Shown: piece after piece, positions 1-64,000 of the stretch | How positions within the stretch are numbered: the first letter of the stretch is position 1 | Layout of the letters: each line of letters starts with the position of its first letter | NCBI RefSeq assembly: GCF_055900595.2 | Contig: NZ_CM148325.1 | DNA: 64,000 nucleotides | Strand: one strand, 5' to 3' | Position numbers and translations under genes: made by a program | Notes under the pieces: generated by a model | Told to the model about the DNA's origin: nothing | Databases searched by the model: none | The model's input: only the letters and a program-made list of their open reading frames with translations

Positions 1-126
1 CAGATATCTTGTCGCACCTGTTTTCGCTTCCAGTTGTCGTAACGTCTCGCGCCCGCTCTGTCGCACGAGTTCGACAACCTGCCTCTTAATTTTTTCCCGC
101 TCTTCCTGTGTAAATACTTTTTTCAC
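1..126 (-). CDS. Hypothetical phage protein, partial (3-prime end cut by window edge)
   Basis: GTG at 126 preceded by AGGAGG (131-136, minus strand); open to window edge; translation VKKVFTQEEREKIKRQVVELVRQSG... Confidence 0.35.
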   Translation of the reverse strand, partial: MKKVFTQEEREKIKRQVVELVRQSGRETLRQLEAKTGATRYL

Positions 127-155
127 AAGTCCTCCTGAAAAATCTCCTTCACAAT

Positions 156-821
156 TCATACAAAACCAGCCGCTTTCCGGCGTTCATACTCCTGTTTCAG
201 CAACTCAATTGGCGTTGGTCCCGACGGGCGTTTGGGGGCAGCCAGTTGTCGCCGGACTGGCGGAACGCTGAGGCCCATACCAACATGCTTTGACCATTTC
301 GTCAGTTGCCGTTCTGCAAACCGTTTTAACTCCCCTTCGGTCATCTGGCGTTCAATCCCCTTTGAACGCATCTCGAGGCATATGTGATACAGCACAGGCT
401 GAGACCACGGGTATTTATCGCTTCCGTCGTATCGCCAGGACTCATTGCGCCAGCGTCGGTACTCCTCCATCACAGCCCCCACCGTCAGACCGAATGGATT
501 GGCCCCGCTTTCCGGAATCAGTGCCACAAACTCAGCCAGGTCAGGAGGCCATGTTTCACCCGCCCGGCAGCGGTCCATGCACTGGCGGCAGACCTGCCGG
601 ATTTGCTGCTCAGTCATCGCGCCAATCTGTGCAATCCAGAGCTTCGAAGGTGCGGCCCCGTTCTTCCGGGTCCAGCGGTCCGAATAAACCTCCCCCATGA
701 GTTCCCACAGCTTCCAGGCTGTTTCCGTCGCTGATAAATCCGTTTTCACGTTCCCACTGCTCACGTGCTGCCCGAATTTCCTGAACTGCCCGTGATGCGG
801 TGCCACCTGGTGCTGCTGCAT
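156..821 (-). CDS. Replication protein P-like (DnaB helicase loader family)
   Basis: 221-aa ORF; C-terminal half resembles lambda P (YPW...LY...M motif region); AAGGGGG RBS before ATG at 821; alternative in-frame starts at 698 and 617. Confidence 0.55.
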   Translation of the reverse strand: MQQHQVAPHHGQFRKFGQHVSSGNVKTDLSATETAWKLWELMGEVYSDRWTRKNGAAPSKLWIAQIGAMTEQQIRQVCRQCMDRCRAGETWPPDLAEFVALIPESGANPFGLTVGAVMEEYRRWRNESWRYDGSDKYPWSQPVLYHICLEMRSKGIERQMTEGELKRFAERQLTKWSKHVGMGLSVPPVRRQLAAPKRPSGPTPIELLKQEYERRKAAGFV

Positions 822-1650
822 GGTTCACCCCCTTGCTGACTGGTTTAACCTGCGCCCTGACGTGATTTACGTGACGGGCGAATTTCTGCTCCCACTGAAC
901 CTGTGTGAACACTTTCCCCTCCGCCATCCAGTAATCCCGGAAGGCGGCAAGTTCAGCAGGTGTAAATTCCGGTTCCGGCAAAGCCGCTCCCCACAACGCA
1001 GCCCGCCGTCGAAAATCCAGCGACGGATGCCAGCCATCGGTCATCGGAAATTTTCCGATGGGTTCGCTCAGGCCATCCAGGAATACAGGGGGGGCTGCCT
1101 GTAACGACAAAACTTCCTGCTCACTGATCGGAGCACTCTCGCGTGTGTTATGTGTGGGGTTTAGATCTTTGGGTTCCTTTGGGTTCCGTGATCCGTTTTT
1201 GGGTGTCTTTGATGGAAAATTTGGGTGTTTTTGGTTATTTTCCATGCAGCTAAGAGTTCCGTTTTTGGGTCTGTTTTGTGCTGAAACATAACCATTTTCG
1301 GTACTGTTTTTATTAACAGCACCAATTTTACCCTCCTTTAAAGACTCCCGTTTTTGGGTGTATTCAGGCTCTGCAACGCTTTCTTCTACACCGATAAGTC
1401 GGTACACCACGATTTGCTTTGTTCGGCCTTTTCTCTCACCGGTATCAACAATTAACCCAATCTCCATCAGGTGTCGTAAGCTGTCCTGCACAGTCTTTTT
1501 GTTCAGTTCCGTTACTTCTGCCAGTGCAGATACAGACGGGTATGCACACAAATCGGCACCGCACATATCAGCAAGCCAGGTCAATACTGACTTACTGGAT
1601 GAACTGCCGGTTTTCACCTTTTTAGCCCATCGTAGTGCATCGATGCTCAT
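610..1650 (-). CDS. Replication initiator, O-like: N-terminal HTH, Lys/Asn/Pro-rich linker, C-terminal DnaT-like domain
   Basis: ATG at 1650 with AGGAG RBS; N-terminus MSIDALRWAKKV... HTH-like; C-terminus FTPAELAAFRDYWMAEGK resembles DnaT C-terminal domain; iterons lie inside the linker coding region. Confidence 0.65.
   Translation of the reverse strand: MSIDALRWAKKVKTGSSSSKSVLTWLADMCGADLCAYPSVSALAEVTELNKKTVQDSLRHLMEIGLIVDTGERKGRTKQIVVYRLIGVEESVAEPEYTQKRESLKEGKIGAVNKNSTENGYVSAQNRPKNGTLSCMENNQKHPNFPSKTPKNGSRNPKEPKDLNPTHNTRESAPISEQEVLSLQAAPPVFLDGLSEPIGKFPMTDGWHPSLDFRRRAALWGAALPEPEFTPAELAAFRDYWMAEGKVFTQVQWEQKFARHVNHVRAQVKPVSKGVNHAAAPGGTASRAVQEIRAAREQWERENGFISDGNSLEAVGTHGGGLFGPLDPEERGRTFEALDCTDWRDD
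1160..1365. repeat. Putative phage replication origin iterons (TTTGGGT-core repeats) followed by AT-rich stretch
   Basis: TTTGGGTTCC at 1168-1177 and 1178-1187; CCGTTTTTGGGTGT at 1193-1206 and 1349-1362; CCGTTTTTGGGTCT at 1259-1272; TTTGGGTGTTTTTGG at 1220-1234; AT-rich 1290-1345. Confidence 0.45.
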
Positions 1651-2173
1651 ACGAACTCCTGGCAGACATTTGTTTATCTGCAAAGTAATATTGATATTGC
1701 TGACGATACGCATGCTTGAAAGCAATAGCTTTTTCTATAAGCTCGTCAGTCTCACGTTCCACAACAGATGGATCCGCAAAAAGCAGCCCGGACTCCACCA
1801 CATCGCCATATTCTTTGTTTAACCCGGCGATCATGTACGTAATGCTTTTTCCGTCAGTAATTTCACAATACAACCTGAAATCGCTGATCCGGATAGCCTC
1901 CATAATTGCCGGAATCAGCGCCGTGAATTTTTCCCGCTTATCCCTGGTGTCGATAGCTTTCCAGCGTTCGAATATCTTCACCCGGTTAACGCCCAGCGCC
2001 CGTTGATCAACCTCGCCATCATTAAACGTGACGCGTTGAACATCGATGTTCGGGCGTTCTTTCAGAGCCCAGAATGCTTCCGTGATTAATATCGTCGCCT
2101 GCTCCTGTGTCATTCCTGGTCGGCATACCCAGGCATCCAGAGCCTCACAAACCTGTTCAGGGGTGATTTTCAT
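1622..2173 (-). CDS. YdaT-like protein (Rac prophage ydaT family), downstream of cro-like gene
   Basis: 183-aa ORF; N-terminus MKITPEQVCEALDAW resembles Rac YdaT; overlaps the cro-like stop and the O-like start. Confidence 0.5.
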   Translation of the reverse strand: MKITPEQVCEALDAWVCRPGMTQEQATILITEAFWALKERPNIDVQRVTFNDGEVDQRALGVNRVKIFERWKAIDTRDKREKFTALIPAIMEAIRISDFRLYCEITDGKSITYMIAGLNKEYGDVVESGLLFADPSVVERETDELIEKAIAFKHAYRQQYQYYFADKQMSARSSYEHRCTTMG

Positions 2174-2384
2174 TGTTCAACCGCCCCGCCCGCTTCGTCT
2201 TACGATATTCGTCATAAACTTTGGGGTCGTACTGAAGTTCCCCGCCAGATGCCTCTTGCAGGCGCATCGCGCGACCTTCAGGAACCAGTTCTCCCCATTG
2301 AGAAACAGCAGATGGATCAACACCAGCAGCTTTCGCTACTTTGGCTTTCGTCCCATAAAAATTAATTACGTCTGATTTAAACAT
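2157..2384 (-). CDS. Cro/YdaS-like HTH DNA-binding protein
   Basis: ATG at 2384 with GGAGGGG RBS; small HTH protein (AKVAKAAGVDPSAVSQW) divergent from the repressor gene. Confidence 0.6.
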   Translation of the reverse strand: MFKSDVINFYGTKAKVAKAAGVDPSAVSQWGELVPEGRAMRLQEASGGELQYDPKVYDEYRKTKRAGRLNNENHP

Positions 2385-2461
2385 CACCCCTCCAAAGTTG
2401 AGTTTTCTCAATGGTAATCACTCAAGGAATCTCAAGCCAAGGGTTATTAAGATATCTAAAT
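2385..2461. promoter_or_regulatory. Divergent immunity promoter/operator region (OR-like)
   Basis: 77-bp gap between divergent cro-like and CI-like starts; palindrome TTGAGTTTTCTCAA at 2398-2411 plus repeated CTCAAG half-sites at 2421-2436. Confidence 0.4.
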
Positions 2462-2869
2462 ATGAACGAGAAAACTTTAGGTCAACGAATTAGAGAAAGA
2501 CGCAAACAGGTTGGTTTAAGTCAAAACGATTTAAGCAAAGCTGCTGGCGTATCTGGCTCATCAATTTCACTATGGGAAAGCGACCATACAGCCCCGCGCG
2601 GGCAAAATTTGCATCGCCTGGCTGAGGTATTGCAATGTTCACCAACTTGGATACTGTTTGGTGACGAGGATAAAACACCAGATCCACCAGTTGCACTCAA
2701 CAGCGCCTTAGACTTATCGGAAGATGAGTTGGAGATGTTGCGATTGTATCGCGCACTTCCAAAATCAGAGCAGCAAGCACAAATCAGCGAACTCCGTGCC
2801 CGCGTTGAGAATTTTAATCGCCTATTCACCGAGCTACTAGAAGCTCGCAAACGTAACAAACATCAATAA
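2462..2869 (+). CDS. CI-like phage repressor, XRE-family HTH, no S24 peptidase domain
   Basis: HTH motif GLSQNDLSKAAGVSGSSISLWE; 135 aa; C-terminal helical region only; divergent from cro-like gene. Confidence 0.65.
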   Translation: MNEKTLGQRIRERRKQVGLSQNDLSKAAGVSGSSISLWESDHTAPRGQNLHRLAEVLQCSPTWILFGDEDKTPDPPVALNSALDLSEDELEMLRLYRALPKSEQQAQISELRARVENFNRLFTELLEARKRNKHQ

Positions 2870-2931
2870 CCCCCCTTCACAAATTTTAAAGCCTTACATT
2901 TCAATGTATTGGCTTTATTTTGCATTAAATA

Positions 2932-2982
2932 TTGAGTTTTCTAATCAAAACACTTGACCAATTTTCATGAGAAAACTAAATT
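2932..2982 (+). promoter_or_regulatory. Candidate PL-like promoter with operator (OL-like)
   Basis: TTGAGTTTTCT at 2932-2942 repeats the OR motif; -35 TTGACC 2954-2959, 17-bp spacer, -10 TAAATT 2977-2982; inverted repeat AGTTTTCT (2935-2942) / AGAAAACT (2970-2977). Confidence 0.35.
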
Positions 2983-3063
2983 ACCATCCATCAAGACACC
3001 GCACGGTGTTCTCAGCAAACAGTTCCGCTACCCCGGCGTTAAGGGGAAACAGAGGATTTCTCA

Positions 3064-3420
3064 GTGGGCGAAGTCAAACATCAGAATGGAAGGCATCCCG
3101 GGATCGGCAAAGAAGCAGCAATGGCGCTTTATATTGACATCAGCGCCATTGCCGGACAGGTAAGAATTATCAGAGCGGTAACTAAGCGGTATGTGCCTTT
3201 ACTTCAGAAAGGCTCCGGTGATTACACCGAAGATATTGTCAACGATTTCCTCATCGAATTGCGAGGACTCATCTTCAGTTACAAGGTGACCACAATTTTT
3301 GCAGATGGCTCCCGCGAAACTGTCAGAGCCCTGCGGCTTAAAGGATGTGTCGAAGACTTCGCCACCACATTCTGGGCAAGAAAACTTGATTGTATTCATA
3401 ACCAATTTCCTCTCGGGTAA
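3064..3420 (+). CDS. Hypothetical protein, first ORF downstream of candidate PL (N-gene position); mutually exclusive with the antisense ORF 3199-3399
   Basis: GTG start with AGAGGA RBS 7 nt upstream; 118 aa; orientation fits the rightward early operon; no recognisable family. Confidence 0.35.
   Translation: MGEVKHQNGRHPGIGKEAAMALYIDISAIAGQVRIIRAVTKRYVPLLQKGSGDYTEDIVNDFLIELRGLIFSYKVTTIFADGSRETVRALRLKGCVEDFATTFWARKLDCIHNQFPLG
3199..3399 (-). CDS. Small zinc-ribbon protein (CPECGG...CKNCGH), candidate moron; mutually exclusive with 3064-3420
   Basis: ATG at 3399 with AGAGGA RBS 8 nt upstream; two CxxC pairs 17 residues apart; 66 aa. Confidence 0.4.
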   Translation of the reverse strand: MNTIKFSCPECGGEVFDTSFKPQGSDSFAGAICKNCGHLVTEDESSQFDEEIVDNIFGVITGAFLK

Positions 3421-4016
3421 CAGACCCCTCAGAGGATACCACCTCGCCTGACGTGGTTAAAAGCAGGCACACAACACGAAAGCGCACGGCGAGGTAGCTG
3501 GTTCATATATAGCCTGTCGTTAAATTTTCGTCGACCGTGCGCTTCCGGTTGTGGCACTCCGCGAAATGGCGCGGCGGTAAGCATGGCGGGGTTCCCTTCC
3601 CCTTGAGGACACCGGGTTGTCAGGTTGACCATGCGCCTGAGTGACAACCCCGCTGCAACGCCCTCTGTTATCAATTTTCTGGTGACGTTTGGCGGTATCA
3701 GTTTTACTCCGTGACTGCTCTGCCGCCCTTTTTAAAGTGAATTTTGTGATGTGGTGAATGCGGCTCAGCGCACGCGGAACAGTTAAAACCAAAAACAGAG
3801 TTATGGGTGGATTCTCTGTATCCGGCGTTAATTGTTAACTGGTTAACGTCACCTGGAGGCACCTGGCACCGCATCAACAAAGTTCACTTCGGTGATGAAA
3901 GGTAAGAGAAAATGTTGAATGTAGCTATTGAAAACCAGTACGGGTGGAATTATAGTGCACCTGCACCTCATAAAACGGGTGCCGGGCGTGGAAACCCGAA
4001 AGTTACTCGAGCGCAT

Positions 4017-4039
4017 AACCGCGCCGAAGCGGTTTTTTT
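4017..4039 (+). terminator. Candidate rho-independent terminator upstream of the Rha gene
   Basis: AACCGC-GCCGAA-GCGGTT hairpin followed by TTTTT. Confidence 0.4.
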
Positions 4040-4208
4040 ATGCGTAATGCACAGCCACATTCAGATAATGGTGGGGCGTGCAGGGCAGCTGCAAGGCTGG
4101 CCGGGTTCTCGAGTGACCGGTATTTCCACCCCTGTACGTCTCGCCACCCTTATGGTCGTGGAAAGCCTCGGTGGTGAGTTAATTAACTTAACACTTGAGG
4201 ATGCCATC

Positions 4209-4760
4209 ATGGCTACTACCCTTACCCTTTCTCACCCTGACGTAACCATTGAAAATGGTCGCGCTGTCACTACGTCTATTGCGATCGCAGAATTCTTCGG
4301 CAAGCAGCATCACCATGTTGTTCAAAAAATAGAGGCCCTCGAATGTTCTGAACGCTTTTTAACCAGCAACTTTTCGCGGGTTAAATTCGAGCACCGTGGC
4401 AATACCTACAATGCCTACCAAATCACCAAAAACGGCTTCGTTTTCCTGGTGATGGGCTTCACCGGCAAAAAGGCCGCTGCATTCAAGGAAGCCTACATTG
4501 CCGAGTTCGACCGCATGGAGGAAGAACTGCGCCGGAATAACACCACACCCGCTGACAAAATAATCCCGGGTGATGGCCGCACCCTGGTTATCCGCTTCGA
4601 CGAACACGGCTACATCAAATTCACCGAAACCGTTCCTGATGGCGCACTGGTCTGTACTCTGGATACTTTCCGTTTTTATCTGGAAAAGCAGGGATGGACT
4701 CTCATAAACCGGGGCGCAATTAAAAATATGACCGTCGAGCAGTTGCTGAGTATTAAATAG
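4209..4760 (+). CDS. Phage regulatory protein, Rha family (antirepressor-like)
   Basis: N-terminus TTSIAIAEFFGKQHHHVVQKI matches Rha-domain signature; GAGGA RBS before ATG 4209; in-frame ORF is open upstream to 3912, so the start is uncertain. Confidence 0.6.
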   Translation: MATTLTLSHPDVTIENGRAVTTSIAIAEFFGKQHHHVVQKIEALECSERFLTSNFSRVKFEHRGNTYNAYQITKNGFVFLVMGFTGKKAAAFKEAYIAEFDRMEEELRRNNTTPADKIIPGDGRTLVIRFDEHGYIKFTETVPDGALVCTLDTFRFYLEKQGWTLINRGAIKNMTVEQLLSIK

Positions 4761-4805
4761 TTTTCTGGAATTTCCTTCATATCACAAATTATTAAGGAGA
4801 TTATT

Positions 4806-5027
4806 ATGATTGCTCATCACTTCGGAACCGATGAAATACCACGCCAGTGCGTCACTCCCGGCGATTACGTTATTTACGAAGGCCGGACATATGTTGCATC
4901 GGCAAACAATATCGAAAAGCAAAAACTTTATATCCGTGATTTCACTACAAAAACATGCATTACTGACCGCATGATTAAAGTCTTCCTCGGTCGTGATGGT
5001 TTACCTGTAAAGGCGGAGGCATGGTGA
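4806..5027 (+). CDS. Hypothetical small phage protein
   Basis: ATG preceded by AAGGAG at 7-nt spacing; 73 aa; no recognisable family. Confidence 0.55.
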
Positions 5028-5146
5028 GCTGTAATAAATAACTGACCCAATACGACATTCAGCTTAATAAATACATAAGGGTCGATTCTTATATGCCAGC
5101 AATGGCAGGGATTCGCACAACCTTAAAACAGCAATGAGGTTTATCA

Positions 5147-7600
5147 ATGAGCACTGATAAAGAAACTTTTGCGCTATATTGCGAAGCTAAAAATGACAAA
5201 GTCAGAAAACGCCTTGGGATTAAAGGTGGTTTTTACTGGACTACAGCAAAAAAATTATCTGTTGCCATCTCCCGCTGCATTACCGCAATGGATGATAACG
5301 ATTATGATGAAGACGACTTTAAAAAACCTGTTCGCGTCCATTTGCCCGTTGTTGATGACCTTCCACCGGAAGGCGTGTTTGATACCGAATTCTGTAACCG
5401 GTATGAAAAAGGCGGCGAAGATGGCATCACAATGATATTTATCGCGCCTCCGCCATCCGCGCAGGACAAACCAGCCAGCACTGACAACACCAATGTTAAT
5501 GGCGAAGACATGACTGAGATTGAGGAGAATATGCTTCTGCCGGTTTCAGGTCAGATTCTGCCTGTTCGCTGGCTGGCGCAACACAGCGGCGAAAAACCAG
5601 TAACGCACGTTTCGCGGGATGAACTGCGCTCATTACATAACGCACAGGAAGAAAAACTTCCCGCCGTTACCGCGCTGGCCATCTCAAATAAAGCAGCGCA
5701 ACTCGAACCGCTGGAGATTCGGGATTTGTACAAACTGGTGCGGGACACTGACAAAGTTTTTCCCGCCCCCGTAAATTCAGACCTGGGACTGATGACCTCC
5801 TTCATCGAAGCATACCTGGACGCTGACTACACTGATCGTGGTCTGCTTACAAAAGAGTGGATGAAAGGAAATCGTGTTTCTCGCATCAGTCGCACACCAT
5901 CCGGCGCTAACGCTGGCGGCGGTATTCTTACCGATCGCGGCGAAGGTTTTGTGCATGATAATGCGTCAATGGCATTCGATGTTGCTACAGGAAAACTGGC
6001 TCGTTCGATGGATGTGGATATTTACAACATGCATCCTTCACATACCAGACGTGTTAACGAAATTATCGCAGAAAATGATCCCTGTTTCTCCGTCTTCCTT
6101 AAGGCTTTTCTGAACATGCCAGGCGGGATGGATTATTCCCGCGCCATCGTGGTTGCCTCCGTGAAAGAAGCACCGGTTGGTATAGAGGCTATGCCCCACC
6201 GCGTCACCGAATACCTGAATAAAGTGCTGACCGAAACCGATCATGCCAACCCTGATCCGGAAATCGTGGATATTGCCTGCGGTCGTTCCTCTGCCCCAAT
6301 GCCGCAGCGTGTAACAGAAGAAGGAAAACAGGATGATGAAGAAAAACCGCAACCGTCTGGCGCAATGGCAGATGAACAGCCAACGACTGAAACAGTGGAA
6401 CCGGATACAACTGAACATCATCCGGACACGCAGCCGCTGGATGCTCAGCCGCAGGTGAATTCTGTTGATGCGAAATATCAGAAACTGCGGGCAGAACTCC
6501 ATGAATCCCGGAAAAACATTCCGCCCCAAAATCCTGTCGACGAAGACAAATTGCTGGCAACCTCTGGCGGAGAATTTGCTGAAGGGATTAGCGACCCGAA
6601 TGATCCGAAATGGGTGAAGGGGATTGAAACCCGCGATTCTGTGAACCAGAACCAGCAAGAATCGGAACAGAACGACCAGAAAGCGGAAAAAAACAGCCAA
6701 AATGCGTTACAAAACGAGCCAGAAACGAAACAATCCGAACCAGTAGCGCAACAGGAACCGGAAAAAGTCTGCACCATCTGCGGTCAGAGCGGTGTCGGCA
6801 ACTGTCCTGATTGTGGCGTGGTGATGGGCGACGCAACATACCAGGAAATGTTCGATGAAGATAATCAGCCTGAAGTTCAGGAAAATGATCCAGAGGAAAT
6901 GGAAGGCTCTGCGCATCAGAACAAGGAGAACTCTGGCGGCAATCAGCATCATGCCAGCGATAGTGAAACTGGCGAGACGGCAAATCCCTTAATTAAGATA
7001 ACCAGTCATCACAAATATAAGTCCACAAGCAAAACGTGGTATCACCTGATGATCGACCTTGAAACAATGGGAACCAACACCAATGCACCCATAGTAGTTA
7101 TTGGTGCGGTTTTCTTCGACCCGGAAACAGGGGAAATCGGGCCGGTATTTTATATCGTTATCAGCCTGACTGACGCAATGAATACAGGGGCTGTTCCTGA
7201 TGGTGGCACCATCGAATGGTGGCTGAAGCAGTCCAGCGAAGCCAGAGCTGCCATTTTAACTGACCAGGTAAAAATGAAAGATGCCCTTTTGCGTTTTCGG
7301 GAATTCGTCAATGAACACTCTGATGAAAAATTCGTTCAGGTGTGGGGTAATGGCGCAACGTTCGATAACGCAATTTTGCGCACCTCATACGAACGTCTGG
7401 ACATCCCCTGTCCGTGGCATTACAGCAACGATCGTGATGTACGCACAATCGTTGAGATGGGGAAAATCACAGACTTCAATGCCAGAAGCGTAATTCCATT
7501 CGAAGGCGTGCGCCATAATGCTCTGGATGACGCTCTTCACCAGGCAAAATACGTAACAGCCGCTATACAAAAACTGATCCCGAATCAGGCTGATTTTTAA
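5147..7600 (+). CDS. Exonuclease: RecE (exonuclease VIII) N-terminal-region homolog fused to a C-terminal DnaQ-like DEDDh 3-prime-5-prime exonuclease domain
   Basis: 817 aa; middle region ([19 protein letters not shown]...[43 protein letters not shown]) matches the RecE N-terminal part as recalled; C-terminus has [15 protein letters not shown] and HNALDDA motifs; acidic linker with CTICG-x7-CPDCG zinc-ribbon-like motif. Confidence 0.75.
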
Positions 7601-7664
7601 TGTTCAACCCCGGTCGTCGCCCACCGGCTATAGTGGCGGCGACCATGATTAGCGAACGACGCTC

Positions 7665-7913
7665 ATGGCAAGACTTATTCTGCTCACTGAGTGGGCAAAA
7701 GAGGAATTCAGTGAACCGGTCCCTAGTCCGGGTACGTTAAGTAAATACGCTAAAGCCGGAATGATATTTCCTCTCCCCAAAAAAGTAGGAAGGCACTGGC
7801 GAGTGGATCCACGCGCTCGCTTTGTCGGAATGGTAAACAAGCCGGAGGTGATCGCCACAGATCACCCTGCTTTGAAGAGGATACTGGAAGATGGCGCGCC
7901 CGCGAAAATATAA
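7665..7913 (+). CDS. xis: Excisionase (lambda Xis-like)
   Basis: 82-aa ORF overlapping the int start; LTEW...IFPLPKKVGRHWRV resembles lambda Xis. Confidence 0.55.
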   Translation: MARLILLTEWAKEEFSEPVPSPGTLSKYAKAGMIFPLPKKVGRHWRVDPRARFVGMVNKPEVIATDHPALKRILEDGAPAKI

Positions 7914-9021
7914 AACCGATGTTCCGGGTTTATCTCCGTATTTTGACAAAAGAAATAACAAAGTTTACTGGCGTTACAGGCATCCCATCACAGGTAAAAA
8001 TCATGGACTCGGCAGTATTGACCAGAAACTGGCGGAAACCATTGCAGCAGAAGCGAACAGCCGTCTTGCCAGACAACAAATGGAGCAAATGCTCAGTCTG
8101 CAGGAGAAAATTATTAGTGATACCGGCGGCGCATCAACCGTTTCCATTTTTCTGAATAATTACAGAAAAATTCAACAGGAAAGATATGAGAACGGAGAGA
8201 TCAAACTCAGCACGCTGAAGCAAAAAGCGGCTCCTCTCAGGGTGTTTGATGAACGTTTTGGAGCCAGGCCGCTAGATGCCATAACCGTAAAAGATGTGGT
8301 ATCGGTGCTGGAAGAATACAAGGCAAAGGGACATAACAGAATGGGACAAATTTTCAGGAAGGTATTGATCGATGTTTTCCGGGAGGCTCAACAAACGGGT
8401 GATGTTCCGCCAGGCTTTAACCCGGCTGAATCGGCAAAAAAACCGCAAGTGCGGATATCAAGACAGCGACTGACTTTTGATGAGTGGATGATGATTTATA
8501 ACGCAGCGGAAAAGGATGGTTACTTTTTACAGCGCGGCATGCTGCTGGCACTGATGACGGGCCAGCGTCTTTCGGATATTTGCAAAATGCAGTTTTCGGA
8601 TATCCGGGATGGTTACCTTCATGTCGAACAGCAAAAAACAGGAGCCCGGATAGCCATTCCTCTGGCTCTGCGTTGCGACAAATTAAATCTTACCCTGGGT
8701 GACGTGGTGTCATCCTGTCGTGATTACATCCTTAGTCCGTGGTTATTGCACCATCATCACGCTAAGGGGATGGGTAAGCGCGGCGGGATGGTTAAACCAG
8801 CAACATTAACAGTCGCATTTAAAAAAGCCCGGGATTCTGTGGATTACAACTGGCGTGCTAATGGCACGCCACCCTCTTTCCATGAGCAAAGATCTTTATC
8901 AGAACGATTGTTCAGAGAACAGGGAATTGATACCAAAATTTTGCTGGGCCATTCGAATCAAAAAATGACCGATATTTACAACGACGCACGCGGTAAAGAG
9001 TGGAAAAAACTGGTTATTTGA
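7891..9021 (+). CDS. int: Tyrosine recombinase, lambda-family integrase
   Basis: 376 aa; conserved R...HxxR...Y catalytic region (GQRLSDICKMQFSDI, FHEQRSLSERLF, LLGHSNQKMTDIY) similar to lambda Int. Confidence 0.85.
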   Translation: MARPRKYKTDVPGLSPYFDKRNNKVYWRYRHPITGKNHGLGSIDQKLAETIAAEANSRLARQQMEQMLSLQEKIISDTGGASTVSIFLNNYRKIQQERYENGEIKLSTLKQKAAPLRVFDERFGARPLDAITVKDVVSVLEEYKAKGHNRMGQIFRKVLIDVFREAQQTGDVPPGFNPAESAKKPQVRISRQRLTFDEWMMIYNAAEKDGYFLQRGMLLALMTGQRLSDICKMQFSDIRDGYLHVEQQKTGARIAIPLALRCDKLNLTLGDVVSSCRDYILSPWLLHHHHAKGMGKRGGMVKPATLTVAFKKARDSVDYNWRANGTPPSFHEQRSLSERLFREQGIDTKILLGHSNQKMTDIYNDARGKEWKKLVI

Positions 9022-9061
9022 TAACCAGTTTTGCAGAAGAGTTTTGCAGAGGTTTTGCAGA
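9008..9061. repeat. Candidate attL arm: 10-bp perfect inverted repeat over the int stop plus three tandem GTTTTGCAGA direct repeats
   Basis: AACTGGTTAT-TTG-ATAACCAGTT at 9008-9030; GTTTTGCAGA at 9028-9037, 9041-9050, 9052-9061; lies between int stop (9021) and ompW stop (9067). Confidence 0.3.
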
Positions 9062-9066
9062 GAAAA

Positions 9067-9705
9067 TTAGAAGCGGTATCCGGCAGAGAACATAAACACC
9101 CACGGATCCAGTCGTACCGCGTCTTTCACGGGGGTTCCATTAAATTTATAGCTGGCGGTGGTGTCGATATCCATGTACCAGACTGACATGTTCACCAACC
9201 AGTCACGGTTAATCAGATAATCAACCCCCACCTGCCCGGCAGCTCCCCAGGAGTCTTTCAGACTGAGATCGGAAAGTCCCGCCTCTTTGCCATGATCGTT
9301 GAATCCATTATCAAAGAAGGTGGTGTAGTTAATACCTGCCCCAACGTAAGGACGGAATTTGCTGCTGGCATCACCAAAATACCACTGCGCCATCAGTGTT
9401 GGCGGCAGATGATGAACGGTTGCAATATCGCCGGTCGCCCGGGTGCCGATTTTATGGCGGAACGGCGTCGCTGCCAGCAATTCCACACCAATGTTATCGG
9501 TCGCCATATAAGTAAACGTCAGGCCCAGTTGCGTGTTATTGGTCACGCTGAATCCACCCAGACTTCCTAACGTACCACCAGCACCTTCTGTTGGACGTAC
9601 GGTTGCAGAACCTGCACGCATAAAAAATTCGCCTGCTTCATGCGCAAAGGCACTGCCAGAGAGAAGAGTTGTTACTGCCAAAGCCGCCACTGTTAACTTT
9701 TTCAT
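9067..9705 (-). CDS. ompW: Outer membrane protein W
   Basis: 212-aa product from MKKLTVAALAVTTLLSGSAFA signal peptide; GGAG RBS before ATG 9705. Confidence 0.9.
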   Translation of the reverse strand: MKKLTVAALAVTTLLSGSAFAHEAGEFFMRAGSATVRPTEGAGGTLGSLGGFSVTNNTQLGLTFTYMATDNIGVELLAATPFRHKIGTRATGDIATVHHLPPTLMAQWYFGDASSKFRPYVGAGINYTTFFDNGFNDHGKEAGLSDLSLKDSWGAAGQVGVDYLINRDWLVNMSVWYMDIDTTASYKFNGTPVKDAVRLDPWVFMFSAGYRF

Positions 9706-9808
9706 ATCCGCTCCGTCGTTATGGTTATAAAAACGTGACGAATATACCCACATTGGAGTAACAAATGATCCTACATAGATCACATTACATATGATAATTC
9801 ACCCTTTA

Positions 9809-9822
9809 TTGATCTGGATTAA
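9809..9822. promoter_or_regulatory. Candidate FNR-type site upstream of ompW
   Basis: TTGAT-CTGG-ATTAA, about 110 bp upstream of the ompW start. Confidence 0.3.
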
Positions 9823-10061
9823 TTTAGAAGTTGCACTGGAAATCCTGGTTAATGTGATTTAAATCAATTTTTAAATATTTTCGCTACGCAAATATTAACT
9901 CGCTCGCCACTTGCAGCGGTTTGCCCACGCCTGAAGGCCAGCAATTACCTCCGCTTTACAAAGATATGCTTTTCCATACAAGACCTGATGCTGCCACCCG
10001 AGGCTTAACCAGGGTACAATTGCCCGCTAATTAACACCTGCATAAAACTCAAGGAGAGTGC

Positions 10062-10805
10062 ATGTCTATCACGGCGCAGTCCGTATACCGTGACACCGGA
10101 AATTTCTTCCGTAATCAATTTATGACCATTCTGTTGGTATCGTTGCTATGTGCGTTTATCACAGTGGTGTTAGGGCATGTTTTCTCACCCAGTGATGCAC
10201 AGCTTGCACAGCTCAATGACGGCGTGCCCGTTAGCGGCAGTAGTGGGTTGTTCGACCTGGTGCAGAATATGTCACCGGAACAGCAACAAATTTTGCTGCA
10301 GGCTTCAGCGGCGTCCACTTTTTCAGGATTAATCGGTAACGCCATTCTCGCCGGAGGCGTAATATTAATTATCCAGCTGGTGTCTGCGGGTCAGAGAGTC
10401 AGTGCGCTTCGAGCTATTGGTGCCAGTGCGCCGATATTGCCAAAGTTATTTATTCTGATTTTTCTGACTACCCTTTTAGTACAGATTGGCATCATGCTGG
10501 TGGTCGTTCCGGGAATTATCATGGCCATTTTACTGGCTCTGGCACCGGTGATGTTGGTACAGGACAAAATGGGCATTTTTGCCTCGATGCGCAGCAGTAT
10601 GCGGCTGACATGGGCGAATATGCGTCTGGTGGCACCCGCGGTACTGAGCTTGTTGCTGGCAAAAACACTATTGCTACTTTTTGCCTCTTCTTTTGCCGCA
10701 TTAACCCCGGAAATTGGTGCCGTACTGGCGAACACCTTGAGCAATCTGATTTCAGCCGTACTGCTCATCTATCTGTTCCGCCTGTATATGTTGATTCGCC
10801 AATAA
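10062..10805 (+). CDS. yciC: Inner membrane protein YciC (UPF0259)
   Basis: 247-aa ORF, multi-pass membrane protein matching E. coli YciC. Confidence 0.9.
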
Positions 10806-10834
10806 CCTTAAGCATTTGATTACGGAATCGTAAA

Positions 10835-11374
10835 ATGAAGCAGTTTCTTGATTTTTTACCGCTGGTTGTTTTTTTCGCGTTTTACAAGATTTATGACATC
10901 TATGCGGCTACTGCGGCGCTGATCGTCGCCACGGCGATTGTGCTTATATATAGCTGGGTTCGCTTTCGTAAGGTTGAGAAGATGGCCCTGATCACTTTTG
11001 TTCTGGTGGTCGTCTTCGGTGGCTTGACGCTGTTCTTCCACAATGATGAGTTTATTAAATGGAAGGTTACTGTCATTTATGCCCTGTTTGCAGGTGCCCT
11101 GTTAGTCAGCCAATGGGTGATGAAAAAGCCGCTAATTCAGCGGATGCTGGGTAAAGAACTCACGCTGCCGCAACCGGTATGGTCGAAGCTGAATCTGGCC
11201 TGGGCTGTTTTCTTTATCCTTTGCGGTCTGGCAAACATCTACATCGCATTCTGGCTGCCGCAAAATATTTGGGTCAACTTTAAAGTGTTTGGCCTGACCG
11301 CTCTTACCTTAATCTTCACATTGTTAAGCGGTATCTATATCTACCGCCACATGCCGCAGGAAGATAAATCCTAA
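10835..11374 (+). CDS. yciB: Intracellular septation protein A (YciB)
   Basis: 179-aa membrane protein matching E. coli YciB. Confidence 0.9.
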
Positions 11375-11478
11375 CCAGACTGCCAGTCCTTCGGGGCTGG
11401 CACTGTATCTCCTCTGTTCTCCTCAGGAAAATCATAGTAGCATCGCGCCTGTGATTTTCCTTTTAAGTCGGTTTTACC

Positions 11479-11877
11479 ATGTCTACAACACATAACGTCC
11501 CTCAGGGCGATCTTGTTTTACGTACTTTAGCCATGCCCGCCGATACCAATGCCAATGGTGACATCTTTGGTGGTTGGTTAATGTCACAAATGGATATTGG
11601 CGGCGCTATTCTGGCGAAAGAAATTGCGCACGGTCGCGTAGTGACCGTGCGGGTTGAAGGAATGACTTTCTTACGACCGGTTGCGGTCGGCGATGTGGTG
11701 TGCTGCTATGCACGCTGTGTCCAGAAAGGGACGACATCGGTCAGCATTAATATTGAAGTGTGGGTGAAAAAAGTCGCGTCTGAACCCATCGGGCAACGCT
11801 ATAAAGCGACAGAAGCATTATTTAAGTATGTCGCGGTTGATCCTGAAGGAAAACCTCGCGCCTTACCTGTTGAGTAA
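11479..11877 (+). CDS. yciA: Acyl-CoA thioester hydrolase YciA
   Basis: 132-aa hotdog-fold thioesterase matching E. coli YciA. Confidence 0.9.
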   Translation: MSTTHNVPQGDLVLRTLAMPADTNANGDIFGGWLMSQMDIGGAILAKEIAHGRVVTVRVEGMTFLRPVAVGDVVCCYARCVQKGTTSVSINIEVWVKKVASEPIGQRYKATEALFKYVAVDPEGKPRALPVE

Positions 11878-11916
11878 TAGTCAAAAGCCTCCGGTCGGAG
11901 GCTTTTGACTTTCTGC

Positions 11917-12636
11917 TTACTGAATTTCGGTGGTGCCGTTAATTTTAAACAGGATATTCACCACAATCCCACTGCCTGGCTTACCCGGCTCATAACGCCA
12001 TCTGCGCATCGCATTTTTCACCTCACGCTCAAACATGTTCGCAGGCTTGGCTGAGAGGATTTGCACGTTATCCACGCGACCATCCGGCGTGACATCAAAT
12101 TTAACTTTAACCTGCCCTTCAATGCGCAATGCCTGTGCTCGTGCCGGATACTGCGGCTGATTGCGACTTAATGCGCGTGGTCCTGAAGCCACACTTGTAA
12201 CCGGCTTGCTGGTTGCAGCCGTCGCCGTACTTGATGTCGGGCGCGCGGGTGCCGTATTTTCAAACGGTGATGCCGGACGCGATTCTACGGGTTTGACATC
12301 GCGTTTTGGCTGCTCCTGTACCTTTTTCACCGGCTTCGGTTTTGGCTTAGGTTTCGGCTTAGGCTTTTCAATGACCACCGGTGCTTCTTTTGGCGGTTCA
12401 GGGATCGGCTCAGGTTCCGGTTCTGGCTCTACCACCGGCTCCGGTGGCGGCTGAACGGCTTGTGGCGGTTCGAGATCCGCAGGCGCAACCATCGTGACAG
12501 AAATTGGCTGCGCAGGCGCAGGTAGTTCAATAACCTGATGTACCGAGGTATAGAGCAGACCCGCCACAACAGCACCATGAATGCAGACCGAAAGTAACGT
12601 CGGCCAGGGGAAGCGGCGAGGTAAATCAAGGGTCAT
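11917..12636 (-). CDS. tonB: TonB energy transducer
   Basis: 239 aa from [17 protein letters not shown]; Pro-Glu/Pro-Lys repeat linker. Confidence 0.9.
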
Positions 12637-12859
12637 TGAAGTCATAATCATTTCAGTAGAAAAACCAGGCCTCGATTTTAAATGCAAATAGCAATCATAT
12701 TCAATAAGGCAAGACGATCAGGATCAGTGAAAATGTCATTTTTGGCGTAATTGACCTTACTTTATGCATGGTCTTAACAAAGACATCATCTTTCCGTTGC
12801 AGATCTTCGCCCTTTCAAATAACGTACTTTACAACTTTCCCGAACAAGGAGTTGTGCCC

Positions 12860-13156
12860 GTGTTGTATGTTATTTACGCTCAAGACAAAGCTGATAGCCT
12901 CGAAAAACGCCTTTCCGTTCGTCCGGCACATTTAGCACGTTTACAGTTACTGCATGATGAAGGTCGATTGTTGACCGCCGGTCCAATGCCAGCAGTAGAC
13001 AGTAACGATCCAGGGGCTGCGGGATTTACTGGCTCAACCGTTATTGCTGAATTTGAATCGCTGGAAGCAGCTCAGGCCTGGGCCGATGCTGACCCGTACG
13101 TAGCGGCAGGAGTCTATGAACACGTTTCAGTGAAACCATTTAAGAAAGTGTTCTGA
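12860..13156 (+). CDS. yciI: YciI-like protein
   Basis: 98-aa product from GTG 12860 with AAGGAG RBS. Confidence 0.8.
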
Positions 13157-13456
13157 ATAGAGATTCAATATTTAAGGGCACGGTTTTAGCAACCGTGTTC
13201 TAGTTTGGCCTTTCCTTATAGGTCGGTCAGTGCATTCACCCCCACAAGCAGATAATAACTTTATCTGTATTTCTTTATATGATGTGAGCATATTCAGGAA
13301 AAATGCCCTTTCCTGACGCAGAGTTGCTCACTCAAAACCTTTGATTACTTCAGATAAAGTCATCTACTATTGTTTAACACATTCACGCGCTGCATGTATG
13401 TTCAGAAAATGTGCACGTTGAGATAATTAAACAAAATTGTGGTTACAGAGGTATCA

Positions 13457-14710
13457 GTGAGTCACTGGACTACATTCAAACAAACAGCAACAAATTTATG
13501 GGTGACCCTACGGCACGACATTCTCGCGCTGGCCGTCTTTTTAAATGGATTGCTCATTTTTAAAACAATCTATGGTATGTCGGTCAATTTGCTTGATATT
13601 TTCCATATCAAAGCCTTTTCAGAGTTAGATCTCTCCTTGCTGGCAAATGCCCCACTCTTTATGCTCGGCGTCTTTCTTGTCCTCAACTCCATTGGCTTAC
13701 TGTTCCGGGCAAAGCTCGCATGGGCAATCAGTATCATTTTGTTGTTGATAGCGCTAATTTACACCCTGCATTTTTATCCCTGGCTGAAATTTAGTATTGG
13801 ATTTTGCATTTTTACGCTGGTGTTTTTGCTGATACTGCGCAAAGACTTCTCCCACAGTAGCGCCGCAGCCGGGACAATTTTCGCATTTATTAGTTTCACG
13901 ACGTTACTGTTTTACTCCACCTACGGTGCGCTTTATTTAAGCGAAGGTTTTAATCCGCGAATAGAAAGTTTGATGACCGCGTTCTATTTTTCGATAGAAA
14001 CCATGTCAACCGTCGGCTATGGCGATGTTGTCCCTGTTTCTGAATCAGCACGATTGTTCACTATTTCGGTCATTATTTCCGGCATTACCGTTTTTGCCAC
14101 CTCCATGACTTCAATTTTTGGTCCGCTTATCCGCGGGGGATTCAACAAACTTGTAAAAGGAAACAATCATACAATGCATCGTAAAGATCATTTTATTGTT
14201 TGCGGGCATTCGATTCTCGCCATCAATACGATTCTGCAACTGAATCAACGCGGACAAAATGTAACGGTTATCAGCAACTTGCCTGAAGATGATATTAAGC
14301 AACTTGAGCAACGCTTAGGTGATAACGCTGATGTTATCCCCGGTGACAGTAATGACAGTTCAGTATTAAAGAAAGCAGGAATCGATCGATGCCGGGCCAT
14401 TCTGGCGCTGAGTGATAACGATGCTGATAACGCGTTTGTTGTACTATCGGCAAAAGATATGAGCAGTGATGTCAAAACAGTTCTCGCCGTCAGTGATAGC
14501 AAAAACCTTAATAAGATTAAGATGGTACATCCGGATATTATTCTCTCGCCGCAACTGTTTGGCAGCGAAATTCTGGCGCGGGTCTTAAATGGTGAAGAGA
14601 TTAATAATGATATGCTCGTTTCAATGTTGTTGAACTCCGGTCATGGCATTTTCAGCGATAACGATGAACAAGAAACGAAAACTGACAGCAAAGAATCGGC
14701 GCAAAAATAG
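13457..14710 (+). CDS. kch: Voltage-gated potassium channel Kch
   Basis: 417 aa from GTG (VSHWTTFKQ); selectivity filter TVGYGD and RCK/TrkA-like C-terminus. Confidence 0.85.
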   Translation: MSHWTTFKQTATNLWVTLRHDILALAVFLNGLLIFKTIYGMSVNLLDIFHIKAFSELDLSLLANAPLFMLGVFLVLNSIGLLFRAKLAWAISIILLLIALIYTLHFYPWLKFSIGFCIFTLVFLLILRKDFSHSSAAAGTIFAFISFTTLLFYSTYGALYLSEGFNPRIESLMTAFYFSIETMSTVGYGDVVPVSESARLFTISVIISGITVFATSMTSIFGPLIRGGFNKLVKGNNHTMHRKDHFIVCGHSILAINTILQLNQRGQNVTVISNLPEDDIKQLEQRLGDNADVIPGDSNDSSVLKKAGIDRCRAILALSDNDADNAFVVLSAKDMSSDVKTVLAVSDSKNLNKIKMVHPDIILSPQLFGSEILARVLNGEEINNDMLVSMLLNSGHGIFSDNDEQETKTDSKESAQK

Positions 14711-15080
14711 AGTTTGAAGACGAAAGGGCAAACTTATTGGGCACCGCAATGGTGCCCAGAACATTTAGATATTGTAGATCGCAAACAATAACGAGTTACG
14801 CTGTTTGTTTAGAATGCACTTCCTGATGCTGTGGATACGCATATTTCGGCGCGACTGCCCCTCAAGCCAACGCGATTTACGTCGGCTAGCCTGACGCTGC
14901 ATGCGCCAGCGCCCCACTTCCGTTCTACTCCGCTTCATGTTAACTACTCTATGCAATAACAGAATGGTCATTATACCCCCGACCCCGACGCTGACCAGTG
15001 CTTTTCCCGCGTTTTTATTTGCCAGATGAATCCATATGCGTAAACTCATAACAATGCGCTTTCAAAAGGATTTCTAATCT

Positions 15081-16905
<1,825 letters not shown>

Positions 16906-16928
16906 ATAATCGCTTTCGGCGTGAAAAA

Positions 16929-16948
16929 GGGCTGACAATTGTCAGCCC
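16929..16948. terminator. Bidirectional rho-independent terminator between yciU and oppF
   Basis: Perfect palindrome GGGCTGAC-AATT-GTCAGCCC flanked by A-run and T-run. Confidence 0.6.
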
Positions 16949-16957
16949 TTATTTTGT

Positions 16958-17962
16958 TTAAAGCGGATCGACTTTCAGGCAAGACACGGCGTGTCTGAAA
17001 CTCCCCTCCAGCACAGGACGTGTTTTGGCACACTCTGGACCGGCAATCGGGCAACGGGTACGGAAAACACAACCGGAAGGCGGGTTGATCGGCGACGGTA
17101 ATTCCCCTTCCAGTAACTGGATGGTTTTGTTCTTCTCCAGATCCGGATCAGGTATGGGGACTGCCGACATCAATGCCCTGGTGTAAGGATGTAGTGGATT
17201 GTGATAGACCTCATCATAGGTCCCCAGTTCTACCGCATGGCCGAGATACATCACCAGCACACGATCGGAAATGTGTTTTACCACGGCCAGGTCGTGAGCG
17301 ATAAAAATTAATGACAATCCCATCTCGCGTTGCAGCTGCTGGAGCAGGTTGACCACCTGCGCCTGAATTGACACGTCCAGCGCCGACACCGGCTCATCAC
17401 AGATAATCAGCTTCGGTTCAAGAATAAGAGCACGAGCAATCCCGATACGCTGGCACTGCCCACCAGAGAACTCATGCGGATAGCGGTTAATCAGGTTAGG
17501 CAATAACCCGACTTTCAGCATCATCGCCTTCACGCGCTCGCGAACTTCCTGGCGTGACATTTTCGGATGATAAGTACGCAGTGGTTCAGCGATGATCTCG
17601 CCGATGGTCATACGCGGGTTAAGCGATGCCAATGGATCCTGGAAAATCATCTGAATATCACTGCGAACGGCACGCCATTCATCGGGCTTCATGCCCAGCA
17701 ACTCTTTACCTAACCAGGCAACATGACCGTCGGTCGCTTTAACCAGGCCAATGATGGCGCGAGCAAAGGTGGACTTACCGCATCCCGACTCCCCTACCAC
17801 ACCTAATGTTTCCCCTTCATACAGGCGAAGAGTTACACCATCTACGGCTTTGAGCGTTTTCGGCGGTTGCCAGAACCACTGTTTGCCATCTTTGATTTCA
17901 AAGTGCACTTTCAAATCGGCGATTTCGAGGAGGACTTTTCTTCCTTCGGTTACAGCATTCAT
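16958..17962 (-). CDS. oppF: Oligopeptide ABC transporter ATP-binding protein OppF
   Basis: 334 aa, Walker A GESGCGKST, matches OppF. Confidence 0.95.
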   Translation of the reverse strand: MNAVTEGRKVLLEIADLKVHFEIKDGKQWFWQPPKTLKAVDGVTLRLYEGETLGVVGESGCGKSTFARAIIGLVKATDGHVAWLGKELLGMKPDEWRAVRSDIQMIFQDPLASLNPRMTIGEIIAEPLRTYHPKMSRQEVRERVKAMMLKVGLLPNLINRYPHEFSGGQCQRIGIARALILEPKLIICDEPVSALDVSIQAQVVNLLQQLQREMGLSLIFIAHDLAVVKHISDRVLVMYLGHAVELGTYDEVYHNPLHPYTRALMSAVPIPDPDLEKNKTIQLLEGELPSPINPPSGCVFRTRCPIAGPECAKTRPVLEGSFRHAVSCLKVDPL

Positions 17963-18972
17963 AACAGTTCCTCCACCGGTTTAAAGCAAGCACGCAGACG
18001 GCCAAGCGTAAACTCTTCCAGCGGCGGTGCGCTACTACAAATTTCCATCGCATGCGGACAACGTGGCTGGAACGGGCAACCTTTCGGTAATCGCAACAGG
18101 TTTGGCGGATTACCCGGGATGGTCAACATTGTTTCACCTTCAGCATCGAGACGCGGCACCGCGTTGAGTAAACCGATAGAATAAGGATGAACGGGTTGAT
18201 AAAAGACATCGCGCGCGTTGCCATATTCCATCGTGCGCCCGGCGTACATTACCAGCACTTTGTCGCAGATCCCTGCCACCACGCCAAGATCGTGGGTGAT
18301 CATAATGATGGCGGTATTAAATTCCCGCTTCAGTTCATTCAATAGCGTCATGATCTGCGCCTGTACGGTGACGTCCAGCGCAGTAGTGGGTTCATCAGCA
18401 ATCAGCAGCTTAGGTCGACATAGCAATGCCATCGCAATCATGACTCTTTGACGCATGCCGCCAGAAAATTCATGCGGAAACATCTTCATGCGTTTACGCG
18501 CTTCCGGCATTTTTACCGCATCGAGCATCCGCACCGACTCTTCAAACGCCTCAGATTTGCTCATGTTCTTATGCAACATCAGCACTTCCATCAACTGCTC
18601 ACCGACGCGCATATAGGGATTCAACGAAGTCATCGGATCCTGAAAAATCATTGAGATTTGTTCAGCACGCAGTTTATTGAGTTCACGCTCTGGCAAATTG
18701 AGGATTTCACGCCCATTGAAGGTTGCCGAGCCGCCAATACGCCCATTGGCAGCCAGCAGGCCCATCAACGCAAATGCAGTTTGCGATTTACCCGAACCAG
18801 ACTCACCGACAATGCCCAGCGTTTCCCCGGCACGTAGAGAAAAATTCAAATCATTGACCGCCGTGACGTCGCCGTCCGGGGTACTAAAGGTGACACGCAA
18901 ATCTTTCACGTTCAGCAGTGCGTCAGCCTGTTGTTGTGCGAGCGGCACAGTTGCAGTTTCAATTACGCTCAT
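17959..18972 (-). CDS. oppD: Oligopeptide ABC transporter ATP-binding protein OppD
   Basis: 337 aa, Walker A GESGSGKSQ, matches OppD. Confidence 0.95.
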   Translation of the reverse strand: MSVIETATVPLAQQQADALLNVKDLRVTFSTPDGDVTAVNDLNFSLRAGETLGIVGESGSGKSQTAFALMGLLAANGRIGGSATFNGREILNLPERELNKLRAEQISMIFQDPMTSLNPYMRVGEQLMEVLMLHKNMSKSEAFEESVRMLDAVKMPEARKRMKMFPHEFSGGMRQRVMIAMALLCRPKLLIADEPTTALDVTVQAQIMTLLNELKREFNTAIIMITHDLGVVAGICDKVLVMYAGRTMEYGNARDVFYQPVHPYSIGLLNAVPRLDAEGETMLTIPGNPPNLLRLPKGCPFQPRCPHAMEICSSAPPLEEFTLGRLRACFKPVEELL

Positions 18973-18983
18973 GGCTGCACTCC

Positions 18984-19892
18984 TTAACGATCTTTCGGGT
19001 CGAGGGCATCACGCAAGCCATCGCCGATAAAGTTGAAACAAAATAGCGTCACCACGAGGAATCCCGCTGGGAACAACAGTAACCATGGAGAGACTTCCAT
19101 CGAGTTCGCGCCATCACTCAGCAATGCGCCCCAGCTGCTTAACGGCTCTTGCGTCCCCAACCCCAGGAAGCTAAGGAAAGATTCAAAGAGGATCATGCTG
19201 GGCACCAGTAGCGATGCGTAGACCACCACCACACCGAGTACGTTCGGTACAATGTGGCGAATAACAATGCCCGGCGTCGATACACCGCCAACTTGTGCCG
19301 CCTCAATAAACTCTTTACGCTTCAGACTCAGGGTTTGCCCACGCACAATACGAGCCATATCCAGCCAGGAAACCATGCCAATCGCCACGAAAATCAGCAG
19401 GATGTTTTGACCGAAAAAGGTCACCAGCAAAATGACGAAGAACATGAATGGGAAGGAGTTGAGGATTTCCAGCAGACGCATCATTACCGAATCCACTTTA
19501 CCGCCCAGATAACCGGAAAGCGAACCATAAAGTGTCCCCACGACCACTGCCACCAGTGCCGCAGCAACACCGACCATGAGTGAGATACGCCCGCCAATCG
19601 CAACACGCACAAGCAGGTCGCGACCGGATGAGTCAGTACCAAAGTAGTGACCGGACTCCATATCTGGGGCGCTGGACATCATCGCCCAGTCAGTATCGTC
19701 ATAGGCAAACTGCGAAAGCATCGGTGCCAGGATTACAAATAACGCGATTAGCACCAGCACTATCAGACTGGCAACCGCCGCACGGTTATGCATAAAACGT
19801 CGACGTGCGTCCTGCCACAAGCTGCGCCCTTCGACCTCCAGCTTTTCACTGAAATTTTCCAGCGTCTCGCTGTTTTTCTTACTTAACATCAT
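18984..19892 (-). CDS. oppC: Oligopeptide ABC transporter permease OppC
   Basis: 302-aa permease matching OppC. Confidence 0.95.
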   Translation of the reverse strand: MMLSKKNSETLENFSEKLEVEGRSLWQDARRRFMHNRAAVASLIVLVLIALFVILAPMLSQFAYDDTDWAMMSSAPDMESGHYFGTDSSGRDLLVRVAIGGRISLMVGVAAALVAVVVGTLYGSLSGYLGGKVDSVMMRLLEILNSFPFMFFVILLVTFFGQNILLIFVAIGMVSWLDMARIVRGQTLSLKRKEFIEAAQVGGVSTPGIVIRHIVPNVLGVVVVYASLLVPSMILFESFLSFLGLGTQEPLSSWGALLSDGANSMEVSPWLLLFPAGFLVVTLFCFNFIGDGLRDALDPKDR

Positions 19893-19906
19893 CGCGAGCT
19901 CCAGTA

Positions 19907-20827
19907 TCAGTAACGGATTTTCGGGTCGATAACCGCATATAGCACATCGACAATGGCATTAAACAAAATGGTTAACGCGCCAACCAGAATGGTCAGACTT
20001 AACACTAAGGAATAGTCACGATTCAATGCGCCATTAACGAACAATTGCCCAATCCCCGGTAAACCATAAATGGTTTCGATGACCATAGAACCGGTAATAA
20101 TGCCGACAAATGCAGGGCCCATATAGGAGAGCACGGGTAACAGAGCAGGTTTTAATGCGTGGCGTAAAATGATCCGCCGCATAGGTAACCCTTTCGCCCG
20201 GGCAGTACGAATAAAGTTGGAGTGTAATACTTCAATCATAGAGCCACGGGTAATACGCGCAATACTGGCGATATAGGCGAGTGACAACGCCACCATTGGC
20301 AGTATCATGAATTTAAGCGCACCACCATTCCAGCCACCGCCCGGCAGCCAATGCAAAATGATCGCAAATATCATGACTAATAATGGCGCAACCACAAAAC
20401 TGGGGATAACAACCCCGGTCATTGCCAGCCCCATCACGGTATAGTCCCATTTGGTGTTTTGTTTTAATGCGGCAATAACGCCAGCACTAACACCCAGTAT
20501 TACCGCAAGGAAAAATGCTGCGGCTCCCAGTTTGGCAGAAACGGGAAAACTGGATGCAACCAGGTCGTTGACCGAATAATCTTTATATTTAAACGATGGA
20601 CCGAAATCGCCATGCGCCAGTTGTTTCAGGTAGCTGAAATACTGTGTCATGATCGGATCATTAAGATGATATTTCGCTTCGATATTGGCCATCACTTCTG
20701 GCGGTAAAGTACGTTCGCCGGTAAAAGGGCTTCCCGGCGCGAGGCGCATCATGAAGAACGAAATAGTAATAAGAATAAATAGCGTCGGAATCGCTTCCAG
20801 ACAGCGACGTAGAATAAATTTTAACAT
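19907..20827 (-). CDS. oppB: Oligopeptide ABC transporter permease OppB
   Basis: 306-aa permease matching OppB. Confidence 0.95.
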   Translation of the reverse strand: MLKFILRRCLEAIPTLFILITISFFMMRLAPGSPFTGERTLPPEVMANIEAKYHLNDPIMTQYFSYLKQLAHGDFGPSFKYKDYSVNDLVASSFPVSAKLGAAAFFLAVILGVSAGVIAALKQNTKWDYTVMGLAMTGVVIPSFVVAPLLVMIFAIILHWLPGGGWNGGALKFMILPMVALSLAYIASIARITRGSMIEVLHSNFIRTARAKGLPMRRIILRHALKPALLPVLSYMGPAFVGIITGSMVIETIYGLPGIGQLFVNGALNRDYSLVLSLTILVGALTILFNAIVDVLYAVIDPKIRY

Positions 20828-20912
20828 TGCCCTACCTTCTGGCCTGTGCCTTCTGTAATGCGATAAAAATCAGACACCGTGGAGCAGGACACTCCTGCCC
20901 CACGTATTGCCA

Positions 20913-22544
20913 TTAGTGCTTCACAATGTACATATTCCGGGTGTAGGTATTATCCAGCGGATCTTTGCCGGTATAGCCACCAACCCACGGTTTCACCAGA
21001 CGCGCATTCACGTAGTAATAAACAGGAACAATGGCCGAATCCTTATCCAGCTGTTGTTCTGCTTTAGTGTACAGAGCTGTGCGCTGCGCCTCGTCAGTCG
21101 CTTTCAGCGTTTCCGCCATAATGCTGTCAAAGGCCGGGCTCTTATAATGCGCGGTATTCATCGAGCTGTTCGACAGCATGGTGTTCAGGAAGGAAGTTGG
21201 TTCGTTGTAGTCTGCGCACCAGCCTGCACGGGCCACATCAAAAGTGCCCTGGTGACGGGTGTCGAGGAACGTTTTCCACTCCTGGTTAACCAGTTTGACG
21301 TTTACACCAATGTTTTTCTTCCACAATGAAGAGGCAGCAATCGCCAGCTTTTTATGCAGATCGGAGGTGTTATACAACAGGTTGATGGTCAACGGTTTGT
21401 CTGCGGTATAACCCGCTTCAGCCAGCAGTTTTTTCGCTTCTTCGTTACGTTTTTCCTGGCTCCAGCCAAACCATTCCGGCTGAGTCAATTTTGCGCCATC
21501 AGTATACGGTGGAGTGTAACCATAGGCGGGCATGTCGCCCTGCGCTTTCACTTTATTAACAATGATATCGCGGTCCATACCCAGTTTCAGTGCGGTACGC
21601 ACACGTACATCGTTGAATGGCGGTTTCTGGTTGTTAATTTCGTAATAATAAGTGCACAGGTATGGATCAACGTGAACTTCGTCCGGGATCTCTTTTTTCA
21701 GCTTCTGGAACAATTCGATCGGCATGTTGTTATAAGTCATGTCGATTTCACCACTACGGTAGCGGTTGACATCGGTAACTTCAGAAGCAATAGGCAAATA
21801 GGTTACCTGGTTAATAACGGTTTTCGCGTTGTTCCAGTAGGTTGGGCTGCGTTCAAGAACGATTCGTTCGTTTACGACCCAATCTTTTAAGGTATAGGCA
21901 CCGTTGGTGATGATATTACCAGGCTGGGTCCATTTTTCGCCGAATTTCTCGATAGCGGCTTTTGGCACCGGTGAAGTTGATGGGTGAACAAGTAATTTAT
22001 AGAAGTACGGAACAGGTTCACTTAAGGTGACTTCTAATGTGTGATCATCAATAGCTTTCACGCCGAGATCGGTAATCGGTTTTTTCCCTTCAAGAATTTC
22101 ATCAATACCGGCGATATGCCCATATTGCAGATAACTGGCATACGGAGAAGCGGTGTTTGGATCAACAGAACGTTGCCAGCTATACACAAAGTCTTGTGCT
22201 GTGACTGGCGTGCCATCAGACCATTTCGCATCTTTACGCAAATGGAAGGTCCAGACTTTCGCGTCTTTATTATCCCAGGATTCAGCGACGCCAGGTGCCG
22301 GATGACCGTCAAGATCGCTGACCAGTAAGCCTTCAAACAGGTCTCGGCTGATATTAGACTCCGGAACACCTTCAATTTTATGCGGATCCAATGACTGAAC
22401 TTCTGAACCATTGTTACGTACCAGCGTTTGTTTTTCCGCCAGTGTGACGCCTGCGGGTACATCAGCTGCCAGCGCGACATTCCCTGCCATAAGCGCAGCC
22501 AGAACGCCAGCTGCTACTAAACTTCTCTTGGTGATGTTGGTCAT
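20913..22544 (-). CDS. oppA: Periplasmic oligopeptide-binding protein OppA
   Basis: 543 aa from MTNITKRSLVAAGVLAALMAGNVALA signal peptide. Confidence 0.95.
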   Translation of the reverse strand: MTNITKRSLVAAGVLAALMAGNVALAADVPAGVTLAEKQTLVRNNGSEVQSLDPHKIEGVPESNISRDLFEGLLVSDLDGHPAPGVAESWDNKDAKVWTFHLRKDAKWSDGTPVTAQDFVYSWQRSVDPNTASPYASYLQYGHIAGIDEILEGKKPITDLGVKAIDDHTLEVTLSEPVPYFYKLLVHPSTSPVPKAAIEKFGEKWTQPGNIITNGAYTLKDWVVNERIVLERSPTYWNNAKTVINQVTYLPIASEVTDVNRYRSGEIDMTYNNMPIELFQKLKKEIPDEVHVDPYLCTYYYEINNQKPPFNDVRVRTALKLGMDRDIIVNKVKAQGDMPAYGYTPPYTDGAKLTQPEWFGWSQEKRNEEAKKLLAEAGYTADKPLTINLLYNTSDLHKKLAIAASSLWKKNIGVNVKLVNQEWKTFLDTRHQGTFDVARAGWCADYNEPTSFLNTMLSNSSMNTAHYKSPAFDSIMAETLKATDEAQRTALYTKAEQQLDKDSAIVPVYYYVNARLVKPWVGGYTGKDPLDNTYTRNMYIVKH

Positions 22545-23279
22545 TGTTTTTTGGACTCCCTCATTATAATTACTGGTATTAACCAGCATGTGTAATCCCG
22601 GATTGGGACCCTGCACAGGCTCGGAGACTTTCTGCTGTCAGGTTACTTTATCGTTACGGATTGCTATCACCGACTTTATTTATTCTGGTGATTCAGACGA
22701 TCACCTTATGTCGATTCGTACTGTGTCTCCCCTGTCGAGACACATTATTCTTTTGCGACGCTCTTTAATTGTTAATTATTCTCATTACCAATAAAAATCG
22801 CCTGGCGGTTGGTCGGAAAGTACCAAATGCGCTTCTTACTCGCCAATACATTTTGCAAAATTGTTAAGCAATTCTCTTTTATTGACCGTATCAGAATCTA
22901 TAGCTTGTATCCATGTCTTAACAAACATCTTTCAATTCAATCAAATAGAGATTGGTTAAGCATGTCTATCTTTTCTGATTACAGTTCCAGTAGTGAAATG
23001 CACAATAATTTAACAATTGATTGTTATTTAGCACTTTCCTCTACCAAAGGCAGTGGAATTACTAATATCATTTCAATTATTCTTCAGCAAGCCCAGGATT
23101 ATGATGTGGCGAAAATAACATGATGGTGAGGCGAAGCAGTTAAGGAAATCCTTATAAATAACTGTAATTTCAGAGGAATATTCTGACCTATTCCTTTTGC
23201 TTTTGATAACTGCGCGGGAACAAAGTAAAAATAATGACGATAAAACGGAGCATGTCAGCTCCGTTTCATTTGAAAGGAA

Positions 23280-23927
23280 TTAATTAAGCAGGCCGGGGAA
23301 AATCCCCTTAATACCAGTAACGATAAATTCAATCCCCAACGCCATCAGCAATAGCCCCATAATACGCGTAATCACGTTGATGCCGGTCTGGCGTAAAACC
23401 CGTACCAGCCACGGTGCCATGCGGAACAATCCCCAGCAGCATAAAGCAAACAATGCAATAGCCACAAAGAAACCAAACAGATAGCTAATACTGTGATAAC
23501 GCGTACCCCAGACGATGGTGGAACTAATCGCCCCTGGCCCCGCCATCAACGGCAACGCCAATGGCACTACACCAATGCTTTCACGTACCGCGGTTTCTGA
23601 TTTTTCTTGCTTGTTCTGTTTATCCTCGCCGAGCTTGCCGCTGATCATCGACATCGCAATCGTCACCACCAGGATGCCACCGGCGATACGGAACGAATCA
23701 ATTGATATACCAAAAAGCTGTAGAATCGTGTCGCCGAGAAAAAGCGAGATCCACAAGATAATGGCCACAGACAGGTTGGCTGTAAGGTTCGTTTTGTTTC
23801 GCGCTGCCGCTGTCTGATAACTGGTCATGCTGATAAAGACGGGAATAATCCCAACCGGGTTGACCAGCGCAAATAACCCGATGAAAAATTTGAAGTAAAC
23901 GGGAAAATCAAAAAGGGTCTGAATCAC
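23280..23927 (-). CDS. ychE: MarC-family inner membrane protein YchE
   Basis: 215-aa membrane protein matching YchE. Confidence 0.85.
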   Translation of the reverse strand: MIQTLFDFPVYFKFFIGLFALVNPVGIIPVFISMTSYQTAAARNKTNLTANLSVAIILWISLFLGDTILQLFGISIDSFRIAGGILVVTIAMSMISGKLGEDKQNKQEKSETAVRESIGVVPLALPLMAGPGAISSTIVWGTRYHSISYLFGFFVAIALFALCCWGLFRMAPWLVRVLRQTGINVITRIMGLLLMALGIEFIVTGIKGIFPGLLN

Positions 23928-24403
23928 GGTTAGCTCCGAAGCAAAAGCCGGATAATGTTAGCCATAAAAAGGTTAAAAAGACGCGCTGACAATACGCCTT
24001 TTAACCGCATTTTTCACCTCCTAACTACTTAAAATTGCTATCATTCGTTATTGTTATCTAGTTGTACAAAACATGCTAATGTAACCAACAAACCATACTA
24101 CAATTTATTAACTGTTAGCTATAATGGCGAAAAGCGATGCTGAAAGGTGTCAGCTTCGCAAAAATTTGATTTGGATCACGTAATCAGTACCCAGAAGTGA
24201 GTAATCTTGCTTACGCCACCTGGAAGTGACGCATTAGAGATAAATAGCTCTAATGTTTAAACTCTTTTAGTAAATCACAGTGAGTGTGAGCGCGAGTAAG
24301 CTTTTGATTTTCATCGGTTAAGCAAATCATCACCGCACTGACTATACTCTCGTATTCGAGCAGATGATTTACTAAAAAAGTTTAACATTATCAGGAGAGC
24401 ATT

Positions 24404-27079
24404 ATGGCTGTTACTAATGTCGCTGAACTTAACGCACTCGTAGAGCGTGTAAAAAAAGCCCAGCGTGAATATGCCAGTTTCACTCAAGAGCAAGTAGACA
24501 AAATCTTCCGCGCCGCCGCCCTGGCAGCTGCAGATGCTCGAATCCCACTCGCGAAAATGGCCGTTGCCGAATCCGGCATGGGTATCGTCGAAGATAAAGT
24601 AATCAAAAACCACTTTGCTTCTGAATATATCTACAACGCCTATAAAGATGAAAAAACCTGTGGTGTTCTGTCTGAAGACGACACTTTTGGTACCATCACT
24701 ATCGCTGAACCAATCGGTATTATTTGCGGTATCGTTCCGACTACTAACCCGACTTCAACGGCTATCTTCAAATCGCTGATCAGCCTGAAGACCCGTAACG
24801 CCATTATCTTCTCCCCGCACCCGCGTGCAAAAGATGCAACCAACAAAGCTGCAGATATTGTTCTGCAGGCTGCTATCGCTGCTGGTGCGCCGAAAGACCT
24901 GATTGGCTGGATCGATCAACCTTCTGTTGAACTGTCTAACGCGCTGATGCACCACCCAGACATCAACCTGATCCTCGCGACCGGTGGTCCGGGTATGGTT
25001 AAAGCCGCATACAGCTCCGGTAAACCAGCTATCGGCGTAGGCGCGGGTAACACTCCAGTCGTTATCGATGAAACTGCTGATATCAAACGTGCAGTTGCAT
25101 CTGTACTGATGTCTAAAACCTTCGACAACGGCGTAATCTGTGCTTCTGAACAATCTGTTGTTGTAGTTGACTCTGTTTATGACGCGGTACGTGAGCGTTT
25201 CGCTACCCACGGCGGTTACATACTGCAGGGCAAAGAGCTGAAAGCAGTTCAGGACGTTATCCTGAAAAACGGCGCACTGAACGCAGCTATCGTTGGTCAG
25301 CCAGCCTATAAAATTGCTGAACTGGCAGGCTTCTCTGTACCAGAAAATACCAAGATTCTGATCGGTGAAGTGACCGTTGTTGATGAAAGCGAACCGTTCG
25401 CACATGAAAAACTGTCCCCGACTCTGGCAATGTACCGTGCTAAAGATTTCGAAGACGCGGTAGAAAAAGCAGAGAAACTGGTTGCTATGGGCGGCATCGG
25501 TCATACCTCTTGCCTGTACACTGACCAGGATAACCAACCGGCTCGCGTTGCCTACTTCGGTCAGAAAATGAAAACGGCCCGTATTCTGATCAACACCCCG
25601 GCGTCTCAGGGTGGTATCGGTGACCTGTATAACTTCAAACTCGCACCTTCCCTGACTCTGGGTTGTGGTTCCTGGGGTGGTAACTCCATCTCTGAAAACG
25701 TTGGTCCGAAACACCTGATCAACAAGAAAACCGTTGCTAAGCGAGCTGAAAACATGTTGTGGCACAAACTTCCGAAATCTATCTACTTCCGCCGTGGCTC
25801 TCTGCCAATCGCGCTGGATGAAGTGATTACTGATGGCCACAAACGTGCGCTCATCGTGACTGACCGCTTCCTGTTCAACAATGGTTATGCTGATCAGATC
25901 ACTTCCGTACTGAAAGCAGCAGGCGTTGAAACTGAAGTCTTCTTCGAAGTAGAAGCTGACCCGACCCTGAGCATCGTTCGTAAAGGTGCAGAACTGGCAA
26001 ACTCCTTCAAACCAGACGTGATTATCGCGCTGGGTGGTGGTTCCCCGATGGATGCCGCGAAGATCATGTGGGTCATGTACGAGCATCCAGAAACTCACTT
26101 CGAAGAACTGGCGCTGCGCTTTATGGATATCCGTAAACGTATCTACAAGTTCCCGAAAATGGGCGTGAAAGCGAAAATGATCGCTGTCACCACCACTTCT
26201 GGTACAGGTTCTGAAGTCACTCCGTTTGCGGTTGTAACTGACGACGCTACTGGTCAGAAATATCCGCTGGCAGACTATGCGCTGACCCCGGATATGGCGA
26301 TTGTCGATGCCAACCTGGTTATGGACATGCCGAAGTCCCTGTGTGCTTTCGGTGGTCTGGACGCAGTAACTCACGCCATGGAAGCTTATGTTTCTGTACT
26401 GGCATCTGAGTTCTCTGATGGTCAGGCACTGCAGGCACTGAAACTGCTGAAAGAATATCTGCCAGCGTCCTACCACGAAGGATCTAAAAATCCGGTAGCG
26501 CGTGAACGTGTTCACAGTGCAGCAACTATCGCTGGTATCGCGTTTGCGAACGCCTTCCTGGGTGTATGTCACTCAATGGCGCACAAACTGGGTTCCCAGT
26601 TCCATATTCCGCACGGTCTGGCAAACGCCCTGCTGATTTGTAACGTTATTCGCTACAACGCGAATGACAACCCGACCAAGCAGACTGCATTCAGCCAGTA
26701 TGACCGTCCGCAGGCTCGCCGTCGTTATGCTGAAATTGCTGACCACCTGGGTCTGAGCGCACCGGGCGACCGTACTGCTGCTAAGATCGAGAAACTGCTG
26801 GCATGGCTGGAAACGCTGAAAGCTGAACTGGGTATTCCGAAATCTATCCGTGAAGCTGGCGTTCAGGAAGCAGACTTCCTGGCGAATGTGGATAAACTGT
26901 CTGAAGATGCATTCGATGACCAGTGCACCGGCGCTAACCCGCGTTACCCACTGATCTCCGAGCTGAAACAGATTCTGCTGGATACCTACTACGGTCGTGA
27001 TTATGTAGAAGGTGAAACTGTAGCGAAAAAAGAAGCCGCTCCGGCTAAAGCTGAGAAAAAAGCGAAGAAATCCGCTTAA
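24404..27079 (+). CDS. adhE: Bifunctional aldehyde/alcohol dehydrogenase AdhE
   Basis: 891 aa; N-terminal aldehyde dehydrogenase and C-terminal iron-type alcohol dehydrogenase domains. Confidence 0.97.
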
Positions 27080-27104
27080 TAAGTAGCACTGTCTGGCAAC
27101 ATAA

Positions 27105-27130
27105 ACGGTCCCTTCTGGGGCCGTTTTTTT
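27105..27130 (+). terminator. adhE rho-independent terminator
   Basis: GC-rich hairpin (GGTCCCTTCTGGGGCC) followed by TTTTTTT. Confidence 0.6.
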
Positions 27131-27381
27131 GTTTTACCCAAAGCAACTTTCCCATAAACCGACAGCATTTGCCTTCATCATATTTACGGCGATGTATAAC
27201 GCCTACACACAGCGATATTGTACTTTACGGGTCACAAGTCAACGTCACTGTAAAAGCGATCTGTGAGGGGTATAGTGGCGTTAAAGAACTGTCGAGAAGG
27301 GTATATACACCGGATGAAGTGCGTAAAATGAACTGACAGGATAAAAGCGCTCTGCTCACCCTGTCAGTAAAGAAATTCTTA

Positions 27382-27999
27382 TTAATCGTGGCGATGCCTT
27401 TCCTGAATAGCCGTTAATGAGCCGACTTCTAACGCCTCTTTATAGTGTTTGCGGCATACAGAAACGTAGCGTTCATTACCACCAATAACCACCTGCTCAC
27501 CTTCGTTATAAGGTCTGCCTGCTTGATCAAGACGCAGCACCATGCTTGCTTTACGGCCACAAAAACAGATGGTTTTTAATTCAACCAGTTTGTCGGACCA
27601 TGCCAGTAAGTATTGGCTGCCAACAAATAATTCACCTCGAAAATCGGTACGTAAACCATAACAAAGTACGGGTATATCGAGTTGATCTACAACCTCCGAT
27701 AATTCATATACTTGTTGTCTGGTTAAAAACTGGCATTCATCAACCAGTACGCAATGAATTGCCTGCTGTTCATGTTCCGCACGAATCTCATCAAATAATG
27801 ATGAATTTTGGTTAAATAATTTTGCAGGCGATGACAAACCTATACGCGAGCTGACTTTCCCGGCACCAAAGCGATCATCAATTTCTGCCGTATATACGAC
27901 AGTGCGCATGCCGCGTTCCTGGTAATTGTATGAAGATTGCAACAATGCTGTAGACTTACCCGCATTCATTGCGGAATAGTAGAAATATAGCTGTGCCAT
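27382..27999 (-). CDS. tdk: Thymidine kinase
   Basis: 205 aa, P-loop MNAGKST, matches Tdk. Confidence 0.95.
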
Positions 28000-28602
28000 C
28001 AGCCACAGGCCCTCAATGATATGAATTAAAGTTGGCTGGAGTTTATCATAATTCGTCAGTTTTTCAGCTCAACAGTATGCATAGAAGTGGTATATGCGTT
28101 CTCCCTTACGAAGCCTTCCATAATCCTTCTGAGCTATCATTACAACTGCCTCGCTTGTTATAAGCGGGTAAATGACTGCTGGTAACTATTCACAATCTTT
28201 AACCTGTTGCGCAAGTAATAGCCCTCTGTTGACCTCCTGGAGATAGTGCAATACTAAGTCCCTGCTCTTATTGCGACTGTTCTACTTTTCATCATTCGCT
28301 TAATAGGGAATTCTCGTAAACACGACTAATACAGAAGACTGAAAGGTCGTCAGCCTACGATAATCTCCCCATAAAATGTGACATGAATCAGGAAGTTTTA
28401 ACCTCACGTGCTGCGAAATCATCGGCGCAAATAGGGCTATATGCCGCGTCTTTTCTGGCTAATTTTATGAAAAGATATTTATTGGCGGCACAAAATAAAG
28501 AACAATTTTGAATTCCTTACATTCCTGGCTATTGCACAACTGAATTTAAGGCTCTATTATTACCTCAACAAACCACCCCAATATAAGTTTGAGATTACTA
28601 CA

Positions 28603-29016
28603 ATGAGCGAAGCACTTAAAATTCTGAACAACATCCGTACTCTTCGTGCGCAGGCAAGAGAATGTACACTTGAAACGCTGGAAGAAATGCTGGAAAAATT
28701 AGAAGTTGTTGTTAACGAACGTCGCGAAGAAGAAAGCGCGGCTGCTGCTGAAGTTGAAGAGCGCACTCGTAAACTGCAGCAATATCGCGAAATGCTGATC
28801 GCTGACGGTATTGACCCGAACGAACTGCTGAATAGCCTTGCTGCCGTTAAATCTGGCACCAAAGCTAAACGCGCTCAGCGTCCGGCAAAATACAGCTACG
28901 TTGACGAAAACGGCGAAACTAAAACCTGGACTGGCCAGGGTCGTACTCCAGCTGTAATCAAAAAAGCAATGGATGAGCAAGGTAAATCCCTCGACGATTT
29001 CCTGATCAAGCAATAA
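28603..29016 (+). CDS. hns: Nucleoid-associated protein H-NS
   Basis: 137 aa, [20 protein letters not shown]... matches H-NS. Confidence 0.97.
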
Positions 29017-29042
29017 TCTTTTGTAGATGACACTTGCTTAAA

Positions 29043-29066
29043 ATCCCGCCATTGGCGGGATTTTTT
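29043..29066 (+). terminator. hns rho-independent terminator
   Basis: ATCCCGCC-ATT-GGCGGGAT hairpin followed by TTTTTT. Confidence 0.7.
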
Positions 29067-29159
29067 ATTGTCCGGTTTAAGACAATTTAATAAGAATAAG
29101 CTATAAAAAAACGGCGTCGATTGCTCAACGCCGTTTCGTGGATAACACCGATACGGAAG

Positions 29160-30068
29160 TTACTTCTTAATGCCCATCTCTTCTTCAAGCCAGGCTTTAA
29201 ATTCCGTGCCAAGGGTGTTATGACGAATACCGTATTCAACGAAGGCCTGCATGTAACCTAATTTATTACCGCAGTCATGGCTCTTCCCTTTCATATGATA
29301 GGCTTCCACCGTTTCTTTTTCGATCAGCATATCAATTGCGTCGGTGAGCTGAATTTCATCACCAGCACCCGGAGGGGTTTTTGCCAGCAACGGCCAAATA
29401 TCCGCGCTAAGAACGTAACGACCCACAATAGCGAGATTAGACGGCGCAACATCCGCTTTTGGTTTTTCAACCACGCCAACCATCGGTACGCTTTCACCCG
29501 GCGCTAATTCAACGCCTTTGCAATCCACAACGCCATATGCGGTCACATCAGCAACCGGTTCAACCATGATCTGGCTATGACCCGTTTCATCAAAGCGGCG
29601 GATCATCTCTGCCAGGTTATCCTGTGACAAATCGGATTCATATTCATCCAGAATAACGTCAGGCAAAATAACAGCCACAGGTTCATCACCCACTACCGGG
29701 TGAGCACACAATACCGCGTGTCCCAGGCCTTTCGCCAGCCCCTGACGAACTTGCATAATAGTCACGTGCGGCGGACAAATAGACTGCACTTCATCAAGCA
29801 GTTGACGTTTTACACGTTTTTCCAGCATTGCTTCCAGTTCAAAACTGGTATCAAAGTGGTTTTCAATAGAGTTTTTAGATGAGTGAGTAACCAGCACAAT
29901 TTCAGTAATGCCAGCCGCAATACATTCATTCACGACGTATTGAATTAATGGCTTATCGACAAGTGGCAGCATCTCTTTCGGGATGGCTTTCGTCGCCGGC
30001 AACATCCTGGTTCCTAATCCCGCAACGGGGATAACGGCTTTTTTGACTTTCGTATTAATGGCAGCCAT
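29160..30068 (-). CDS. galU: UTP-glucose-1-phosphate uridylyltransferase
   Basis: 302 aa matching GalU. Confidence 0.97.
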
Positions 30069-30269
30069 TTAAATTCTCCTGGACTGTTCGTGTTTTGAAC
30101 GTGTTCATATTTCTGTATCGCATCCCAGTATATCAGCACCCCGAAGGGGCTAAGTTATGAAAAGGAGGCGAGTTAGCATAATTAAGACAATTACTTATAC
30201 GAATGGCGACGATAGTACCACCAGCCGACATTAGCAGGTAATGCAAATTTAGCCCGCGTTATCGTTTGC

Positions 30270-31283
30270 TCATTCTGCAGACAACATCAAGCGAAGCCGA
30301 CCACCGGTTCCCCATATTTGGCATTGCCAGGCATCGCATCGCTGGCTCAATTGATTCAAATAAGCGTTACCTAAAGTGCCTAACGGAACACCATTACTGA
30401 TTTGCACCTGGTGTTCGCCAGTATTTAACGTCGCATTCAGACCCGCAGAAACCAGAATGAGATTTTTCAGTTCGCGATGATAATAGCCAACTAATAGCGG
30501 AAACTGCCCCGGCAGATTGGCCTGACGGAGTAAATGGTTTACCTGCTTCAATAACGCGCCCAACTCTGGCAACCGTTGATTTTGATGTGCAAGCTGTTCC
30601 TGTAATAATCCGTTAAACAATGCGCGTAATAACAAGGCAGCAAGTACGCCATTATGTCCAGCTCTGGTGACATCAAGGCAATAAAATGCAAGATCGTTTT
30701 CCGAAAGTGCGGCAATATCAAGCACCAGGCCGGGTTTGTCCGCGGCAACCAATTGACGATAATTAACCCGGCAATGGGAAATCACCTGCTGAACCGGCGG
30801 TTGCAATTCCTGTAATAATTTCGCCGCTGCGGCAGGGTTATCAACCATTGCATCCCAGTCGCGAAAAAGCCTCTCCTCTTCCTCAACGCGGGAATTAAAC
30901 ATGCTGGGATAGAGACAGGCAAAAACCATCTCGCGCAAGCGATTCAGATCTTTAACTGGTTTCAGCAAAACATCTTCAACGCCCAGACGTAACGCTTTGG
31001 CAATATCTGCCATATTTTCAGTGGCAGATATCACCAGAACCGGTGTCTGGTCACCTCTGTTGCGTATATGTTCCAGCAGTTTAAGCCCGTTCATTCGTGG
31101 CATCGCGATATCACATATCATCAGGTCTGGAGTGAAACCTCCCAGCAACTCAAGGGCATCCACCCCATCAGCCGCCAGTACCGTTGTCGCTCCCAATGAG
31201 GAAAACCACGAATCCAGAAGCGAGCGAAATACCTGCTCATCTTCAACAATGAGAATCTGTTTTCCGACCAATGGCTGCGTCAT
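30270..31283 (-). CDS. rssB: Response regulator RssB (RpoS proteolysis adaptor)
   Basis: 337 aa, receiver domain, matches RssB. Confidence 0.95.
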   Translation of the reverse strand: MTQPLVGKQILIVEDEQVFRSLLDSWFSSLGATTVLAADGVDALELLGGFTPDLMICDIAMPRMNGLKLLEHIRNRGDQTPVLVISATENMADIAKALRLGVEDVLLKPVKDLNRLREMVFACLYPSMFNSRVEEEERLFRDWDAMVDNPAAAAKLLQELQPPVQQVISHCRVNYRQLVAADKPGLVLDIAALSENDLAFYCLDVTRAGHNGVLAALLLRALFNGLLQEQLAHQNQRLPELGALLKQVNHLLRQANLPGQFPLLVGYYHRELKNLILVSAGLNATLNTGEHQVQISNGVPLGTLGNAYLNQLSQRCDAWQCQIWGTGGRLRLMLSAE

Positions 31284-31374
31284 GTTCTCTCCCCTGACTG
31301 GCTTTACTCAATAGTGGCATGCTATTGCCACCTGCGCCTGTCAGAATTAACTTAAGTGTAGATAAAAATTCTGG

Positions 31375-32280
31375 TCAAATGTTGGTGCGTACCAACGGCA
31401 AAAGTTCGTCCATTTTCTTTTCCACTGCCAGCTGCCCAGCCGCAATGGCAGCGTGCGCGCGATGGAAATCAAGCGTAGATATTTGCGGGCAAACAGGTTG
31501 AATCAGAATATCGGGCGGATCACCTGCCATGCGGTTCCTTTTAAGGCGGTTCTCCAGCACCTGGATAGAAGTGGTCATAATCTCTGTTGCCGTTGGCGCT
31601 GTCACCGCCCGACGTGTCGTTATGCTGCCCAACCTTTCTTTCAGACGCGCATGCCACGGCAGAGAATCACCATTCTCGCTATTTTCTTCACTGACATTAA
31701 AGGAGAGCAGATCTTGTTGCATCAAATGAGCATCGTGCTGCAGGTCGACCGCTATCACAATATCAGCACCCAATGCACGCGTGAGCGAAATAGGAATTGG
31801 GTTAACTACTGCCCCATCAACCAGCCAGTAGCCGTTATGCGCAACGGGTGCCATTAGTCCTGGAATACTGCATGATGCACGAATAGCAAGATGGAGATCG
31901 CCTTCAGTAAACCATAATTCGCGCCCAGTACTTAAATTGGTGGCAACAGCCGCGAAGCGACGGGAACAATTTTCGATCTCTGTTTCCGGCATTATTTCGC
32001 GATATTGATTGAAGACACGCTCGCCGCGCAGTAACCCACCGCGCTGCCAGGAGAGATCCATCAGGCGTAAAACATCCCAATAACTGAAAGAGGTTACCCA
32101 ATCTTCCAGCGCAGATAATCGATCGCATGCATAGGCCGCGCCCACCAGCGAACCAATTGAGCATCCTGCAACGATATCAATTTCAATACCCACTTTTTTT
32201 AGCGCATTAATAACGCCAATATGCGACCAACCTCTCGCCGCGCCAGATCCCAGCGCCAGCCCTATTTTTATCTTTCTCAT
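31375..32280 (-). CDS. rssA: Patatin-like phospholipase RssA
   Basis: 301 aa, GxSxG motif (GCSIGS). Confidence 0.9.
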   Translation of the reverse strand: MRKIKIGLALGSGAARGWSHIGVINALKKVGIEIDIVAGCSIGSLVGAAYACDRLSALEDWVTSFSYWDVLRLMDLSWQRGGLLRGERVFNQYREIMPETEIENCSRRFAAVATNLSTGRELWFTEGDLHLAIRASCSIPGLMAPVAHNGYWLVDGAVVNPIPISLTRALGADIVIAVDLQHDAHLMQQDLLSFNVSEENSENGDSLPWHARLKERLGSITTRRAVTAPTATEIMTTSIQVLENRLKRNRMAGDPPDILIQPVCPQISTLDFHRAHAAIAAGQLAVEKKMDELLPLVRTNI

Positions 32281-32392
32281 TATTCCCGCAAGATTCCCCT
32301 GGAATGCAATCGTAGCAACATCGCTACTGCTCGGTTAACATAGTGCTACTCAGGCGGTTAATACGCCGTTATTGTTTCCAGGGAGATTATTT

Positions 32393-32851
32393 GTGTCTCA
32401 GCTTTGTCCCTGTGGTAGTGCTGTCGAGTATAGCCTATGTTGCCACCCTTATGTGTCTGGTGAAAAGGTTGCACCTGATCCAGAACATCTCATGCGTTCG
32501 CGTTACTGCGCTTTTGTGATGCAAGACGCAGATTATTTAATAAAGACTTGGCATCCGTCTTGTGGTGCGGCGGCGTTACGTGCCGAATTGATTGCCGGGT
32601 TTGCGCATACTGAATGGTTGGGATTGACCGTATTTGAACATTGTTGGCAGGACGGCGACAATATCGGATTTGTCAGTTTTGTTGCTCGATTTACCGAAGG
32701 TGGCAAAACAGGTGCAATAATTGAACGTTCGCGATTTTTGAAAGAAAACGGTCAATGGTACTATATTGACGGTACACGTCCGCAGTTTGGCCGCAACGAT
32801 CCCTGCCCTTGTGGTTCAGGTAAAAAATTTAAAAAGTGCTGCGGCCAATAA
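32393..32851 (+). CDS. ychJ: YchJ (UPF0225, SEC-C motif protein)
   Basis: 152 aa from GTG with GGGAGA RBS; CPCGSG motifs at both termini. Confidence 0.85.
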
Positions 32852-32900
32852 TGGTTGACGGTACGGTTTAGCAAACACTCTCAACAAGGTTTTTCCAGCA

Positions 32901-33743
32901 ATGCATTCACTCCAACGTAAAGTTCTGCGTACTATTTGTCCGGACCAAAAAGGTCTGATCGCCCGTATTACCAATATTTGCTACAAGCACGAGTTAAATA
33001 TCGTGCAGAACAATGAATTTGTTGATCACCGTACCGGGCGCTTTTTTATGCGCACGGAACTGGAAGGCATTTTTAATGATTCCACCCTGCTGGCGGATCT
33101 CGACAGCGCATTGCCAGAAGGCTCCGTACGTGAGCTGAATCCTGCCGGTCGTCGCCGGATAGTGATTCTGGTCACTAAAGAGGCGCATTGCCTTGGCGAT
33201 TTGTTGATGAAAGCCAATTACGGCGGCCTGGATGTCGAAATCGCGGCAGTTATTGGTAACCACGATACTTTACGTTCTCTGGTTGAGCGTTTTGATATTC
33301 CGTTTGAGCTGGTAAGTCATGAAGGATTAAGTCGCAACGAGCACGATCAAAAAATGGCGGATGCCATTGACGCTTATCAGACTGACTACGTGGTGCTGGC
33401 GAAGTATATGCGCGTATTAACGCCAGAGTTCGTAGCACGCTTCCCGAATAAAATTATCAATATTCACCATTCATTCCTGCCAGCGTTTATCGGTGCACGT
33501 CCCTATCACCAGGCCTATGAGCGTGGCGTGAAGATTATTGGTGCAACCGCTCACTATGTGAATGACAATCTGGATGAAGGCCCAATCATCATGCAGGACG
33601 TTATTCATGTCGATCATACATACACGGCTGAAGATATGATGCGTGCAGGTCGTGATGTCGAGAAAAACGTCTTAAGCCGCGCGCTTTACAAAGTGCTGGC
33701 GCAGCGTGTATTTGTTTACGGTAACCGGACGATTATTCTTTAA
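32901..33743 (+). CDS. purU: Formyltetrahydrofolate deformylase
   Basis: 280 aa matching PurU. Confidence 0.95.
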   Translation: MHSLQRKVLRTICPDQKGLIARITNICYKHELNIVQNNEFVDHRTGRFFMRTELEGIFNDSTLLADLDSALPEGSVRELNPAGRRRIVILVTKEAHCLGDLLMKANYGGLDVEIAAVIGNHDTLRSLVERFDIPFELVSHEGLSRNEHDQKMADAIDAYQTDYVVLAKYMRVLTPEFVARFPNKIINIHHSFLPAFIGARPYHQAYERGVKIIGATAHYVNDNLDEGPIIMQDVIHVDHTYTAEDMMRAGRDVEKNVLSRALYKVLAQRVFVYGNRTIIL

Positions 33744-33825
33744 TCGCCAGCAAAATAGAACTGGTTGCCTTTAATCCGTTACGGATGAAAATTACGCAAC
33801 CAGTTCATTTTTCTCAACGTAACCC

Positions 33826-33853
33826 TTTACAGCGGCGTGTCATTTGATATGAT
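33826..33853 (+). promoter_or_regulatory. tRNA-Tyr operon promoter
   Basis: -35 TTTACA (33826-33831), 16-bp spacer, -10 TATGAT (33848-33853), GC-rich discriminator, about 50 bp upstream of the first tRNA. Confidence 0.6.
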
Positions 33854-33903
33854 GCGCCCCGCTTCCCCACAAGGGAGCAGGCCAGTAAAAAGCATTACCC
33901 CGT

Positions 33904-33988
<85 letters not shown>

Positions 33989-34022
33989 TCTCAAGCATTA
34001 CATCAAAATTTGAATTATCCCT

Positions 34023-34107
<85 letters not shown>

Positions 34108-34463
34108 TCACTTTCAAAAGTTCCTGAAATCCCCAACAAATCCACAATTAAATATTCTGCCCATGCGGGGAAGGATGAGAAGCTTCGACTAAGGTTCGAC
34201 TCGAGCGCCAGCGAGAGAGCGTTGCCGCAGGCAACGACCCGTAGGGCGAAGCGCGCAGCGCTGAGTAATCCTTCCCCCACCACCATCACTTTCAAAAACC
34301 CCTGTATTCTCCAACGAATCCGTAACTGAATATTCTGCCCATGCGGGGAAGGATGAGAAGCTTCGACTAAGGTTCGACTCGAGCGCCAGCGAGAGAGCAT
34401 TGCCGCAGGCAACGACCCGTAGGGCGAAGCGCGCAGCGCTGAGTAATCCTTCCCCACCACCAT
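34108..34463 (+). repeat. Two tandem 178-bp repeat units downstream of the tRNA-Tyr genes (rtT / tpr region)
   Basis: Near-identical units at 34108-34285 and 34286-34463, each ending in the tRNA 3-prime-end-like AATCCTTCCCCCACCACCA. Confidence 0.7.
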
Positions 34464-34630
34464 CACACCCTTAAATACTCAAAACCTGTTACTTCAAGCT
34501 AATTTGCCCCGTGGCACCGCGTTTACCGGACCTACAATATCCTCCCCTGTAGGTCAGATAAGCGAATCACTCCGCACCGTGCCCATAAAAAAACCCCGCC
34601 GAAGCAGGGTCTATGTGAACTAAAATTCGC

Positions 34631-35308
34631 TTAGTGACGAGCGCGCACCAGCTGGTACTTACGTGTCAGATACTCCACCGGTACGCTCCAGATGTGCACC
34701 AGACGCGAGAACGGGAACAGCAGGAATAACGTCATCCCCAGCACCAGGTGCAGACGGAAGATAAACGCCACACCATCAAGATGTTGAGAAGCGCCACCAT
34801 GGAAGGTCACCACCGACTGCGCCCAGCCAACCAGTTTCATCATCTCGCTACCGTCCATATGCTGGGCGGAGAACGGAATGGTCAGTAGGCCCAGTGCGCA
34901 CTGGATAACGAGTAGCGACAGGATCAGGATGTCCGCCCCAGTAGTCGTTGCTCGTACGCGTGGGCTGGTCAAACGACGCTTCAGCAACAGCACGCCGCCA
35001 ATCAGACACAGCACGCCGCTGGCACCACCAGCAATCATCGCCATTTTCTGTTTCACTTCAATTGGCAACCACGCTTCATACATCCAGTGCGGCGTCAGCA
35101 TACCGAAGAAGTGGCCGACAAAAATCCCCAAAATTCCGATATGGAACAGGTTCGACGCCAGGTTCATCCCTTTGCGATCCAGCATCTGGCTGGATGCCGC
35201 GCGCCAGGTGTACTGCCCGTAGTCATAGCGCAGCCAGCTACCAATCAGGAAGACGGCCCCGGCTATGTACGGGTAGATATCAAAGAAGAACATATTCAGG
35301 AATTGCAT
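34631..35308 (-). CDS. narI: Respiratory nitrate reductase 1 gamma subunit
   Basis: 225 aa matching NarI. Confidence 0.95.
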
Positions 35309-36018
35309 TAGTGCTGTCCTCCGGTGGTGATATTCAGATATTGCGGCGCGACGGCACCGGCAAAGCGACGCTGATGAGCAGTGATTGCTGAATCACCGCA
35401 GCCTTTGTCAGCAAAGAATTTAACCTGCTCTTCTTCCCAGACGGCATCCAGCGCCTGTGGCGTATCGTCGCGCGCTTCATCAGCAATTTTTTCCGCCACT
35501 TTGTCGCTGTCGATAGCGGTATTCGCCAGTTTCAGCAGCAGATCAAACAGCACGGCATAACGGCTTTCACGTTGTTGCAGACGCGCGCTCAGCAACGCCA
35601 GGATCGGCGCGATATCTTTCAAACCTTCCACGGCTTCGCTTTGCGGCAGCTGCGCCAGATACTCCAGATACAGCGGCAGATGATCCGGTAATTCACGACT
35701 GTTCAATTGCAAACCGTGCTGCTCATACTGTGCCAACAAGTCAACCATTGCCTGGCCGCGATCGCGGGATTCACCGTGAACATGCTCAAACAGCAGCAAC
35801 GACGTGGCGCGACCACGGTCGAACAGTTCGCTGTACTGGGCCTGAGCATCCAGCGGATCCAGCGCTGTTAAATCGCGCAGGAAAATGCCCAGCGCATGGG
35901 CATCCTCTTTCGACAGATTTTCCGACGCAGCAATCGCCTCAAACATCTCTTGTTGATGCTGCCATAAGGCAGCATCCGGATATTCCAGGAGACGCGATAC
36001 AATCACGAGTTCGATCAT
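35308..36018 (-). CDS. narJ: Nitrate reductase molybdenum cofactor assembly chaperone
   Basis: 236 aa matching NarJ. Confidence 0.95.
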
Positions 36019-37553
36019 GGGTGCGGCTCCGTTTTACTGGTCACGTCGATGGCATCGATACGGCGGCTGTTGAACAGATTAAATTTGGTATCTGAACCGT
36101 GGCAGCCGTCACCAAAGGTAAAGCCGCAGCCATTTTTCTCCGGGAAGGCTTCCCGCGCCAGTTCACGATGACTGCTCGGCACTACAAAGCGATCTTCATA
36201 GTTGGCAATCGCCAGATAACGGTACATCTCCTGTGCCTGAGCTTCGGTCAGACCGACCTCTTCCAGCGCACGGGTATCAACTTTACCGTCAACGGTTTCA
36301 GCACGTTTGTAATGACGCATCGCCAGCATACGTTTCAGCGCGCGCAGTACCGGTTTGGTATCACCGGCGGTCAGCAGATTCGCCAGATACTGTACCGGGA
36401 TACGCAGGCTTTCGACGTCTGGCAAAATACCGTTGCTGCCCAGCTCGCCCGCATCTGCCGCAGACTGAATCGGCGACAGAGGTGGCACATACCAGACCAT
36501 CGGCAACGTGCGATATTCCGGATGCAGCGGCAGCGCCAGTTTCCATTCCATCGCCATTTTATAAACCGGCGACTGCTGTGCGGCTTCAATAACGCTCAGC
36601 GGAATACCGTCTTTAATCGCCTGCTCGATGACTTTCGGATCATTCGGATCGAGGAACACGTCCAGCTGACGCTGGTAGAGATCTTTCTCGTTCTCGGTGC
36701 TGGCTGCACGTTCAATCGCGTCGGCATCGTACAGCAGCACGCCAAGATAACGGATACGACCGACACAGGTTTCTGAACATACTGTCGGCTGACCGGCTTC
36801 GATACGCGGATAGCAGAAGATGCACTTCTCAGACTTACCGCTCTTCCAGTTGAAGTAGATTTTTTTGTACGGGCATCCGGTGATGCACATACGCCAGCCA
36901 CGGCATTTGTCCTGGTCGATCAGGACGATGCCATCTTCTTCACGCTTGTAAATCGCACCGCTCGGGCAGGTCGCCACACATGCCGGGTTCAGGCAGTGTT
37001 CGCACAGGCGTGGCAAATACATCATGAAGGTGTTTTCGAACTGGCTATACATCGCCTTCTGGATGTTGTCGAAGTTCTTGTCTTTCGCCAGTTTGTCAAA
37101 CTCGCCGCCCAGGTCATCTTCCCAGTTTGGCCCTTTTTCGATTTTCGCCATCCGTTCGCCGGTAATTAGCGAACGTGGACGGGCAATCGGCTGCGATTTG
37201 CTGCCTTCCGGCGCGGTATGCAGGTTCTGATAGTCAAAATCGAACGGCTCGTAATAATCGTCGATCCCCGGCAGATGCGGGTTAGCGAAGATTTTACCCA
37301 GCAGCATGGCGCGGTTACCCATGCGCGGTTGCAGTTTGCCGTTGATTTTACGGATCCAGCCGCCTTTGTATTTCTCCTGGTTTTCCCAGTCTGTCGGGAA
37401 GCCCTGGCCCGGCTTGGTTTCCACGTTGTTGAACCACGCGTATTCCACGCCTTCACGGCTGGTCCAGACGTTTTTACAGGTCACTGAACAGGTGTGGCAA
37501 CCGATGCACTTATCCAGATTCAGCACCATGCCGACTTGTGAACGAATTTTCAT
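36015..37553 (-). CDS. narH: Respiratory nitrate reductase 1 beta subunit
   Basis: 512 aa with Fe-S cysteine clusters, matches NarH. Confidence 0.95.
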   Translation of the reverse strand: MKIRSQVGMVLNLDKCIGCHTCSVTCKNVWTSREGVEYAWFNNVETKPGQGFPTDWENQEKYKGGWIRKINGKLQPRMGNRAMLLGKIFANPHLPGIDDYYEPFDFDYQNLHTAPEGSKSQPIARPRSLITGERMAKIEKGPNWEDDLGGEFDKLAKDKNFDNIQKAMYSQFENTFMMYLPRLCEHCLNPACVATCPSGAIYKREEDGIVLIDQDKCRGWRMCITGCPYKKIYFNWKSGKSEKCIFCYPRIEAGQPTVCSETCVGRIRYLGVLLYDADAIERAASTENEKDLYQRQLDVFLDPNDPKVIEQAIKDGIPLSVIEAAQQSPVYKMAMEWKLALPLHPEYRTLPMVWYVPPLSPIQSAADAGELGSNGILPDVESLRIPVQYLANLLTAGDTKPVLRALKRMLAMRHYKRAETVDGKVDTRALEEVGLTEAQAQEMYRYLAIANYEDRFVVPSSHRELAREAFPEKNGCGFTFGDGCHGSDTKFNLFNSRRIDAIDVTSKTEPHP

Positions 37554-40500
37554 TTTACGCTCTCCTGTACCTGGTCATTGCCTTCGCCATCTAACCAGTC
37601 AATGTTCTTCATCTTACGCACTACAACAAATTCATCGCGGTTAGAACCTACAGTGCCGTAGTAGTTAAAGCCGTATGCCAGATGGGCATAGCCGCCGATC
37701 ATATGCGTCGGTTTCGGCGTGATACGGGTGACCGAGTTATGAATACCGCCGCGCTGACTGGTGATTTCTGAACCAGGCAGGTTAACGATACGTTCCTGCG
37801 CGTGGTACATCATGGTCATCCCTGCCGGAACACGCTGGCTGACAACCGCACGGGCAGTCAGTGCACCGTTGCTGTTGAAGACTTCAATCCAGTCGTTATC
37901 GGCGATACCCAGCTCTTTGGCATCGGCTTCACTCAACCAGACTACCGGACCACCGCGACCTAAAGTCAGCATCAGCAGGTTGTCGCTATAGGTGGAGTGG
38001 ATACCCCATTTCTGGTGCGGTGTCAGGAAGTTGAGCGCTTTTTCCGGATTACCGTTAGATTTCTGACCCATCACTTCTTTCACCGAACGGGTGTCGATCG
38101 GCGGACGATAAACCAGCAGGCTTTCACCGAAATCACGCATCCACTGATGATCCTGATACAGCTGCTGACGGCCAGAGAGCGTACGCCACGGGATCAGCTC
38201 GTGAACGTTGGTGTAACCGGCGTTGTAAGAAACATGTTCATCTTCAAGGCCAGACCAGGTCGGGCTGGAGATGATTTTGCGCGGCTGCGCCTGAATGTCA
38301 CGAAAGCGGATCTTCTCGTCTTCTTTATTCAGCGCCAGATGCGTATGGTCACGACCGGTAAACTCGCTCAATGCCGCCCAGGCTTTCACGGCCACCTGGC
38401 CGTTGGTTTCTGGTGCCAGCGTCAGGATCATCTCTGCTGCATCAATTGCGGTGTTGAGCATCGGCTGGCCTTTCGCCGGACCTTCCGCTTTGGTGTAGTT
38501 GAGCTTACGCAGCAGATCCATCTCGCTCTGGGTGTTCCAGGCAATCCCTTTACCGCCGTTACCGATTTTCTCCATCAGCGGGCCGATAGAGGTAAAGCGT
38601 TCGTAAGTTGCCGGATAATCGCGCTCTACGACCATAATGTGCGGTGCAGTTTTACCTGGGATCAGGTCGCATTCGCCTTTTTTCCAGTCTTTCACATCCA
38701 GCGGCTGCGCCAGTTCAGCGACAGAGTCGTGCTGGATCGGCAGCGTAACGATGTCGGTTTCTTTGCCCAGATGACCAACGCACACTTCGGAGAATTTCTT
38801 CGCGATGGCTTTGTAGATTTCCCAGTCGCTTTTCGCTTCCCAGGCCGGATCGACCGCAGCAGACAGCGGGTGAATAAACGGATGCATATCCGAAGTATTC
38901 ATGTCGTCTTTTTCGTACCAGGTCGCCGTCGGCAAAATGATGTCGGAATAGAGACAGGTGCTCGACAGACGGAAGTCCAGCGTCACCACCAGATCCAGCT
39001 TGCCTTCCAGACCGTTGTCCTGCCAGTCCACTTCTTCCGGCTTCACGCCGCCCTGCTGACCCAGGTCTTTACCCTGGATACCGTGCTCCGTCCCCAGCAG
39101 GTACTTGAGCATAAACTCATGACCTTTACCGGAAGAACCGAGCAGGTTAGAACGCCAGATGAACAGGTTACGCGGGTGGTTTTTACCGTTTTCTGGTTGT
39201 TCTGCCGCAAAACGGATAGAACCCTCTTTCAGGGATTTCACCGTATAGTCCACCGGATTCATCCCGGCTTTTTCTGCTTCGCGAGCGATAGTCAGCGGGT
39301 TAGTGCCTAACTGCGGCGCAGACGGCAGCCAGCCCATGCGTTCCGCACGGACGTTAAAGTCGATCAGATGTCCGGTATAGCGGGATTTATCCGCCATCGG
39401 CGACAGCAACTCTTCCGCAGTCACGGTTTCATAACGCCACTGGCTGGAGTGGTTATAGAAATAAGAGGTGCTGTTCATGTGACGAGCCGGACGCTGCCAG
39501 TCAAGGGCAAACGCCAGCGGCTGCCAGCCGGTTTGCGGACGCAGTTTTTCCTGACCTACATAGTGCGCCCAGCCACCACCGCTCTGACCGACGCAGCCGC
39601 AGAAAATCAGCATGTTGATCAGACCGCGATAGTTCATATCAAGGTGATACCAGTGGTTCAGACCTGCACCAACGATGATCATTGAACGACCGTGGGTCTT
39701 ATCAGCGTTGTCAGCAAATTCACGGGCAATGCGGATAATCTGGCTGCGAGAAACGCCAGTGATCTGCTCGGCCCATGCAGGGGTGTAGGCTTTCACGTCG
39801 TCATAGCTGGTTGCGCAGTTAACGTCGTTCAGACCACGTTCCAGACCGTAGTTTGCCAACGTCAGATCATAAACGGTCGTCACCAGTGCAGTGCTGCCAT
39901 CAGCCAGTTGCAGGCGTTTCACCGGCAGCTTGTGCAGCAGCACGTTTTCCAGTTCCACTTTGTTGAAGTGTTCCGTGCCGTCGCCACCAAAGTATGGGAA
40001 GCCCACTTCAGCGATCTCATCCTGGCTACCCAGCAGGCTCAGTTGCAGCTCGGTTTCTTCGCCAGTTTTGCCGTCGCGCTGCTCAAGATTCCATTTGCCC
40101 TTCTCGCCCCAGCGGAAGCCAATAGAACCGTTCGGCGCAACCATTTCTCCATTGGTATTAAAGGCGACAGTTTTCCATTCCGGATTGTTTTCCTGGCCCA
40201 GCGCATCAACCAGATCAGCAGCGCGCAGCATACGACCTGCGGCGTAGTAACCGTCGCGTTCTTCCAGCATCACCAGCATCGGCATGTCGGTGTAGCGACG
40301 CACATAGTCGGTGAAATACTGGCTTGGGTTGTCGAGGTGGAATTCACGCAGCATCACGTGGCCCATCGCCAGCGCCATTGCTGCGTCGGTGCCCTGCTTC
40401 GGTGCCAGCCACAGATCGCACAGTTTGGCGATTTCAGCGTAGTCCGGCGTGACGGCAACGGTTTTGGTGCCTTTGTAGCGCACTTCAGTAAAGAAGTGAG

Positions 40501-41293
40501 CATCCGGGGTACGCGTCTGCGGCACGTTTGACCCCCAGGCGATGATGTAGCTGGAGTTGTACCAGTCAGCAGATTCCGGTACGTCAGTTTGCTCGCCCCA
40601 GGTTTGTGGAGACGCAGGAGGCAGATCGCAGTACCAGTCGTAGAAGCTTAAGCAAGTACCGCCAAGCAGCGAGAGATAACGCGCACCCGACGCGTAAGAA
40701 ACCATCGACATTGCCGGAATTGGCGAGAAGCCAGCGACACGGTCCGGGCCGTAGTTTTTGATGGTGTAAACGTTAGATGCGGCGATCAGTTCGTTCACTT
40801 CCTGCCAGGAAGAACGAACAAAACCACCGCGTCCACGCGCCTGCTTAAAGCTTTTCGCTTTATCGGCGTCTTCAATGATAGAAGCCCATGCCTCAACCGG
40901 ATCGCTATGCAGCGCCTTCGCTTCACGCCACATTTTCATCAGGCGTTTGCGCATCATCGGGTATTTCAGACGGTTGGCGCTGTAAAGATACCAGGAGTAG
41001 CTGGCACCGCGCGGGCAGCCGCGAGGTTCATGGTTTGGCAGGTCCGGGCGAGTACGCGGATAGTCAGTCTGCTGGGTTTCCCAGGTGACCAGACCGTTTT
41101 TAACGTAGATTTTCCAGCTGCAGGAGCCGGTGCAGTTTACCCCATGGGTAGAGCGGACGATTTTGTCATGCTGCCAACGCTGGCGATATCCATCCTCCCA
41201 GTCACGGTTGGTATTGAGAAGCTGGCCATGCCCATCGGCAAAGGTTTCGCCCTTCTGTTTGAAGTAGCGAAACCGGTCCAGGAATTTACTCAT
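37550..41293 (-). CDS. narG: Respiratory nitrate reductase 1 alpha subunit
   Basis: 1247 aa matching NarG. Confidence 0.97.
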   Translation of the reverse strand: MSKFLDRFRYFKQKGETFADGHGQLLNTNRDWEDGYRQRWQHDKIVRSTHGVNCTGSCSWKIYVKNGLVTWETQQTDYPRTRPDLPNHEPRGCPRGASYSWYLYSANRLKYPMMRKRLMKMWREAKALHSDPVEAWASIIEDADKAKSFKQARGRGGFVRSSWQEVNELIAASNVYTIKNYGPDRVAGFSPIPAMSMVSYASGARYLSLLGGTCLSFYDWYCDLPPASPQTWGEQTDVPESADWYNSSYIIAWGSNVPQTRTPDAHFFTEVRYKGTKTVAVTPDYAEIAKLCDLWLAPKQGTDAAMALAMGHVMLREFHLDNPSQYFTDYVRRYTDMPMLVMLEERDGYYAAGRMLRAADLVDALGQENNPEWKTVAFNTNGEMVAPNGSIGFRWGEKGKWNLEQRDGKTGEETELQLSLLGSQDEIAEVGFPYFGGDGTEHFNKVELENVLLHKLPVKRLQLADGSTALVTTVYDLTLANYGLERGLNDVNCATSYDDVKAYTPAWAEQITGVSRSQIIRIAREFADNADKTHGRSMIIVGAGLNHWYHLDMNYRGLINMLIFCGCVGQSGGGWAHYVGQEKLRPQTGWQPLAFALDWQRPARHMNSTSYFYNHSSQWRYETVTAEELLSPMADKSRYTGHLIDFNVRAERMGWLPSAPQLGTNPLTIAREAEKAGMNPVDYTVKSLKEGSIRFAAEQPENGKNHPRNLFIWRSNLLGSSGKGHEFMLKYLLGTEHGIQGKDLGQQGGVKPEEVDWQDNGLEGKLDLVVTLDFRLSSTCLYSDIILPTATWYEKDDMNTSDMHPFIHPLSAAVDPAWEAKSDWEIYKAIAKKFSEVCVGHLGKETDIVTLPIQHDSVAELAQPLDVKDWKKGECDLIPGKTAPHIMVVERDYPATYERFTSIGPLMEKIGNGGKGIAWNTQSEMDLLRKLNYTKAEGPAKGQPMLNTAIDAAEMILTLAPETNGQVAVKAWAALSEFTGRDHTHLALNKEDEKIRFRDIQAQPRKIISSPTWSGLEDEHVSYNAGYTNVHELIPWRTLSGRQQLYQDHQWMRDFGESLLVYRPPIDTRSVKEVMGQKSNGNPEKALNFLTPHQKWGIHSTYSDNLLMLTLGRGGPVVWLSEADAKELGIADNDWIEVFNSNGALTARAVVSQRVPAGMTMMYHAQERIVNLPGSEITSQRGGIHNSVTRITPKPTHMIGGYAHLAYGFNYYGTVGSNRDEFVVVRKMKNIDWLDGEGNDQVQESVK

Positions 41294-41384
41294 CGGTTTT
41301 CTCCTGTGGGAGCCTGTCGGCCCTCTGATAAATCGACATTGCTAATGTTTAAGGGCAAGGTAACGCTCTGAAACAGCGTGGGAA

Positions 41385-41398
41385 TTGATAACGATCAA
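41385..41398. promoter_or_regulatory. FNR box in narG promoter region
   Basis: TTGAT-AACG-ATCAA, perfect FNR consensus symmetry upstream of narG. Confidence 0.5.
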
Positions 41399-41685
41399 GT
41401 GTGATGGGGATGAAAAATAAAGTAAATTCCTAAGATACCCCTTTAGGATAATTAACAGTTACAGCATAAAAGACTGTAAATTAAGGCATTTTATACCTGT
41501 AGTTATTTAAACTATTAAGAATTTTATGCAGATGGGTATTAAGGAGTATTCCCCATGGGTAACATATTAATGGCTCTTAATGAAATCCGGCGAAATAAGC
41601 CATATAACATTAGTATGTTGTAACTAAATGATGCATAAAAAAAGCGCGACATCATGCCGCGCAAAGGATAATCAAATATTAAGAT

Positions 41686-43077
41686 TTATTTTTTAGAATG
41701 CCGACCATATACCGCCCAGGTAATCACTACGCAGGCGATATAGAAAATCAAAAATACTTTCATTGCGCCGACTGGCGAACCCGTTAATGCCAGCGAGCTA
41801 CCGAACGCTTTCGGGATAAAGAAGCCACCAATCGCGCCAATCGCAGAGATGAAACCCAGCGCAGCCGCCGTGTCGGTTGCCGCTTCACGCATCGCACGTT
41901 CGTCAGAACCCCCTTCTGCTTTCACGCGATCCATTGTCAGTTTACGGAAGATCACGGAAATCATCTGGAAAGTGGAACCACTACCCAGCCCAGCTGTCAG
42001 GAACAGCGCCAGGAAGACTGCGAAGAACGCCATGAAGCTTCCGCCCTGTCCGTCAGTCGGTAAGGTCAGGAACAGCAGGCCGCTGAAAATCGCCATCAGG
42101 ATAAAGTTCACCAGTGTGACACGAGTTCCGCCCAGACGGTCAGATAATGCACCACCTGCAGAACGCGCCAGCGCACCAATAAACGGCCCGAAGAAAGCGT
42201 ATTGCAGAATCTGAACATCCGGGAACTGCGTTTTTGACAGCATCGCAAAGCCCGCGGAGAAGCCGATGAAGGAGCCGAAGGTTGCCAGATACAGCAGGCT
42301 CATAATCCACAGATGACCCCGTTTGAGTACCAGCAACTGCTCCTTGATGGAGGCTTTCGAGGTAGCAAGATCGTTCATGCCAAACCACGCCGCAATGGTG
42401 AAGATGGCAAGGAACGGCACCCATACCCAGGACGCATTCGCCAGATACAGCTCAGTCCCATCCGGCTGTTTGACACCCTGGCTACCAAATACTGCGAAAA
42501 TCGACAGTGATACCACCAGCGGAGCAACCAACTGCATGACGCTGACGCCCATGTTGCCCAGACCACCATTCAGACCCAGCGCGCCACCCTGCTTCTGTTT
42601 CGGAAAGAAGAAGCTGATGTTTGCCATACTGGATGCGAAGTTCGCGCCAGCAAAGCCACACAGCAGAGAGATGATGATGAAGACGCTATAAGGCGTGGAG
42701 GTATCCTGCACGGCAAAACCCAGCCAGACGCAAGGAATAATCAGAATACCGGTGCTGAACGCCGTCCAGCGACGACCACCGAAGATAGGAACCATAAAGG
42801 AGTATGGAACACGTAACAACGCGCCAGAAACCGAAGGCAGCGCCGTCAACATAAATAGCTGATCGGTCGTAAAATTAAAACCGACTTTCGGTAAGTTCAC
42901 CGCAACAGCACTGAATAACATCCATACGCAAAACGCCAGCAGCAGACAGGGAACGGAAATCCACAGGTTGCGGCTGGCAATACGTTGACCGCGTTGTTGC
43001 CAGAACGCAGGATCTTCCGGTCGCCAATCTGTAATGACAGCTCCAGTAGCCCTTTCGGGGGCGGATGAGTGACTCAT
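41686..43077 (-). CDS. narK: Nitrate/nitrite antiporter NarK
   Basis: 463 aa from MSHSSAPERATG, MFS transporter. Confidence 0.95.
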   Translation of the reverse strand: MSHSSAPERATGAVITDWRPEDPAFWQQRGQRIASRNLWISVPCLLLAFCVWMLFSAVAVNLPKVGFNFTTDQLFMLTALPSVSGALLRVPYSFMVPIFGGRRWTAFSTGILIIPCVWLGFAVQDTSTPYSVFIIISLLCGFAGANFASSMANISFFFPKQKQGGALGLNGGLGNMGVSVMQLVAPLVVSLSIFAVFGSQGVKQPDGTELYLANASWVWVPFLAIFTIAAWFGMNDLATSKASIKEQLLVLKRGHLWIMSLLYLATFGSFIGFSAGFAMLSKTQFPDVQILQYAFFGPFIGALARSAGGALSDRLGGTRVTLVNFILMAIFSGLLFLTLPTDGQGGSFMAFFAVFLALFLTAGLGSGSTFQMISVIFRKLTMDRVKAEGGSDERAMREAATDTAAALGFISAIGAIGGFFIPKAFGSSLALTGSPVGAMKVFLIFYIACVVITWAVYGRHSKK

Positions 43078-43136
43078 AGACACCTCTGATACTCGTTTCG
43101 ATGTCTGCCACCTTAGTGTCTGTAGCTAAAGGCAAT

Positions 43137-43150
43137 TTGATGTAAATCAA
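43137..43150. promoter_or_regulatory. FNR box in narK promoter region; second FNR-like site at 43175-43188
   Basis: TTGAT-GTAA-ATCAA at 43137-43150; TTGAT-ATTT-ATCAT at 43175-43188. Confidence 0.5.
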
Positions 43151-43415
43151 ACGATAAGATAACTTTATCTATCATTGATATTTATCATTACCCATAGTGA
43201 GTACAGTGATTTCATAAAAATTATGAGATTTTTCACGGTGCTGTAAAATCCCTACCCTTACCGATGTAAAGCGACTTACCACGCGGCAAATAAGGAGTAA
43301 CTCTTTCCGGGTATGGGTATACTTCAGCCAATAGCCGAGAATACTGCCATTCCAGAATGTATCGTCACATTCATTAAGGTTATTGCTCATTTAAAGCCTG
43401 AAGGAAGAGGTTTGC

Positions 43416-45212
43416 ATGCTTAAACGTTGTCTCTCTCCGCTCACCCTGGTTAATCAGGTTGCGCTTATTGTGTTGCTTTCTACTGCTATTGGACTGGCGG
43501 GGATGGCGGTTTCTGGCTGGCTGGTACAAGGCGTTCAGGGCAGCGCCCATGCGATCAACAAAGCGGGATCGCTGCGCATGCAAAGTTACCGTCTGTTGGC
43601 AGCAGTGCCATTAAGCGAGAAAGACAAGCCCTTAATTAAAGAGATGGAACAAACAGCATTTAGCGCCGAGTTAACCCGAGCAGCAGAACGAGACGGACAA
43701 CTGGCGCAATTACAGGGTTTACAAGATTACTGGCGTAATGAACTGATCCCTGCGCTAATGCGTGCACAAAACCGCGAAACGGTGTCAGCGGATGTCAGCC
43801 AGTTTGTTGCCGGGCTTGATCAACTGGTATCTGGTTTTGACCGCACCACGGAAATGCGCATTGAGACAGTGGTGCTGGTCCATCGGGTAATGGCGGTATT
43901 TATGGCACTTTTACTGGTGTTCACTATTATCTGGTTGCGGGCGCGACTGCTACAACCGTGGCGGCAGTTGTTGGCAATGGCGAGTGCCGTCAGCCATCGC
44001 GATTTTACCCAACGCGCGAACATCAGCGGACGCAACGAAATGGCTATGCTTGGAACTGCGTTGAACAATATGTCTGCAGAACTGGCGGAAAGTTACGCCG
44101 TACTTGAGCAGCGGGTTCAGGAGAAAACCGCCGGGCTGGAACATAAAAATCAGATCCTCTCTTTTTTATGGCAGGCCAACCGCCGTTTGCATTCCCGCGC
44201 CCCGCTGTGTGAACGCCTGTCACCTGTACTCAACGGCTTACAGAATTTAACCCTGCTACGTGATATCGAACTGCGGGTGTATGACACTGATGATGAAGAG
44301 AATCATCAGGAGTTTACCTGCCAGCCAGATATGACCTGCGATGATAAAGGCTGTCAGCTCTGCCCGCGCGGTGTACTCCCCGTTGGCGATCGCGGCACAA
44401 CCCTGAAGTGGCGGCTGGCTGACTCTCATACGCAGTACGGTATTTTGCTGGCAACCCTGCCGCAGGGGCGTCATCTTAGTCATGATCAACAACAACTGGT
44501 GGATACCCTGGTTGAACAACTCACCGCCACGCTTGCGCTGGATCGCCATCAGGAACGTCAGCAACAGTTGATCGTGATGGAAGAGCGTGCCACCATTGCG
44601 CGCGAACTGCATGATTCTATTGCCCAATCTCTCTCTTGCATGAAGATGCAGGTGAGTTGTTTACAGATGCAGGGCGATGCGCTGCCAGAAAGCAGCCGCG
44701 AACTGTTAAGTCAGATCCGTAACGAACTGAATGCATCCTGGGCGCAGTTGCGTGAATTGCTCACCACATTCCGCTTGCAGCTCACCGAGCCTGGATTACG
44801 TCCGGCACTGGAAGCGAGTTGCGAAGAGTACAGCGCCAAATTTGGCTTCCCGGTGAAGCTGGATTATCAATTGCCGCCTCGTCTGGTGCCTTCGCATCAG
44901 GCAATCCATCTGTTGCAAATTGCCCGTGAGGCATTAAGTAACGCCCTCAAACATTCGCAAGCGAGTGAGGTCGTGGTGACAGTGGCGCAAAACGATAATC
45001 AGGTCAAACTGACCGTCCAGGATAACGGCTGCGGCGTGCCTGAAAATGCCATCCGCAGCAATCACTACGGCATGATAATAATGCGCGACCGTGCGCAAAG
45101 TTTACGAGGCGATTGCCGCGTCCGCCGTCGTGAATCAGGTGGCACCGAAGTGGTGGTCACCTTTATTCCCGAAAAAACTTTCACAGACGTCCAAGGAGAT
45201 ACCCATGAGTAA
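43416..45212 (+). CDS. narX: Nitrate/nitrite sensor histidine kinase NarX
   Basis: 598 aa matching NarX. Confidence 0.95.
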
Positions 45213-45855
45213 TCAGGAACCGGCTACTATCCTGCTGATCGACGATCACCCGATGCTGCGAACTGGCGTAAAACAGCTTATCAGTATGGCACCAGATATC
45301 ACCGTGGTTGGCGAAGCGAGTAATGGCGAACAGGGTATTGAACTGGCGGAGTCTCTTGATCCCGATTTGATCTTGTTAGATCTCAATATGCCCGGCATGA
45401 ACGGTCTGGAAACGCTGGATAAACTGCGCGAAAAGTCCCTCTCCGGGCGCATTGTGGTATTCAGCGTCTCTAACCATGAAGAAGATGTGGTCACCGCACT
45501 GAAACGCGGCGCGGATGGCTATCTGTTAAAAGATATGGAACCGGAAGATCTGCTGAAAGCATTGCATCAGGCTGCTGCTGGCGAAATGGTATTAAGCGAA
45601 GCATTAACGCCTGTTCTGGCCGCCAGCTTGCGCGCTAACCGTGCCACTACTGAACGCGATGTTAACCAGTTAACCCCACGCGAGCGCGATATTCTCAAGC
45701 TGATTGCCCAGGGTTTGCCGAACAAGATGATTGCCCGCCGCCTGGACATCACCGAAAGCACAGTAAAAGTGCACGTCAAGCACATGCTGAAGAAAATGAA
45801 GCTCAAGTCTCGCGTGGAAGCAGCAGTATGGGTGCATCAGGAGCGCATTTTCTGA
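45205..45855 (+). CDS. narL: Nitrate/nitrite response regulator NarL
   Basis: 216 aa from [19 protein letters not shown]; start overlaps narX stop (ATGAGTAA). Confidence 0.95.
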
Positions 45856-47313
<1,458 letters not shown>

Positions 47314-47314
47314 A

Positions 47315-47402
<88 letters not shown>

Positions 47403-47435
47403 AAGTGTCTAATTCCCTGAATACAGGAGTAAATA

Positions 47436-47789
47436 ATGCAAAAAATCGTGATCGTTGCCAATGGCGCACCTTACGGGAGCGAATCCTTGTTTAACAGCTT
47501 GCGGCTGGCCATTGCGTTACGAGAGCAGGAGAACAATCTGGATCTGCGTCTGTTCCTGATGTCTGATGCGGTCACAGCCGGGTTGCGCGGGCAAAAACCA
47601 GGGGAAGGATACAACATTCAACAAATGCTGGAGATCCTTACCGCTCAGAATGTACTGGTGAAATTGTGCAAAACCTGTACCGACGGGCGCGGGATTAGTA
47701 CACTTCCTCTGATTGATGGGGTGGAAATCGGTACTCTTGTGGAACTGGCGCAATGGACGCTGTCAGCCGATAAAGTGCTCACATTTTAA
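47436..47789 (+). CDS. ychN: DsrE/DsrF-like family protein YchN
   Basis: 117 aa matching YchN. Confidence 0.9.
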   Translation: MQKIVIVANGAPYGSESLFNSLRLAIALREQENNLDLRLFLMSDAVTAGLRGQKPGEGYNIQQMLEILTAQNVLVKLCKTCTDGRGISTLPLIDGVEIGTLVELAQWTLSADKVLTF

Positions 47790-47833
47790 TGTTTGAGGGG
47801 GGCGTCTGACGCCCCACTATGAGGGAAGTTTAC

Positions 47834-48529
47834 TCAGGCGAATCCCGGCCGTAACACACCATCCGGATAATTCTCCGCCAGCAGTTTTTTTACCGATACC
47901 AGCAAATCATTCAGCCCATCGTCCTGCATTCCCAGTTTGATAAGCTCCTGTTCCAGTGAAAACAGGTATTGTGCGTTGGTTCCCAGTGGACCGCTCGCCG
48001 CCGCAATCAACGGCGCGATGACCTGAGCGCGAGTGTCAGATTCATATTCTGGATGTCGCGGGTCCATAATAAACACAATGGCGTTTACTGTGCGTCCATC
48101 ATCAAGATCAAGCTGACACCAGGTTGGCAGATAACAGCCGGTAATCATCTCGCGCTTCCACAACAGGGTTAGTTCCTGCTCCAGCGTCTCTTCTGGCAGT
48201 CGATAGGCGACGCCTGTGGTGCGTCCGCCCTCTTTCAGTGCAAGCATCCGTCCCGGCTGGTGCGCAGTCCCGCGCCCGGCGGTCAGGCGCAGGCAAAACG
48301 CGCGATGCCATCCAACCAGTGTACCAGTGCACGACTCGGTAAACTCCAGTGCCGGATTCCACATCAACGATCCATAACCGAAGATCCACACCGGTCCCTC
48401 ATCAGGTCGACAAGCCAGCGTCGCCGCCAGCTAAGCCGCCCGTTGCTCTGCTGACCATAAGAGTGATTCTTCAATGGCACCAAATGCCGTTTTACAATCG
48501 GCATTCATCAAGAAATCACGCGTTATCAC
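47834..48529 (-). pseudogene. chaC: chaC (glutathione-specific gamma-glutamylcyclotransferase) interrupted by an in-frame amber stop at codon 33
   Basis: Minus-strand reading frame from GTG 48529 (MITRDFLMNADCKTAFGAIEESLLWSAEQRAA) hits TAG at 48433-48431, then continues in frame (LAATLACRPDEGPVWIFGYGSL...) to the stop at 47834; plus strand reads CTAAGC at 48431-48436. Confidence 0.75.
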
Positions 48530-48685
48530 CTTACACCTCCGCCACTGCATACTTCCCTGCGACAACTTTTTGGTGTCTTCCGGACATTTTACTGCTCATT
48601 TTGAAACCATTAACGGGACAATATGCAATCCACGGACCACTTGCAAGGCAACACCGCACGAATAGCTTTAACTAAGCTACCGGTT

Positions 48686-48916
48686 TTACGATTTTTTATG
48701 CCATTTATCATCATCCCCTTTGGCATATTCATGCTTCACAGCAGCCCAGGCCACTTTATGCGCGGTTTCTTCGCGACTGGCGTCATCACGCCGATCTTCT
48801 TTATCTTTATATTGATCCCATGCGCTGTTGAACGCTTCTTTATAGATATCCTGAGCATGAGACGGTAGCACGTGCTTTACGCTTTCCGGCAGATCGCTTT
48901 TCGTTTTATACGGCAT
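48686..48916 (-). CDS. chaB: Cation transport regulator ChaB
   Basis: 76 aa from MPYKTKSDLPESVKHV. Confidence 0.9.
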   Translation of the reverse strand: MPYKTKSDLPESVKHVLPSHAQDIYKEAFNSAWDQYKDKEDRRDDASREETAHKVAWAAVKHEYAKGDDDKWHKKS

Positions 48917-49184
48917 CGTTGACTCCTTTACAAAGTTGAACATTAAGTGTGGTCAACAATATCCACTCTTGCCAAAACATAAGAATTTTCATGTCAGACT
49001 CTTCTTAAGAAACGCTAAAACAAACATTGTCTAAACGCATTGCTTATTTTTATGGCCCGATGAGTAAAAAATCGACAGTGGGGTAAAAATTCGTAAAATG
49101 TTACCGATATCCAGACACTTTCTGTTATTTTTCCTACCTATTTTTTACATTTTCGATAAATTCATCTGCAAAGGGATAACCATA

Positions 49185-50285
49185 ATGTCAAATGCTCAAG
49201 AGGCGGTAAAAACCCGCCACAAGGAGACTTCGCTTATTTTCCCGGTTCTGGCGCTGGTAGTGCTGTTCCTGTGGGGAAGCAGCCAGACACTACCAGTGGT
49301 CATTGCCATCAATCTTCTTGCTCTTATTGGTATTTTAAGTAGCGCCTTTAGTGTTGTCCGTCATGCGGACGTATTAGCCCATCGCATGGGAGAACCTTAC
49401 GGTTCGCTTATTCTTAGCCTTTCAGTGGTTATTCTTGAAGTCAGTTTGATTTCAGCTTTAATGGCAACCGGCGACGCCGCGCCAACGCTAATGCGTGATA
49501 CGCTCTATTCAATCATTATGATTGTTACCGGTGGGCTGGTTGGCTTTTCATTATTGTTGGGCGGACGCAAGTTTGCCACACAATATATGAATCTGTTTGG
49601 TATCAAGCAGTATTTAATTGCGCTGTTCCCCCTGGCGATAATCGTACTGGTATTTCCAATGGCTCTGCCTGTGGCAAATTTTTCAACCGGTCAGGCGTTA
49701 CTGGTAGCATTAATTTCTGCGGCAATGTATGGCGTATTTTTGCTGATCCAGACCAAAACGCATCAAAGTTTATTTGTTTACGAGCACGAAGATGACAGTG
49801 ATGATGACGACCCGCACCACGGTAAACCGTCTGCCCATAGCAGCCTGTGGCATGCTATCTGGTTGATTGTCCATCTGATTGCCGTTATTGCAGTCACCAA
49901 AATGAACGCCAGCCCGCTGGAGACATTGCTCGACAGCATGAATGCCCCTGTCGCCTTTACTGGCTTCCTGGTGGCTCTGTTGATTCTGTCGCCGGAAGGT
50001 TTAGGTGCGTTAAAAGCAGTGTTGAACAACCAGGTCCAGCGCGCGATGAATCTGTTCTTTGGTTCAGTGTTAGCAACCATTTCGCTTACCGTACCTGTCG
50101 TCACGCTAATTGCCTTTATGACGGGTAACGAATTGCAGTTTGCACTTGGTGCGCCAGAAATGGTGGTGATGGTGGCCTCTTTAGTGCTGTGCCATATCTC
50201 CTTCTCCACCGGACGTACTAACGTGCTCAATGGCGCAGCGCATCTGGCACTGTTTGCCGCCTATTTGATGACGATATTTGCCTGA
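49185..50285 (+). CDS. chaA: Na+/K+ : H+ (Ca2+/H+) antiporter ChaA
   Basis: 366 aa from MSNAQEAVKTRHKETSLIFPVLAL. Confidence 0.9.
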   Translation: MSNAQEAVKTRHKETSLIFPVLALVVLFLWGSSQTLPVVIAINLLALIGILSSAFSVVRHADVLAHRMGEPYGSLILSLSVVILEVSLISALMATGDAAPTLMRDTLYSIIMIVTGGLVGFSLLLGGRKFATQYMNLFGIKQYLIALFPLAIIVLVFPMALPVANFSTGQALLVALISAAMYGVFLLIQTKTHQSLFVYEHEDDSDDDDPHHGKPSAHSSLWHAIWLIVHLIAVIAVTKMNASPLETLLDSMNAPVAFTGFLVALLILSPEGLGALKAVLNNQVQRAMNLFFGSVLATISLTVPVVTLIAFMTGNELQFALGAPEMVVMVASLVLCHISFSTGRTNVLNGAAHLALFAAYLMTIFA

Positions 50286-50577
50286 CAGTTATATCTCCTC
50301 CGATGACAGAAATCGGGGGAGATAATATAAATTCCTGCTTATTGTATTTCTTCATACTACCTGAACAGGTCGTTAATCAGAATTGCGAGCCTGTACCACA
50401 ACCTGCACGAAACCACTGCAACAGCTGTTGAAAAGCCGGAATGTACTCTTTATTGCAAACATTTCAGGGATGAAGTGAAGATGAATTGAGACGTAATATC
50501 CACACCAAGCCGGCGTTATCCGGTGAGGCGCAATGTTGCGGGGGCTTTATCCCTGGTGGCATTGGTTGCTGGAAAGA

Positions 50578-50644
50578 GAAAACCCCCCGCACGTTGAGAG
50601 GTAAAACCTGACAACAGAACGGGGGCTAATCTTGAACCATCAAC
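50578..50644 (-). ncRNA. rdl: Rdl antisense RNA, copy 1 (position inferred)
   Basis: Placed 48-114 bp upstream of the ldr ATG on the opposite strand, from recalled K-12 ldr/rdl geometry; minus-strand sequence ends in GC-rich stem (GCCCCCG...CGGGGGG) plus UUUUC. Confidence 0.45.
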
Positions 50645-50691
50645 AATTCAAGAATAGCTGCAAAATGTTGTCATTACAACAAGGCGGCTAT

Positions 50692-50799
50692 ATGACGCTC
50701 GCGCAGTTTGCCATGATTTTCTGGCACGACCTGGCGGCACCGATCCTGGCGGGGATTATTACCGCAGTGATTGTCAGCTGGTGGCGTAACCGGAAGTAA
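50692..50799 (+). CDS. ldr: Ldr type I toxin peptide, 35 aa
   Basis: MTLAQFAMIFWHDLAAPILAGIITAVIVSWWRNRK; terminator hairpin GCCGCAGG-GGTAACAG-CCTGCGGC plus T-run at about 50850-50883. Confidence 0.85.
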   Translation: MTLAQFAMIFWHDLAAPILAGIITAVIVSWWRNRK

Positions 50800-51112
50800 G
50801 GTGAAAACGGGCGTCAGGCTGCCGTGATGGCAATATGCGCCCGAAACCAGCCGCAGGGGTAACAGCCTGCGGCCTTTTTTGTCTTTATCTCTTCTGCAAG
50901 TAAATATTGGCAACCCGAGCTGGAAGCATCATCCAGAGCACTCATGAAACGACTGTAACAACTGTTGAAAAACCGGAATGCACTCTTCATTGCAAACATT
51001 TCAGGGATGAAGTGAAGATGAATTGAGACGTAGTATCCACACCAAGCCGGAGTTATCCGGTGAGGCGCAATGTTGCGGGGGCTCTATCCCTGGTGGCATT
51101 GGTTGCTGGAAA

Positions 51113-51179
51113 GAGAAAACCCCCGCACGTTGAGAGGTACAACCTGACAACAGAACGGGGGCTAATCTTGAAACCAGAC
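51113..51179 (-). ncRNA. rdl: Rdl antisense RNA, copy 2 (position inferred)
   Basis: Same relative position and near-identical sequence to copy 1. Confidence 0.45.
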
Positions 51180-51226
51180 ACTTCAAGAATAGCCGCAAAA
51201 TGTTGTCATTACAACAAGGCGGCTAT

Positions 51227-51334
51227 ATGACGCTCGCGCAGTTTGCCATGACTTTCTGGCACGACCTGGCAGCACCGATCCTGGCGGGAATTATTACCGC
51301 AGCGATTGTCAGCTGGTGGCGTAACCGGAAGTAA
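51227..51334 (+). CDS. ldr: Ldr type I toxin peptide, 35 aa
   Basis: MTLAQFAMTFWHDLAAPILAGIITAAIVSWWRNRK; followed by terminator hairpin plus T-run. Confidence 0.85.
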   Translation: MTLAQFAMTFWHDLAAPILAGIITAAIVSWWRNRK

Positions 51335-51497
51335 GGTGAAAACGGGCGTCAGGCTGCCGTGATGGCAATATGCGCCCGAAACCGGCCGCAGGGGTAACAG
51401 CCTGCGGCCTTTTTTGTATCCGGCCCCATGAAAAAAGCCTTAACGCAGAATGGACTGACCCATAACGCTAAGGCTTTTGTTTTCAAACAAAAAAAGA

Positions 51498-52361
<864 letters not shown>

Positions 52362-52387
52362 TTAATCTTGAGTAAAATGTCGATTAA

Positions 52388-53197
52388 TTAATGCAGCACA
52401 ATATGTTTATGCGCGATGTTATTTATTTGCGCACGGATCATTTCGCTGATCGGGTCTTCCGGACACTGTTCAACGAAATAACTTAAATCGTTCAACGCAA
52501 CGTGTTCGCAATCCAGTTGCGCATAAATCAACCCGCGATCGCGAATTTCATAGGGATCTTCCGGGTTAAATTGTAATAAAGCTTCGCTGGTGCGTAATGC
52601 CAGCTCCATCTGATTTTCTTCCATCAACGAGGCTTTGAGTGTGTCCAGCAATTTGCGGATTACCTCAATGTTATCAGCTTCATCAAGATCTTCATAAAAC
52701 AGTTCCGCTGACGGGCTGATATTTCCCTTTAACCAAACGTCCAGCATATGTTCGCTTAACGATTCACCGTTAAAAGGATTAATCAGCCAAATTTCGCCAT
52801 CCGGACATTCAATGCGCAATATCAGCTGCGTCGGGAAAATCACCGGCAGCAGCGGCAAATCAAGACGATTAGCGACCCACAATAAAACGGCGCCTAATGA
52901 TACCGCACTGCCCTGCCGATTCTTTAACACCTGGTCCAGCCATAATGCATCGGAAAGACGATAAACGCCGCGTGAGGCTTTAAATCCCCAGTCGCCGTAA
53001 AACAGCGCGATCAGTTTTTCCAGCTGCTCTTCTAAAGGCAGAAGCTGGCTGATTTCTTCCTTCGCCAGAGTAACGAGACGCTCCAGTTCGTCGTAAACAT
53101 CTTGCGAGGGAAAATCGCGGCGGATTGCTTCGCAAGCCAAGATCATGCCTTCGCACAATGGCGCTTTATTAAATTCGAAATCAGCTAACGATCTCAT
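52388..53197 (-). CDS. ychA: Transglutaminase-like/TPR protein YchA (SirB1)
   Basis: 269 aa matching YchA. Confidence 0.9.
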   Translation of the reverse strand: MRSLADFEFNKAPLCEGMILACEAIRRDFPSQDVYDELERLVTLAKEEISQLLPLEEQLEKLIALFYGDWGFKASRGVYRLSDALWLDQVLKNRQGSAVSLGAVLLWVANRLDLPLLPVIFPTQLILRIECPDGEIWLINPFNGESLSEHMLDVWLKGNISPSAELFYEDLDEADNIEVIRKLLDTLKASLMEENQMELALRTSEALLQFNPEDPYEIRDRGLIYAQLDCEHVALNDLSYFVEQCPEDPISEMIRAQINNIAHKHIVLH

Positions 53198-53200
53198 GAC

Positions 53201-53593
53201 TTACCCCAGTAACGGTACTTTTGTGGTGGCGAGTTTAATGATGATGTACAGCACCACCAACGCCAGCGGGAAGGCAATAATGCGCGCCTGCTGACTGTGC
53301 ATACGACGATAATCGAGTGCAATAAAACCCAAAACGATATAAATGATAACTCCAAACAGCTTTTCAGTCAGCCACTGTGCCTGCCCGGAAAATGGCAGGA
53401 TGTGCGCTTTAGCCATCAACGCAATGCCGCTTAACAATAACACCGTATCGACAACCGGCGGCACAATGCGCGTCCAACGAGCAAATGCCTGTGGATGCTT
53501 CTGATAACGTAGCCAGAAACGTAAGGTTAATAGCCCTACAGAAAGCGCAATGCTAATGAGATGAACGCTAAGCAGTGTAGAAAAACTTGTCAT
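53201..53593 (-). CDS. ychQ: Inner membrane protein YchQ (SirB2)
   Basis: 130-aa membrane protein matching YchQ. Confidence 0.85.
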   Translation of the reverse strand: MTSFSTLLSVHLISIALSVGLLTLRFWLRYQKHPQAFARWTRIVPPVVDTVLLLSGIALMAKAHILPFSGQAQWLTEKLFGVIIYIVLGFIALDYRRMHSQQARIIAFPLALVVLYIIIKLATTKVPLLG

Positions 53594-54423
53594 TGATAAT
53601 AGCGGCCGAGCGTTACGCGCTCGTTATCACCATAGTCCCGACAGGTTTCGACGTCATGATATCCCGCGTGGATAAATGCCTGTCGCACCGCTTCGCCCTG
53701 CTGCCAGCCATGTTCCAGAAGCAGAAAGCCGCCGGATACCAGCGCGTTACGCGACTGTTCGATGATATGCACGATGTCTGCCATTCCACTGTCTGCCGCA
53801 ACCAGCGCAGTGAGCGGCTCAAAGCGGACATCGCCTTGTTGAAGATGTGGATCCTGCTCGTCAATATACGGCGGATTGCTGACAATCATCGCAAACTGCT
53901 GCCCGGCTAGCGCGCTAAACCAGTCGCTTTGCAGAATATGGATATTTTTGATCGCCAGATGCTGGGCATTACGTTGTGCCAGAGAGACAGCATCTGGCAT
54001 ACGATCTACAGCGGTAATTTCACAGTCCGGGCGCTCGCTAGCCAGCGCCAGCGCAATCGCCCCGGTACCCGTCCCGAGATCGAGAATACGGCAAGGCTGT
54101 TCAGGCAACCGCGCCAGTGCCTGCTCCACCAGACACTCCGTATCCGGGCGCGGAATTAAGGTCGCTGGCGAAACAAATAACGGCAGCGACCAGAATTCTC
54201 GCACCCCGGTTAAATGAGCAATAGGTTCACCATCGCGACGACGCGTCAGTAGCGCATCAAGTTGCTGACATTGTTCGTCAGTCAGCTGCGTTTCACCAAA
54301 GGCGAGAATAAAAGTACGCCCTTTGCCGGTAACATGCTCCAGCAGGATTTCAGCATCACGCCGCGGGCTTTCGCTCGCCTGAAGTTGGCTTATTGCTTCA
54401 CGTAACCAGTGTTGATATTCCAT
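53590..54423 (-). CDS. prmC: Release factor glutamine methyltransferase PrmC (HemK)
   Basis: 277 aa with NPPY motif (IVSNPPYI). Confidence 0.95.
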   Translation of the reverse strand: MEYQHWLREAISQLQASESPRRDAEILLEHVTGKGRTFILAFGETQLTDEQCQQLDALLTRRRDGEPIAHLTGVREFWSLPLFVSPATLIPRPDTECLVEQALARLPEQPCRILDLGTGTGAIALALASERPDCEITAVDRMPDAVSLAQRNAQHLAIKNIHILQSDWFSALAGQQFAMIVSNPPYIDEQDPHLQQGDVRFEPLTALVAADSGMADIVHIIEQSRNALVSGGFLLLEHGWQQGEAVRQAFIHAGYHDVETCRDYGDNERVTLGRYYQ

Positions 54424-55505
54424 TATTCCTGCTCGGACAACGCCGCCAGTTGATCGGCCTGATGTTCCTGGATAATCGGTTCAATCAGCATATCCAGCTT
54501 ACCTTCCATCACTTCATCCAGACGGTAGAGCGTCAGGTTGATGCGGTGATCGGTAACGCGCCCCTGCGGGAAATTGTAAGTACGGTTACGGTCGCTGCGA
54601 TCGCCACTCCCCAGCAGGTTACGACGGGTAGACGCTTCGGCCTGTTGCCGTTTTGCCATTTCTGCAGCGTGGATGCGAGCACCAAGTACAGAAAGTGCTT
54701 TAGCTTTGTTTTTATGTTGTGAACGTTCGTCCTGACATTCAACAACAATCCCGGTCGGCAAGTGGGTAATACGGATTGCCGAATCGGTGGTGTTAACGTG
54801 CTGACCACCAGCTCCTGAAGAGCGGAAAGTATCAATGCGCAAATCTGCTGGGTTGATGTCCGGCAGTTCTGCGTCAGGCAGTTCTGGCATTACCGCAACG
54901 GTACAAGCAGAAGTATGAATTCGACCCTGCGATTCCGTAGCAGGCACACGCTGCACGCGATGACCGCCAGATTCGAATTTCAAACGACCATATACACCAT
55001 CACCGCTAATTTTGGCGATGATCTCTTTATAGCCACCATGTTCACCCTCGCTGGCGCTCATGATTTCTACACGCCAGCGGCGGGCTTCGGCGTAACGGCT
55101 GTACATACGGAACAGATCGCCAGCGAAGAGCGCCGCTTCGTCGCCGCCGGTTCCGGCACGGACTTCGAGGAAGGCGTTACGTTCGTCATCAGGATCTTTT
55201 GGTAGTAACAGAACCTGTAATTGCTGTTCCAGTTGCTCGCTTTTTTCTTTAGCTTCGCGCAGTTCATCCTGCGCCATCTCACGCATTTCAGGATCGTCGA
55301 GCATCATCTGTGCGGTTTCGATATCTTCCTGAACCTGTTGCCAGTCGGTAAAACAGCGCGAAACATCACTTAACTGCGCATATTCGCGTGATAATGCGCG
55401 AAAACGTTCCTGGTCGGCGATAGTTTGCGCGTCACCTAGCAACGCCTGAACTTCTTCATGGCGTTCATGCAGGGCTTCCAGTTTGGCAACGATAGAAGGC
55501 TTCAT
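54423..55505 (-). CDS. prfA: Peptide chain release factor 1
   Basis: 360 aa with GGQ motif ([14 protein letters not shown]). Confidence 0.97.
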
Positions 55506-55545
55506 AGGCGTAAATGCACCCTGTAAAAAAGAAAATGATGTACTG

Positions 55546-56802
55546 CTACTCCAGCCCGAGGCTGTCGCGCAGAATATTCAGGCGTTCGTTATCCCCGTCA
55601 CGGGCGGCCTGTTGAAGTGATTTCGTTGGCGCATGGATCAAGCGGTTAGTCAGTTTCCATGCCAGATCCTGCATAATGGCTTGCGCGTCGCCGCCCTGCT
55701 CAAGGGCCGCTAACGCTTTGGCGGTTAACTCATCGCGAACTTGCTCTGCCTGGCTGCGATACTCGCGAATGGTTTCGCTGGCGCTTTGTGCACGCAGCCA
55801 CGCCATAAATTCGCTGGTTTCCTGGGCGACAATAGTTTCCGCCTCAACTGCTGCGGCTTTACGCTGCGCCAGGTTGTGCGAAATAATGCTTTGTAGATCG
55901 TCAACACTATAAAGGTAAGCATTCGCCAGTTTGCCAACTTCCGGCTCAACATCGCGCGGAACGGCAATATCTACCAACAGCATCGGTTGGTTGCGACGGC
56001 TTTTTAATGCGCGCTCCACCATGCCTTTACCGATAATCGGCAACGGACTGGCGGTAGAACTAATAATGATATCGGCTTCGCGCAGACGTTCGTCAATATC
56101 GCTCAAGGCAATCACTTCTGCGCCGACTTCATCTGCCAGAATTTGGGCGCGTTCGCGAGTACGGTTGGCGATAATCATCTTCTGTACTTTGTGTTCACGT
56201 AGATGACGCGCCACCAGCTCGATAGTCTCACCCGCGCCAACTAGCAGTACCGTCACCGTAGAGAGCGATTCAAAGATCTGACGCGCCAGCGTACAAGCCG
56301 CAAAAGCGACAGACACAGCGCTGGCACCGATATCGGTTTCAGTACGAACGCGTTTTGCGACAGAGAAAGATTTCTGGAACATGCGCTCCAGTTCGCTGGC
56401 CTTCATATGGCCTTTTTGCGAATCGGCAAACGCCTTTTTAACCTGACCGAGGATCTGCGGTTCCCCCAGAACCAGTGAATCCAGGCCGCTGGCAACACGC
56501 ATTAAATGGCTAACTGCATCGTTATCCTGATGCCAGTAGAGGCTTTTACGCAGATCGTCTTCATTGAGATTATGGTAATCGCAAAGCCAGCGGATTAACG
56601 CCTCTTGCAGGTTATCCTGCTCTTCAACGCTAAGATAAAGTTCTGTGCGGTTACACGTCGACAGTACCACGCCGCCCTGCACCATCGGCTGCGCAAGCAG
56701 GCTGTCAAGCGCCTGATCGAGCTTATCCGGCGAAAACGATACACGTTCTCGCAGCGATACAGGAGCCGTTTTATGGTTGATACCGAGTGCTAAAAGGGTC
56801 AT
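55546..56802 (-). CDS. hemA: Glutamyl-tRNA reductase
   Basis: 418 aa from [21 protein letters not shown]. Confidence 0.95.
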
Positions 56803-56946
56803 GTCTGCGGGAAATAATACCAACGTTGATAGGGTTAGTCTGCTCGCATCATACAGGATGCGCGAGATCAATAAAAGAGAGTGCCCCCTTTTGGAGTAAT
56901 TGCCGAAAGCCGTTAGATTCTGGCAATTAAGACAACTTGAACATAG

Positions 56947-57638
<692 letters not shown>

Positions 57639-57639
<1 letters not shown>

Positions 57640-58490
57640 TGCGGACACAGTGGCCCTCTCCGGCAAAACTTAATCTGTTTTTATACATTACCGGTCAGCG
57701 TTCGGACGGTTACCACACGCTGCAAACGCTGTTTCAGTTCCTGGATTACGGCGACACCATCAGCATTGAGCTTCGTGACGATGGGGATATTCGTCTGTTA
57801 ACCCCCGTTGAAGGCGTGGAACATGAAGATAACCTGATCGTTCGCGCAGCACGGTTGCTGATGAAAACAGCAGCCGCCAGCGGGCGTCTTCCTACGGGAA
57901 GCGGTGCAGAAATCAGTATTGACAAGCGTTTGCCGATGGGCGGCGGTCTGGGTGGTGGTTCATCCAATGCCGCGACGGTGCTGGTGGCATTAAACCATCT
58001 CTGGCAATGCGGGCTAAGCATTGATGAACTGGCGGAAATGGGGCTGACGCTGGGCGCAGATGTTCCTGTCTTTGTTCGGGGGCATGCCGCGTTTGCCGAA
58101 GGCGTTGGTGAAATACTAACGCCGGTGGATCCGCCAGAGAAGTGGTACTTGGTGGCGCACCCTGGTGTAAGTATTCCGACACCGGTGATTTTTAAAGATC
58201 CTGAACTCCCGCGCAATACGCCAAAAAGGTCAATAGAAACGTTGCTAAAATGTGAATTCAGCAATGATTGCGAGGTTATCGCAAGAAAACGTTTTCGCGA
58301 GGTTGATGCGGTGCTTTCCTGGCTGTTAGAATACGCCCCGTCGCGCCTGACTGGGACAGGGGCCTGTGTCTTTGCTGAATTTGATACAGAGTCTGAAGCC
58401 CGCCAGGTGCTAGAGCAAGCCCCGGAATGGCTCAATGGCTTTGTGGCGAAAGGCGTTAATCTTTCCCCATTGCACAGAGCCATGCTTTAA
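57639..58490 (+). CDS. ispE: 4-diphosphocytidyl-2-C-methyl-D-erythritol kinase
   Basis: 283 aa, GHMP kinase motif [14 protein letters not shown]. Confidence 0.95.
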
Positions 58491-58514
58491 GCCGGGCAAG
58501 CTGAGTTTCGGTGA

Positions 58515-59588
<1,074 letters not shown>

Positions 59589-59606
59589 TCGAACCCGGCT
59601 CAAAGA

Positions 59607-59627
59607 CCCGCTGCGGCGGGTTTTTTT
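59607..59627 (+). terminator. prs rho-independent terminator
   Basis: CCCGC-TGCG-GCGGG hairpin followed by TTTTTTT. Confidence 0.65.
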
Positions 59628-59712
59628 GTCTGTAATATCCATTTGTATGACCTATGCCTCCTTCACCTGCCATTTAGTTGACAGATGATGCGCTCACGGA
59701 TGAAACATTATT

Positions 59713-61392
59713 GTGAACAAAATATTTTCCTCACATGTGATGCCTTTCCGCGCTCTGATCGACGCTTGCTGGAAAGAAAAATATACTGCCGCACGGTTTA
59801 CCCGTGACCTGATTGCCGGGATAACCGTCGGGATTATTGCTATCCCGCTGGCGATGGCGTTGGCTATTGGTAGTGGTGTGGCACCCCAGTACGGTTTATA
59901 TACCGCAGCTGTTGCGGGGATTGTCATTGCTCTGACGGGTGGGTCACGCTTTAGCGTTTCCGGTCCGACTGCGGCATTTGTGGTAATTCTCTATCCCGTT
60001 TCGCAACAGTTTGGACTGGCAGGACTGCTGGTCGCGACACTCATGTCAGGTGTCTTTTTGATCCTGATGGGGCTGGCACGTTTTGGACGCTTGATTGAAT
60101 ATATTCCGGTTTCCGTGACCTTAGGTTTCACCTCGGGTATCGGGATCACCATCGGTACCATGCAGATTAAAGATTTTCTCGGTCTGCAAATGGCCCATGT
60201 CCCGGAGCATTATCTACAAAAAGTCGGCGCATTATTTATGGCGTTGCCGACCATTAATGTGGGTGATGCTGCCATTGGCATTGTGACGCTTGGCATTCTG
60301 GTTTTCTGGCCGCGTCTGGGCATTCGTTTGCCTGGTCACCTTCCGGCCTTGCTGGCTGGTTGCGCGGTGATGGGAATTGTTAACCTGCTCGGCGGACATG
60401 TTGCTACCATCGGTTCGCAATTCCACTACGTCCTGGCCGATGGTACTCAGGGTAACGGTATTCCGCAACTGCTGCCACAGCTGGTACTGCCGTGGGACCT
60501 GCCTAATTCAGAATTCACGCTAACCTGGGATTCTATTCGCACACTGCTGCCTGCGGCATTCTCAATGGCAATGCTCGGCGCAATCGAATCTCTGCTCTGT
60601 GCCGTGGTACTGGATGGTATGACCGGAACGAAACACAAAGCGAACAGTGAACTGGTTGGACAGGGGCTGGGGAATATTATCGCTCCGTTCTTTGGTGGTA
60701 TTACCGCTACAGCTGCCATCGCGCGTTCTGCCGCTAACGTCCGTGCCGGGGCTACTTCCCCTATCTCGGCGGTGATCCACTCTATTCTGGTTATTCTTGC
60801 CCTGCTGGTACTGGCACCGCTGCTCTCCTGGCTGCCGCTTTCCGCCATGGCGGCCCTGCTGTTGATGGTGGCGTGGAACATGAGTGAAGCGCACAAAGTG
60901 GTCGACTTGCTGCGTCATGCGCCGAAAGATGACATCATCGTCATGCTACTGTGTATGTCATTGACCGTGCTGTTTGATATGGTTATTGCCATCAGCGTGG
61001 GGATCGTGCTGGCATCGCTACTGTTTATGCGTCGTATCGCACGTATGACTCGCCTGGCACCGGTAGTCGTAGACGTTCCAGACGATGTTCTGGTTCTGCG
61101 CGTTATTGGCCCGCTGTTCTTTGCTGCCGCTGAAGGCTTGTTCACGGACCTGGAGTCACGTCTTGAAGGCAAACGGATTGTGATTCTGAAGTGGGATGCC
61201 GTTCCGGTGCTTGATGCTGGTGGCCTTGATGCGTTCCAGCGTTTTGTGAAGCGTCTGCCCGAAGGATGTGAACTGCGCGTGTGTAACGTGGAATTCCAGC
61301 CGCTGCGCACTATGGCTCGCGCAGGGATTCAACCGATCCCGGGACGCCTGGCGTTCTTCCCGAATCGTCGCGCGGCGATGGCGGATTTATAA
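59713..61392 (+). CDS. dauA: C4-dicarboxylate transporter DauA (SulP family, STAS domain)
   Basis: 559 aa matching DauA/YchM. Confidence 0.9.
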
Positions 61393-61446
61393 GTACGAAA
61401 TTGACCAGTCAGCGCAAACTGACTGGTCAGCAAACTGCATTATTTG

Positions 61447-61725
61447 TTAGCTATGACGGCGATTATCGCTACGGCGGCAACGTTTGTCATAGTGGCGAAC
61501 CCACCAGTAACGGTCGCACACCTGTTCATGCCCGCCAACACGGGCACCCGCCAGCCAGAGAATGGCACCGACGAAAATACTTAGCACTGCACCATGTGCG
61601 AAATACTGGGGCATATTAAACTGTGGTAACTGGTTGAGGATTGAATACCCCACACCAACTACCATCACCACCAGACCCAACCCCATGAGCACGTTACCGA
61701 GTAACGAAGCGTTTTTGCGTTTCAT
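61447..61725 (-). CDS. ychH: Inner membrane protein YchH
   Basis: 92 aa matching YchH. Confidence 0.85.
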   Translation of the reverse strand: MKRKNASLLGNVLMGLGLVVMVVGVGYSILNQLPQFNMPQYFAHGAVLSIFVGAILWLAGARVGGHEQVCDRYWWVRHYDKRCRRSDNRRHS

Positions 61726-62002
61726 ATGTCACCTCCGGAACTTTCTGGGTTGTAACAGGGAATACCCCTCTTCCTTATGTGTAAAGTATAGACAACACCC
61801 TGTGGGTTATGTGCGGGCGTGATCACAATTACAACCCTTATTTCAACAAAACTTTACAAATAAACGCCTGAACACCTTGATTTTCTAATAGTCCACTTAG
61901 GCAATTATTGCGTTATCTGCATTTGATACGCAGTTTTTTGTCAAGCGGGGCCGCAACCAGTAAACTACGCGCCAGTTATGTACACACTCAGGACAAAAAA
62001 AC

Positions 62003-62587
62003 GTGACGATTAAATTGATTGTCGGCCTGGCGAACCCCGGCGCTGAATACGCCGCAACGCGACATAATGCTGGTGCCTGGTTCGTTGACTTACTGGCAGA
62101 GCGATTGCGCGCTCCGCTGCGCGAAGAGGCTAAATTCTTTGGTTATACTTCGCGAGTCACCCTTGGAGGCGAAGATGTCCGCCTGTTAGTCCCGACTACA
62201 TTTATGAATCTCAGCGGCAAAGCCGTTGCGGCGATGGCCAGTTTTTTCCGCATTAATCCGGACGAGATTCTGGTGGCCCACGACGAACTGGATCTGCCTC
62301 CTGGCGTCGCCAAATTTAAGTTGGGCGGTGGCCATGGTGGTCACAATGGACTGAAAGACATCATCAGTAAATTGGGTAATAACCCTAACTTTCACCGTTT
62401 ACGCATCGGAATCGGTCATCCGGGCGATAAAAATAAAGTTGTCGGTTTTGTGTTAGGCAAACCGCCTGTTAGTGAACAGAAGTTAATTGATGAAGCCATC
62501 GACGAAGCGGCACGTTGTACTGAAATGTGGTTTACAGAGGGCTTGACCAAAGCAACGAACCGATTGCACGCCTTTAAAGCGCAATAA
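62003..62587 (+). CDS. pth: Peptidyl-tRNA hydrolase
   Basis: 194 aa matching Pth. Confidence 0.95.
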
Positions 62588-62703
62588 GTCGTTGTCTGCG
62601 GCATTTTTGCCGAGTGCCGTGTATAATAGGCAAAGTTATTTCCATTTCTGCAATCTGTTAGCAATAACAGGTTGATTATTAAGATATTAAGGTGATTTAA
62701 ATC

Positions 62704-63795
62704 ATGGGATTCAAATGCGGTATCGTCGGTTTGCCCAACGTCGGGAAATCTACCCTGTTCAACGCGCTGACCAAAGCCGGTATTGAAGCGGCCAACTTTC
62801 CATTCTGCACCATCGAGCCGAACACAGGCGTCGTACCAATGCCTGACCCTCGCCTGGATCAACTGGCTGAAATCGTAAAACCGCAGCGTACGCTTCCCAC
62901 GACCATGGAATTTGTCGATATCGCCGGTCTGGTAAAAGGCGCATCGAAAGGCGAAGGTCTGGGTAACCAGTTCCTGACCAACATCCGTGAAACCGAAGCG
63001 ATCGGTCACGTTGTTCGCTGCTTTGAAAACGACAACATCATTCACGTTTCCGGCAAAGTTAACCCGGCGGATGATATTGAAGTTATCAACACAGAACTGG
63101 CGCTGGCAGACCTCGACACCTGCGAACGTGCGATTCATCGCGTACAGAAGAAAGCCAAAGGCGGCGATAAAGACGCGAAAGCCGAGCTGGCGGTACTGGA
63201 AAAATGCCTGCCACAGCTGGAAAACGCAGGTATGCTGCGCGCGCTGGATTTAAGCGCTGAAGAGAAAGCGGCTATTCGTTACCTGAGCTTCCTGACGCTG
63301 AAACCAACAATGTACATCGCCAACGTCAACGAAGACGGTTTTGAAAACAACCCGTATCTTGACCAGGTGCGTGAAATCGCGGCGAAAGAAGGTTCTGTTG
63401 TGGTTCCGGTTTGTGCTGCTGTTGAAGCAGACATTGCCGAACTGGACGACGAAGAACGTGACGAGTTTATGCAGGAGCTTGGGCTGGAAGAGCCGGGCCT
63501 GAACCGCGTGATCCGTGCCGGTTATAAGCTGCTGAACCTGCAAACTTACTTCACTGCTGGGGTGAAAGAAGTGCGTGCATGGACCATTCCGGTTGGTGCA
63601 ACCGCGCCGCAGGCCGCTGGCAAAATCCATACTGATTTTGAAAAAGGCTTTATCCGCGCACAAACTATTTCGTTCGAAGATTTCATCACTTACAAAGGTG
63701 AACAAGGCGCGAAAGAAGCAGGCAAAATGCGTGCAGAAGGTAAAGATTACATCGTTAAAGATGGCGATGTAATGAACTTCCTGTTCAACGTCTAA
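62704..63795 (+). CDS. ychF: Ribosome-binding ATPase YchF (Obg-like)
   Basis: 363 aa, G1 motif GLPNVGKST. Confidence 0.95.
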
Positions 63796-63854
63796 TTAAT
63801 TTGTTGTCTCATGAGGTTTCGCTAAATCTCATGAAGAGCGCAAAAGTATATAAA

Positions 63855-63878
63855 ATCCACGCAATTGCGTGGATTTTT
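63855..63878 (+). terminator. ychF rho-independent terminator
   Basis: ATCCACGC-AATT-GCGTGGAT hairpin followed by TTTT. Confidence 0.65.
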
Positions 63879-64000
63879 CATTTCACCGAGTCCTAACCAT
63901 TCTTATAACATCCTACACTTTTGTGCTTATTGCCTATAGTGAACCACGAGAATAATTAAAGACATAAGTGTTCAGATGAGGGATATCTCATTAGCAATGA

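Follow-up and report, generated by a model that had tools for sequence, protein, structure and literature searches.

The DNA beside ompW as the very likely integrase-proximal arm of a PPompW-type lambdoid prophage that supplies a substitute ompW 3' end

Introduction

The question raised by this locus is what element adjoins ompW in the window, i.e., the whole stretch of 64,000 nucleotides that was analysed, where that element was inserted, and whether it brings anything new. In K-12 MG1655, ompW is followed directly by yciE-yciF-yciG and the phage genes are absent from the interval, which represents the empty site and agrees with the initial annotation, which had given this arrangement for K-12 and regarded the DNA as accessory.

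Results and Discussion

Sequence comparison makes it very likely that positions 1 to about 9185 of the window belong to a lambdoid prophage of the PPompW type, which has been published, and that this prophage is integrated within the 3' part of ompW; the positions cover its early-left arm, on the integrase-proximal side. The features of the arm are presented in Table 1. The gene order is P, O-like, YdaT/CII-like, DicC/Cro, DicA repressor, Rha, Kil, exonuclease, xis, and int; the lambdoid order proposed by the initial annotation was confirmed, with the ORFs matching phage families at the places it gave, and its "small unknown" gene is real and was identified as Kil. From 9065 to 64000 the window shows the K-12 gene arrangement collinearly, so only the integrase-proximal arm is included, as had also been recognized; about 80% of the prophage and the other att junction lie outside.

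Table 1. Positions of the features in the prophage arm and at ompW
Feature	Position	Strand	Evidence
Putative DUF977-family phage gene, 5' part, truncated by window edge	1..126	-	PGAP annotation in Ch1 (L001 9979-10401)
P-like helicase loader	156-821	-	phrog_109 "P-like helicase loader", E 4.3e-59, residues 19-220
O-like replication initiator, DnaT-like C-terminal part	610-1650	-	phrog_1032 "replication initiation protein", E 1e-88
YdaT-family/CII-like protein	1622-2173	-	phrog_163 "CII-like transcriptional activator", E 1.2e-41; PGAP "toxin YdaT family protein"
DicC/Cro-like regulator	2157-2384	-	NF007282 DicC, 167.8 bits vs cut-off 130, full length
DicA-type prophage repressor	2462-2869	+	NF007257 DicA, 238 bits vs cut-off 101, residues 1-135 of 135
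ECs_2282-family CxxC zinc-binding small protein	3199-3399	-	NF047912, 57 bits vs cut-off 37
DicF small RNA	3677-3728	+	Rfam RF00039, 76.7 bits vs gathering score 48, E 3.6e-15, full model
IsrK-type small RNA	3963-4039	+	Rfam RF01394, 67.2 bits vs 50
45-codon ORF, in the position of Gifsy-1 orf45 in isrK-orf45-anrP	4040-4177	+	ORF list, translation
Rha-family regulator	4209-4760	+	TIGR02681 Rha on residues 109-208 of long ORF; PHROG anti-repressor families
Kil, Rac-type FtsZ inhibitor	4806-5027	+	NF008465, 151.2 bits vs cut-off 92, full length; phrog_294
817-aa exonuclease, RecE-type N-terminal region::DEDDh 3'-5' exonuclease domain	5147-7600	+	Profile matches
xis, excisionase	7665-7913	+	phrog_629, E 2.2e-34, full length
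int, lambda-type tyrosine integrase	7891-9021	+	PF09003 arm-binding, PF22022, PF00589 catalytic
Three direct GTTTTGCAGA repeats between int and ompW'	9028-9061 (9028-9037, 9041-9050, 9052-9061)	+	Exact copies
Int-proximal copy of imperfect att repeat, 121 bp	9065-9185	.	Alignment to K-12 and Ch1 far junction
Phage-supplied ompW 3' end, last 28 codons and stop	9067-9152	-	OmpW comparison
Whole hybrid ompW	9067-9705	-	5' part host DNA, last 28 codons phage DNA beside int

Among 5426 complete E. coli genomes, the same int-ompW junction was found in 1714, and the PPompW family was reported in 44% of 767 genomes (Nakamura 2021, PMC8112680; GenBank LC5678xx), so the description of this DNA as strain-specific has to be dropped. 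The best phage-database matches were "Enterobacteria phage PPompW_*". The nearest genomes, Ch1 and GF4, are 99.5-99.8% identical with no 100% match (window 1-9400 is 99.8% identical to L001 10104-705 of Ch1), and both have a second att junction beside yciE, delimiting a prophage of 46 kb in Ch1 and 28 kb in GF4.

Among the replication and immunity genes, the P-like gene, named "replication protein P" in the Ch1 and GF4 annotation, has its PGAP start at 617, while its long ORF shares 211 nt with the O-like gene, whose product matches the DnaT equivalog NF002770 at residues 194-278 with a score below the cut-off. The DicA-type repressor is an HTH protein without an S24 peptidase domain, and its DNA is unrelated to the dicA allele of the O145 PPompW. 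The small minus-strand ORF at 3199-3399 is antisense to an alternative plus-strand ORF (3064/3122-3420); PGAP chose the former in Ch1 and the latter in GF4, and the minus ORF is interrupted by a stop in LC567822.

Downstream of the DicA-type repressor gene, the plus strand would carry one leftward operon of DicF, the isrK-orf45-Rha antirepressor unit, Kil, the RecE-N::DEDDh exonuclease, xis and int, and the DicC/Cro, YdaT/CII-like, O-like and P-like genes are transcribed in the opposite direction. The best promoter-like site of the arm (3928-3956) lies ahead of IsrK, a terminator-like hairpin with a T-run was found within IsrK at 4017-4034, and 4064-4151 within orf45 was scored as "C4 antisense RNA" (Rfam RF01695, 73.8 bits vs 45). 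The long Rha ORF covers 3912-4760, and the PGAP start at 3912 would cross isrK and orf45; the true start is likely the ATG at 4209, which has GAGGA ahead. Judged by family, the Rha-type regulator is probably an antirepressor like AnrP, and it may be controlled by IsrK/orf45. For the exonuclease, residues 1-633 correspond to positions 1-620 of 877 in the exoVIII profile NF007259 (1016 bits, below the cut-off of 1269), residues 57-189 match PF06630, and residues 633-805 match PF16473 (Rv2179c-like, E 1.5e-67); the DEDDh domain takes the position of the RecE nuclease. Profile and Rfam searches of the arm found no novel gene, every gene and RNA belonging to a described family, and PADLOC found no defence system in the arm, contrary to the expectation that this would be the likeliest place for novel cargo.

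The arm could be part of a defective (cryptic) prophage which is unable to form particles and perhaps to excise, with int, xis and att as a relic; this would be a variant of the PPompW reading and not another identity, and we consider its chance to be slightly better than even. All PPompWs examined by Nakamura et al. appear defective and without packaged DNA (PMC8112680), and among the copies compared here the near-identical one in GF4 has lost the head-tail module, the one in Ch1 has frameshifted capsid, J and O-like genes, and int is cut by IS600 in one genome. However, the Ch1 frameshifts may be assembly errors, the protein genes of the arm are all intact ORFs in the window (11/11, including the O-like gene frameshifted in Ch1), and a PCR product of the excised PPompW circle (attP) was obtained from O145:H28 (PMC8112680).

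Turning to the integration apparatus of the PPompW-type arm, int aligned over its full length to lambda Int structures (E 2.7e-55), including the TGQR, KTG, HExRS, LLGH and Y motifs, and its identity to intE of PPompW_132418 is 93.0% in nucleotides and 96.8% in amino acids; xis, located just upstream of int and overlapping it, is 96.4% identical in nucleotides to xisE of the same prophage. Between the int stop (9021) and the stop codon of ompW (9067-9069) lie the 45 bp that had been reported. The GTTTTGCAGA repeat in this gap occurs in only three exact copies in 64 kb, in comparison to 0.22 expected, and none of 100 shuffles reached three (0/100). For all PPompW-type junctions fetched, the count at this spot was three in eight loci and two in L005, and the far arm of Ch1, GF4 and P-EibA has a fourth copy, at about 120 bp from the core. 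The three repeats, predicted to belong to the P' arm, and the single copy on the opposite arm probably serve as arm-type sites for Int binding. L005 is a remnant disrupted by IS600, with int frameshifted.

In genomes with an empty site, the match to the window starts no earlier than 9065 and continues to the right. Within the att repeat the best identity block is 9153-9185, based on the alignment to K-12 and the Ch1 far junction; by blastn, window 9065-9192 matches L001 47216-47089 of Ch1 at 76%, and the two att copies are 76% identical overall. GenBank LC567822 carries an annotated 121-bp "duplication due to insertion" beginning 43 bp past the int stop, exactly as in the window, and a lambda-like phage in ompW with 121-bp attL/R, the attP of which was sequenced from excised circles, has been described (PMC8112680). 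The phage/host boundary lies inside ompW (9153-9185), about 100-120 bp to the right of 9022-9066, and we infer a crossover within 9164-9185, an interval which depends on one phage-specific base (C at 9163), a phage/host difference at 9186 and an assumed K-12-like host allele. In this reading, a lambda-type Int with an N-terminal arm-binding domain carried out recombination between the attP of the phage and an attB located in the 3' part of ompW. The attP brings along a diverged version of the final ~119 bp of the gene, so that integration leaves ompW intact as a hybrid, and the native 3' end that it displaces persists beside yciE, at the far junction, as a dead ompW' remnant.

The OmpW of the window differs from the solved E. 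coli OmpW (2MHL/2F1T) by 8 substitutions only, all in residues 184-196. By codon, 8 non-synonymous and 2 synonymous changes fall in 12 variable codons, and the last strand shows 0 non-synonymous and 7 synonymous changes; the tip of the last hairpin is altered in the hybrid protein. Four endings were observed, i.e., native, that of the window and Ch1, that of the common PPompW type and one extended by 5 residues; the ending is SYKFNGTPVKDA in the window in comparison to KYKSGVTTVKDS in STEC/EPEC PPompW. It seems unlikely that the phage-borne 3' end is an adaptive lysogenic conversion by which the altered, surface-exposed tip lets the lysogen escape recognition by OmpW-dependent phages or colicin S4. 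The diversity of endings and the confinement of the changes to 12 codons, with only synonymous changes in the last strand, are in line with it, as are the facts that OmpW serves as the receptor of colicin S4 and, in relatives, of phages (PMC2649078, PMC10132071) and that its 8-stranded barrel has extracellular loops of considerable length (PMC2993939). However, plain drift predicts the same pattern, the loops of outer-membrane proteins being least constrained, integration into the end of a gene generically yields a replacement 3' end as a by-product, and we found no published evidence of contact between the last OmpW hairpin and colicin S4 or any phage. Insertion into the intergenic DNA that directly follows a native, intact ompW, as initially annotated with an att core in 9022-9080, would suit the intact ompW ORF and the short distance to int, but it is extremely improbable and was rejected by the K-12 and Ch1 alignments, far-junction blastn and OmpW residue comparison, in which the last 28 codons differ at 8 clustered residues from all sampled empty-site genomes and from the solved OmpW, the far junction of Ch1 and GF4 contains an ompW 3' fragment of native type, and the repeat is 9065-9185, with no copy of 9022-9064 at that junction.

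The phage-supplied ompW 3' end has a counterpart in e14 and phage 21, which enter the 3' end of icd bringing a diverged substitute 3' end so that icd stays intact. The gene and the integrase are different, and here the swapped part includes the surface-exposed hairpin tip of an outer-membrane protein. The PPompW prophages of STEC/EPEC (P08 of O145:H28 strain 112648, PPompW_132418 of GenBank LC567822, and the Sp9-type prophage of O157) share with the window the integration site, the 121-bp att, its distance from the int stop and the three arm repeats, and the O/P/YdaT/DicC block and DicF region are 95-96% identical. They differ in another dicA immunity allele (window 2307-2975 has almost no DNA similarity), in having dicB and a neighbour where the window has the isrK-orf45-Rha-Kil module (3887-5092), in a divergent N-terminal half of the exonuclease (5147-6538), and in a 21-bp secondary attB of the STEC type, which is missing from the nearest full-length relative. 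For P-EibA (E. coli ECOR-9, AF151091) the late end alone was sequenced, so that it is comparable to the Ch1 far junction and not to the window arm; the right end of P-EibA and the Ch1 far att/ompW' junction share 91% identity and, like Ch1, P-EibA has a single far-arm GTTTTGCAGA copy and a YadA-type surface protein gene in the matching late-region slot, the Ch1 protein being 56% identical to EibA over the C-terminal 124 residues only.

Lambda shares the full-length homologous integrase with its arm-binding domain and catalytic residues and the xis upstream of and overlapping int, and its P'1-3 and P1/P2 sites resemble the clustered int-side direct repeats and the copy on the other arm. In contrast to the window, lambda has another att sequence, an intergenic gal-bio site instead of a gene 3' end, a 15-bp core instead of a 121-bp region of partial homology, and unrelated arm-site sequences, and homologues of lambda N, cIII, exo/bet/gam and cI/cro are missing from the window arm. 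The families of K-12 Qin (DicA, DicC, DicF) and Rac (Kil, YdaT, RecE N-terminal region) are matched above or near NCBIfam/Rfam thresholds, but Rac and Qin have another integrase and att site, and in the window dicB and recT are absent and the RecE nuclease domain is swapped for DEDDh. With the isrK-orf45-anrP locus of Salmonella Gifsy-1 (PMC4825925) the window shares the order of the unit, in which an IsrK RNA that has a promoter and a terminator of its own is followed by a 45-codon ORF and a Rha/antirepressor-type gene. In Gifsy-1 the unit lies beside antQ; here it belongs to the early-left operon of an E. coli prophage at the ompW site, with regulation predicted, and Rfam additionally scores the orf45 stretch as a P1-type C4 RNA.

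Conclusions

The prophage type is already published, common and ordinary, and the arm in the window is without new cargo. Known modules make up its mosaic early region, namely DicA/DicC/DicF, a Gifsy-1-like isrK-orf45-antirepressor unit, a Rac-type Kil and an exonuclease joining a RecE N-terminus to a DEDDh domain.

Identity and distribution of the prophage

The prophage arm at the left end of the window (1 to about 9185) is a lambdoid prophage of the PPompW type, as seen in its integrase, its site in ompW with a 121-bp att, and its lambda-like gene order. Following the criterion of Nakamura et al., by which the integrase must be more than 90% identical to that of the O145:H28 PPompW across more than 90% of the length, we compared int of the window with intE of PPompW_132418 (the reference being LC567822, not strain 112648) and obtained 93.0% nucleotide identity over the full 1131 nt and 96.8% amino acid identity. 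The order int-xis-exo...repressor-cro-cII-like-O-P is that of lambda, and in Ch1, a near-identical E. coli genome, it is followed by Q, lysis, terminase, head, and tail genes. The best matches in the phage database were likewise the entries named "Enterobacteria phage PPompW_*" and the Stx2a phages nested in them. The ORF list and the family searches confirmed the gene calls of the initial annotation (table), including the Rha domain, and its interpretation as a lambdoid prophage arm was right in kind.

Its view of the arm as strain-specific DNA and as the likeliest place for novel cargo did not survive. The same int-ompW junction was found in 1714 of 5426 complete E. coli genomes. Every gene and RNA of the arm could be assigned to a family, and a PADLOC scan of ten of its 11 complete protein genes (all except int) gave generic HTH and DEDDh domain matches only and no defence system. 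A lambda-like prophage in ompW, with attL/R of 121 bp and attP sequenced from excised circles, was described in 2021 (Nakamura et al. 2021, PMC8112680); that study counted it in 44% of 767 complete genomes, with every copy apparently defective. The element is thus already known, as are its att site and how widely it occurs, and the late end was published, as P-EibA, in 2000. What is rare is the exact mosaic, resolved against the O145 PPompW in the last rows of the table: a 12-kb query (window 1-12000) was covered at 94% or more by two to three genomes, and the mosaic is already in RefSeq. The secondary 21-bp attB GTCATGCAGTTAAAGTGGCGG of the STEC effector-locus PPompW subgroup, the prophage-in-prophage type, had no match with up to three mismatches in the full Ch1 prophage.

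Features of the prophage arm and segments of its mosaic relative to the O145 PPompW
Feature or segment	Position (nt)	Strand	Basis or remark
P-like loader	156-821	-	Family search
O-like/DnaT-like initiator	610-1650	-	Family search
YdaT/CII-like	1622-2173	-	Family search
DicC	2157-2384	-	167.8 bits (cut-off 130)
DicA-type repressor	2462-2869	+	238 bits (cut-off 101)
DicF RNA	3677-3728		Rfam, above gathering score (76.7 bits vs 48)
IsrK RNA	3963-4039		RF01394, Rfam, above gathering score
45-codon ORF (orf45 position)	4040-4177		Directly after IsrK, overlaps C4 match
"C4 antisense RNA" match	4064-4151		Rfam, above gathering score
Rha-family gene	ATG 4209 (probable start)		GAGGA upstream; start about 10 residues before Rha domain match
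Kil, Rac-type	4806-5027		"Small unknown" of the initial annotation
Exonuclease, 817 aa	5147-7600		RecE-type N-terminus, DEDDh C-terminus
xis	7665-7913	+	phrog_629
int	7891-9021	+	Lambda-Int arm-binding, central, and catalytic domains
Mosaic segment	138-2306		96% identical
Mosaic segment	2307-2975		Unrelated dicA allele
Mosaic segment	2976-3886		95% identical
Mosaic segment	3887-5092		isrK-orf45-Rha-Kil module replaces dicB
Mosaic segment	5147-6538		Divergent exonuclease N-terminal half
Mosaic segment	6539-9275		88% identical

The host part of the window (9186-64000), which runs from ompW to ychF, is collinear with K-12; identity ranges over 95.2-99.0%, and over 95.7-98.0% within the long colinear blocks. 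Absent from it are IS5U (ychE/oppA), ISZ (tdk/adhE), and one ldr/rdl copy out of three, the two rdlD matches lying at 50577 and 51114. At 33.9-34.5 kb there are two tRNA-Tyr genes with RtT repeats.

Insertion point and att repeat

The initial annotation placed the insertion immediately downstream of ompW. It was correct that 45 bp separate the int stop at 9021 from the ompW stop codon at 9067-9069 and that in K-12 ompW is directly followed by yciE-yciF-yciG, yet the boundary itself falls inside ompW, with the att repeat at 9065-9185. To map the junction, the window was aligned with the ompW-yciE region of K-12 and the opposite prophage end in Ch1, and in this alignment the transition from host to phage lies within the gene. 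The window and the far junction of Ch1 have 33 bp in common, at 9153-9185, with a single mismatch at 9163; past this block, the far junction continues into a native K-12-type ompW 3' end and then yciE, and the int-proximal copy in the window departs from native ompW straight after it. By blastn, window 9065-9192 is repeated at 47216-47089 of the Ch1 locus L001 with 76% identity. The 121-bp "duplication due to insertion" of LC567822, which starts 43 bp past the int stop and corresponds to window 9065-9185, aligned with that interval, K-12 ompW, and the Ch1 far junction, and one of its two copies is in the window. In genomes with an empty site, the junction query matched only from 9065 rightwards. 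We infer a crossover at 9164-9185, bounded by a phage-specific C at 9163 and a phage/host difference at 9186, an interval which takes the host allele to be K-12-like. The second att junction, an ompW 3' fragment (ompW') beside yciE, is present in Ch1 and in GF4, another near-identical genome.

The terminator hairpin of native ompW, common to yciE (L002 1660-1720), stays with the displaced ompW' at the far junction. No terminator-like site was detected 3' of the hybrid ompW of the window (9022-9066), after which come only the arm repeats and the convergent int, so that the ompW and int transcripts may read into each other.

Integrase and putative arm-type sites

The int product matched PF09003 (E 1.6e-21), PF22022 (E 2.7e-4), and PF00589 (E 9.2e-16), and lambda integrase structures aligned with it from end to end (E 2.7e-55). 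The catalytic R-K-H-R-H-Y set is kept (TGQR, KTG, FHExRS, LLGH, and the C-terminal Y, as aligned to lambda Int 5J0N), and int is by its sequence assigned to the lambda-type tyrosine integrases with an arm-binding domain. The motif GTTTTGCAGA occurs three times, all within 9028-9061 in the gap that separates the stops of int and ompW'; these are its only copies in the 64-kb window, where 0.22 would be expected and no shuffle reached three. Every PPompW-type junction fetched keeps two or three copies at this spot with varying spacers, all three in eight loci and two in L005, a remnant disrupted by IS600 with a frameshifted int. Ch1, GF4, and P-EibA, a prophage of ECOR-9, have a fourth copy on the opposite arm, about 120 bp away from the core. 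Since int carries a lambda-type arm-binding domain, these repeats are most likely arm-type Int sites, with binding inferred.

A locus in strain SMN152SH1 (NZ_CP024618 2401819-2403154) carries int, three arm repeats, ompW', and then P-arm-like phage DNA with no ompW body. This appears to be one of the arrangements that Nakamura et al. describe: attP-like, tandem, or prophage-in-prophage.

Immunity, replication, and early-left genes

With DicA, DicC, and a YdaT/CII-like gene, the immunity region belongs to the Qin/Rac type, and DicA, DicC, and DicF all score above curated thresholds. It differs from the Qin-type module in lacking dicB: similarity to the dicB-bearing PPompW ends at 3886, about 18 bp short of the dicB start, and translation of 3780-3915 gave nothing DicB-like. 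The dicB remnant labelled by PGAP in Ch1 was rejected, as no such translation could be reproduced.

Of the replication genes, the O-like ORF shares 211 nt (610-821) with the P-like one, each in its own frame, in a stretch of 59% GC. Both frames were matched by PHROG profiles, and a single profile, PHROG 15931 (482 aa), covers the two proteins together, as though some phages had them fused. An antisense ORF pair was also seen at 3064-3420, where GF4 and LC567822 have a plus-strand hypothetical ORF annotated, and a minus-strand ORF of the ECs_2282 family with a CxxC zinc-binding motif (3199-3399) is called in Ch1 and has a premature stop in LC567822. A codon-position test of the two found substitutions even across positions, and the stop in the minus-strand ORF is the sole pointer as to which of them is real.

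A promoter-like site at 3928-3956, the best in the arm, and a terminator-like hairpin at 4017-4034 bracket IsrK. PGAP gives Rha in Ch1 and GF4 282 aa (window 3912-4760) with a start at 3912, and the Rha domain begins only at about residue 109. This start is probably some 300 nt too early, because the reading would cross IsrK and the 45-codon ORF, and the ATG at 4209 would be the true start. In Salmonella Gifsy-1, IsrK turns on translation of orf45 and hence that of the antirepressor (PMC4825925). The order of IsrK, a 45-aa ORF, and a Rha-family gene in the window is the same as that of isrK-orf45-anrP in Gifsy-1 (PMC4825925), the two being likened by layout alone. The DicA-type repressor is without a peptidase domain, and induction through an antirepressor is therefore plausible. 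SOS control of the isrK/Rha module was considered and found no evidence: the sole match to the LexA box (CTGT-N8-ACAG) in the arm, at 1304-1319, is inside the O-like gene, and the two matches in the window against 0.72 expected are at chance level.

For the exonuclease, residues 1-633 resemble positions 1-620 of the 877 in the RecE profile, and residues 633-805 form an Rv2179c-like DEDDh 3'-5' exonuclease domain (PF16473). An assignment as RecE (exodeoxyribonuclease VIII) was rejected, with the C-terminal nuclease positions of about 620-877 unmatched and a score of 1016 bits under the cut-off of 1269. It looks as if one nuclease domain had been exchanged for another on a common scaffold. No recT or bet gene was found in the arm. 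At the exonuclease position, strain 135, whose arm is otherwise similar, carries an allele of the "RecE family".

Far arm in related genomes

Ch1, the nearest relative with a full-length prophage, is 99.8% identical to the window over 9.4 kb, and its prophage of 46 kb continues through Q, lysis, terminase, head, and tail genes and a YadA-type surface protein to the ompW' fragment beside yciE, with several genes frameshifted. The GF4 prophage has the same ends and has lost the head-tail module. The sequence of P-EibA terminates in the same att/ompW' junction, and P-EibA is therefore an ompW-site prophage. The real cargo of this prophage type is on the far arm, outside the window. The YadA-type gene of Ch1 (L001 43095-44537) encodes a 480-aa trimeric autotransporter with four tandem 33-residue repeats; in P-EibA the same slot holds eibA, for an immunoglobulin-binding protein, with 56% identity over the C-terminal 124 aa.

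Hybrid OmpW and possible surface conversion

The resident OmpW (9067-9705, minus strand) is a host-phage hybrid. It is identical to the solved E. coli OmpW at 183 of 191 mature residues, and all eight differences fall within residues 184-196, so the last 28 ompW codons (9067-9152) are phage DNA. Four OmpW endings were seen, namely the native one, that of the window and Ch1, the common PPompW type, and one that is five residues longer; besides the native tip there are thus at least three phage-borne versions. Between native and window OmpW, the 12 variable codons hold eight non-synonymous and two synonymous changes, and the 16 codons of the last strand hold no non-synonymous and seven synonymous changes. 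The phage-borne ompW end is therefore old and is maintained as a functional barrel-closing strand.

OmpW is an eight-stranded barrel with long extracellular loops (PMC2993939), so that by the standard topology the variable stretch is the outward-facing tip of the last hairpin; this argument is from the literature, since an AlphaFold2 model of the hybrid computed without an alignment had a mean pLDDT of 29 and was discarded. OmpW is the receptor of colicin S4 and a phage receptor in relatives (PMC2649078, PMC10132071), and two papers searched for the OmpW loops that colicin S4 or an OmpW-dependent phage contacts describe none. It is conceivable, if rather improbable in our judgement, that lysogenisation by ompW-site phages amounts to surface conversion, in which each phage lineage would bring its own tip of the last OmpW hairpin, with the final beta-strand under strict purifying selection, and the new tip would alter recognition of the lysogen by colicin S4 or OmpW-dependent phages as an att-encoded evasion of superinfection or bacteriocins. 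Neutral drift, or relaxed constraint on the loops, accounts for the tip pattern equally well.

As a discovery the element is of little weight, and its practical value is in annotation: the prophage boundary is placed inside ompW, OmpW is recognized as a hybrid, and the annotated Rha start is probably to be corrected. If the loop swap proposed under surface conversion were functional, the colicin and phage receptor would be phage-altered in about one-third of E. coli strains, a point of moderate interest for the ecology of bacteriocins and of phages and their hosts.

Follow-up and report, generated by a model that had tools for sequence, protein, structure and literature searches.

The initiator gene and the helicase-loader gene of a lambdoid E. 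coli prophage adjoining ompW share 212 nt of DNA out of frame, and comparative analysis indicates that both frames are very probably genuinely coding, with P starting at the ATG at position 821. The window in which they lie is a stretch of 64,000 nucleotides from contig NZ_CM148325.1 (assembly GCF_055900595.2), and all coordinates refer to it. A preliminary description had noted an out-of-frame overlap of about 210 nt at 610–821 between an O-like and a P-like gene and had offered true dual coding, a frameshift or sequencing error, or a mis-called start as readings. The overlap is real, measures exactly 212 nt and lies on the minus strand; the O-like frame does stay open to 610 and the P-like frame is open from ATG 821, both coordinates being correct. 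Among the readings offered, true dual coding with the P start at 821 is supported by protein conservation, the predicted fold and a conserved Shine–Dalgarno (SD) sequence and ATG. The features of the locus are as follows.

610–821, minus strand: dual-coding segment of 212 nt, comprising O codons 277–346 plus the stop and P codons 1–71; P is the +1 frame of O.
610–1650, minus strand: initiator ('O-like') gene, 346 aa from ATG 1650, stop TGA 612–610, from the open reading frame list and Pfam.
156–821, minus strand: helicase-loader ('P-like') gene, 221 aa from ATG 821, stop 158–156.
825–834, minus strand: P Shine–Dalgarno sequence AAGGGGGTGA, lying within the O codons for …K G V N H…; pairing with the anti-SD, −14.8 kcal/mol.
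745–792, minus strand: proximal overlap, O-tail helix SRAVQEIRAAREQWER; the same DNA is P codons 10–26, a disordered, poorly conserved leader.
621–749, minus strand: distal overlap, P helices 25–46, 48–54 and 60–67; the same DNA is the disordered Gly/acidic O end (…HGGGLFGPLDPEERGRTFEALDCTDWRDD).
610–617, minus strand: ATGACTGA, with ATG 617 (M69), the RefSeq/PGAP start of P, in an 8-nt overlap with the O stop.
696–698, minus strand: alternative in-frame ATG (M42), taken as the beginning of P by many NCBI records from other genera (177–181-aa forms).

The O/P pair lies downstream of Cro-like and YdaT-like genes. The mechanical start of the O-like open reading frame is TTG 1725, and its annotated-type start is ATG 1650. 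The gene is laid out as an HTH_36 winged helix (about 1450–1545), a low-complexity linker with iteron-like repeats, a DnaT DNA-binding domain (about 850–1050) and a 70-aa C-terminal tail in the overlap; four CCGTTTTTGGGT-like copies of the repeat lie inside the gene at 1186–1366. The initiator matches the Pfam family DnaT (63 bits) and, weakly, HTH_36, and has no Pfam match to Phage_rep_O (PF04492). The label 'O-like' used in the preliminary description thus stands as a functional analogy and fails by family. P matches Phage_lambda_P (PF06992) at 54.0 bits against a gathering cut-off of 26, with P residues 60–188 (window 258–644) covering profile positions 32–161. From this homology we infer that P may bind and load DnaB. 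The P codons begin 1 nt downstream of the O codons; the full-length P reading frame includes MQQHQVAPHHGQFRK…, and the O tail includes …GLFGPLDPEER….

The P frame can have no start upstream of 821, because an in-frame stop lies two codons before this ATG: reading downstream, TGA 827–825 is followed by one sense codon (ACC) and then by ATG 821–819. The bases preceding the ATG are TCAGCAAGGGGGTGAACC. As scored by duplex formation with the 3′ end of 16S rRNA, the SD at ATG 821 ranks in the top 0.5% of positions in the locus, and the claim that this ATG has the best ribosome-binding site is borne out by values of −14.8 kcal/mol here versus −4.2 at 698 (M42), −1.5 at 617 (M69) and −3.7 at 578 (M82), the three in-frame ATGs downstream of it. 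In each of the 14 enterobacterial representatives, too, the strongest SD belongs to the first ATG (−7.2 to −14.8 kcal/mol, mostly GGAGG), and values at the equivalents of M42 and M69 are mostly no better than −1.5 to −6 kcal/mol, with M42 reaching −8.7 in one representative. In the Vibrio loci, the SD at the first ATG is weak. An SD and ATG 30–48 codons upstream of M42 are kept across lineages although the leader varies. This conserved SD and ATG point to an independent translation start for P.

The N-terminal part of P also behaves as P sequence. Among 17 locus-derived P sequences, the mean pairwise identity is 56% over residues 35–70, 51% over the Pfam core and 19.5% over residues 2–34, and residues 35–70 follow the pattern AWxLWExMGEIYSxRWxxKNGxxPSxLWIAQIG. 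In an AlphaFold2 model of P built from a 35-row alignment (mean pLDDT 80.6), residues 1–26 are disordered and the three helices of the distal overlap have pLDDT of about 90. The top six matches of this model in a Foldseek search of the PDB are all lambda P chains. The best of them is 9oa1_Z, full-length lambda P, a multi-domain flexible protein (E 8.6e-6, 219 columns, TM 0.47). Lambda P consists of a disordered N-terminal 'lasso' domain I (1–29) and a compact domain II (about 30–119) (PMC12661323). The predicted fold fits a correspondence of the P leader to lambda P domain I and of helices 25–67 to the start of domain II. The later starts at 698 and 617 would, as proposed earlier, cut P-homologous sequence, given the conservation of residues 35–70 and their predicted fold as part of lambda P domain II. 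A 153-aa P starting at M69 would lose three domain II helices and 31 positions of the Pfam model. Moreover, in a tblastn search, residues 18–221 of the window P align to the P gene of phage phiV10, which has a 4-nt junction with its DnaT gene. Because the N-terminal region has a homologue in a P gene that does not overlap the DnaT gene, it represents ancestral P sequence.

To place the overlap among its relatives, loci were gathered from species-representative genomes, three informative IMG/VR scans, annotated phages and, reciprocally, proteins found with a hidden Markov model (HMM) of the initiator tail. The first scan of viral contigs yielded only E. coli relatives 95–100% identical to the window, which served the polymorphism counts and added no depth. 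A scan with a single Vibrio P protein gave no loci, and one with a three-sequence Vibrio alignment gave three. Mosaic initiators introduced gaps into a MAFFT nucleotide alignment that extended 360 nt beyond the P start on its upstream side, and positional alignments beginning 45 nt upstream took its place.

Both genes are intact in 184 of the 188 loci with a P match, and comparison of these related O/P loci shows one frame relation throughout: the initiator frame is the P frame minus 1 in 184/184. The O stop lies 137–362 nt downstream of the first P-frame ATG, with a mode of 212–215 and always a length of 3n+2. The intact loci form 24 clusters at 85% P identity, fall to 28% identity with the window among Vibrio phages, and range over E. 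coli, Citrobacter, Klebsiella, Pluralibacter, Phytobacter, Pectobacterium, Prodigiosinella, Samsonia and Vibrio phages. In Vibrio phage D75, the overlap is again exactly 212 nt, and indels between lineages are multiples of three. The four non-intact loci are decay products: L037 has a nonsense codon in P, L102 a truncated O, and L023 and L025 a truncated P. Decay also accounts for a Leclercia locus (L019) outside the 188, in which a G run carries a frameshift. Additionally, three initiators were found only through the tail HMM, and each is followed by a Phage_lambda_P gene. In these three, the P frame can be followed back from the O stop over 191–230 nt to an ATG whose SD scores −10.1 to −11.5 kcal/mol; the metagenome gene caller had cut the P genes to 123–152 aa. 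Relatives carrying other P subfamilies have a 4-nt O/P junction, as in lambda (ATGA), phiV10, mEp237, Klebsiella phage ST13-OXA48phi12.5 and Tyrion, which makes the long overlap a trait derived within one P subfamily.

Selection was assessed in the E. coli group from 60 unique sequences and 594 parsimony changes on a neighbour-joining tree, with rates expressed per mutational opportunity. Changes that are nonsynonymous in both frames occur at a rate of 0.023, which serves as the reference. The rate is 0.113 for changes nonsynonymous in O and synonymous in P (4.9 times the reference, p 1.6e-7) and 0.079 for changes synonymous in O and nonsynonymous in P (3.5 times, p 1.1e-4); the neutral proxy, P-synonymous changes in the non-overlapping part, has a rate of 0.414. 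Changes per site amount to 0.34–0.44 inside the overlap versus 1.04 outside. No change creating a stop in one frame and silent in its partner was seen in the E. coli group, against about 7–8 of each kind expected from the mutational opportunity. A tree-free recount weakens the E. coli group signal, to p 0.06 and 0.02. In a second lineage, of the Citrobacter/Klebsiella type (56 unique sequences), the two ratios are 3.4 (p 5e-8) and 1.7 (p 0.04). Collectively, the overlap taken as a whole is under purifying selection in both frames.

Constraint across the overlap is uneven, with one frame dominating each half. In the proximal half of the second lineage, changes affecting only P are twice as frequent as double-nonsynonymous ones, and changes affecting only O are not more frequent. 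In its distal half, O-only changes are approximately neutral (0.25 versus 0.27) and P-only changes are very rare (0.016). The variability profiles agree with one ruling frame per half. Because the distal O-only rate in the second lineage is about neutral, and changes confined in effect to the P leader are at least as frequent there as double-nonsynonymous ones, each tolerant half is hardly constrained in its amino acids. Overall, constraint of this kind on the P leader and the distal O tail is either weak or dependent on the lineage. Furthermore, the P motifs RW..KNG and WIAQIG largely determine the O-tail motifs D-x-E-E-R-G and D-x-x-D-W. Amino-acid selection on the distal O tail is therefore unproven, and for this part only an open frame is clearly maintained. 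The overlap also offers single-base changes (minus strand) that alter just one of the two proteins: 820 T>C turns the P start ATG into ACG and 715 G>A turns W36 of P into a stop, both silent in O, whereas 783 C>T ends O within its helix, 741 G>T ends it past the helix and 693 G>T takes away just the distal tail, all three silent in P.

Recoding gave a further view of the initiator tail. With the P protein fixed and its codons redrawn from local usage, the O frame stays open over the whole overlap in 3.9% of recodings for the window and in 0.6–8.6% for 17 divergent loci. Over the distal part only, the O frame is open in 8–30% of recodings for most lineages and in 54% for L022, which has the shortest overlap; the distal O frame is actually open in 23 of the 24 lineages. 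Chance alone is a weak explanation of the overlap. The reverse recodings, which preserve O, leave the P frame open in 37% of cases for the window and in 9–62% for the loci, so that the openness of the P frame by itself is weak evidence, and the case for P rests on homology and the start signal.

In an AlphaFold2 model of the tail joined to P by a linker (paired 21-row alignment), the O-tail helix of the proximal overlap has pLDDT of 82–90 and the distal O tail falls below 45. The P leader is disordered in this model as well, and contacts or PAE are not readable from it. The helix is the best-conserved part of the tail, with a mean pairwise identity of 40% against 32.5% for the distal tail. A word-index protein search with the 75-aa O tail had returned ten short partial E. 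coli fragments and was replaced by an exhaustive HMM search, in which 78 cluster representatives among 1.84 billion proteins matched the tail. The match lies at the extreme C-terminus in nearly all full-length proteins. The N-terminal architectures in front of it differ: among 62 tail matches scanned, 24 have DnaT, nine DUF1376, eight HTH_36 and three DnaD_N, others have Phage_rep_O, DUF6291, or HNH or T5orf172 insertions, and many have no Pfam domain. The initiator of locus L020, for example, is of the Phage_rep_O type and has the same tail. By sequence, the tail thus acts like a C-terminal module that different initiators can carry and that is always found together with this P subfamily.

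In the databases, the long P reading frame is already present and is annotated inconsistently. A RefSeq gene identical to the initiator (1041 nt) is named 'DnaT-like ssDNA-binding domain-containing protein', whereas P is given by RefSeq/PGAP as a 153-aa 'replication protein P' (for example, WP_077788969.1) in all four E. coli genomes inspected. The locus of E. coli GF4 is 99.9% identical to the window and has P annotated from 617, and the records of Rac-SA53 ('ydaU/ydaV') and pPE4 likewise start P there. In LC567818, P is annotated from M82. Older GenBank entries and other gene callers give a P of 221–223 aa, and other NCBI entries one of 177–181 aa from M42. The RefSeq start at 617 and the later starts would truncate P. 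The replication module was matched in 1343 of 5426 complete E. coli genomes; in 906 of these, the match covered 80% or more of the query.

Given these annotations, a start of P at one of the downstream ATGs has to be weighed. If P started at ATG 698 (M42), the overlap would shrink to 89 nt and P codons 1–41 would be an untranslated by-product of the O frame. This position is Met in most homologues and is used by many NCBI records, an M42-equivalent start is annotated in Vibrio phage records (giving overlaps of 68–80 nt), and residues 2–34 of P are poorly conserved (19.5%), disordered and under little amino-acid constraint in one lineage. However, M42 has no consistent SD, with values mostly of −2.3 to −6.8 kcal/mol (−8.7 once) versus −7 to −15 at the first ATG, and residues 35–41 (A-W-x-L-W-x-x), just upstream of it, are conserved and lie in the pLDDT-90 helix that begins at residue 25. 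Moreover, M42 is Leu in Vibrio phage D75 and is shifted in P0080, and the SD and ATG 30–48 codons upstream are conserved in every lineage. We regard this start as unlikely; even with it, an 89-nt dual-coding overlap remains, and 821 and M42 could both be used as starts. A start at ATG 617, as in RefSeq, would be coupled to the O stop through ATGACTGA, and the P frame upstream of it would be a chance opening in GC-rich O sequence. PGAP's consistent choice of this ATG in the four E. coli genomes, followed by Rac-SA53 and pPE4, speaks for it, as do the stop/start overlap, which is a common coupling device, and the 37% of O-preserving recodings in which the P frame is open. Against it, M69 is Leu in many homologues and so cannot be the start of the family, its SD is only −1.5 kcal/mol, and the 153-aa product would be without the three confident domain II helices and the 31 Pfam positions. 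O-silent mutations creating stops in P are absent where about eight were expected, and relatives with a 4-nt junction encode a homologous N-terminal region outside the initiator gene. The preliminary description had named homologues starting at 617 with an unconserved upstream region as the case against dual coding; the opposite was found, as P residues 35–70 are as conserved as the core. A start at 617 is thus highly improbable, and the suspicion of a mis-called start at 821 gives way to an upstream region that is conserved at the protein level and an 821-type SD and ATG that are kept.

Two further readings do without two independently started, intact genes. One holds that an indel or sequencing error in 610–830, or decay of the prophage, produced the arrangement, so that the undamaged locus would have either an O ending near 821 or O and P in a single frame. 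Homopolymer runs (GGGGG) do occur within the segment, the Leclercia locus L019 is frameshifted there, and P is interrupted by a nonsense codon in the E. coli locus L037. In contrast, both frames are intact in over 100 independent assemblies, in the 60 unique sequences of the E. coli group and in 24 divergent clusters, with overlap lengths always of 3n+2 and between-lineage indels in multiples of three; these assemblies exclude the frameshift or sequencing-error option, and artefact is the least credible of all the alternatives. The other reading is programmed +1 ribosomal frameshifting, which would make an initiator–loader fusion instead of, or beside, two proteins. The +1 relation of P to O would suit such a shift, as would the SD-like element within O, which recalls prfB-type shifting. 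However, P has its own conserved SD and ATG at canonical spacing, inspection of loci by eye showed neither a conserved slippery site nor a stop in the O frame at the SD, and RNA structure round the site is not significant (z = −0.67). A shift site at the SD would also make the 70 further open codons of O needless. We give frameshifting very little credence, less than the start at 617.

In the favoured reading of two coding frames with P starting at 821, ribosomes translating the initiator would run on to TGA 612–610 and add the 70-residue C-terminal tail, and other ribosomes would start at the SD and ATG at 834–819 within the initiator gene and make the full 221-aa lambda-P-type loader. The proximal half (about 821–717) would encode the conserved amphipathic O helix, with a disordered, freely varying P leader, the presumed counterpart of lambda P domain I. 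The distal half (about 716–610) would encode the first three helices of P domain II, with a disordered, glycine-rich and acidic O end. A hairpin sequestering the P ribosome-binding site and opened by O translation was also considered; it was dropped, as RNA structure at the P start does not exceed that of shuffled sequences (z = −0.67).

Lambda P is bound through its N-terminal part by the C-terminal part of O, and it is less toxic when O is co-expressed (PMC6022878). By analogy with lambda O–P, the initiator tail might recruit this P subfamily as an adaptor, and the overlap might keep adaptor and loader inseparable during mosaic exchange of origin-binding domains. Such an adaptor or genetic-lock function is a tentative proposal, to which we give less than an even chance. 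A related reading, also less likely than not, is a reciprocal overprint, in which one piece of DNA encodes both halves of the initiator–loader interface, with the tail, made up of a helix and an acidic end, as the cognate docking element for the N-terminal part of this P subfamily; each gene would have been extended over the conserved part of the other by a disordered extension. Locus L190, in which O stops right after the helix, looks like an intermediate of this process. If a reciprocal overprint did occur, origin-binding domains (DnaT, DUF1376, Phage_rep_O, HTH_36 and DUF6291) would be exchangeable and the adaptor would never be separated from the loader. Ribosomes crossing the P start while translating O might then, in addition, govern the ratio of O to P, the loader being toxic when made on its own.

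The arrangement resembles lambda O–P in that an initiator gene is directly followed by a loader gene of the Phage_lambda_P family in the early right operon, and the window P is a relative of lambda P by sequence profile and predicted fold. The two differ in the junction, which is a 4-nt overlap (ATGA) in lambda and a 212-nt out-of-frame overlap here, and in the initiator, which combines HTH_36 and DnaT here, unlike the Phage_rep_O of lambda O. The ydaU–ydaV region of the Rac prophage of E. coli K-12 is similar in having ydaS/ydaT-like genes, an initiator and a loader, with a DnaT-domain initiator; K-12 YdaV is presumably DnaC-like, unlike the lambda-P-like loader of the window. As in lambda Rz/Rz1 and in A/B/K and D/E of phiX174, two proteins are encoded on one stretch of DNA in different frames of the same strand. 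The present overlap differs from those in being partial, running tail to head between adjacent replication genes with no embedded gene; constraint falls on one gene in the first half and on the other in the second, and the products are expected to cooperate. Overprinting typically pairs structured with disordered regions. The window overlap likewise pairs them (compare the overprinting reviews PMC8227390 and PMC6195259).

Literature searches yielded no description of this O/P overlap, and these genes are absent from the main text of a paper on out-of-frame remodelled E. coli gene families. Out-of-frame overlapping genes are already known in phages, and this O/P overlap is a well-supported new example of them. 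It is unusual in its conservation from Enterobacterales to Vibrio, in the partition of constraint by frame, in involving two proteins that should touch, and in the systematic truncation of P. Gene callers suppress long same-strand overlaps, which are usually taken as errors, and here this becomes a systematic error: P is annotated at least 68 residues too short in the four RefSeq genomes inspected and in three metagenome assemblies, and part of a folded domain is lost. Collectively, the locus would provide a clean, deeply conserved case of dual coding in double-stranded DNA phages, and a testable candidate for how non-lambda initiators, with DnaT, DUF1376 or other domains, may recruit a lambda-P-type loader.

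In some related loci, automatic annotation places the start of the P-like helicase loader gene past the stop of the initiator (O-like) gene. In L194-L196, three of the related loci compared with the window, gene callers put the start there and P was called at 123-152 aa; similarly, P of L106 (Vibrio phage D75) was called at 108 aa from a start past the initiator stop. These late calls create 'intergenic' gaps of 40-120 nt, which are in fact P-frame coding sequence.

Some of the tail-bearing initiators also carry extra HNH or T5orf172/MUG113 domains, located between the N-terminal and DnaT domains, which suggests homing-endonuclease-like insertions in initiator genes. The initiators concerned (proteins P0166 and P0146, matched by the tail HMM) are as follows:

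L194, 1501-2724: initiator with extra domain
L195, 1501-2691: initiator with extra domain

Two related loci do not show intact reading frames. In L019 (Leclercia adecarboxylata NCTC13032), a 1-nt frame change at a GGGGG run within the overlap (locus ~2600-2690) causes the P frame to continue into the O tail; the change reflects either an assembly error in the homopolymer or decay of the prophage. In L037, codon 52 of P is a nonsense codon. The record of L003 (PP818812.1, 'Actinobacillus phage vB_Apl-pPE4') is assigned to Actinobacillus pleuropneumoniae, and its replication module is 92-95% identical to those of E. coli prophages; the Actinobacillus host label looks doubtful, unless the transfer was very recent.

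The prophage and chromosomal positions in the window were inferred from the 99.9% identical E. coli strain GF4. On this basis, one end of the window belongs to a PPompW-type lambdoid prophage, whose integration site adjoins ompW:

Window ~1-9000: early-left or immunity end of the prophage, with genes for Rha and Kil, an exonuclease gene, xis and int

From there to ~window 18.9 kb, the limit of the stretch examined, the genes (yciC, tonB, kch, cls, opp) belong to the core chromosome of E. coli. Upstream of the initiator, the 3' end of a YdaT-family gene (window 1622-2173) overlaps the initiator start (ATG 1650) by 29 nt on the same strand (window 1622-1650), as also found in the RefSeq annotation. 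The same operon holds a second same-strand overlap, shorter than that of O and P.

Within the O-like gene, a (T)CCGTTTTTGGGT-like unit is directly repeated in the minus-strand linker region (window 1186-1366); its four copies are irregularly spaced at 33-66 nt, and a 13-nt inverted repeat lies close to them. These repeats are a candidate iteron array or origin within the initiator gene, similar to lambda, in which such elements lie inside the initiator gene.

Finally, in L190, an IMG/VR metagenome contig, the initiator stops directly after its conserved helix and before the conserved P block, leaving an overlap of 137 nt and a P of 264 aa. L190 is the sole lineage whose initiator ends right after the helix, and its O/P overlap may be in an intermediate state or have reverted.

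Follow-up and report, generated by a model that had tools for sequence, protein, structure and literature searches.

A cluster of short direct repeats is found within the coding sequence of a replication initiator gene in a lambdoid E. coli prophage. The repeats probably are iterons that are bound by the initiator protein, and positions 1142–1365 of the window (the whole 64-kb stretch of DNA that was analyzed) would then form the replication origin of the prophage. This reading is drawn from comparison of sequences. The computational tests that were run all support iterons tied to the N-terminal domain of the initiator, in a lambda layout.

The prophage locus

The locus corresponds to the early-right operon of a lambdoid prophage of E. 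coli. Strain GF4 of this species carries an identical segment (100%), and 907 of 5,426 complete E. coli genomes (about one in six) have it at 95–99% identity, with up to four copies per genome. It displays 95.9% identity to the PPompW prophages of EHEC. Carriers of the module include O157:H7, O26 and O111 strains, where it is part of PPompW-type prophages beside or carrying Stx2a phages.

The genes and other features of the locus are listed in Table 1. Cro, YdaT, the initiator and the P-like loader are encoded by one operon in a lambda-like context, and the gene order upstream of the initiator (positions 1622–2869) is kept in PPompW phages and in relatives from Klebsiella, Enterobacter, Salmonella and Yokenella. 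The gene for a P-type helicase loader is located directly downstream of the initiator gene, as is characteristic of lambda-type origins. The long open reading frame of this loader overlaps the 3′ end of the initiator gene; a short form would begin at position 617. The PHROG 109 profile is covered at positions 22–235 by the long open reading frame and only at positions 74–235 by the short one. An Rfam scan of the region gave no family, and a scan of the region for promoter-like and terminator-like sequences gave nothing notable. A second repeat array or a strongly AT-rich site near the replication genes was searched for and none was found.

Table 1. Features of the replication region of the prophage (positions in the window)
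Feature	Position	Strand	Basis
Lambda-P-like helicase-loader gene	156–821	-	Pfam PF06992 (E 2e-14); PHROG 109 "P-like helicase loader" (E 4e-59)
Replication initiator gene, O-like, 346 aa	610–1650	-	Open reading frame; N-terminal winged helix, linker and DnaT-like C-terminal domain
DnaT-like ssDNA-binding domain, aa 197–267	850–1062	-	Pfam PF17948 (E 1.7e-17; match at aa 201–267)
Conserved box AAAGATCTAAACCCCACACATAACACACG, just after the last iteron and ending at the mosaic joint; second candidate unwinding/loading site	1142–1170	-	
Half-iterons I7 and I8, two tandem 10-bp units GGAACCCAAA in two different frames	1168–1187	-	
Iteron I6, exact core, read P-K-N-G	1193–1203	-	Invariant in 52 haplotypes
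I5, degenerate copy ACCAAAAACAC (1225–1235) overlapping half-iteron CCCAAATTTTC (1217–1227; third frame, H-P-N)	1217–1235	-	
Iteron I4, exact core, read P-K-N-G	1259–1269	-	Exact match
Least stable 50 bp of the initiator gene; candidate unwinding element	1281–1330	.	Nearest-neighbour stability, 97.9th percentile of the window
Degenerate iteron I3, ACCGAAAATGG, 3 mismatches, within the AT-rich tract	1292–1302	-	Core match
Relic iteron I2, GGTAAAATTGG, 5 mismatches, within the AT-rich tract	1322–1332	-	Position of EPP-1 iteron 2
Iteron I1, exact core CCCAAAAACGG at 1348–1358, read T-Q-K-R	1346–1364	-	Exact match
N-terminal winged-helix domain (aa 1–86), presumed iteron binder	1393–1650	-	AlphaFold2 model; conserved residues in relatives
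YdaT-like gene, upstream control, same early operon	1622–2173	-	Pfam
Cro/DicC-like gene, upstream control, same early operon	2157–2387	-	Pfam
DicA/CI-like repressor gene, divergent, upstream of the initiator	2459–2869	+	Pfam

The probable iteron array

The heptamer TTTGGGT has nine occurrences in the window when both strands are counted, and six of the nine are on the + strand at positions 1168, 1178, 1198, 1220, 1264 and 1353. About 0.03 occurrences are expected in these 192 bp versus the six observed (Poisson P ~9e-13). The repeats are a real cluster, far beyond chance. The 64 kb contain exactly three perfect copies of the 11-mer CCGTTTTTGGG, at positions 1193, 1259 and 1348. The sequence-only reading of this DNA described six or more direct repeats of the type TTTGGGT(G/T), some of them in a longer form. 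Six copies of TTTGGGT are indeed present, but only five of the six fit the (G/T) ending, the copy at position 1264 being TTTGGGTC. The longer form is also present, twice as CCGTTTTTGGGTGT (positions 1193–1206 and 1348–1361) and once as CCGTTTTTGGGTCT (positions 1259–1272).

On the coding strand the repeat unit is ACACCCAAAAACGG and the iteron consensus is (G)AAnnnnCCCAAAAACGG(G)A. The array is made up of three perfect copies, two degenerate full copies, three half copies (ACCCAAA only) and one relic, all in a single orientation. An A5 tract between G/C bases is present in each iteron, and dyad symmetry is limited to 2–3 bp. The spacing is irregular (10–42 bp), with most iterons about 2–4 helical turns apart.

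Alleles of the array were compared in a within-species sample of 77 IMG/VR alleles, which represent 52 haplotypes. I1 is invariant in the 52 E. coli haplotypes and is found at the same gene position (293) in all enterobacterial relatives. I4 has rare variants at its 3′ end in some E. coli alleles. I3 reads ACCGAAAACGG, which is nearer to the consensus, in 16 of the 52 haplotypes, and I5 in all other E. coli alleles is AAAGACACCCAAATTTTCC, in agreement with the extended left arm of the consensus. Two IMG/VR alleles have three GGAACCCAAA units, and this shifts the reading frame.

The array encodes amino acid positions 96–164 of the initiator, between the N-terminal domain and the DnaT-like domain. 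A lambda-type origin has this arrangement, with oriented repeats in the gene of the initiator itself, past the part that encodes the DNA-binding domain. The amino acid sequence of this region is rich in N (11%), P (10%) and K (9%), and the earlier placement of the repeats in the part of the gene that encodes a Lys/Asn/Pro-rich linker is thus confirmed. The limits of the linker are based on the Pfam and PDB matches and on the model of the N-terminal domain.

Selection at the DNA level

The core copies are read in three frames. I1 encodes TQKR, I4 and I6 encode PKNG, and the half copies encode HPN or NPK. Synonymous codons were permuted within the gene such that the protein and the gene's own codon counts were kept. 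The permuted sequences have a mean of 0.28 exact cores versus the three observed (P = 0.0006). When the same permutation was applied to 11 relatives, most displayed a similar excess on at least one of two counts, with Acinetobacter phage AP22 being marginal.

A codon alignment that included intermediate relatives (Klebsiella, Enterobacter, Salmonella, Yokenella and metagenome sequences) shows where the constraint lies. At identical residues, the fraction of identical codons is 0.69–0.90 in the linker (aa 91–172) versus 0.30–0.49 in the N-terminal domain, in 20 of 20 divergent pairs (Fisher p 3e-2 to 1e-10). The linker is less conserved as a protein than the N-terminal domain, yet its synonymous identity is about twice as high. 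This indicates a second constraint that acts at the DNA level, and it is unlike the outcome of recent recombination. Within E. coli, 8 of 62 sites in the cores are variable versus 27 of 144 in the spacers, which is not a significant difference (p = 0.21), and divergence at this level is too low to be informative.

The repeats are selected as DNA, not as codons. The sequence-only reading had itself named codon repetition, without conservation in related prophages, as the explanation that would speak against an origin. This explanation fails on both counts. The repeats go beyond codon repetition in that they use three frames and exceed the synonymous permutations, and of 40 non-redundant relatives, 38 have them conserved at this place and the other two have variant arrays there. 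Programmed frameshifting at CCCAAAA-type slippery runs was also considered and was rejected because copies of the motif fall in each of the three frames and keep to a single strand.

The initiator protein

The initiator belongs to PHROG 1032, "replication initiation protein" (E 1e-88), and consists of an HTH_36-like domain and a DnaT-like domain. It is outside of the Pfam lambda-O family. The AlphaFold2 model of the N-terminal domain (pLDDT 87) displays four helices followed by a two-strand wing. Confidence drops at aa positions 93–95, and the domain ends at about aa positions 86–92. An alignment across 12 relatives shows 20 invariant residues in the domain. The Pfam HTH_36 match at aa positions 36–67 is below the cut-off (E 3.5e-4 in one scan; E 4e-5 in another, with 23.7 bits versus a cut-off of 25), and the relatives score 30–49 bits. 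The window protein has the HTH_36-type winged helix with the conserved DTGERxGxT wing that defines this group, which includes the phage initiators phiV10 gp43, AP22 gp76 and Bcep176 gp11 (PHROG 1032). A Foldseek search of the N-terminal domain against viral models gave as top matches phage initiators annotated as "HTH domain" and one "putative replication protein O". No solved structure matched the N-terminal domain at useful E-values, and a protein search with this domain alone returned short fragments only. The C-terminal domain matches the solved DnaT C-terminal domains 6aep and 4ou6 in the PDB (E ~3e-20).

The similarity to lambda O is slight. The initiator scores 14.8 bits against Pfam PF04492 (Phage_rep_O), where the cut-off is 28.7 (E 0.044); the reference proteins lambda O and P22 gp18 give E-values of 6e-36 and 7e-38 against the same profile. 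BLASTP of the initiator with lambda O gives no alignment. Comparison of the N-terminal domain with the lambda-O profile by hhalign shows a 41% probability over 45 columns, which span the helix-turn-helix and the wing. Homology to lambda O is not claimed, and homology between the two recognition systems is unproven because the Pfam match is below threshold and the hhalign probability is at this level.

The array in the HTH_36-type initiator family

The family was surveyed by IMG/VR scans. A scan that yielded 80 near-identical E. coli alleles was followed by two more with other lead sequences. These two gave 160 loci, of which 40 are non-redundant (<90% identity in the N-terminal domain). A core match is defined as CCCAAAAACGG with up to two mismatches. 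The 300 nt that follow the N-terminal domain contain 149 forward-strand core matches in the 40 loci (12.5 per kb), versus 3–7 matches (0.25–0.7 per kb) in each of four flanking zones of 255–300 nt. Only four reverse-strand matches are found in the same 300 nt. At least two copies are present in 37 of the 40 loci and at least three in 29. The 149 copies are distributed 94/35/20 over the three frames, and at least two frames are used in 34 of 38 loci.

The CCCAAAAACGG-type array directly after the N-terminal domain, a feature that is defined here, is thus present in the window and in 38 of 40 relatives. In the two loci that lack core matches, this position is taken by variant arrays, AAACAGTACCAACATTGGAAC and GAAGCAGGTGCAAAAATGCACC. 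The extended family consensus is ngAAnantCCCAAAAACGGgA, in which AA at positions -6 and -5 is almost invariant. The flanks of the iterons vary between initiator subgroups, and the 11-bp core is common to phages of Escherichia, Klebsiella, Salmonella, Edwardsiella, Vibrio, Acinetobacter and Burkholderia.

It is the N-terminal domain, and not the C-terminal module, with which the array is associated. The array is found with a DnaT-like C-terminus and a P-like loader in the window initiator and in phiV10, with a Phg_2220_C C-terminus and a P-like loader in Edwardsiella phage EPP-1, with an unclassified C-terminus and a DnaB-like helicase in AP22, and with an unclassified C-terminus followed by a DUF6475 protein in Burkholderia phage Bcep176. 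The converse is seen in Rac-SA53. A DnaT-like C-terminal domain followed by a P-like gene is typical of Rac and is also present in the window, and the C-terminal half of Rac-SA53 ydaU together with the P-like gene has about 92% DNA identity to the window. However, the N-terminal domain of Rac-SA53 YdaU is DUF1376 (E 6e-26), a domain that the window protein lacks, and there is no array. DNA homology with Rac stops at about position 1143 of the window, just past the array. This double dissociation and the subgroup-specific flanks point to the N-terminal domain as the putative iteron binder, and it is inferred to be the reader of the array.

Six phage records that were inspected carry no annotation of an origin or array. 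The searchable literature on the motif, ydaU, oriJ and iterons with DnaT or a primosomal protein has no description of the array, and experimental evidence for the origins of the HTH_36-type initiator family was not found there. The putative iteron origin of the HTH_36-type initiators and the wide conservation of a single 11-bp core are apparently undescribed.

The AT-rich tract and candidate unwinding sites

The tract at positions 1290–1345 has a GC content of 33.9% versus 51% for the gene. Windows of 56 bp with a GC content as low or lower make up 2.7% of the 64 kb. The low GC content noted in the earlier reading is thus real, if moderate, but the tract does not follow the repeats as was then described; it lies within the array because the perfect iteron I1 is found beyond it. 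EPP-1 has its iterons 2 and 3, both of them perfect cores, where the window has this tract. In addition, I3 is nearer to the consensus in about a third of the E. coli haplotypes. The tract therefore appears to represent two decayed iterons. As it is modest in composition, internal to the array and formed of decayed iterons, its role in unwinding is uncertain.

The conserved box that follows the last iteron is the other candidate. The Enterobacter, Salmonella and metagenome relatives share the first 22 nt of this box, AAAGATCTAAACCCCACACATA, without a difference. PhiV10, Vibrio H20 and Edno5 have two to three copies of GAACCAGTCATA-like 12-mers at the position of the box. A part of the box, TAAACCCCACACATA, is also found in Rac-SA53 ydaU, which is without iterons, and for this reason the box could be part of the C-terminal module or the trace of a recombination joint.

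In most of the relatives, the 40-mer of lowest stability in the gene comes immediately after the last iteron. The window prophage differs in that its least stable DNA is internal to the array (98th percentile), and it has no GC palindrome after the AT-rich tract. Judged from sequence, the decayed iterons at positions 1281–1330 and the box at positions 1142–1170 are both candidates for the site of DNA opening.

Comparison with known origins

Lambdoid phages are the textbook case of an iteron origin within the initiator gene. Lambda ori has four iterons and an AT-rich region inside gene O, and Stx phages have six-iteron origins (PMC7466680). The annotated lambda iterons (ATCCCTCAAAACGAGGGA and variants) begin just after the Phage_rep_O domain (aa 22–115), and the AT-rich region is next. 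The window shares with lambda the location of the putative origin, which is in linker-coding DNA of the initiator gene, immediately past the part for the N-terminal DNA-binding domain. It also shares oriented repeats with an A-tract center and G/C ends (lambda ATCCCTCAAAACGAGGGA versus window CCCAAAAACGG(G)A), a P-type helicase loader as the next gene, a site in the rightward early operon, and a modular specificity in which the N-terminal half with the iterons is exchangeable against the C-terminal half with P. Unlike lambda O, the window initiator is outside of Pfam Phage_rep_O and its C-terminal half is DnaT-like. The window iterons are shorter, with their slight dyad symmetry and irregular spacing, and the AT-richest DNA is inside the array, whereas in lambda it is at the promoter-distal end. 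The proposal that the locus mirrors lambda therefore stands for the layout, i.e. repeats in the initiator gene after the N-terminal domain and a P-like loader downstream, but not for the protein family. The locus is best described as lambda-like in its working and outside of the lambda-O family.

P22 gene 18 has an annotated rep_origin with ATCGGTAAAAC iterons, an AT-rich stretch and a GC palindrome. Its iterons are inside the initiator gene at the same relative position as in the window, just after the N-terminal domain, and EPP-1, the closest phage relative, has the same order of iterons, AT-rich stretch and GC palindrome. However, gp18 is a member of the lambda-O family (PF04492) with a DnaB-type helicase as partner, and no palindrome is seen in the window.

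Rac oriJ is reported as an active origin (PMC3945230; PMC11014345, the latter citing Potrykus et al. 2000). The Rac ydaU-ydaV genes and the window share the host, the operon layout, the C-terminal half and P-like gene (about 92% DNA identity), and the TAAACCCCACACATA part of the box. The difference is in the N-terminal domain of YdaU, which is DUF1376 and not HTH_36-like, and in the lack of a CCCAAAAACGG array. The origin specificity of Rac must therefore differ.

Iteron plasmids (R6K pi, RK2 TrfA, pPS10 RepA) have direct repeats that are bound by a winged-helix initiator beside an unwinding element. Plasmid iterons are usually intergenic, 17–22 bp in length and regularly spaced. The window repeats differ in being translated as part of the initiator.

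Proposed mechanism and alternative explanations

From these comparisons we infer that initiator binding, bending, unwinding and helicase loading take place at the array. The N-terminal winged helix of the initiator would bind the iterons, which are in one orientation. The A5 tracts and the spacing of about 2–4 helical turns would favour a bent nucleoprotein complex similar to the lambda O-some. Adjacent easily melted DNA would then open, at positions 1281–1330 or 1142–1170, and the C-terminal DnaT-like module together with the downstream P-like loader would recruit host DnaB. Transcription of the cro-ydaT-O-P operon would pass through the site, as in lambda.

An explanation that retains binding of the repeats by the N-terminal domain is that they are mainly regulatory and that strand opening at the origin takes place elsewhere. 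Such a role could be autorepression, a transcriptional roadblock, titration of the initiator or handcuffing of origins. Plasmid iterons also serve in negative control, and the weak and atypically placed AT-rich tract and the want of a confidently assignable unwinding element would fit a role of this type. However, arrays at the same position in lambda and P22 are origins, the vicinity of the replication genes has no other repeat array or strongly AT-rich site, the least stable DNA directly abuts the array in most relatives, and a mini-circle record (see below) carries only this module. A mainly regulatory role is thus unlikely. Much less probable still is that the motif is a site for a conserved host protein such as IHF, Fis or SeqA and not for the initiator. 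The A5 tract flanked by G/C in each repeat and the three GATC sites at positions 1126–1193 would fit such a site, but the motif tracks the phage N-terminal domain and not the host. It is absent from Rac ydaU in the same host species and present with the domain in phages of five genera, and its flanking bases vary between initiator subgroups.

The repeats could also be a by-product of a low-complexity PKNG-type linker peptide, with no function as DNA. K, N and P are abundant in the linker, and the commonest frame, which accounts for 94 of the 149 copies, encodes PKNG or PENG. Against this, 37% of the copies use one of the other two frames, where the encoded peptides are unrelated, synonymous positions are about twice as well conserved as those of the N-terminal domain, the pattern is lost on synonymous permutation, and orientation is nearly absolute (149 versus 4). 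A by-product of this kind is highly improbable. It is also very unlikely that the conserved patches of DNA are homology anchors that result from, or promote, recombination between phage modules at the boundary of the N- and C-terminal halves of the initiator. The mosaic joint with Rac-type genes at about position 1143 does adjoin the array, and the adjacent box TAAACCCCACACATA is common to the iteron-less Rac ydaU. Recombination might explain the single box, but not 3–8 oriented copies of an 11-mer per gene, nor the persistence of the motif in Vibrio, Acinetobacter and Burkholderia phages that have unrelated C-terminal modules; low protein identity with high synonymous identity is also unlike recent exchange.

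Circular records and significance

PLSDB contains an 8,461-bp circular "complete" E. coli plasmid that has no replicon type and has the module as its only replication genes. This plasmid has 96.3% identity to positions 130–3022 of the window and keeps all three exact cores. A second plasmid record of 15.6 kb from the same project is similar. The plasmid records concerned are NZ_CP148379.1 and NZ_CP148543.1. These circular records may be natural lambda-dv-like mini-replicons, or they may be assembly artefacts of an over-replicated prophage segment. As support for an origin they are circumstantial and are given little weight.

It is conceivable, if rather doubtful, that the nearly invariant core CCCAAAAACGG dominates recognition to the extent that replication cross-talk or origin piracy occurs among prophages. 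If this is so, initiators from co-resident but unrelated prophages, or from superinfecting phages, might act on each other's origins by firing, titrating or handcuffing them, and the small circular records that carry only the module would be lambda-dv-like escape replicons.

Prophage replication drives gene dosage after induction. With the iteron origin read as proposed here, a known origin and its recognition code would provide a handle to block or track replication, e.g. by ectopic iterons, recoded linkers or marker-frequency analysis. A simple signature, a CCCAAAAACGG array after an HTH_36-type domain, would make it possible to place origins in many proteobacterial phage genomes. The array also appears to be an example of a linker whose sequence is dictated by DNA sites that are probably read by the protein's own N-terminal domain.

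The initiator gene and its reading frame

A sequence box, AGATCT...AAACCCCACACATA, is found at window positions 1142–1170 of the initiator gene and codes for the amino acids KDLNPTH. It falls precisely on the mosaic joint where the N-terminal half of the initiator meets the C-terminal half. The box is also present in ydaU of the Rac prophage (L002, Rac-SA53), a gene with a different N-terminal domain and no iterons. Three GATC sites are located at window positions 1126, 1164 and 1190.

The 10 bp unit GGAACCCAAA is present in two copies at window positions 1168–1187, the site of half-iterons I7 and I8. Two IMG/VR alleles (L082 and L086) have three copies, and this shifts the initiator reading frame. 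H44, one of the E. coli genome hits, is 10 bp shorter and its annotation shows the initiator split into separate HTH and DnaT-like genes. The initiator gene seems to be broken recurrently by slippage at the GGAACCCAAA repeat.

The P-like helicase-loader gene, which lies downstream, is open from window position 821 and overlaps the 3′ end of the initiator gene by 212 nt (610–821) in another frame. The long form of the open reading frame matches the P-like loader profile at positions 22–235 (201 bits), whereas the short form, which begins at the ATG at 617, covers only positions 74–235 (177 bits). In the relatives from Klebsiella and Salmonella, gene callers predict the long version that overlaps the initiator gene, and in others they predict short forms. 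PHROG 15931 matches both the initiator and the P-like protein, as though these were a single fusion.

Repeats within and beyond the iterons

Window position 1229, within iteron I5 (1217–1235), is an A in the window and in strain GF4 but a G in all other E. coli alleles examined. With the A, the left arm of I5 reads AAAAACACCCAAA instead of the consensus AAAGACACCCAAA. I5 is also flanked on both sides by a perfect 9 bp inverted repeat, ATGGAAAAT / ATTTTCCAT, with 16 nt between the arms (window 1212–1245). No such inverted repeat is seen at the equivalent site of the relatives from Klebsiella, Enterobacter, Salmonella and Yokenella.

In phiV10 (L007), Vibrio H20 (L006), Edno5 (L008) and Bcep176 (L004), a second and distinct set of short tandem repeats immediately follows the iterons. 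Among the four these are AACCAGTCATAT (three copies), GAACCAGTCATA-like units and GAACAGTAG (four copies), and they may represent unwinding elements of the origins of these phages.

Rfam matches and plasmid records

Three stretches of the window match Rfam RNA families with scores above the gathering score. The isrK and C4 matches are immediately upstream of, or inside the 5′ part of, a 282 aa open reading frame (3912–4760).

Rfam matches in the window
RNA	Window position	Strand	Rfam score (bits)
DicF sRNA	3677–3728	+	76.7
isrK Hfq-binding RNA	3963–4039	+	67.2
C4 antisense RNA	4064–4151	+	73.8

Two circular “complete plasmid” records from a single project, NZ_CP148379.1 (L256, 8,461 bp) and NZ_CP148543.1 (L258, 15,643 bp), are made up of prophage early-region DNA. 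Neither has a typed replicon, and their only replication genes are those of this repressor/Cro/YdaT/initiator/P module. These records may be lambda-dv-like mini-replicons or else assembly artefacts.

Follow-up and report, generated by a model that had tools for sequence, protein, structure and literature searches.

A probable DicA/DicC-type immunity switch with its own predicted operator in an ompW-integrated lambdoid prophage of Escherichia coli

We analyzed a 64,000-nt stretch of DNA (hereafter referred to as the window) and found that a divergent regulatory region in it is very probably the immunity (lysis-lysogeny) switch of an ompW-integrated lambdoid E. coli prophage, and a heteroimmune sibling of the dicA-dicC-dicBp region of Qin. 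The flanks are lambdoid, with O, P, and Q on one side and kil, an exonuclease gene, xis, and int beside ompW on the other, and the cassette is present in 796 of 5,426 complete E. coli genomes (~15%) as well as in the sequenced phages HannyBb and mEp460_ev081, the latter being a functional temperate phage (PMC10448788). The locus is an ordinary DicA/DicC-type member with its own operator sequence, none of this reading is new, and its closest model is Qin dicA/dicC, not Rac. Family membership, domain content, site positions, conservation, and replacement in heteroimmune relatives were read directly from the sequences and models compared here.

The repressor gene (2462-2869, + strand) encodes a 135-aa protein of the DicA family, composed of an HTH domain (residues 6-66), a linker, and helices at residues 87-98 and 101-134. 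The protein matched the NCBIfam model NF007257 (DicA) over its full length (238.3 bits, cutoff 101, positions 1-135 of 135), and seven aligned homologues are 128-135 aa long. Its Pfam matches are confined to HTH families (HTH_3, 3.2e-16; HTH_31; HTH_19), with no Peptidase_S24 match even at E values up to 10; matches in a PDB sequence search stop at residue 72, and the N-terminal domain of P22 C2 (1adr) was matched at E = 2e-15. The AlphaFold2 model (mean pLDDT 84) predicts five helices, as in DNA-binding domains of the P22-C2/434 type, a linker, and two further helices, with the C-terminal ~50 residues all-helical, and Foldseek placed this predicted structure on the P22 c2-operator complexes 3jxb and 2r1j with TM scores (target) of 0.95-0.97, an rmsd of 0.7-1.1 Å, and 48% identity. 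These results agree with the first-pass annotation, which had described an immunity region with a peptidase-less CI-like repressor consisting of an HTH and a short helical tail: the protein is a full-length DicA-family member, the profile search found no S24 domain, and the predicted fold is an HTH plus two helices. The self-cleaving S24 class was ruled out for this repressor by the permissive Pfam search, the PDB search, and the AlphaFold2 model.

Because no S24 peptidase domain is present, RecA cannot make the repressor cut itself. A short repressor that does not cut itself is already known for the DicA family; DicA has no Ala-Gly site for cleavage; it binds Oc, keeps dicBp and dicC repressed, and is an activator of its own gene (PMC10448788, PMC3441716). 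We also considered direct inactivation by RecA-stimulated self-cleavage or a host protease, with no antirepressor involved. UV induction is on record for the Cronobacter phage phiES15, whose repressor is of the DicA type, and heat and urea derepress K-12 dicBp without Rem or RecA, possibly via repressor instability (PMC10448788). However, the ~50-residue all-helical tail is too short for an S24 fold, for which Pfam gave no match, and Gifsy repressors of this class stay uncleaved during induction (PMC3121763), which makes direct inactivation extremely unlikely.

Opposite the repressor gene lies a Cro-like gene of the DicC type (2157-2384, - strand; 75 aa; ATG at 2384). Its product had been called YdaS-like, a label we replaced: the match to YdaS_toxin (2.8e-4) is far poorer than those to Pfam P22_Cro (1.3e-17) and to the NCBIfam DicC model NF007282 (167.8 bits, positions 1-75 of 75). 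The second gene of the rightward (PR) operon (1622-2173, - strand) encodes a YdaT/CII-like regulator according to Pfam (YdaT_toxin, 1.4e-5), PHROG (163, CII-like activator, 1.2e-41), and the PGAP annotation of strains Ch1 and GF4 (YdaT family protein); the YdaT-like gene proposed to follow Cro was thus recovered. The arrangement had further been likened to Rac, whereas the proteins match DicA/DicC models rather than RacR/YdaS. The Pfam names YdaS_toxin and YdaT_toxin, together with weak NCBIfam matches of the repressor HTH region to the antitoxin families HipB/Y4mF and MqsA, might instead point to a YdaS/YdaT-type toxin-antitoxin or stress module with the HTH protein as antitoxin or regulator. 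This is very unlikely, given that P22_Cro and DicC are much better matches for the Cro-like protein, that YdaT has been characterized as a CII-like transcription factor (PMC11879457), that the flanks are classically lambdoid, and that the cassette is carried by HannyBb and mEp460_ev081. The toxin-antitoxin reading was dropped in favor of Cro and CII analogues.

We then examined the DNA to which the repressor is predicted to bind. One motif had been proposed at both OR and OL, and TTGAGTTTTCT indeed occurs exactly at 2398-2408 and at 2932-2942, both on the + strand. Its one-mismatch copy TTTAGTTTTCT lies at 2970-2980 (- strand), and the sole further match in the 64 kb with at most one mismatch is at 10042. 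The 14-mer at 2398-2411 reads TTGAG-TTTT-CTCAA, with inverted arms of 5 bp on either side of a TTTT centre that is not palindromic, and so is not strictly the palindrome described earlier. Two-mismatch sites of this 14-mer were found at 2932-2945 (TTGAGTTTTCTAAT) and, on the opposite strand, at 2967-2980 (TTTAGTTTTCTCAT), the latter being a third copy brought out by the scan that the first-pass annotation had proposed. The core 8-mer AGTTTTCT has six copies in the window, all within 2401-4766, against 1.86 expected in 64 kb, and four of the six fall within 2401-2977.

The case for these predicted operators is positional and comparative, and is not one of raw counts. Window-wide, the 14-mer with up to three mismatches is not enriched (7 found vs 6.9 expected), and four matches to the 11-mer with up to one mismatch were reached in 6 of 100 shuffles. 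Such counts would suit a chance AT-rich sequence, or a site for another factor such as a nucleoid protein; H-NS/Cnu, Fis, and Hfq have been reported to affect the Qin locus (PMC3441716, PMC10448788). However, all three of the best copies fall within the two control regions, placed relative to the promoters just as the operators of Qin are, and an exact 11-mer common to the 77-bp divergent region and the 194 bp 3' of the repressor gene arose in only 0.6-1.3% of shuffles (local P 0.006-0.013 for this first pair alone). Moreover, the sites are conserved islands between variable flanks in 80 related loci, and heteroimmune relatives that differ in recognition helix also differ in the repeat. A chance or unrelated origin of the motif is therefore very improbable, and we regard the copies as predicted operators. 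The heteroimmune relatives (Qin, PPompW, and Klebsiella, Stenotrophomonas, and Cronobacter phages) carry other repeats at the same positions, namely TTGTTAGTCATAACTAACAA at OR and TGTTAG repeats at OL in Qin, CTTAG-N6-CTAAG in PPompW and Klebsiella, TGTTAG-N6-CTAACA in Stenotrophomonas, and CTAAC-TTTT-GTTAG in Cronobacter, and their recognition-helix sequences differ in step with these repeats.

The best predicted operator, OR1 (TTGAG-TTTT-CTCAA, 2398-2411), is favored by the motif scan, by conservation, and by the matching position of Qin Oc, a site with experimental support (PMC3441716); its position is 13 bp upstream of the ATG of cro, and one of its bases also belongs to the PR -10. On the other side of the repressor gene, the predicted operators OL1 (2932-2945, + strand) and OL2 (2967-2980, - strand) bracket the predicted promoter PL, with OL1 ending 8 bp upstream of its -35 and OL2 overlapping its spacer and -10; OL1 and OL2 are spaced by 35 bp here, as they are in Qin and PPompW. 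Across 80 IMG/VR loci whose repressors are 99-100% identical, operators and promoter hexamers are near-invariant, while positions 2397, 2950-2952, and 2962-2966 vary. Only three changes were counted across the 14 columns of OR1 (flanking positions 2397 and 2413 vary) and five across the 14 columns of OL2, and OL1, supported by both the motif scan and conservation, reads TTGAGTTTTCTCAT in 78 of the 80 loci. Both PL hexamers are near-invariant in this set, with a hypervariable spacer at 2962-2966.

Weaker matches suggest two additional sites between OR1 and the repressor gene. Candidate OR2 (2422-2435, TCAAGGAATCTCAA) matches at 9 of 14 positions with a perfect right arm, and lies 24 bp from OR1, a spacing (24-26 bp) also present in the PPompW type. 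Candidate OR3 (2447-2460, TTAAGATATCTAAA; 10 of 14), which we take to resemble the P22 operator TTAAG-ATAT-CTTAA, ends 1 nt before the repressor ATG, holds the candidate -10 of the repressor promoter (TAAGAT, 2448-2453), and is invariant in 50 unique sequences (49 variants plus the window). The geometry at the repressor start, a -10, 8 nt, and ATG with no Shine-Dalgarno sequence, is common to the PPompW, Stenotrophomonas, and Rac442 types. For K-12 DicA, the analogous Om and Oa sites are not bound on their own in vivo (PMC3441716). A fourth core copy, AGTTTTCTC on the - strand (2467-2480), sits inside repressor codons 2-7 with 10 of 14 matches to the operator, and has no consistent counterpart among the heteroimmune types compared.

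PL, the dicBp equivalent, reads TTGACC-17-TAAATT (2954-2982, + strand); the good -35/-10 pair noted beside the second motif copy was recovered by the consensus scan (9/12), and it aligns with K-12 dicBp. The putative PR, the dicCp equivalent (2411-2440, - strand), has a -35 of TTGGCT (2440-2435), an 18-bp spacer, and a -10 of TACCAT (2416-2411), and its layout is that of the K-12 dicC promoter mapped by 5'RACE (PMC3441716). The window copy falls below the threshold of the consensus scan because of a C at 2437 and a G at 2413; the hexamers in relatives are TTGACT and TACTAT, with T at 2437 in 80 of 80 related loci and A at 2413 in 72 of 80. Three features of the switch are unique or almost unique to this strain: the PR -35 down change, the OL1 change, and a change of 1 bp in spacing. 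Two near-identical prophages differ from this one by 14 changes, four of which lie in switch DNA, and this clustering, based on a comparison of three genomes, hints at selection on prophage regulation.

Downstream of the repressor gene, a terminator-like hairpin followed by a U-rich stretch was found by RNA folding (2880-2922, + strand; -12.3 kcal/mol, z = -4.3), and none of 200 shuffles folded as well. The conserved PL leader (2989-3062) folds no better than shuffles (z = -0.7) when considered as a structured RNA; a GACACC/GGUGUU hairpin does form in it. Farther along the PL operon, the DicF sRNA (3677-3728, + strand) was matched over its full length by Rfam RF00039 (76.7 bits, gathering 48).

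From these features we infer operator binding, promoter use, and an induction route as follows. The DicA-type repressor, probably a dimer, would bind TTGAG-N4-CTCAA through its P22-C2-like HTH. At OR1, which abuts the -10, it would cover the PR start region and keep cro(dicC)-ydaT-O-P off, and from the same site it may stimulate its own weak and probably leaderless promoter, by analogy with K-12 DicA at Oc; with the degenerate sites at 2422-2435 and 2447-2460 added, OR would be tripartite, as in lambda. At OL, occupancy of the sites that bracket the PL -35 and overlap its -10 would silence an operon comprising DicF, a dicB remnant, an isrK/C4-Rha module, kil, the exonuclease gene, xis, and int. 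Derepression would then come from an antirepressor or from a flip of the repressor/Cro bistable switch, with Rem as the best-supported candidate.

The first-pass annotation had argued that induction would need an antirepressor or another signal, in line with publications on the DicA family (PMC3121763, PMC10448788). Relief of non-cleavable DicA/Gifsy-type repressors by antirepressors has been described, and the small repressors of the Gifsy type lose activity through antirepressors without being cleaved (PMC3121763); Rem derepresses dicBp 165-fold, and DicA/DicC forms a bistable switch (PMC10448788, PMC3441716). Rem, which is not a Rha protein, is the antirepressor demonstrated for DicA and by analogy the best-supported candidate here. 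A rem gene is annotated in the prophages of Ch1 and GF4, which are 99.8-99.9% identical; that of Ch1 is intact, encodes a protein 95% identical to K-12 Rem, and lies ~5.7 kb left of the repressor, beyond the window edge, whereas that of GF4 is a pseudogene with an internal stop. Since rem is outside the window and a pseudogene in GF4, the prophage may be non-inducible. No LexA box had been seen by eye in 2870-4210, and a scan for CTGT-N8-ACAG with up to one mismatch likewise found none there; across the window and the Ch1 prophage, including upstream of rem, LexA-box matches were at chance level and none lay at a relevant promoter. An SOS link is unsupported, and the lack of a LexA box agrees with dicBp not being induced by mitomycin C in K-12 (PMC10448788).

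A second possible antirepressor lies within the PL operon. The Rha gene placed 1.3 kb downstream was confirmed at 4209-4760 (+ strand), 1.34 kb past the repressor stop codon, as a Rha-family, AnrP-like candidate (TIGR02681, 88.7 bits; PHROG Rha and anti-repressor Ant; locus layout). It is the last gene of an AnrP-like module controlled by isrK/C4 RNA (3928-4151, + strand) with its own promoter (TTGAAA-17-TATAGT, 3928-3956; 10/12 in the consensus scan), isrK (3963-4039; Rfam, 67.2 bits, gathering 50), a terminator (4017-4034), and a C4-like RNA (4064-4151; 73.8 bits, gathering 45). The ORF at 3912-4760 is continuous in frame, with the leader fused through the Rha ATG at 4209, and PGAP calls a single 282-aa Rha protein.

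We weighed whether this Rha-family protein is the cognate antirepressor of the repressor, gated by the isrK/C4 RNA and not by LexA. In its favor, isrK and C4 score above gathering directly upstream, next to a strong promoter-like site and a terminator; PHROG anti-repressor Ant matches span residues 12-118; in Gifsy-1, expression of the anti-repressor-like protein from the homologous isrK-orf45-anrP locus increases transcription of the antQ operon (PMC4825925); and Fels-1 FsoA illustrates that an antirepressor under phage-repressor control can act on the repressor of another prophage (PMC3121763). On the other hand, the published evidence for AnrP as an antirepressor is indirect (PMC4825925), the proven antirepressors of this class are the small proteins Rem, GfoA, and GftA (PMC10448788, PMC3121763), and the Rha gene itself sits inside the repressed PL operon. 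Among sequenced phages, only its N-terminal domain is widely shared with annotated antirepressors, and the module is ~84% identical to part of Stx2a phages. A cognate role for Rha is therefore doubtful, and Rem is preferred. A broader scheme by analogy, in which the isrK/C4-gated Rha, transcribed from its own promoter, would be a second antirepressor of the DicA-type repressor, with the switch opened by RNA-RNA pairing without SOS, locked open in feed-forward manner once PL is active, and perhaps under current selection, is somewhat less likely still.

The value of this analysis lies mainly in annotation: gene starts are fixed, and the names DicA-type repressor, DicC-type Cro, and YdaT/CII-like regulator are assigned. 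About 15% of complete E. coli genomes carry this immunity type, for which a concrete predicted operator, TTGAG-N4-CTCAA, is now given; reporter assays could be designed around it, and it may help to sort E. coli prophages into predicted superinfection-immunity groups. A literature search for the operator string found no paper that contains it, and mEp460 turned up mostly as a prophage-finder label. In several heteroimmune relatives, the operator and the recognition helix vary in concert, and the geometry of the promoters is constant.

We finally compared the locus with known systems, beginning with its closest model. In Qin the genes have the same order and orientation; the repressor is 135 aa and the Cro-like protein 75/76 aa long in the two loci, and both proteins match the DicA and DicC models over their full length. 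In either locus the best operator is 13-14 bp from the cro ATG and adjoins the PR -10, a pair of operators spaced by 35 bp brackets the -35 of a TTGACC promoter and overlaps its -10, and the PL leader is near-identical, with DicF downstream. In contrast, the repressors are only 54% identical, with the recognition helix SGSSISLWE here and SHVSVSQWE in Qin, and the operator is TTGAG-TTTT-CTCAA rather than TTGTTAGTCATAACTAACAA. Here, moreover, dicB is a remnant followed by the isrK/C4-Rha module and kil, and the rightward operon still holds ydaT, O, and P.

P22 operators, 18 bp in length, have two 5-bp arms around four central bases (TTAAG-ATAT-CTTAA). The likeness to P22 immC extends to the Cro-like protein, which belongs to Pfam P22_Cro, and to the repressor N-terminal domain, 48% identical and predicted to superpose at ~1 Å on the c2-operator complexes. 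The proteins differ beyond it, C2 having 216 aa, an S24-type C-terminal domain, and RecA-stimulated cleavage (PMC3121763), whereas the repressor here ends in a 50-residue helical tail. By published description, GfoR, GtgR, and GfhR of Gifsy-1/-2/-3 are likewise small (~136 aa) non-cleavable lambdoid repressors, with which DicA and RacR were explicitly grouped by the authors (PMC3121763). The trans-acting Gifsy antirepressors can act across heteroimmune repressors, and here Rem is 95% conserved alongside repressors that are 54% identical; the antirepressor genes are LexA-controlled in Gifsy, whereas scans of the prophage part of the window and of the surroundings of Ch1 rem gave no LexA box.

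The Rha module resembles isrK-orf45-anrP of Gifsy-1 and immI of P1 (c4-icd-ant) in its promoter, isrK with terminator, C4-like RNA, and Rha/Ant-type gene (PMC4825925). Unlike in the Gifsy-1 locus, the leader ORF is fused to the Rha gene, with no AUGA stop/start overlap, a fusion also reported for S. dysenteriae (PMC4825925), and in contrast to both systems the module is part of a PL operon and has a DicA-type immunity region as its neighbour. In Rac racR-ydaS-ydaT, too, the repressor and Cro genes diverge and a gene for the CII-like YdaT comes next (PMC11879457), while the proteins here match DicA/DicC, not RacR/YdaS (YdaS_toxin, 2.8e-4). Finally, SinR-SinI and the SPbeta-group repressor-AimX pair likewise combine an HTH with a C-terminal helical oligomerization region and inactivation by a small protein, not by cleavage; full-length Foldseek matches to these systems (1b0n, 9iaq, 9sf2) have an rmsd of 8-9 Å and 18-23% identity, and the resemblance is one of design that does not argue for homology in the tail.

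The window derives from E. coli: the left arm of a lambdoid prophage, inserted next to ompW, occupies positions 1-9040, and beyond it lies chromosome carrying ompW, yciC, yciB, yciA, and tonB. This prophage stretch is 99.8-99.9% identical to the prophages of strains GF4 and Ch1. The minus strand carries P-like (156-617), O-like (610-1650), YdaT-like (1622-2173), and Cro-like (2157-2384) genes, and the plus strand carries the repressor gene (2462-2869); all these gene starts are consistent with the family models and with the PGAP annotation of the near-identical genomes. Earlier TTG/ATG starts at 2411 from the ORF list were discarded. Within the DicA/DicC family, the locus is an ordinary heteroimmune representative. 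Among 5,426 complete E. coli genomes, 796 contained its cassette (2385-2990, at least 80% coverage), which was also present in phages HannyBb and mEp460_ev081, with immunity DNA 91.7% identical to 2100-3049; the HannyBb repressor shares 96% protein identity, and mEp460_ev081 has been noted to be functional and to carry homologues of dicA, dicC, dicF, and rem (PMC10448788).

The repressor is a full-length match to the NCBIfam DicA model (238 bits; cutoff 101), and its residues 1-72 matched the P22 C2 DNA-binding domain (E = 2e-15). The first-pass annotation had described a peptidase-less HTH protein with a short helical tail, and this description held: the Pfam search returned HTH families only and no Peptidase_S24, and the AlphaFold model (pLDDT 84) shows residues 6-66 as a five-helix domain, joined by a linker to helices at 87-98 and 101-134. 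In Foldseek, the N-terminal domain fitted P22 c2-operator complexes at about 1 Å, and the full-length protein gave only loose matches, to SinR-SinI and SPbeta-group repressor-AimX complexes. The Cro-like protein had been called YdaS-like, but its match to YdaS_toxin is weak (2.8e-4) and DicC (168 bits) and Pfam P22_Cro (1.3e-17) describe it better. The gene that follows is indeed YdaT-like (1.4e-5), and its PHROG annotation as a CII-like activator agrees with the published CII-like role of YdaT (PMC11879457).

The string TTGAGTTTTCT is found exactly at 2398-2408 in the divergent region and at 2932-2942 downstream of the repressor gene, as originally noticed, and a motif scan added an overlooked third copy with one mismatch at 2970-2980 on the opposite strand. 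The corresponding 14-mer sites are TTGAGTTTTCTCAA (2398-2411), TTGAGTTTTCTAAT (2932-2945), and TTTAGTTTTCTCAT (2967-2980, minus strand). Their form is an asymmetric TTTT flanked by two inverted 5-bp arms, so that the palindrome proposed at 2398-2411 is borne out in its arms but is not strict, because its centre is asymmetric. Six copies of the core AGTTTTCT, against 1.86 expected, are present in the 64 kb, all within 2401-4766, and an exact 11-mer common to the divergent region (77 bp) and the 194 bp past the repressor gene arose in 0.6-1.3% of shuffles. Whole-window counts of the 14-mer with three mismatches allowed showed no enrichment; since these raw counts are at chance level, the operator case rests on position and comparison. 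The operator string itself had no match in the literature searched. A fourth core copy, GAGAAAACT (2467-2480), lies within repressor codons 2-7 and agrees with the operator at 10/14 positions; no consistent counterpart was found in the heteroimmune relatives compared.

Both comparative tests say that the repeats are operators, as judged from sequence. Across 80 IMG/VR loci encoding a repressor 99-100% identical to this one, almost no change was seen in any of the three sites or in the promoter hexamers, with variation in neighbouring positions (2397, 2413, 2946, 2950-2952, and 2962-2966). In heteroimmune relatives, the architecture is kept and the repeat is changed. Qin, the cryptic K-12 prophage, has TTGTTAGTCATAACTAACAA as its experimentally supported operator Oc (PMC3441716), which corresponds in position to the best site here (2398-2411), immediately adjacent to the PR -10 and 13-14 bp away from the ATG of cro; two TGTTAG sites in Qin, 35 bp apart, bracket the same TTGACC promoter. 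The repeat is CTTAG-N6-CTAAG in the PPompW and Klebsiella types, TGTTAG-N6-CTAACA in a Stenotrophomonas phage, and CTAAC-TTTT-GTTAG in Cronobacter phiES15. The recognition helix differs in accord with the changed repeat, reading SGSSISLWE here and SHVSVSQWE, AHVTISQWE, or SSVSVFKWE elsewhere. Overall, the sites, protein families, and comparative tests confirmed the initial observation and supported its interpretation.

A promoter scan recovered the -35/-10 pair reported beside the second motif copy, namely TTGACC-17-TAAATT at 2954-2982 (PL); the 2932-2945 site stops 8 bp 5' of its -35, and the 2967-2980 site overlaps its spacer and -10. Between the repressor gene and these sites lies a terminator-like hairpin (2880-2922, -12.3 kcal/mol, z = -4.3). 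PR, the promoter of the cro operon, probably consists of -35 TTGGCT (2440-2435), an 18-bp spacer, and -10 TACCAT (2416-2411), with TTGACT and TACTAT as the hexamers in relatives. One base is common to PR and the best operator, an overlap also seen with the mapped K-12 dicC promoter (PMC3441716). Degenerate candidate sites follow 24 and 25 bp further on (2422-2435 and 2447-2460), the latter ending 1 nt 5' of the repressor start codon. Site spacing is the same in the PPompW type, in which the arms of the third site are perfect. Within 2447-2460, TAAGAT lies 8 nt ahead of the repressor ATG, which has no Shine-Dalgarno sequence, and the same geometry (TAGAAT-8 nt-ATG) recurs in the PPompW, Stenotrophomonas, and Rac442 types. 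This recurring arrangement suggests that the repressor transcript may be leaderless, like that from lambda PRM.

Across 9.1 kb compared among the window, GF4, and Ch1, 14 variable events were found, four of them in about 140 bp of operator/promoter DNA of the switch (2422, 2437, 2943, and a 1-bp deletion at 2946). The 2437C variant converts the PR -35 from TTGACT to TTGGCT and weakens it (T in 82/82 other copies), the deletion is confined to the window relative to 82 other copies, and 2943A, at position 12 of the 2932-2945 site, is common to the window and GF4 only. These four differences could reflect selection on the switch, in a small sample of three genomes.

As to induction, DicA has already been reported to lack the Ala-Gly cleavage site and to be shorter than C2, and Lemire et al. 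placed DicA and RacR among small non-cleavable repressors inactivated by antirepressors (PMC3121763). In Qin, Rem derepresses dicBp 165-fold, and DicA/DicC form a bistable switch flipped by heat or urea (PMC10448788). Genes for Rem, the published DicA antirepressor, are annotated in both near-identical prophages. The Ch1 copy (L085 3332-3583) lies about 5.7 kb left of the repressor, a place equivalent to one beyond the window's left edge; it is intact and has 95% identity to K-12 Rem, against only 54% between the two repressors. The GF4 copy (L091 1331-1582) has an internal stop. The Rha protein is a second candidate antirepressor, sharing only its N-terminal domain with annotated antirepressors. 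No LexA box had been seen by eye in 2870-4210, and a scan allowing up to one mismatch likewise found none, either there or 5' of rem in Ch1. In the window, CTGT-N8-ACAG is matched exactly at two places only, 1304-1319, inside the O-like gene, and 62655-62670, in the chromosome far from the prophage, and the total count is at chance level.

The PL operon opens with a conserved leader (2989-3050), which, in contrast to the operators immediately 5', is near-identical in Qin and PPompW, both heteroimmune types. It contains a hairpin (GACACC-GCAC-GGUGUU) and CCCC-N8-GGGG, its overall fold was no better than that of shuffles (z = -0.7), and it may serve as a processing or nut-like site. Overlapping ORF calls on opposite strands follow, on which the Ch1 and GF4 annotations differ: a 118-aa plus-strand ORF (3064-3420; PHROG 21318, 2e-61), annotated as a gene in GF4, and a 66-68-aa minus-strand ORF with CxxC...CxxC (3199-3399 or 3199-3405), an ECs_2282 family putative zinc-binding protein by PGAP in Ch1. 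Full-length DicF sRNA (3677-3728; Rfam, 76.7 bits) is followed by a short dicB remnant only (about 3808-3882, PGAP annotation of Ch1). Next come isrK RNA (3963-4039, Rfam), which has its own terminator and its own strong promoter-like site (3928-3956, 10/12 in the promoter scan), and a C4-like antisense RNA (4064-4151, Rfam) directly 5' of the Rha-family gene, which the first-pass annotation had placed downstream of the repressor and which spans 4209-4760. A sub-threshold c4-a1b1 target match was also seen at 3950-4002. Beyond these lie kil (4806-5027), encoding an FtsZ inhibitor of the Kil type (73 aa; NCBIfam PRK11354, 151 bits), an exonuclease gene, and then xis and int, with coordinates transferred from the Ch1 and GF4 annotation. 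Kil, 3' of the Rha gene, and DicF thus bring the number of cell-division inhibitors in the PL operon to at least two. The isrK/C4 segment resembles the P1 immI / Gifsy-1 isrK-like module, here inside a lambdoid PL operon, and its isrK-to-Rha layout is like that of the Gifsy-1 isrK-orf45-anrP locus (PMC4825925). The Gifsy-1 leader ORF ends in an AUGA stop/start overlap, whereas its orf45 equivalent here continues in frame into the Rha gene to form a 282-aa ORF (3912-4760), the long form given by PGAP.

Follow-up and report, generated by a model that had tools for sequence, protein, structure and literature searches.

Whether one stretch of bases can be maintained as two protein-coding genes at once is the question raised by a pair of open reading frames (ORFs) beside a repressor gene in the 64,000-nt window (the whole stretch of DNA analysed, from contig NZ_CM148325.1 of assembly GCF_055900595.2). 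The initial annotation presented a 118-aa ORF on the plus strand and a 66-aa ORF on the minus strand as mutually exclusive, with synteny speaking for the former and a cysteine motif for the latter. Bacteria and their phages have few antisense overlapping protein-coding genes with good support, many of them contested, and most candidates depend on expression data for a young, little-conserved ORF. The present pair offers the opposite type of evidence, namely joint inheritance over at least five genera with a frame-specific conservation signal for each partner, and we consider it moderately probable that the two form a genuine antisense overlapping gene pair.

Two codon-aligned reading frames on opposite strands

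The plus ORF runs from GTG at 3064 to TAA at 3418–3420, with the Shine-Dalgarno (SD) sequence AGAGGA at 3051–3056 and the GTG 7 nt downstream, and encloses the entire minus ORF (3199–3399), which runs on the opposite strand from ATG at 3399–3397 to TAA at 3201–3199, with its SD GAGAGGA at 3414–3408 and the ATG 8 nt downstream; the ORF listing lengthens the minus ORF to a TTG at 3405. Both ORFs, their starts, their AGAGGA ribosome-binding sites and the full enclosure of one by the other were thus as first described, whereas the cysteine spacing was misread: the motif is C8-x2-C11-x21-C33-x2-C36, not C-x2-C-x17-C-x2-C. The two ORFs are codon-aligned (3397 − 3064 = 333), such that the first position of a plus codon pairs with the third of a minus codon and the two middle positions face each other. 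This is the antisense frame in which long "shadow" ORFs most readily arise, only TTA, CTA and TCA codons of the real gene creating stops on the other strand, and coexistence of the ORFs alone therefore carries little weight; given the minus protein and random synonymous codons, the probability of an open plus frame is 0.19–0.42 per lineage. The 66-codon overlap is free of indels, both ORFs are intact in eight diverged lineages spanning at least five enterobacterial genera, and each retains its own SD and start codon across lineages. Compared across these lineages, the pair exceeds what chance coexistence would be expected to yield. Three frameshifted copies (L116, L138 and L210) are damaged in both ORFs, and among the copies examined the ORFs were never found separately; because they never occur apart, no independent validation exists for either family.

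The minus frame is under purifying selection and carries a putative zinc ribbon

A profile search matched minus residues 4–56 to positions 1–53 of the 60 in NCBIfam NF047912 (ECs_2282_CxxC, "ECs_2282 family putative zinc-binding protein") at 57.1 bits (E = 1.2e-15; curated whole-protein cutoff, 37 bits), and PGAP annotation points to the same family. The family shares its length and CxxC...CxxC pattern with the minus ORF, and its entry consists of a name only, after a locus tag of E. coli O157:H7 Sakai; we found no function, structure or paper for NF047912, and the entry omits that every member examined sits within a conserved opposite-strand ORF. Nine lineages all retain the four cysteines C8, C11, C33 and C36, with codons that switch between TGT and TGC, and the two CxxC pairs are a putative zinc-binding ribbon. 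In the AF2 model, short beta elements surround the cysteines at a mean pLDDT of only 58.7; the C-terminal helix of the protein is acidic. The initial argument that the cysteine motif favours the minus ORF was therefore upheld by a curated zinc-ribbon family and by invariant cysteines.

Several other candidates were rejected. The likeness to the Lar family restriction alleviation profile (TIGR03655; 16.2 bits, E = 0.01, cutoff 39.6) is limited to the CPxCG-type ribbon, and DUF5795 (i-E 7.5e-5), phrog_4852 (E 1.5e-9) and PADLOC PDC-M14A (E 0.0015) match the ribbon motif alone and are leads, not assignments. A type II toxin-antitoxin pair was likewise set aside, as the proteins did not show the RelE/ParE fold (~100-aa partner) and MqsA/YgiT profile (zinc-ribbon partner) of such a pair.

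Sequence variation across the overlap shows purifying selection acting on the minus frame. Segregating sites of the E. coli-type lineage number 28/7/15 of 66 at plus positions 1/2/3, and the third codon positions of the minus ORF are the most variable. At 11 of the 49 core codons the minus residue is invariant and the plus residue variable; these include three of the four cysteines (with TGT/TGC toggling), the fourth being invariant in both frames. In a mirror test, minus identity was 29–36 against 15–18 ± 3 under a null that takes the plus protein as given (z ~6–7). These results bear on the explanation that the plus ORF alone is a gene and that the minus ORF, cysteine pattern included, is an accidental antisense by-product. 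Such a by-product would fit the operon synteny on the plus side, the annotation of the plus ORF alone in some PGAP runs, and the contrast between a plus frame that is never interrupted and a minus frame in which nonsense alleles occur naturally (in about 16% of the copies on viral contigs and in one or more E. coli genomes, each with an open plus ORF). It does not, however, account for a minus identity 6–7 s.d. over the plus-protein prediction, nor for the cysteine sites, which always read RCA in the plus frame, so that in nine lineages four third bases with four-fold degeneracy are all held at A; moreover, plus first positions are the most variable within the lineage, and conservation also covers the minus SD, the ATG and the upstream motif, outside the plus ORF. 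We strongly disfavour this explanation and regard it as very improbable; the natural nonsense alleles in copies with an open plus ORF indicate that prophages, at least, can do without the minus gene.

The plus frame is protein-coding outside the overlap

Residues 20–117 of the plus ORF (3064–3420) aligned to positions 1–98 of the 99 in PHROG 21318 (205.1 bits, E = 2.2e-61), an end-to-end match to that profile, whose RefSeq counterpart is the WP_001240334-type "hypothetical protein" (99 aa). The homology searches of both translations suggested in the initial annotation thus returned a family for each, NF047912 for the minus and phrog_21318 for the plus ORF. Both RefSeq and PHROG start the plus ORF at ATG 3121 (99 aa), whereas in E. 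coli-type sequence the better SD sits at GTG 3064 (118 aa). The intervening segment (3064–3120) appears to be a variable N-terminal extension or 5' leader: its p-distance to diverged lineages is 0.60–0.77, approximately random, it shows neither codon periodicity nor homology beyond the E. coli-type lineage, and loss of one nucleotide in L066/L068 shifts GTG 3064 into another frame. The plus ORF is open in 55 of 55 unique full-length sequences examined as well as in the eight deep lineages. Its predicted product is a soluble protein of ~95–118 aa without known relatives, none having been found in Pfam, in PDB or by fold, and the AF2 model (mean pLDDT 68.4) gives a compact helix-helix-strand-strand-helix fold.

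The clearest evidence for the plus frame comes from the segment between ATG 3121 and the minus stop codon (3121–3198, downstream of the minus ORF), which is coding in the plus frame only. Over six deep lineages this segment contains no stops in the plus frame compared to 4–17 in the other five frames (probability of being stop-free, P = 0.004), and its plus-frame similarity (mean BLOSUM62 50.7) lies 6 s.d. above a column-permutation null (9.5 ± 6.7). The p-distances by codon position are 0.435/0.395/0.593, third positions varying most, parsimony events number 36/26/53, and the sole indel (in L113) is one whole codon. The plus frame is clearly protein-coding here, outside the overlap.

This segment also argues against the explanation that only the minus zinc-ribbon gene is functional, with the plus ORF as its shadow and 3121–3198 as a minus 3' UTR or terminator or as a leader element of the early operon. 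The structural support for such a role is a perfect 11-bp inverted repeat at 3118–3152 (GCAATGGCGCT / AGCGCCATTGC), which includes ATG 3121 and in the minus RNA gives a 13-bp hairpin followed by CUUCUUUG; a 116-nt minus-strand RNA containing it (3215–3100) has a minimum free energy of −30.3 kcal/mol (z = −2.0). The hairpin could serve as a terminator of the minus gene, or as a structure in the plus RNA that sequesters the start codon. It is, however, specific to the E. coli-type lineage and only partly preserved elsewhere, whereas the stop-free plus frame and its protein-like conservation extend over six lineages. A strong plus SD and start codon, furthermore, recur in each lineage within otherwise non-homologous upstream sequence.

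Constraint on the plus frame inside the overlap

The initial annotation had proposed comparing synonymous and nonsynonymous change in each frame. Selection is evident on the minus frame across the overlap and on the plus frame outside it; constraint on the plus protein inside the overlap has only moderate support. Parsimony events in the overlap were 37/11/23 and 51/12/27, and rough dN/dS values, hand-estimated from parsimony counts, were ~0.3 for the minus and ~0.7–0.8 for the plus frame. Polymorphism of the overlap in the E. coli-type lineage is wholly accounted for by selection on the minus frame alone. At deep divergence, minus synonymous sites are near saturation (same-codon z 0.3–1.6), and we dropped reduced minus synonymous divergence as a dual-coding signature since same-codon frequencies there were close to random; low third-position divergence in the zinc-ribbon core was likewise discarded, being by our own estimate largely due to its many two-fold-degenerate residues.

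Other comparisons point towards the plus protein. The plus frame is open over the whole overlap in eight lineages, of which L083, L084, L077, L205 and L240 were found via the minus protein or a DNA scan for the minus motif and were therefore not selected for an open plus frame. Plus-frame BLOSUM similarity in the overlap exceeded the prediction from the minus protein in 7 of 7 deep pairs, which are not independent of one another, under two nulls (P ≤ 0.012); the excess persisted when a fitted third-base retention was allowed (P ≤ 0.024) and mostly vanished under an assumed retention of 30%. Individual residues show the same tendency: plus arginines opposite minus codons 22 and 25 and a plus aspartate opposite minus codon 32 do not vary in any of nine lineages, even though several codons are used and the minus residue changes, and a plus tryptophan is retained wherever minus codon 9 is proline, which is always the rare CCA (7 of 9 lineages).

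Several of these observations would suit a functional minus gene with a plus shadow ORF: the codon-position variation in the overlap is the minus signature, the plus dN/dS is high, minus synonymous sites are nearly saturated at depth, openness of the plus frame is not rare at the per-lineage probabilities given above, and PGAP and NCBIfam name the minus protein only. Openness in all eight lineages, on the other hand, has a joint probability of roughly ≤1e-3 by our own estimate (per-lineage values multiplied and discounted for shared ancestry). With the evidence from 3121–3198, we consider a minus-only locus unlikely.

A further alternative is that both ORFs are translated but only the N-terminal ~30–45 residues of the plus protein are functional, the C-terminal ~70 being an unconstrained read-through tail that exists only since the embedded zinc-ribbon gene happens to supply no stop codons. 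The strong plus-frame constraint does lie outside the overlap, the evidence inside it is moderate and dependent on the null model, and the plus stop drifts by up to 9 codons between lineages. Yet no lineage carries a truncated plus ORF, although TCA, TTA or CTA codons synonymous in the minus frame would be neutral under this explanation; the invariant plus arginines and aspartate and the retained tryptophan speak against it; and the AF2 model packs the N-terminal helix onto the overlap-encoded part, with pLDDT 70–79 there. We judge an unconstrained tail improbable.

Candidate promoters and operon context

The repressor gene lies at 2411–2869, and between it and the ORFs is a PL-like sigma-70 site on the plus strand (TTGACC-17-TAAATT, 2954–2982; a consensus match only), so the placement of the pair at the first position after a candidate PL holds. 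An inverted repeat (2931–2950/2962–2981), which includes the motif GAGTTTTCT, flanks and overlaps this site. Transcription from it would cover the plus ORF and then the early-left operon (from DicF onward), which in relatives includes DicF, DicB and Kil. Four lineages (including L205, L113 and L079) have promoter-like sites ahead of the plus ORF, and the ORF follows four different repressor types, in L083/L084 coming after cro. In all contexts examined it points the same way as the early operon, which bears out the synteny argument for the plus ORF; the synteny and the cysteine arguments both hold, without excluding each other.

On the minus strand, an SD (AGGAGG, AAGGAA or AGAAGG; GAGAGGA at 3408–3414 in the window) precedes the ATG by 6–9 nt in every lineage, and the SD with ~75 nt upstream is conserved outside the plus ORF. 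No minus-strand promoter came out of the standard promoter/terminator scan for the stretch from the minus ATG to 3800. Cross-lineage alignment alone yielded the element TGgTATCCT (3433–3441, minus strand), a candidate extended −10 of the minus gene, which lies outside the plus ORF, 33–42 nt upstream of the minus ATG, and is accompanied by a weak −35 (TTTAAC, 3456–3461); it scores 7/12 against the consensus, under the scan threshold. The pattern TGnTATCYT occurs at constant distance in E. coli-type sequence, L077, L112, L113, L205 and L206, whereas L083/L084 keep TATCCT and lack the TG. Over the −35 region of this candidate promoter lies the inverted repeat GCCTG-N13-CAGGC (3446–3468), conserved in L077, L112 and L205 and altered in both arms together in L113 (GCCGGG/CCCGGC). 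Since 42 of 100 shuffles give at least one such repeat and the window holds one, its significance rests on the cross-lineage conservation; it may possibly be an operator, or a hairpin in the plus transcript. GC content across 3000–3499 (0.455–0.525) is not distinct from the neighbouring sequence, and no compositional discontinuity was found at the locus. The minus ORF's own conserved promoter-like motif would fit the independently expressed moron that the initial annotation had suggested; the distinct base composition looked for in a moron was not seen.

From these elements we propose a compact cassette of ~400 bp (~3064–3470) in which the same codon triplets would specify two proteins on opposite strands, and we regard this explanation as a whole as reasonably probable. 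As first cistron of a repressor-controlled early promoter, the plus gene should be expressed on infection or induction; the minus gene, which would use its own SD and the conserved extended −10 with its overlapping palindrome, is most likely transcribed independently when the early promoter is silent, i.e., in the lysogen. Because the transcripts would be complementary over ~200 nt and the promoters would face each other, reciprocal expression is expected: transcription of the early operon would occlude the minus promoter, and in the lysogen the minus transcript could act as antisense RNA against leaky early mRNA. Expression is probably reciprocal, plus on induction and minus in lysogeny. In the sense of exclusive expression, "mutually exclusive" is a plausible description of the pair; in the sense that only one ORF is a real gene it is unsupported, given a separate selection signal in each frame. 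We infer promoter activity, reciprocal expression and any biochemical role from sequence, and it is a guess that the minus protein may be a factor for exclusion or regulation made in the lysogen and that the plus protein may regulate early events. A broader reading, which we hold to be unlikely, is that the cassette is an ancient, mobile and self-contained two-state switch with functionally coupled products: one protein could, for instance, bind to the conserved palindrome of the other gene's promoter, the two might toggle between lysogeny and lytic growth or provide exclusion and counter-exclusion, and dual coding would have been kept in enterobacterial lambdoid phages by forcing co-inheritance and reciprocal expression.

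Distribution and annotation of the cassette

The pair is easy to study, being common in complete E. coli genomes (936 of 5,426, including O157:H7 EDL933, where it lies at NZ_CP008957 2344142–2344498); E. coli supplies ~1,400 copies. On identical DNA, RefSeq/PGAP annotates the zinc-ribbon ORF in some genomes and the opposite-strand ORF in others: the plus ORF is annotated in one O157:H7 strain that matches EDL933 exactly in the products of the two frames, whereas a near-identical minus gene in E. coli genomes carries the PGAP name of the ECs_2282 family. Pangenome and orthology tables will consequently split or lose one of the two genes. The cassette was not found in a one-genome-per-species collection searched with a peptide-pattern scan and a conserved 27-mer scan. 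A DNA-motif scan of metagenomes returned 32 stretches, one of them a true relative (L240), and a viral motif scan gave only false positives and one frameshifted copy, with no new deep lineage. Literature on ECs2282 and on overlapping genes of EHEC contained no mention of the locus that we could find, nor did the preprint supplements of Zehentner et al. 2020 when searched by coordinates.

Discussion

Standard annotation records one of two conserved opposite-strand proteins apparently encoded by the same 200 bases, next to a prophage repressor gene. Dual coding can be tested directly here, since either frame can be stopped by one base change that leaves the other protein unaltered: A3325T turns plus AGA into the stop TGA and minus TCT into TCA (Ser in both cases), and C3270A turns minus GAG into the stop TAG, the natural allele of L075, and plus CTC into CTA (Leu in both cases).

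Among known antisense overlaps, those of E. coli O157:H7 (laoB, ano, asa, pop/ompA) and P. aeruginosa (olg1/olg2) likewise have an ORF embedded antisense in a coding gene, and there as here annotation pipelines suppress one partner. Such cases were found by expression data and usually concern a young, narrowly distributed ORF in an older gene. The present pair, by contrast, is known from sequence, both partners are co-conserved in at least five enterobacterial genera, the stronger constraint falls on the embedded ORF, and the frame is codon-aligned. Convergent or antisense control is known in temperate phages, as in lambda (PRE/oop versus cro/cII), P22 (sar versus ant) and 186 (face-to-face PR/PL). 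At the present locus too, the lytic and lysogenic states could be expressed reciprocally by way of promoters that face each other and transcripts that are complementary in the immunity region, but the antisense partner in those phages is a non-coding RNA or a read-through transcript, whereas here it would be a conserved protein-coding gene fully embedded in its target.

The expression logic we propose has a counterpart in Pseudomonas phage Fc02, in which early gene 10 overlaps the antisense, lysogen-expressed olg1 adjoining the repressor (PMC9936078); there olg1 shares a transcript with the repressor gene, which it precedes, and the two products were shown to exclude superinfecting phages (PMC9936078). 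Fc02 is an unrelated, Mu-like Pseudomonas phage, and no sequence relation to the present pair was detected. In the Qin prophage of E. coli K-12, which is without the present cassette, ydfA-ydfB are the leading ORFs behind the DicA-controlled promoter and precede ydfC-dicF-dicB (PMC5069750). They occupy the same position at the head of the dicBF operon, and being first in an operon with DicF, DicB and Kil in relatives leaves the present pair well placed to influence prophage induction or lysogen physiology.

Two annotated but uncharacterised antisense ORFs

Both ORFs proposed in the initial annotation were borne out, a plus-strand ORF of 118 aa from GTG 3064 to 3420 and, wholly inside it, a minus-strand ORF of 66 aa from ATG 3399 to 3199, together with their start signals (AGAGGA 7 nt before GTG 3064 and GAGAGGA 8 nt before ATG 3399), while the spacing of the cysteine motif in the minus protein had to be corrected from x17 to CxxC-x21-CxxC. 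Homology searches placed the minus protein in NCBIfam NF047912, the 'ECs_2282 family putative zinc-binding protein' (57.1 bits vs a cutoff of 37), and the plus protein, taken from Met20, in phrog_21318 (205 bits). PGAP calls the minus protein in near-identical E. coli genomes and, in its place, the plus protein in other genomes, among them an O157:H7 strain that matches EDL933 exactly in the products of both frames. The element was found in 936 of 5,426 complete E. coli genomes. A Pfam search of both proteins returned no family at E <= 1e-5, no PDB relative or known fold was found for either, and the PADLOC and Lar-like matches of the minus protein were weak and motif-level only. Both ORFs are already known to databases as separate uncharacterised families; no description of the relationship between these families was found anywhere, and a literature search found no mention of the locus.

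The two ORFs share codon boundaries: the first base of each plus codon pairs with the third of a minus codon, and the middle base is second in both. Since this codon-aligned antisense frame is the one most prone to shadow ORFs, their coexistence is by itself no proof of two genes. Relatives gathered by protein, profile and DNA-motif searches comprised eight intact lineages and one degenerate one (L206): the E. coli-type lineage of the window, whose many variants are 85-100% identical at the nucleotide level; L083 and L084 from Klebsiella/Citrobacter; a viral-contig group (L077, L079, L093-L111) with a minus protein that matches the RefSeq entries P0010 and P0009 (Enterobacter hormaechei, Citrobacter freundii); and L112, L113/L114, L205 (Serratia sp. 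L9) and L240. Identity to the window drops to 44% for the minus protein and about 35-40% for the plus protein. Nevertheless, both ORFs are open in every intact lineage, the overlap is exactly 66 codons and indel-free wherever copies are full-length (62 codons in L205, whose C-terminal tail carries a deletion), and the plus ORF reaches at least 26 codons past the minus stop. Five of these loci (L083, L084, L077, L205 and L240) were retrieved with the minus protein or by scanning DNA for the minus motif, so their open plus frame is no artefact of the search. Frameshifts in L116, L138 and L210 damaged both ORFs in each. Loci of the L077 type (e.g. L079 2995-3390, minus strand) carry a 32-residue N-terminal extension of the plus ORF, MSTSANRKTIKLPAGETFAPISNKCKSCGYVE, which has its own CxxC, is kept within the group and is missing from other lineages.

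Purifying selection on the minus frame

The substitution pattern shows purifying selection acting on the minus frame. In 49 unique E. coli-type sequences, the overlap has 28/7/15 segregating sites of 66 at plus positions 1/2/3; variation thus gathers at minus third positions. Parsimony on a tree gave 37/11/23 events in one half of the overlap and 51/12/27 in the other, from which rough dN/dS values of ~0.3 (minus) and 0.7-0.8 (plus) were estimated by hand. The four cysteines of the minus protein are unchanged in nine lineages, and three of the four toggle between TGT and TGC, whereupon the plus residue switches between Thr and Ala. Minus-protein identity was 29-36 vs 15-18 ± 3 under a null that fixes the plus protein and draws its synonymous codons at random, and the minus SD with ~75 nt upstream is conserved despite its position outside the plus ORF. 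A plus-only gene is therefore essentially excluded, even though 16 of 92 fetched loci (15 E14*, one E44*) and at least one complete genome carry minus nonsense alleles, with the plus ORF still open in these copies. The minus gene is thus dispensable in prophages. These null alleles were observed in L054-L069, L209 and L075; E14* is TTC>TTA at the equivalents of 3358-3360 (plus F>L; 15 viral contigs and E. coli 2013C-3252), and E44* is CTC>CTA at the equivalents of 3268-3270 (plus-synonymous; L075). In minus-null copies, PGAP annotation switches to the plus ORF.

Coding signal in the plus frame

Because 3121-3198 is past the minus stop codon, any coding signal there is attributable to one frame only, and comparison across lineages indicates that the plus frame is coding where this clean test is possible. 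The distance of 3064-3120 to diverged lineages is that of random sequence, whereas 3121-3198 is conserved. Across six deep lineages the latter holds no stop in the plus frame vs 4-17 in the other five frames (probability of zero stops in all lineages, 0.004), and its mean pairwise BLOSUM62 score was 50.7 vs 9.5 ± 6.7 for column permutations (0 of 5,000 as high). By codon position, the p-distance was 0.435/0.395/0.593 and parsimony events numbered 36/26/53; the sole indel there spans one entire codon. In every lineage a strong SD and a start codon are present 0-32 codons ahead of a conserved 'TL..D.S' motif, located in otherwise unrelated sequence (e.g. AGGAG-5-ATG in L083, AGGAGG-4-ATG in L112 and AAGGGG-6-ATG in L205). 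An AF2 model of the plus protein is a compact helix-helix-strand-strand-helix (pLDDT 68.4). A real zinc-ribbon gene opposed by a merely maintained shadow ORF, to which the codon-aligned frame would lend itself, is accordingly an unlikely reading.

The plus signal weakens within the overlap. The E. coli-type data there are accounted for by minus-only selection, and among deeply diverged lineages residues conserved in minus keep the same codon about as often as by chance (z 0.3-1.6). Plus-frame similarity nonetheless exceeded the minus-protein prediction in seven of seven deep pairs (BLOSUM P <= 0.012, under nulls of both stop-free random codons and within-gene synonymous shuffling); with a fitted ancestral third-base retention of 4-23% in the null, P was <= 0.024, and at 30% retention the excess was mostly gone. 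Two Arg and one Asp of the plus protein are kept in nine of nine lineages via different codons while the minus residue varies, and a Trp that depends on CCA, a rare codon in the minus frame, persists in seven of nine. The plus ORF is truncated in no lineage, although minus-synonymous TCA, TTA or CTA would truncate it (chance of avoidance 0.19-0.42 per lineage). Given the excess similarity, the held residues and the absence of truncation, the whole plus ORF is likely translated, and the part encoded within the overlap is probably constrained at the protein level, short of proof; a plus protein with an unconstrained overlap-encoded tail is a rival reading about as improbable as the shadow ORF. 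Our best reading, which we regard as fairly probable, is that the two ORFs are a genuine and conserved pair of antisense overlapping genes, of a kind known but rare. A3325T and C3270A each introduce a stop in one frame and leave the other protein unchanged, which makes dual coding directly testable.

Expression signals and a proposed reciprocal logic

The plus ORF is co-directional with the early operon in all contexts. It lies directly or closely 3' of a DicA-type repressor in the window, follows LexA/S24-like CI (L079, L112, L113, L114) or HTH-type (L205, L240) repressors elsewhere, and directly follows cro, the cII position, in L083 and L084; promoter-like sites directly precede it in the window, L205, L113 and L079. 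A consensus promoter scan found no minus-gene promoter nearby. Alignment of the minus upstream regions of all lineages revealed two conserved elements, an extended -10 motif TGnTATCYT (3441-3433), 33-42 nt ahead of the minus ATG and past the plus stop, and an inverted repeat GCCTG-N13-CAGGC (3446-3468) covering the -35 position, both arms of which are altered together in L113. In the E. coli-type lineage, a perfect 11-bp inverted repeat (3118-3152) encloses ATG 3121 and could terminate the minus transcript or mask that ATG in the plus mRNA; owing to this possible masking and a good SD, GTG 3064 is favoured as the usual E. coli-type start.

From the locus anatomy we infer a reciprocal expression logic for this two-gene cassette (~3064-3470), whose promoters would be opposed and transcripts fully complementary. 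The plus gene would come first on the early transcript that the repressor controls and would therefore be made upon infection or induction. The minus gene would be transcribed from its own predicted promoter when the early promoter is shut, as in the lysogen, where its RNA may also pair with early mRNA made by leakage; transcription of the early operon after induction would pass over the minus promoter and silence it. The proposed logic resembles face-to-face and antisense layouts of other phage immunity regions, the closest case being Pseudomonas phage Fc02, in which an early gene overlaps, on the opposite strand, a gene next to the repressor that is expressed in the lysogen and acts in exclusion (PMC9936078). 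The minus product, a small acidic zinc-ribbon protein predicted to be lysogen-made, could be an exclusion or regulatory factor.

Prophage setting

A lambdoid, Qin/dicBF-like prophage has its immunity and early region at the left end of the window, with a Cro-like gene on the minus strand (2157-2411), a DicA/CI-type HTH repressor gene on the plus strand (2411-2869), a sigma-70-like site TTGACC-17-TAAATT (2954-2982) and, beyond the cassette, DicF sRNA (3677-3728; Rfam 76.7 bits), a DicB remnant, a Rha/antirepressor gene, kil, exonuclease, xis and int. The 9-mer GAGTTTTCT matches exactly only twice in 64 kb, at 2400 (cro/repressor junction) and 2934 (beside the PL-like promoter), each copy with an inverted partner matching 8/9 (areas 2400-2477 and 2931-2981); at one mismatch its window-wide count is no higher than chance. 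These sites are candidate operators of the DicA-like repressor. In several E. coli-type relatives (L087-L091 and L207, the latter EDL933), a toxin-antitoxin module (PaaA2-ParE type or HigB-HigA) sits between repressor gene and cassette. The cassette carries along ~280-300 nt of its plus-ORF upstream sequence.

ydfC, present in most relatives (L002, EDL933), is absent from the window (~3470-3680), which relative to them has a gap of ~370 bp between cassette and DicF; just outside the cassette edge, where relatives have ydfC, lies a 13-nt inverted repeat (3477-3489/3535-3547; 92% complementary, 45 nt spacing). dicB is reduced to a 75-nt remnant (3807-3881), with DicF intact. ORF 3912-4760 (plus strand), a 282-aa 'Rha family phage regulatory protein' per PGAP in a near-identical genome, contains within its first third (3950-4151, plus strand) Rfam matches to isrK (3963-4039, 67.2 bits), C4 antisense RNA (4064-4151, 73.8 bits) and, under the gathering threshold, c4-a1b1 targets (3950-4002, 24.9 bits). 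This looks like a P1 immI-type c4/antirepressor arrangement, and the initial ~100 codons of the annotated CDS are probably RNA genes rather than protein. Further on, an 817-aa 'exonuclease' ORF (5147-7600, plus strand) has a long, acidic, low-complexity middle, an internal CxxC...CxxC and a C-terminal exonuclease domain, the domain matches in relatives being Exonuc_VIII and Rv2179c-like.
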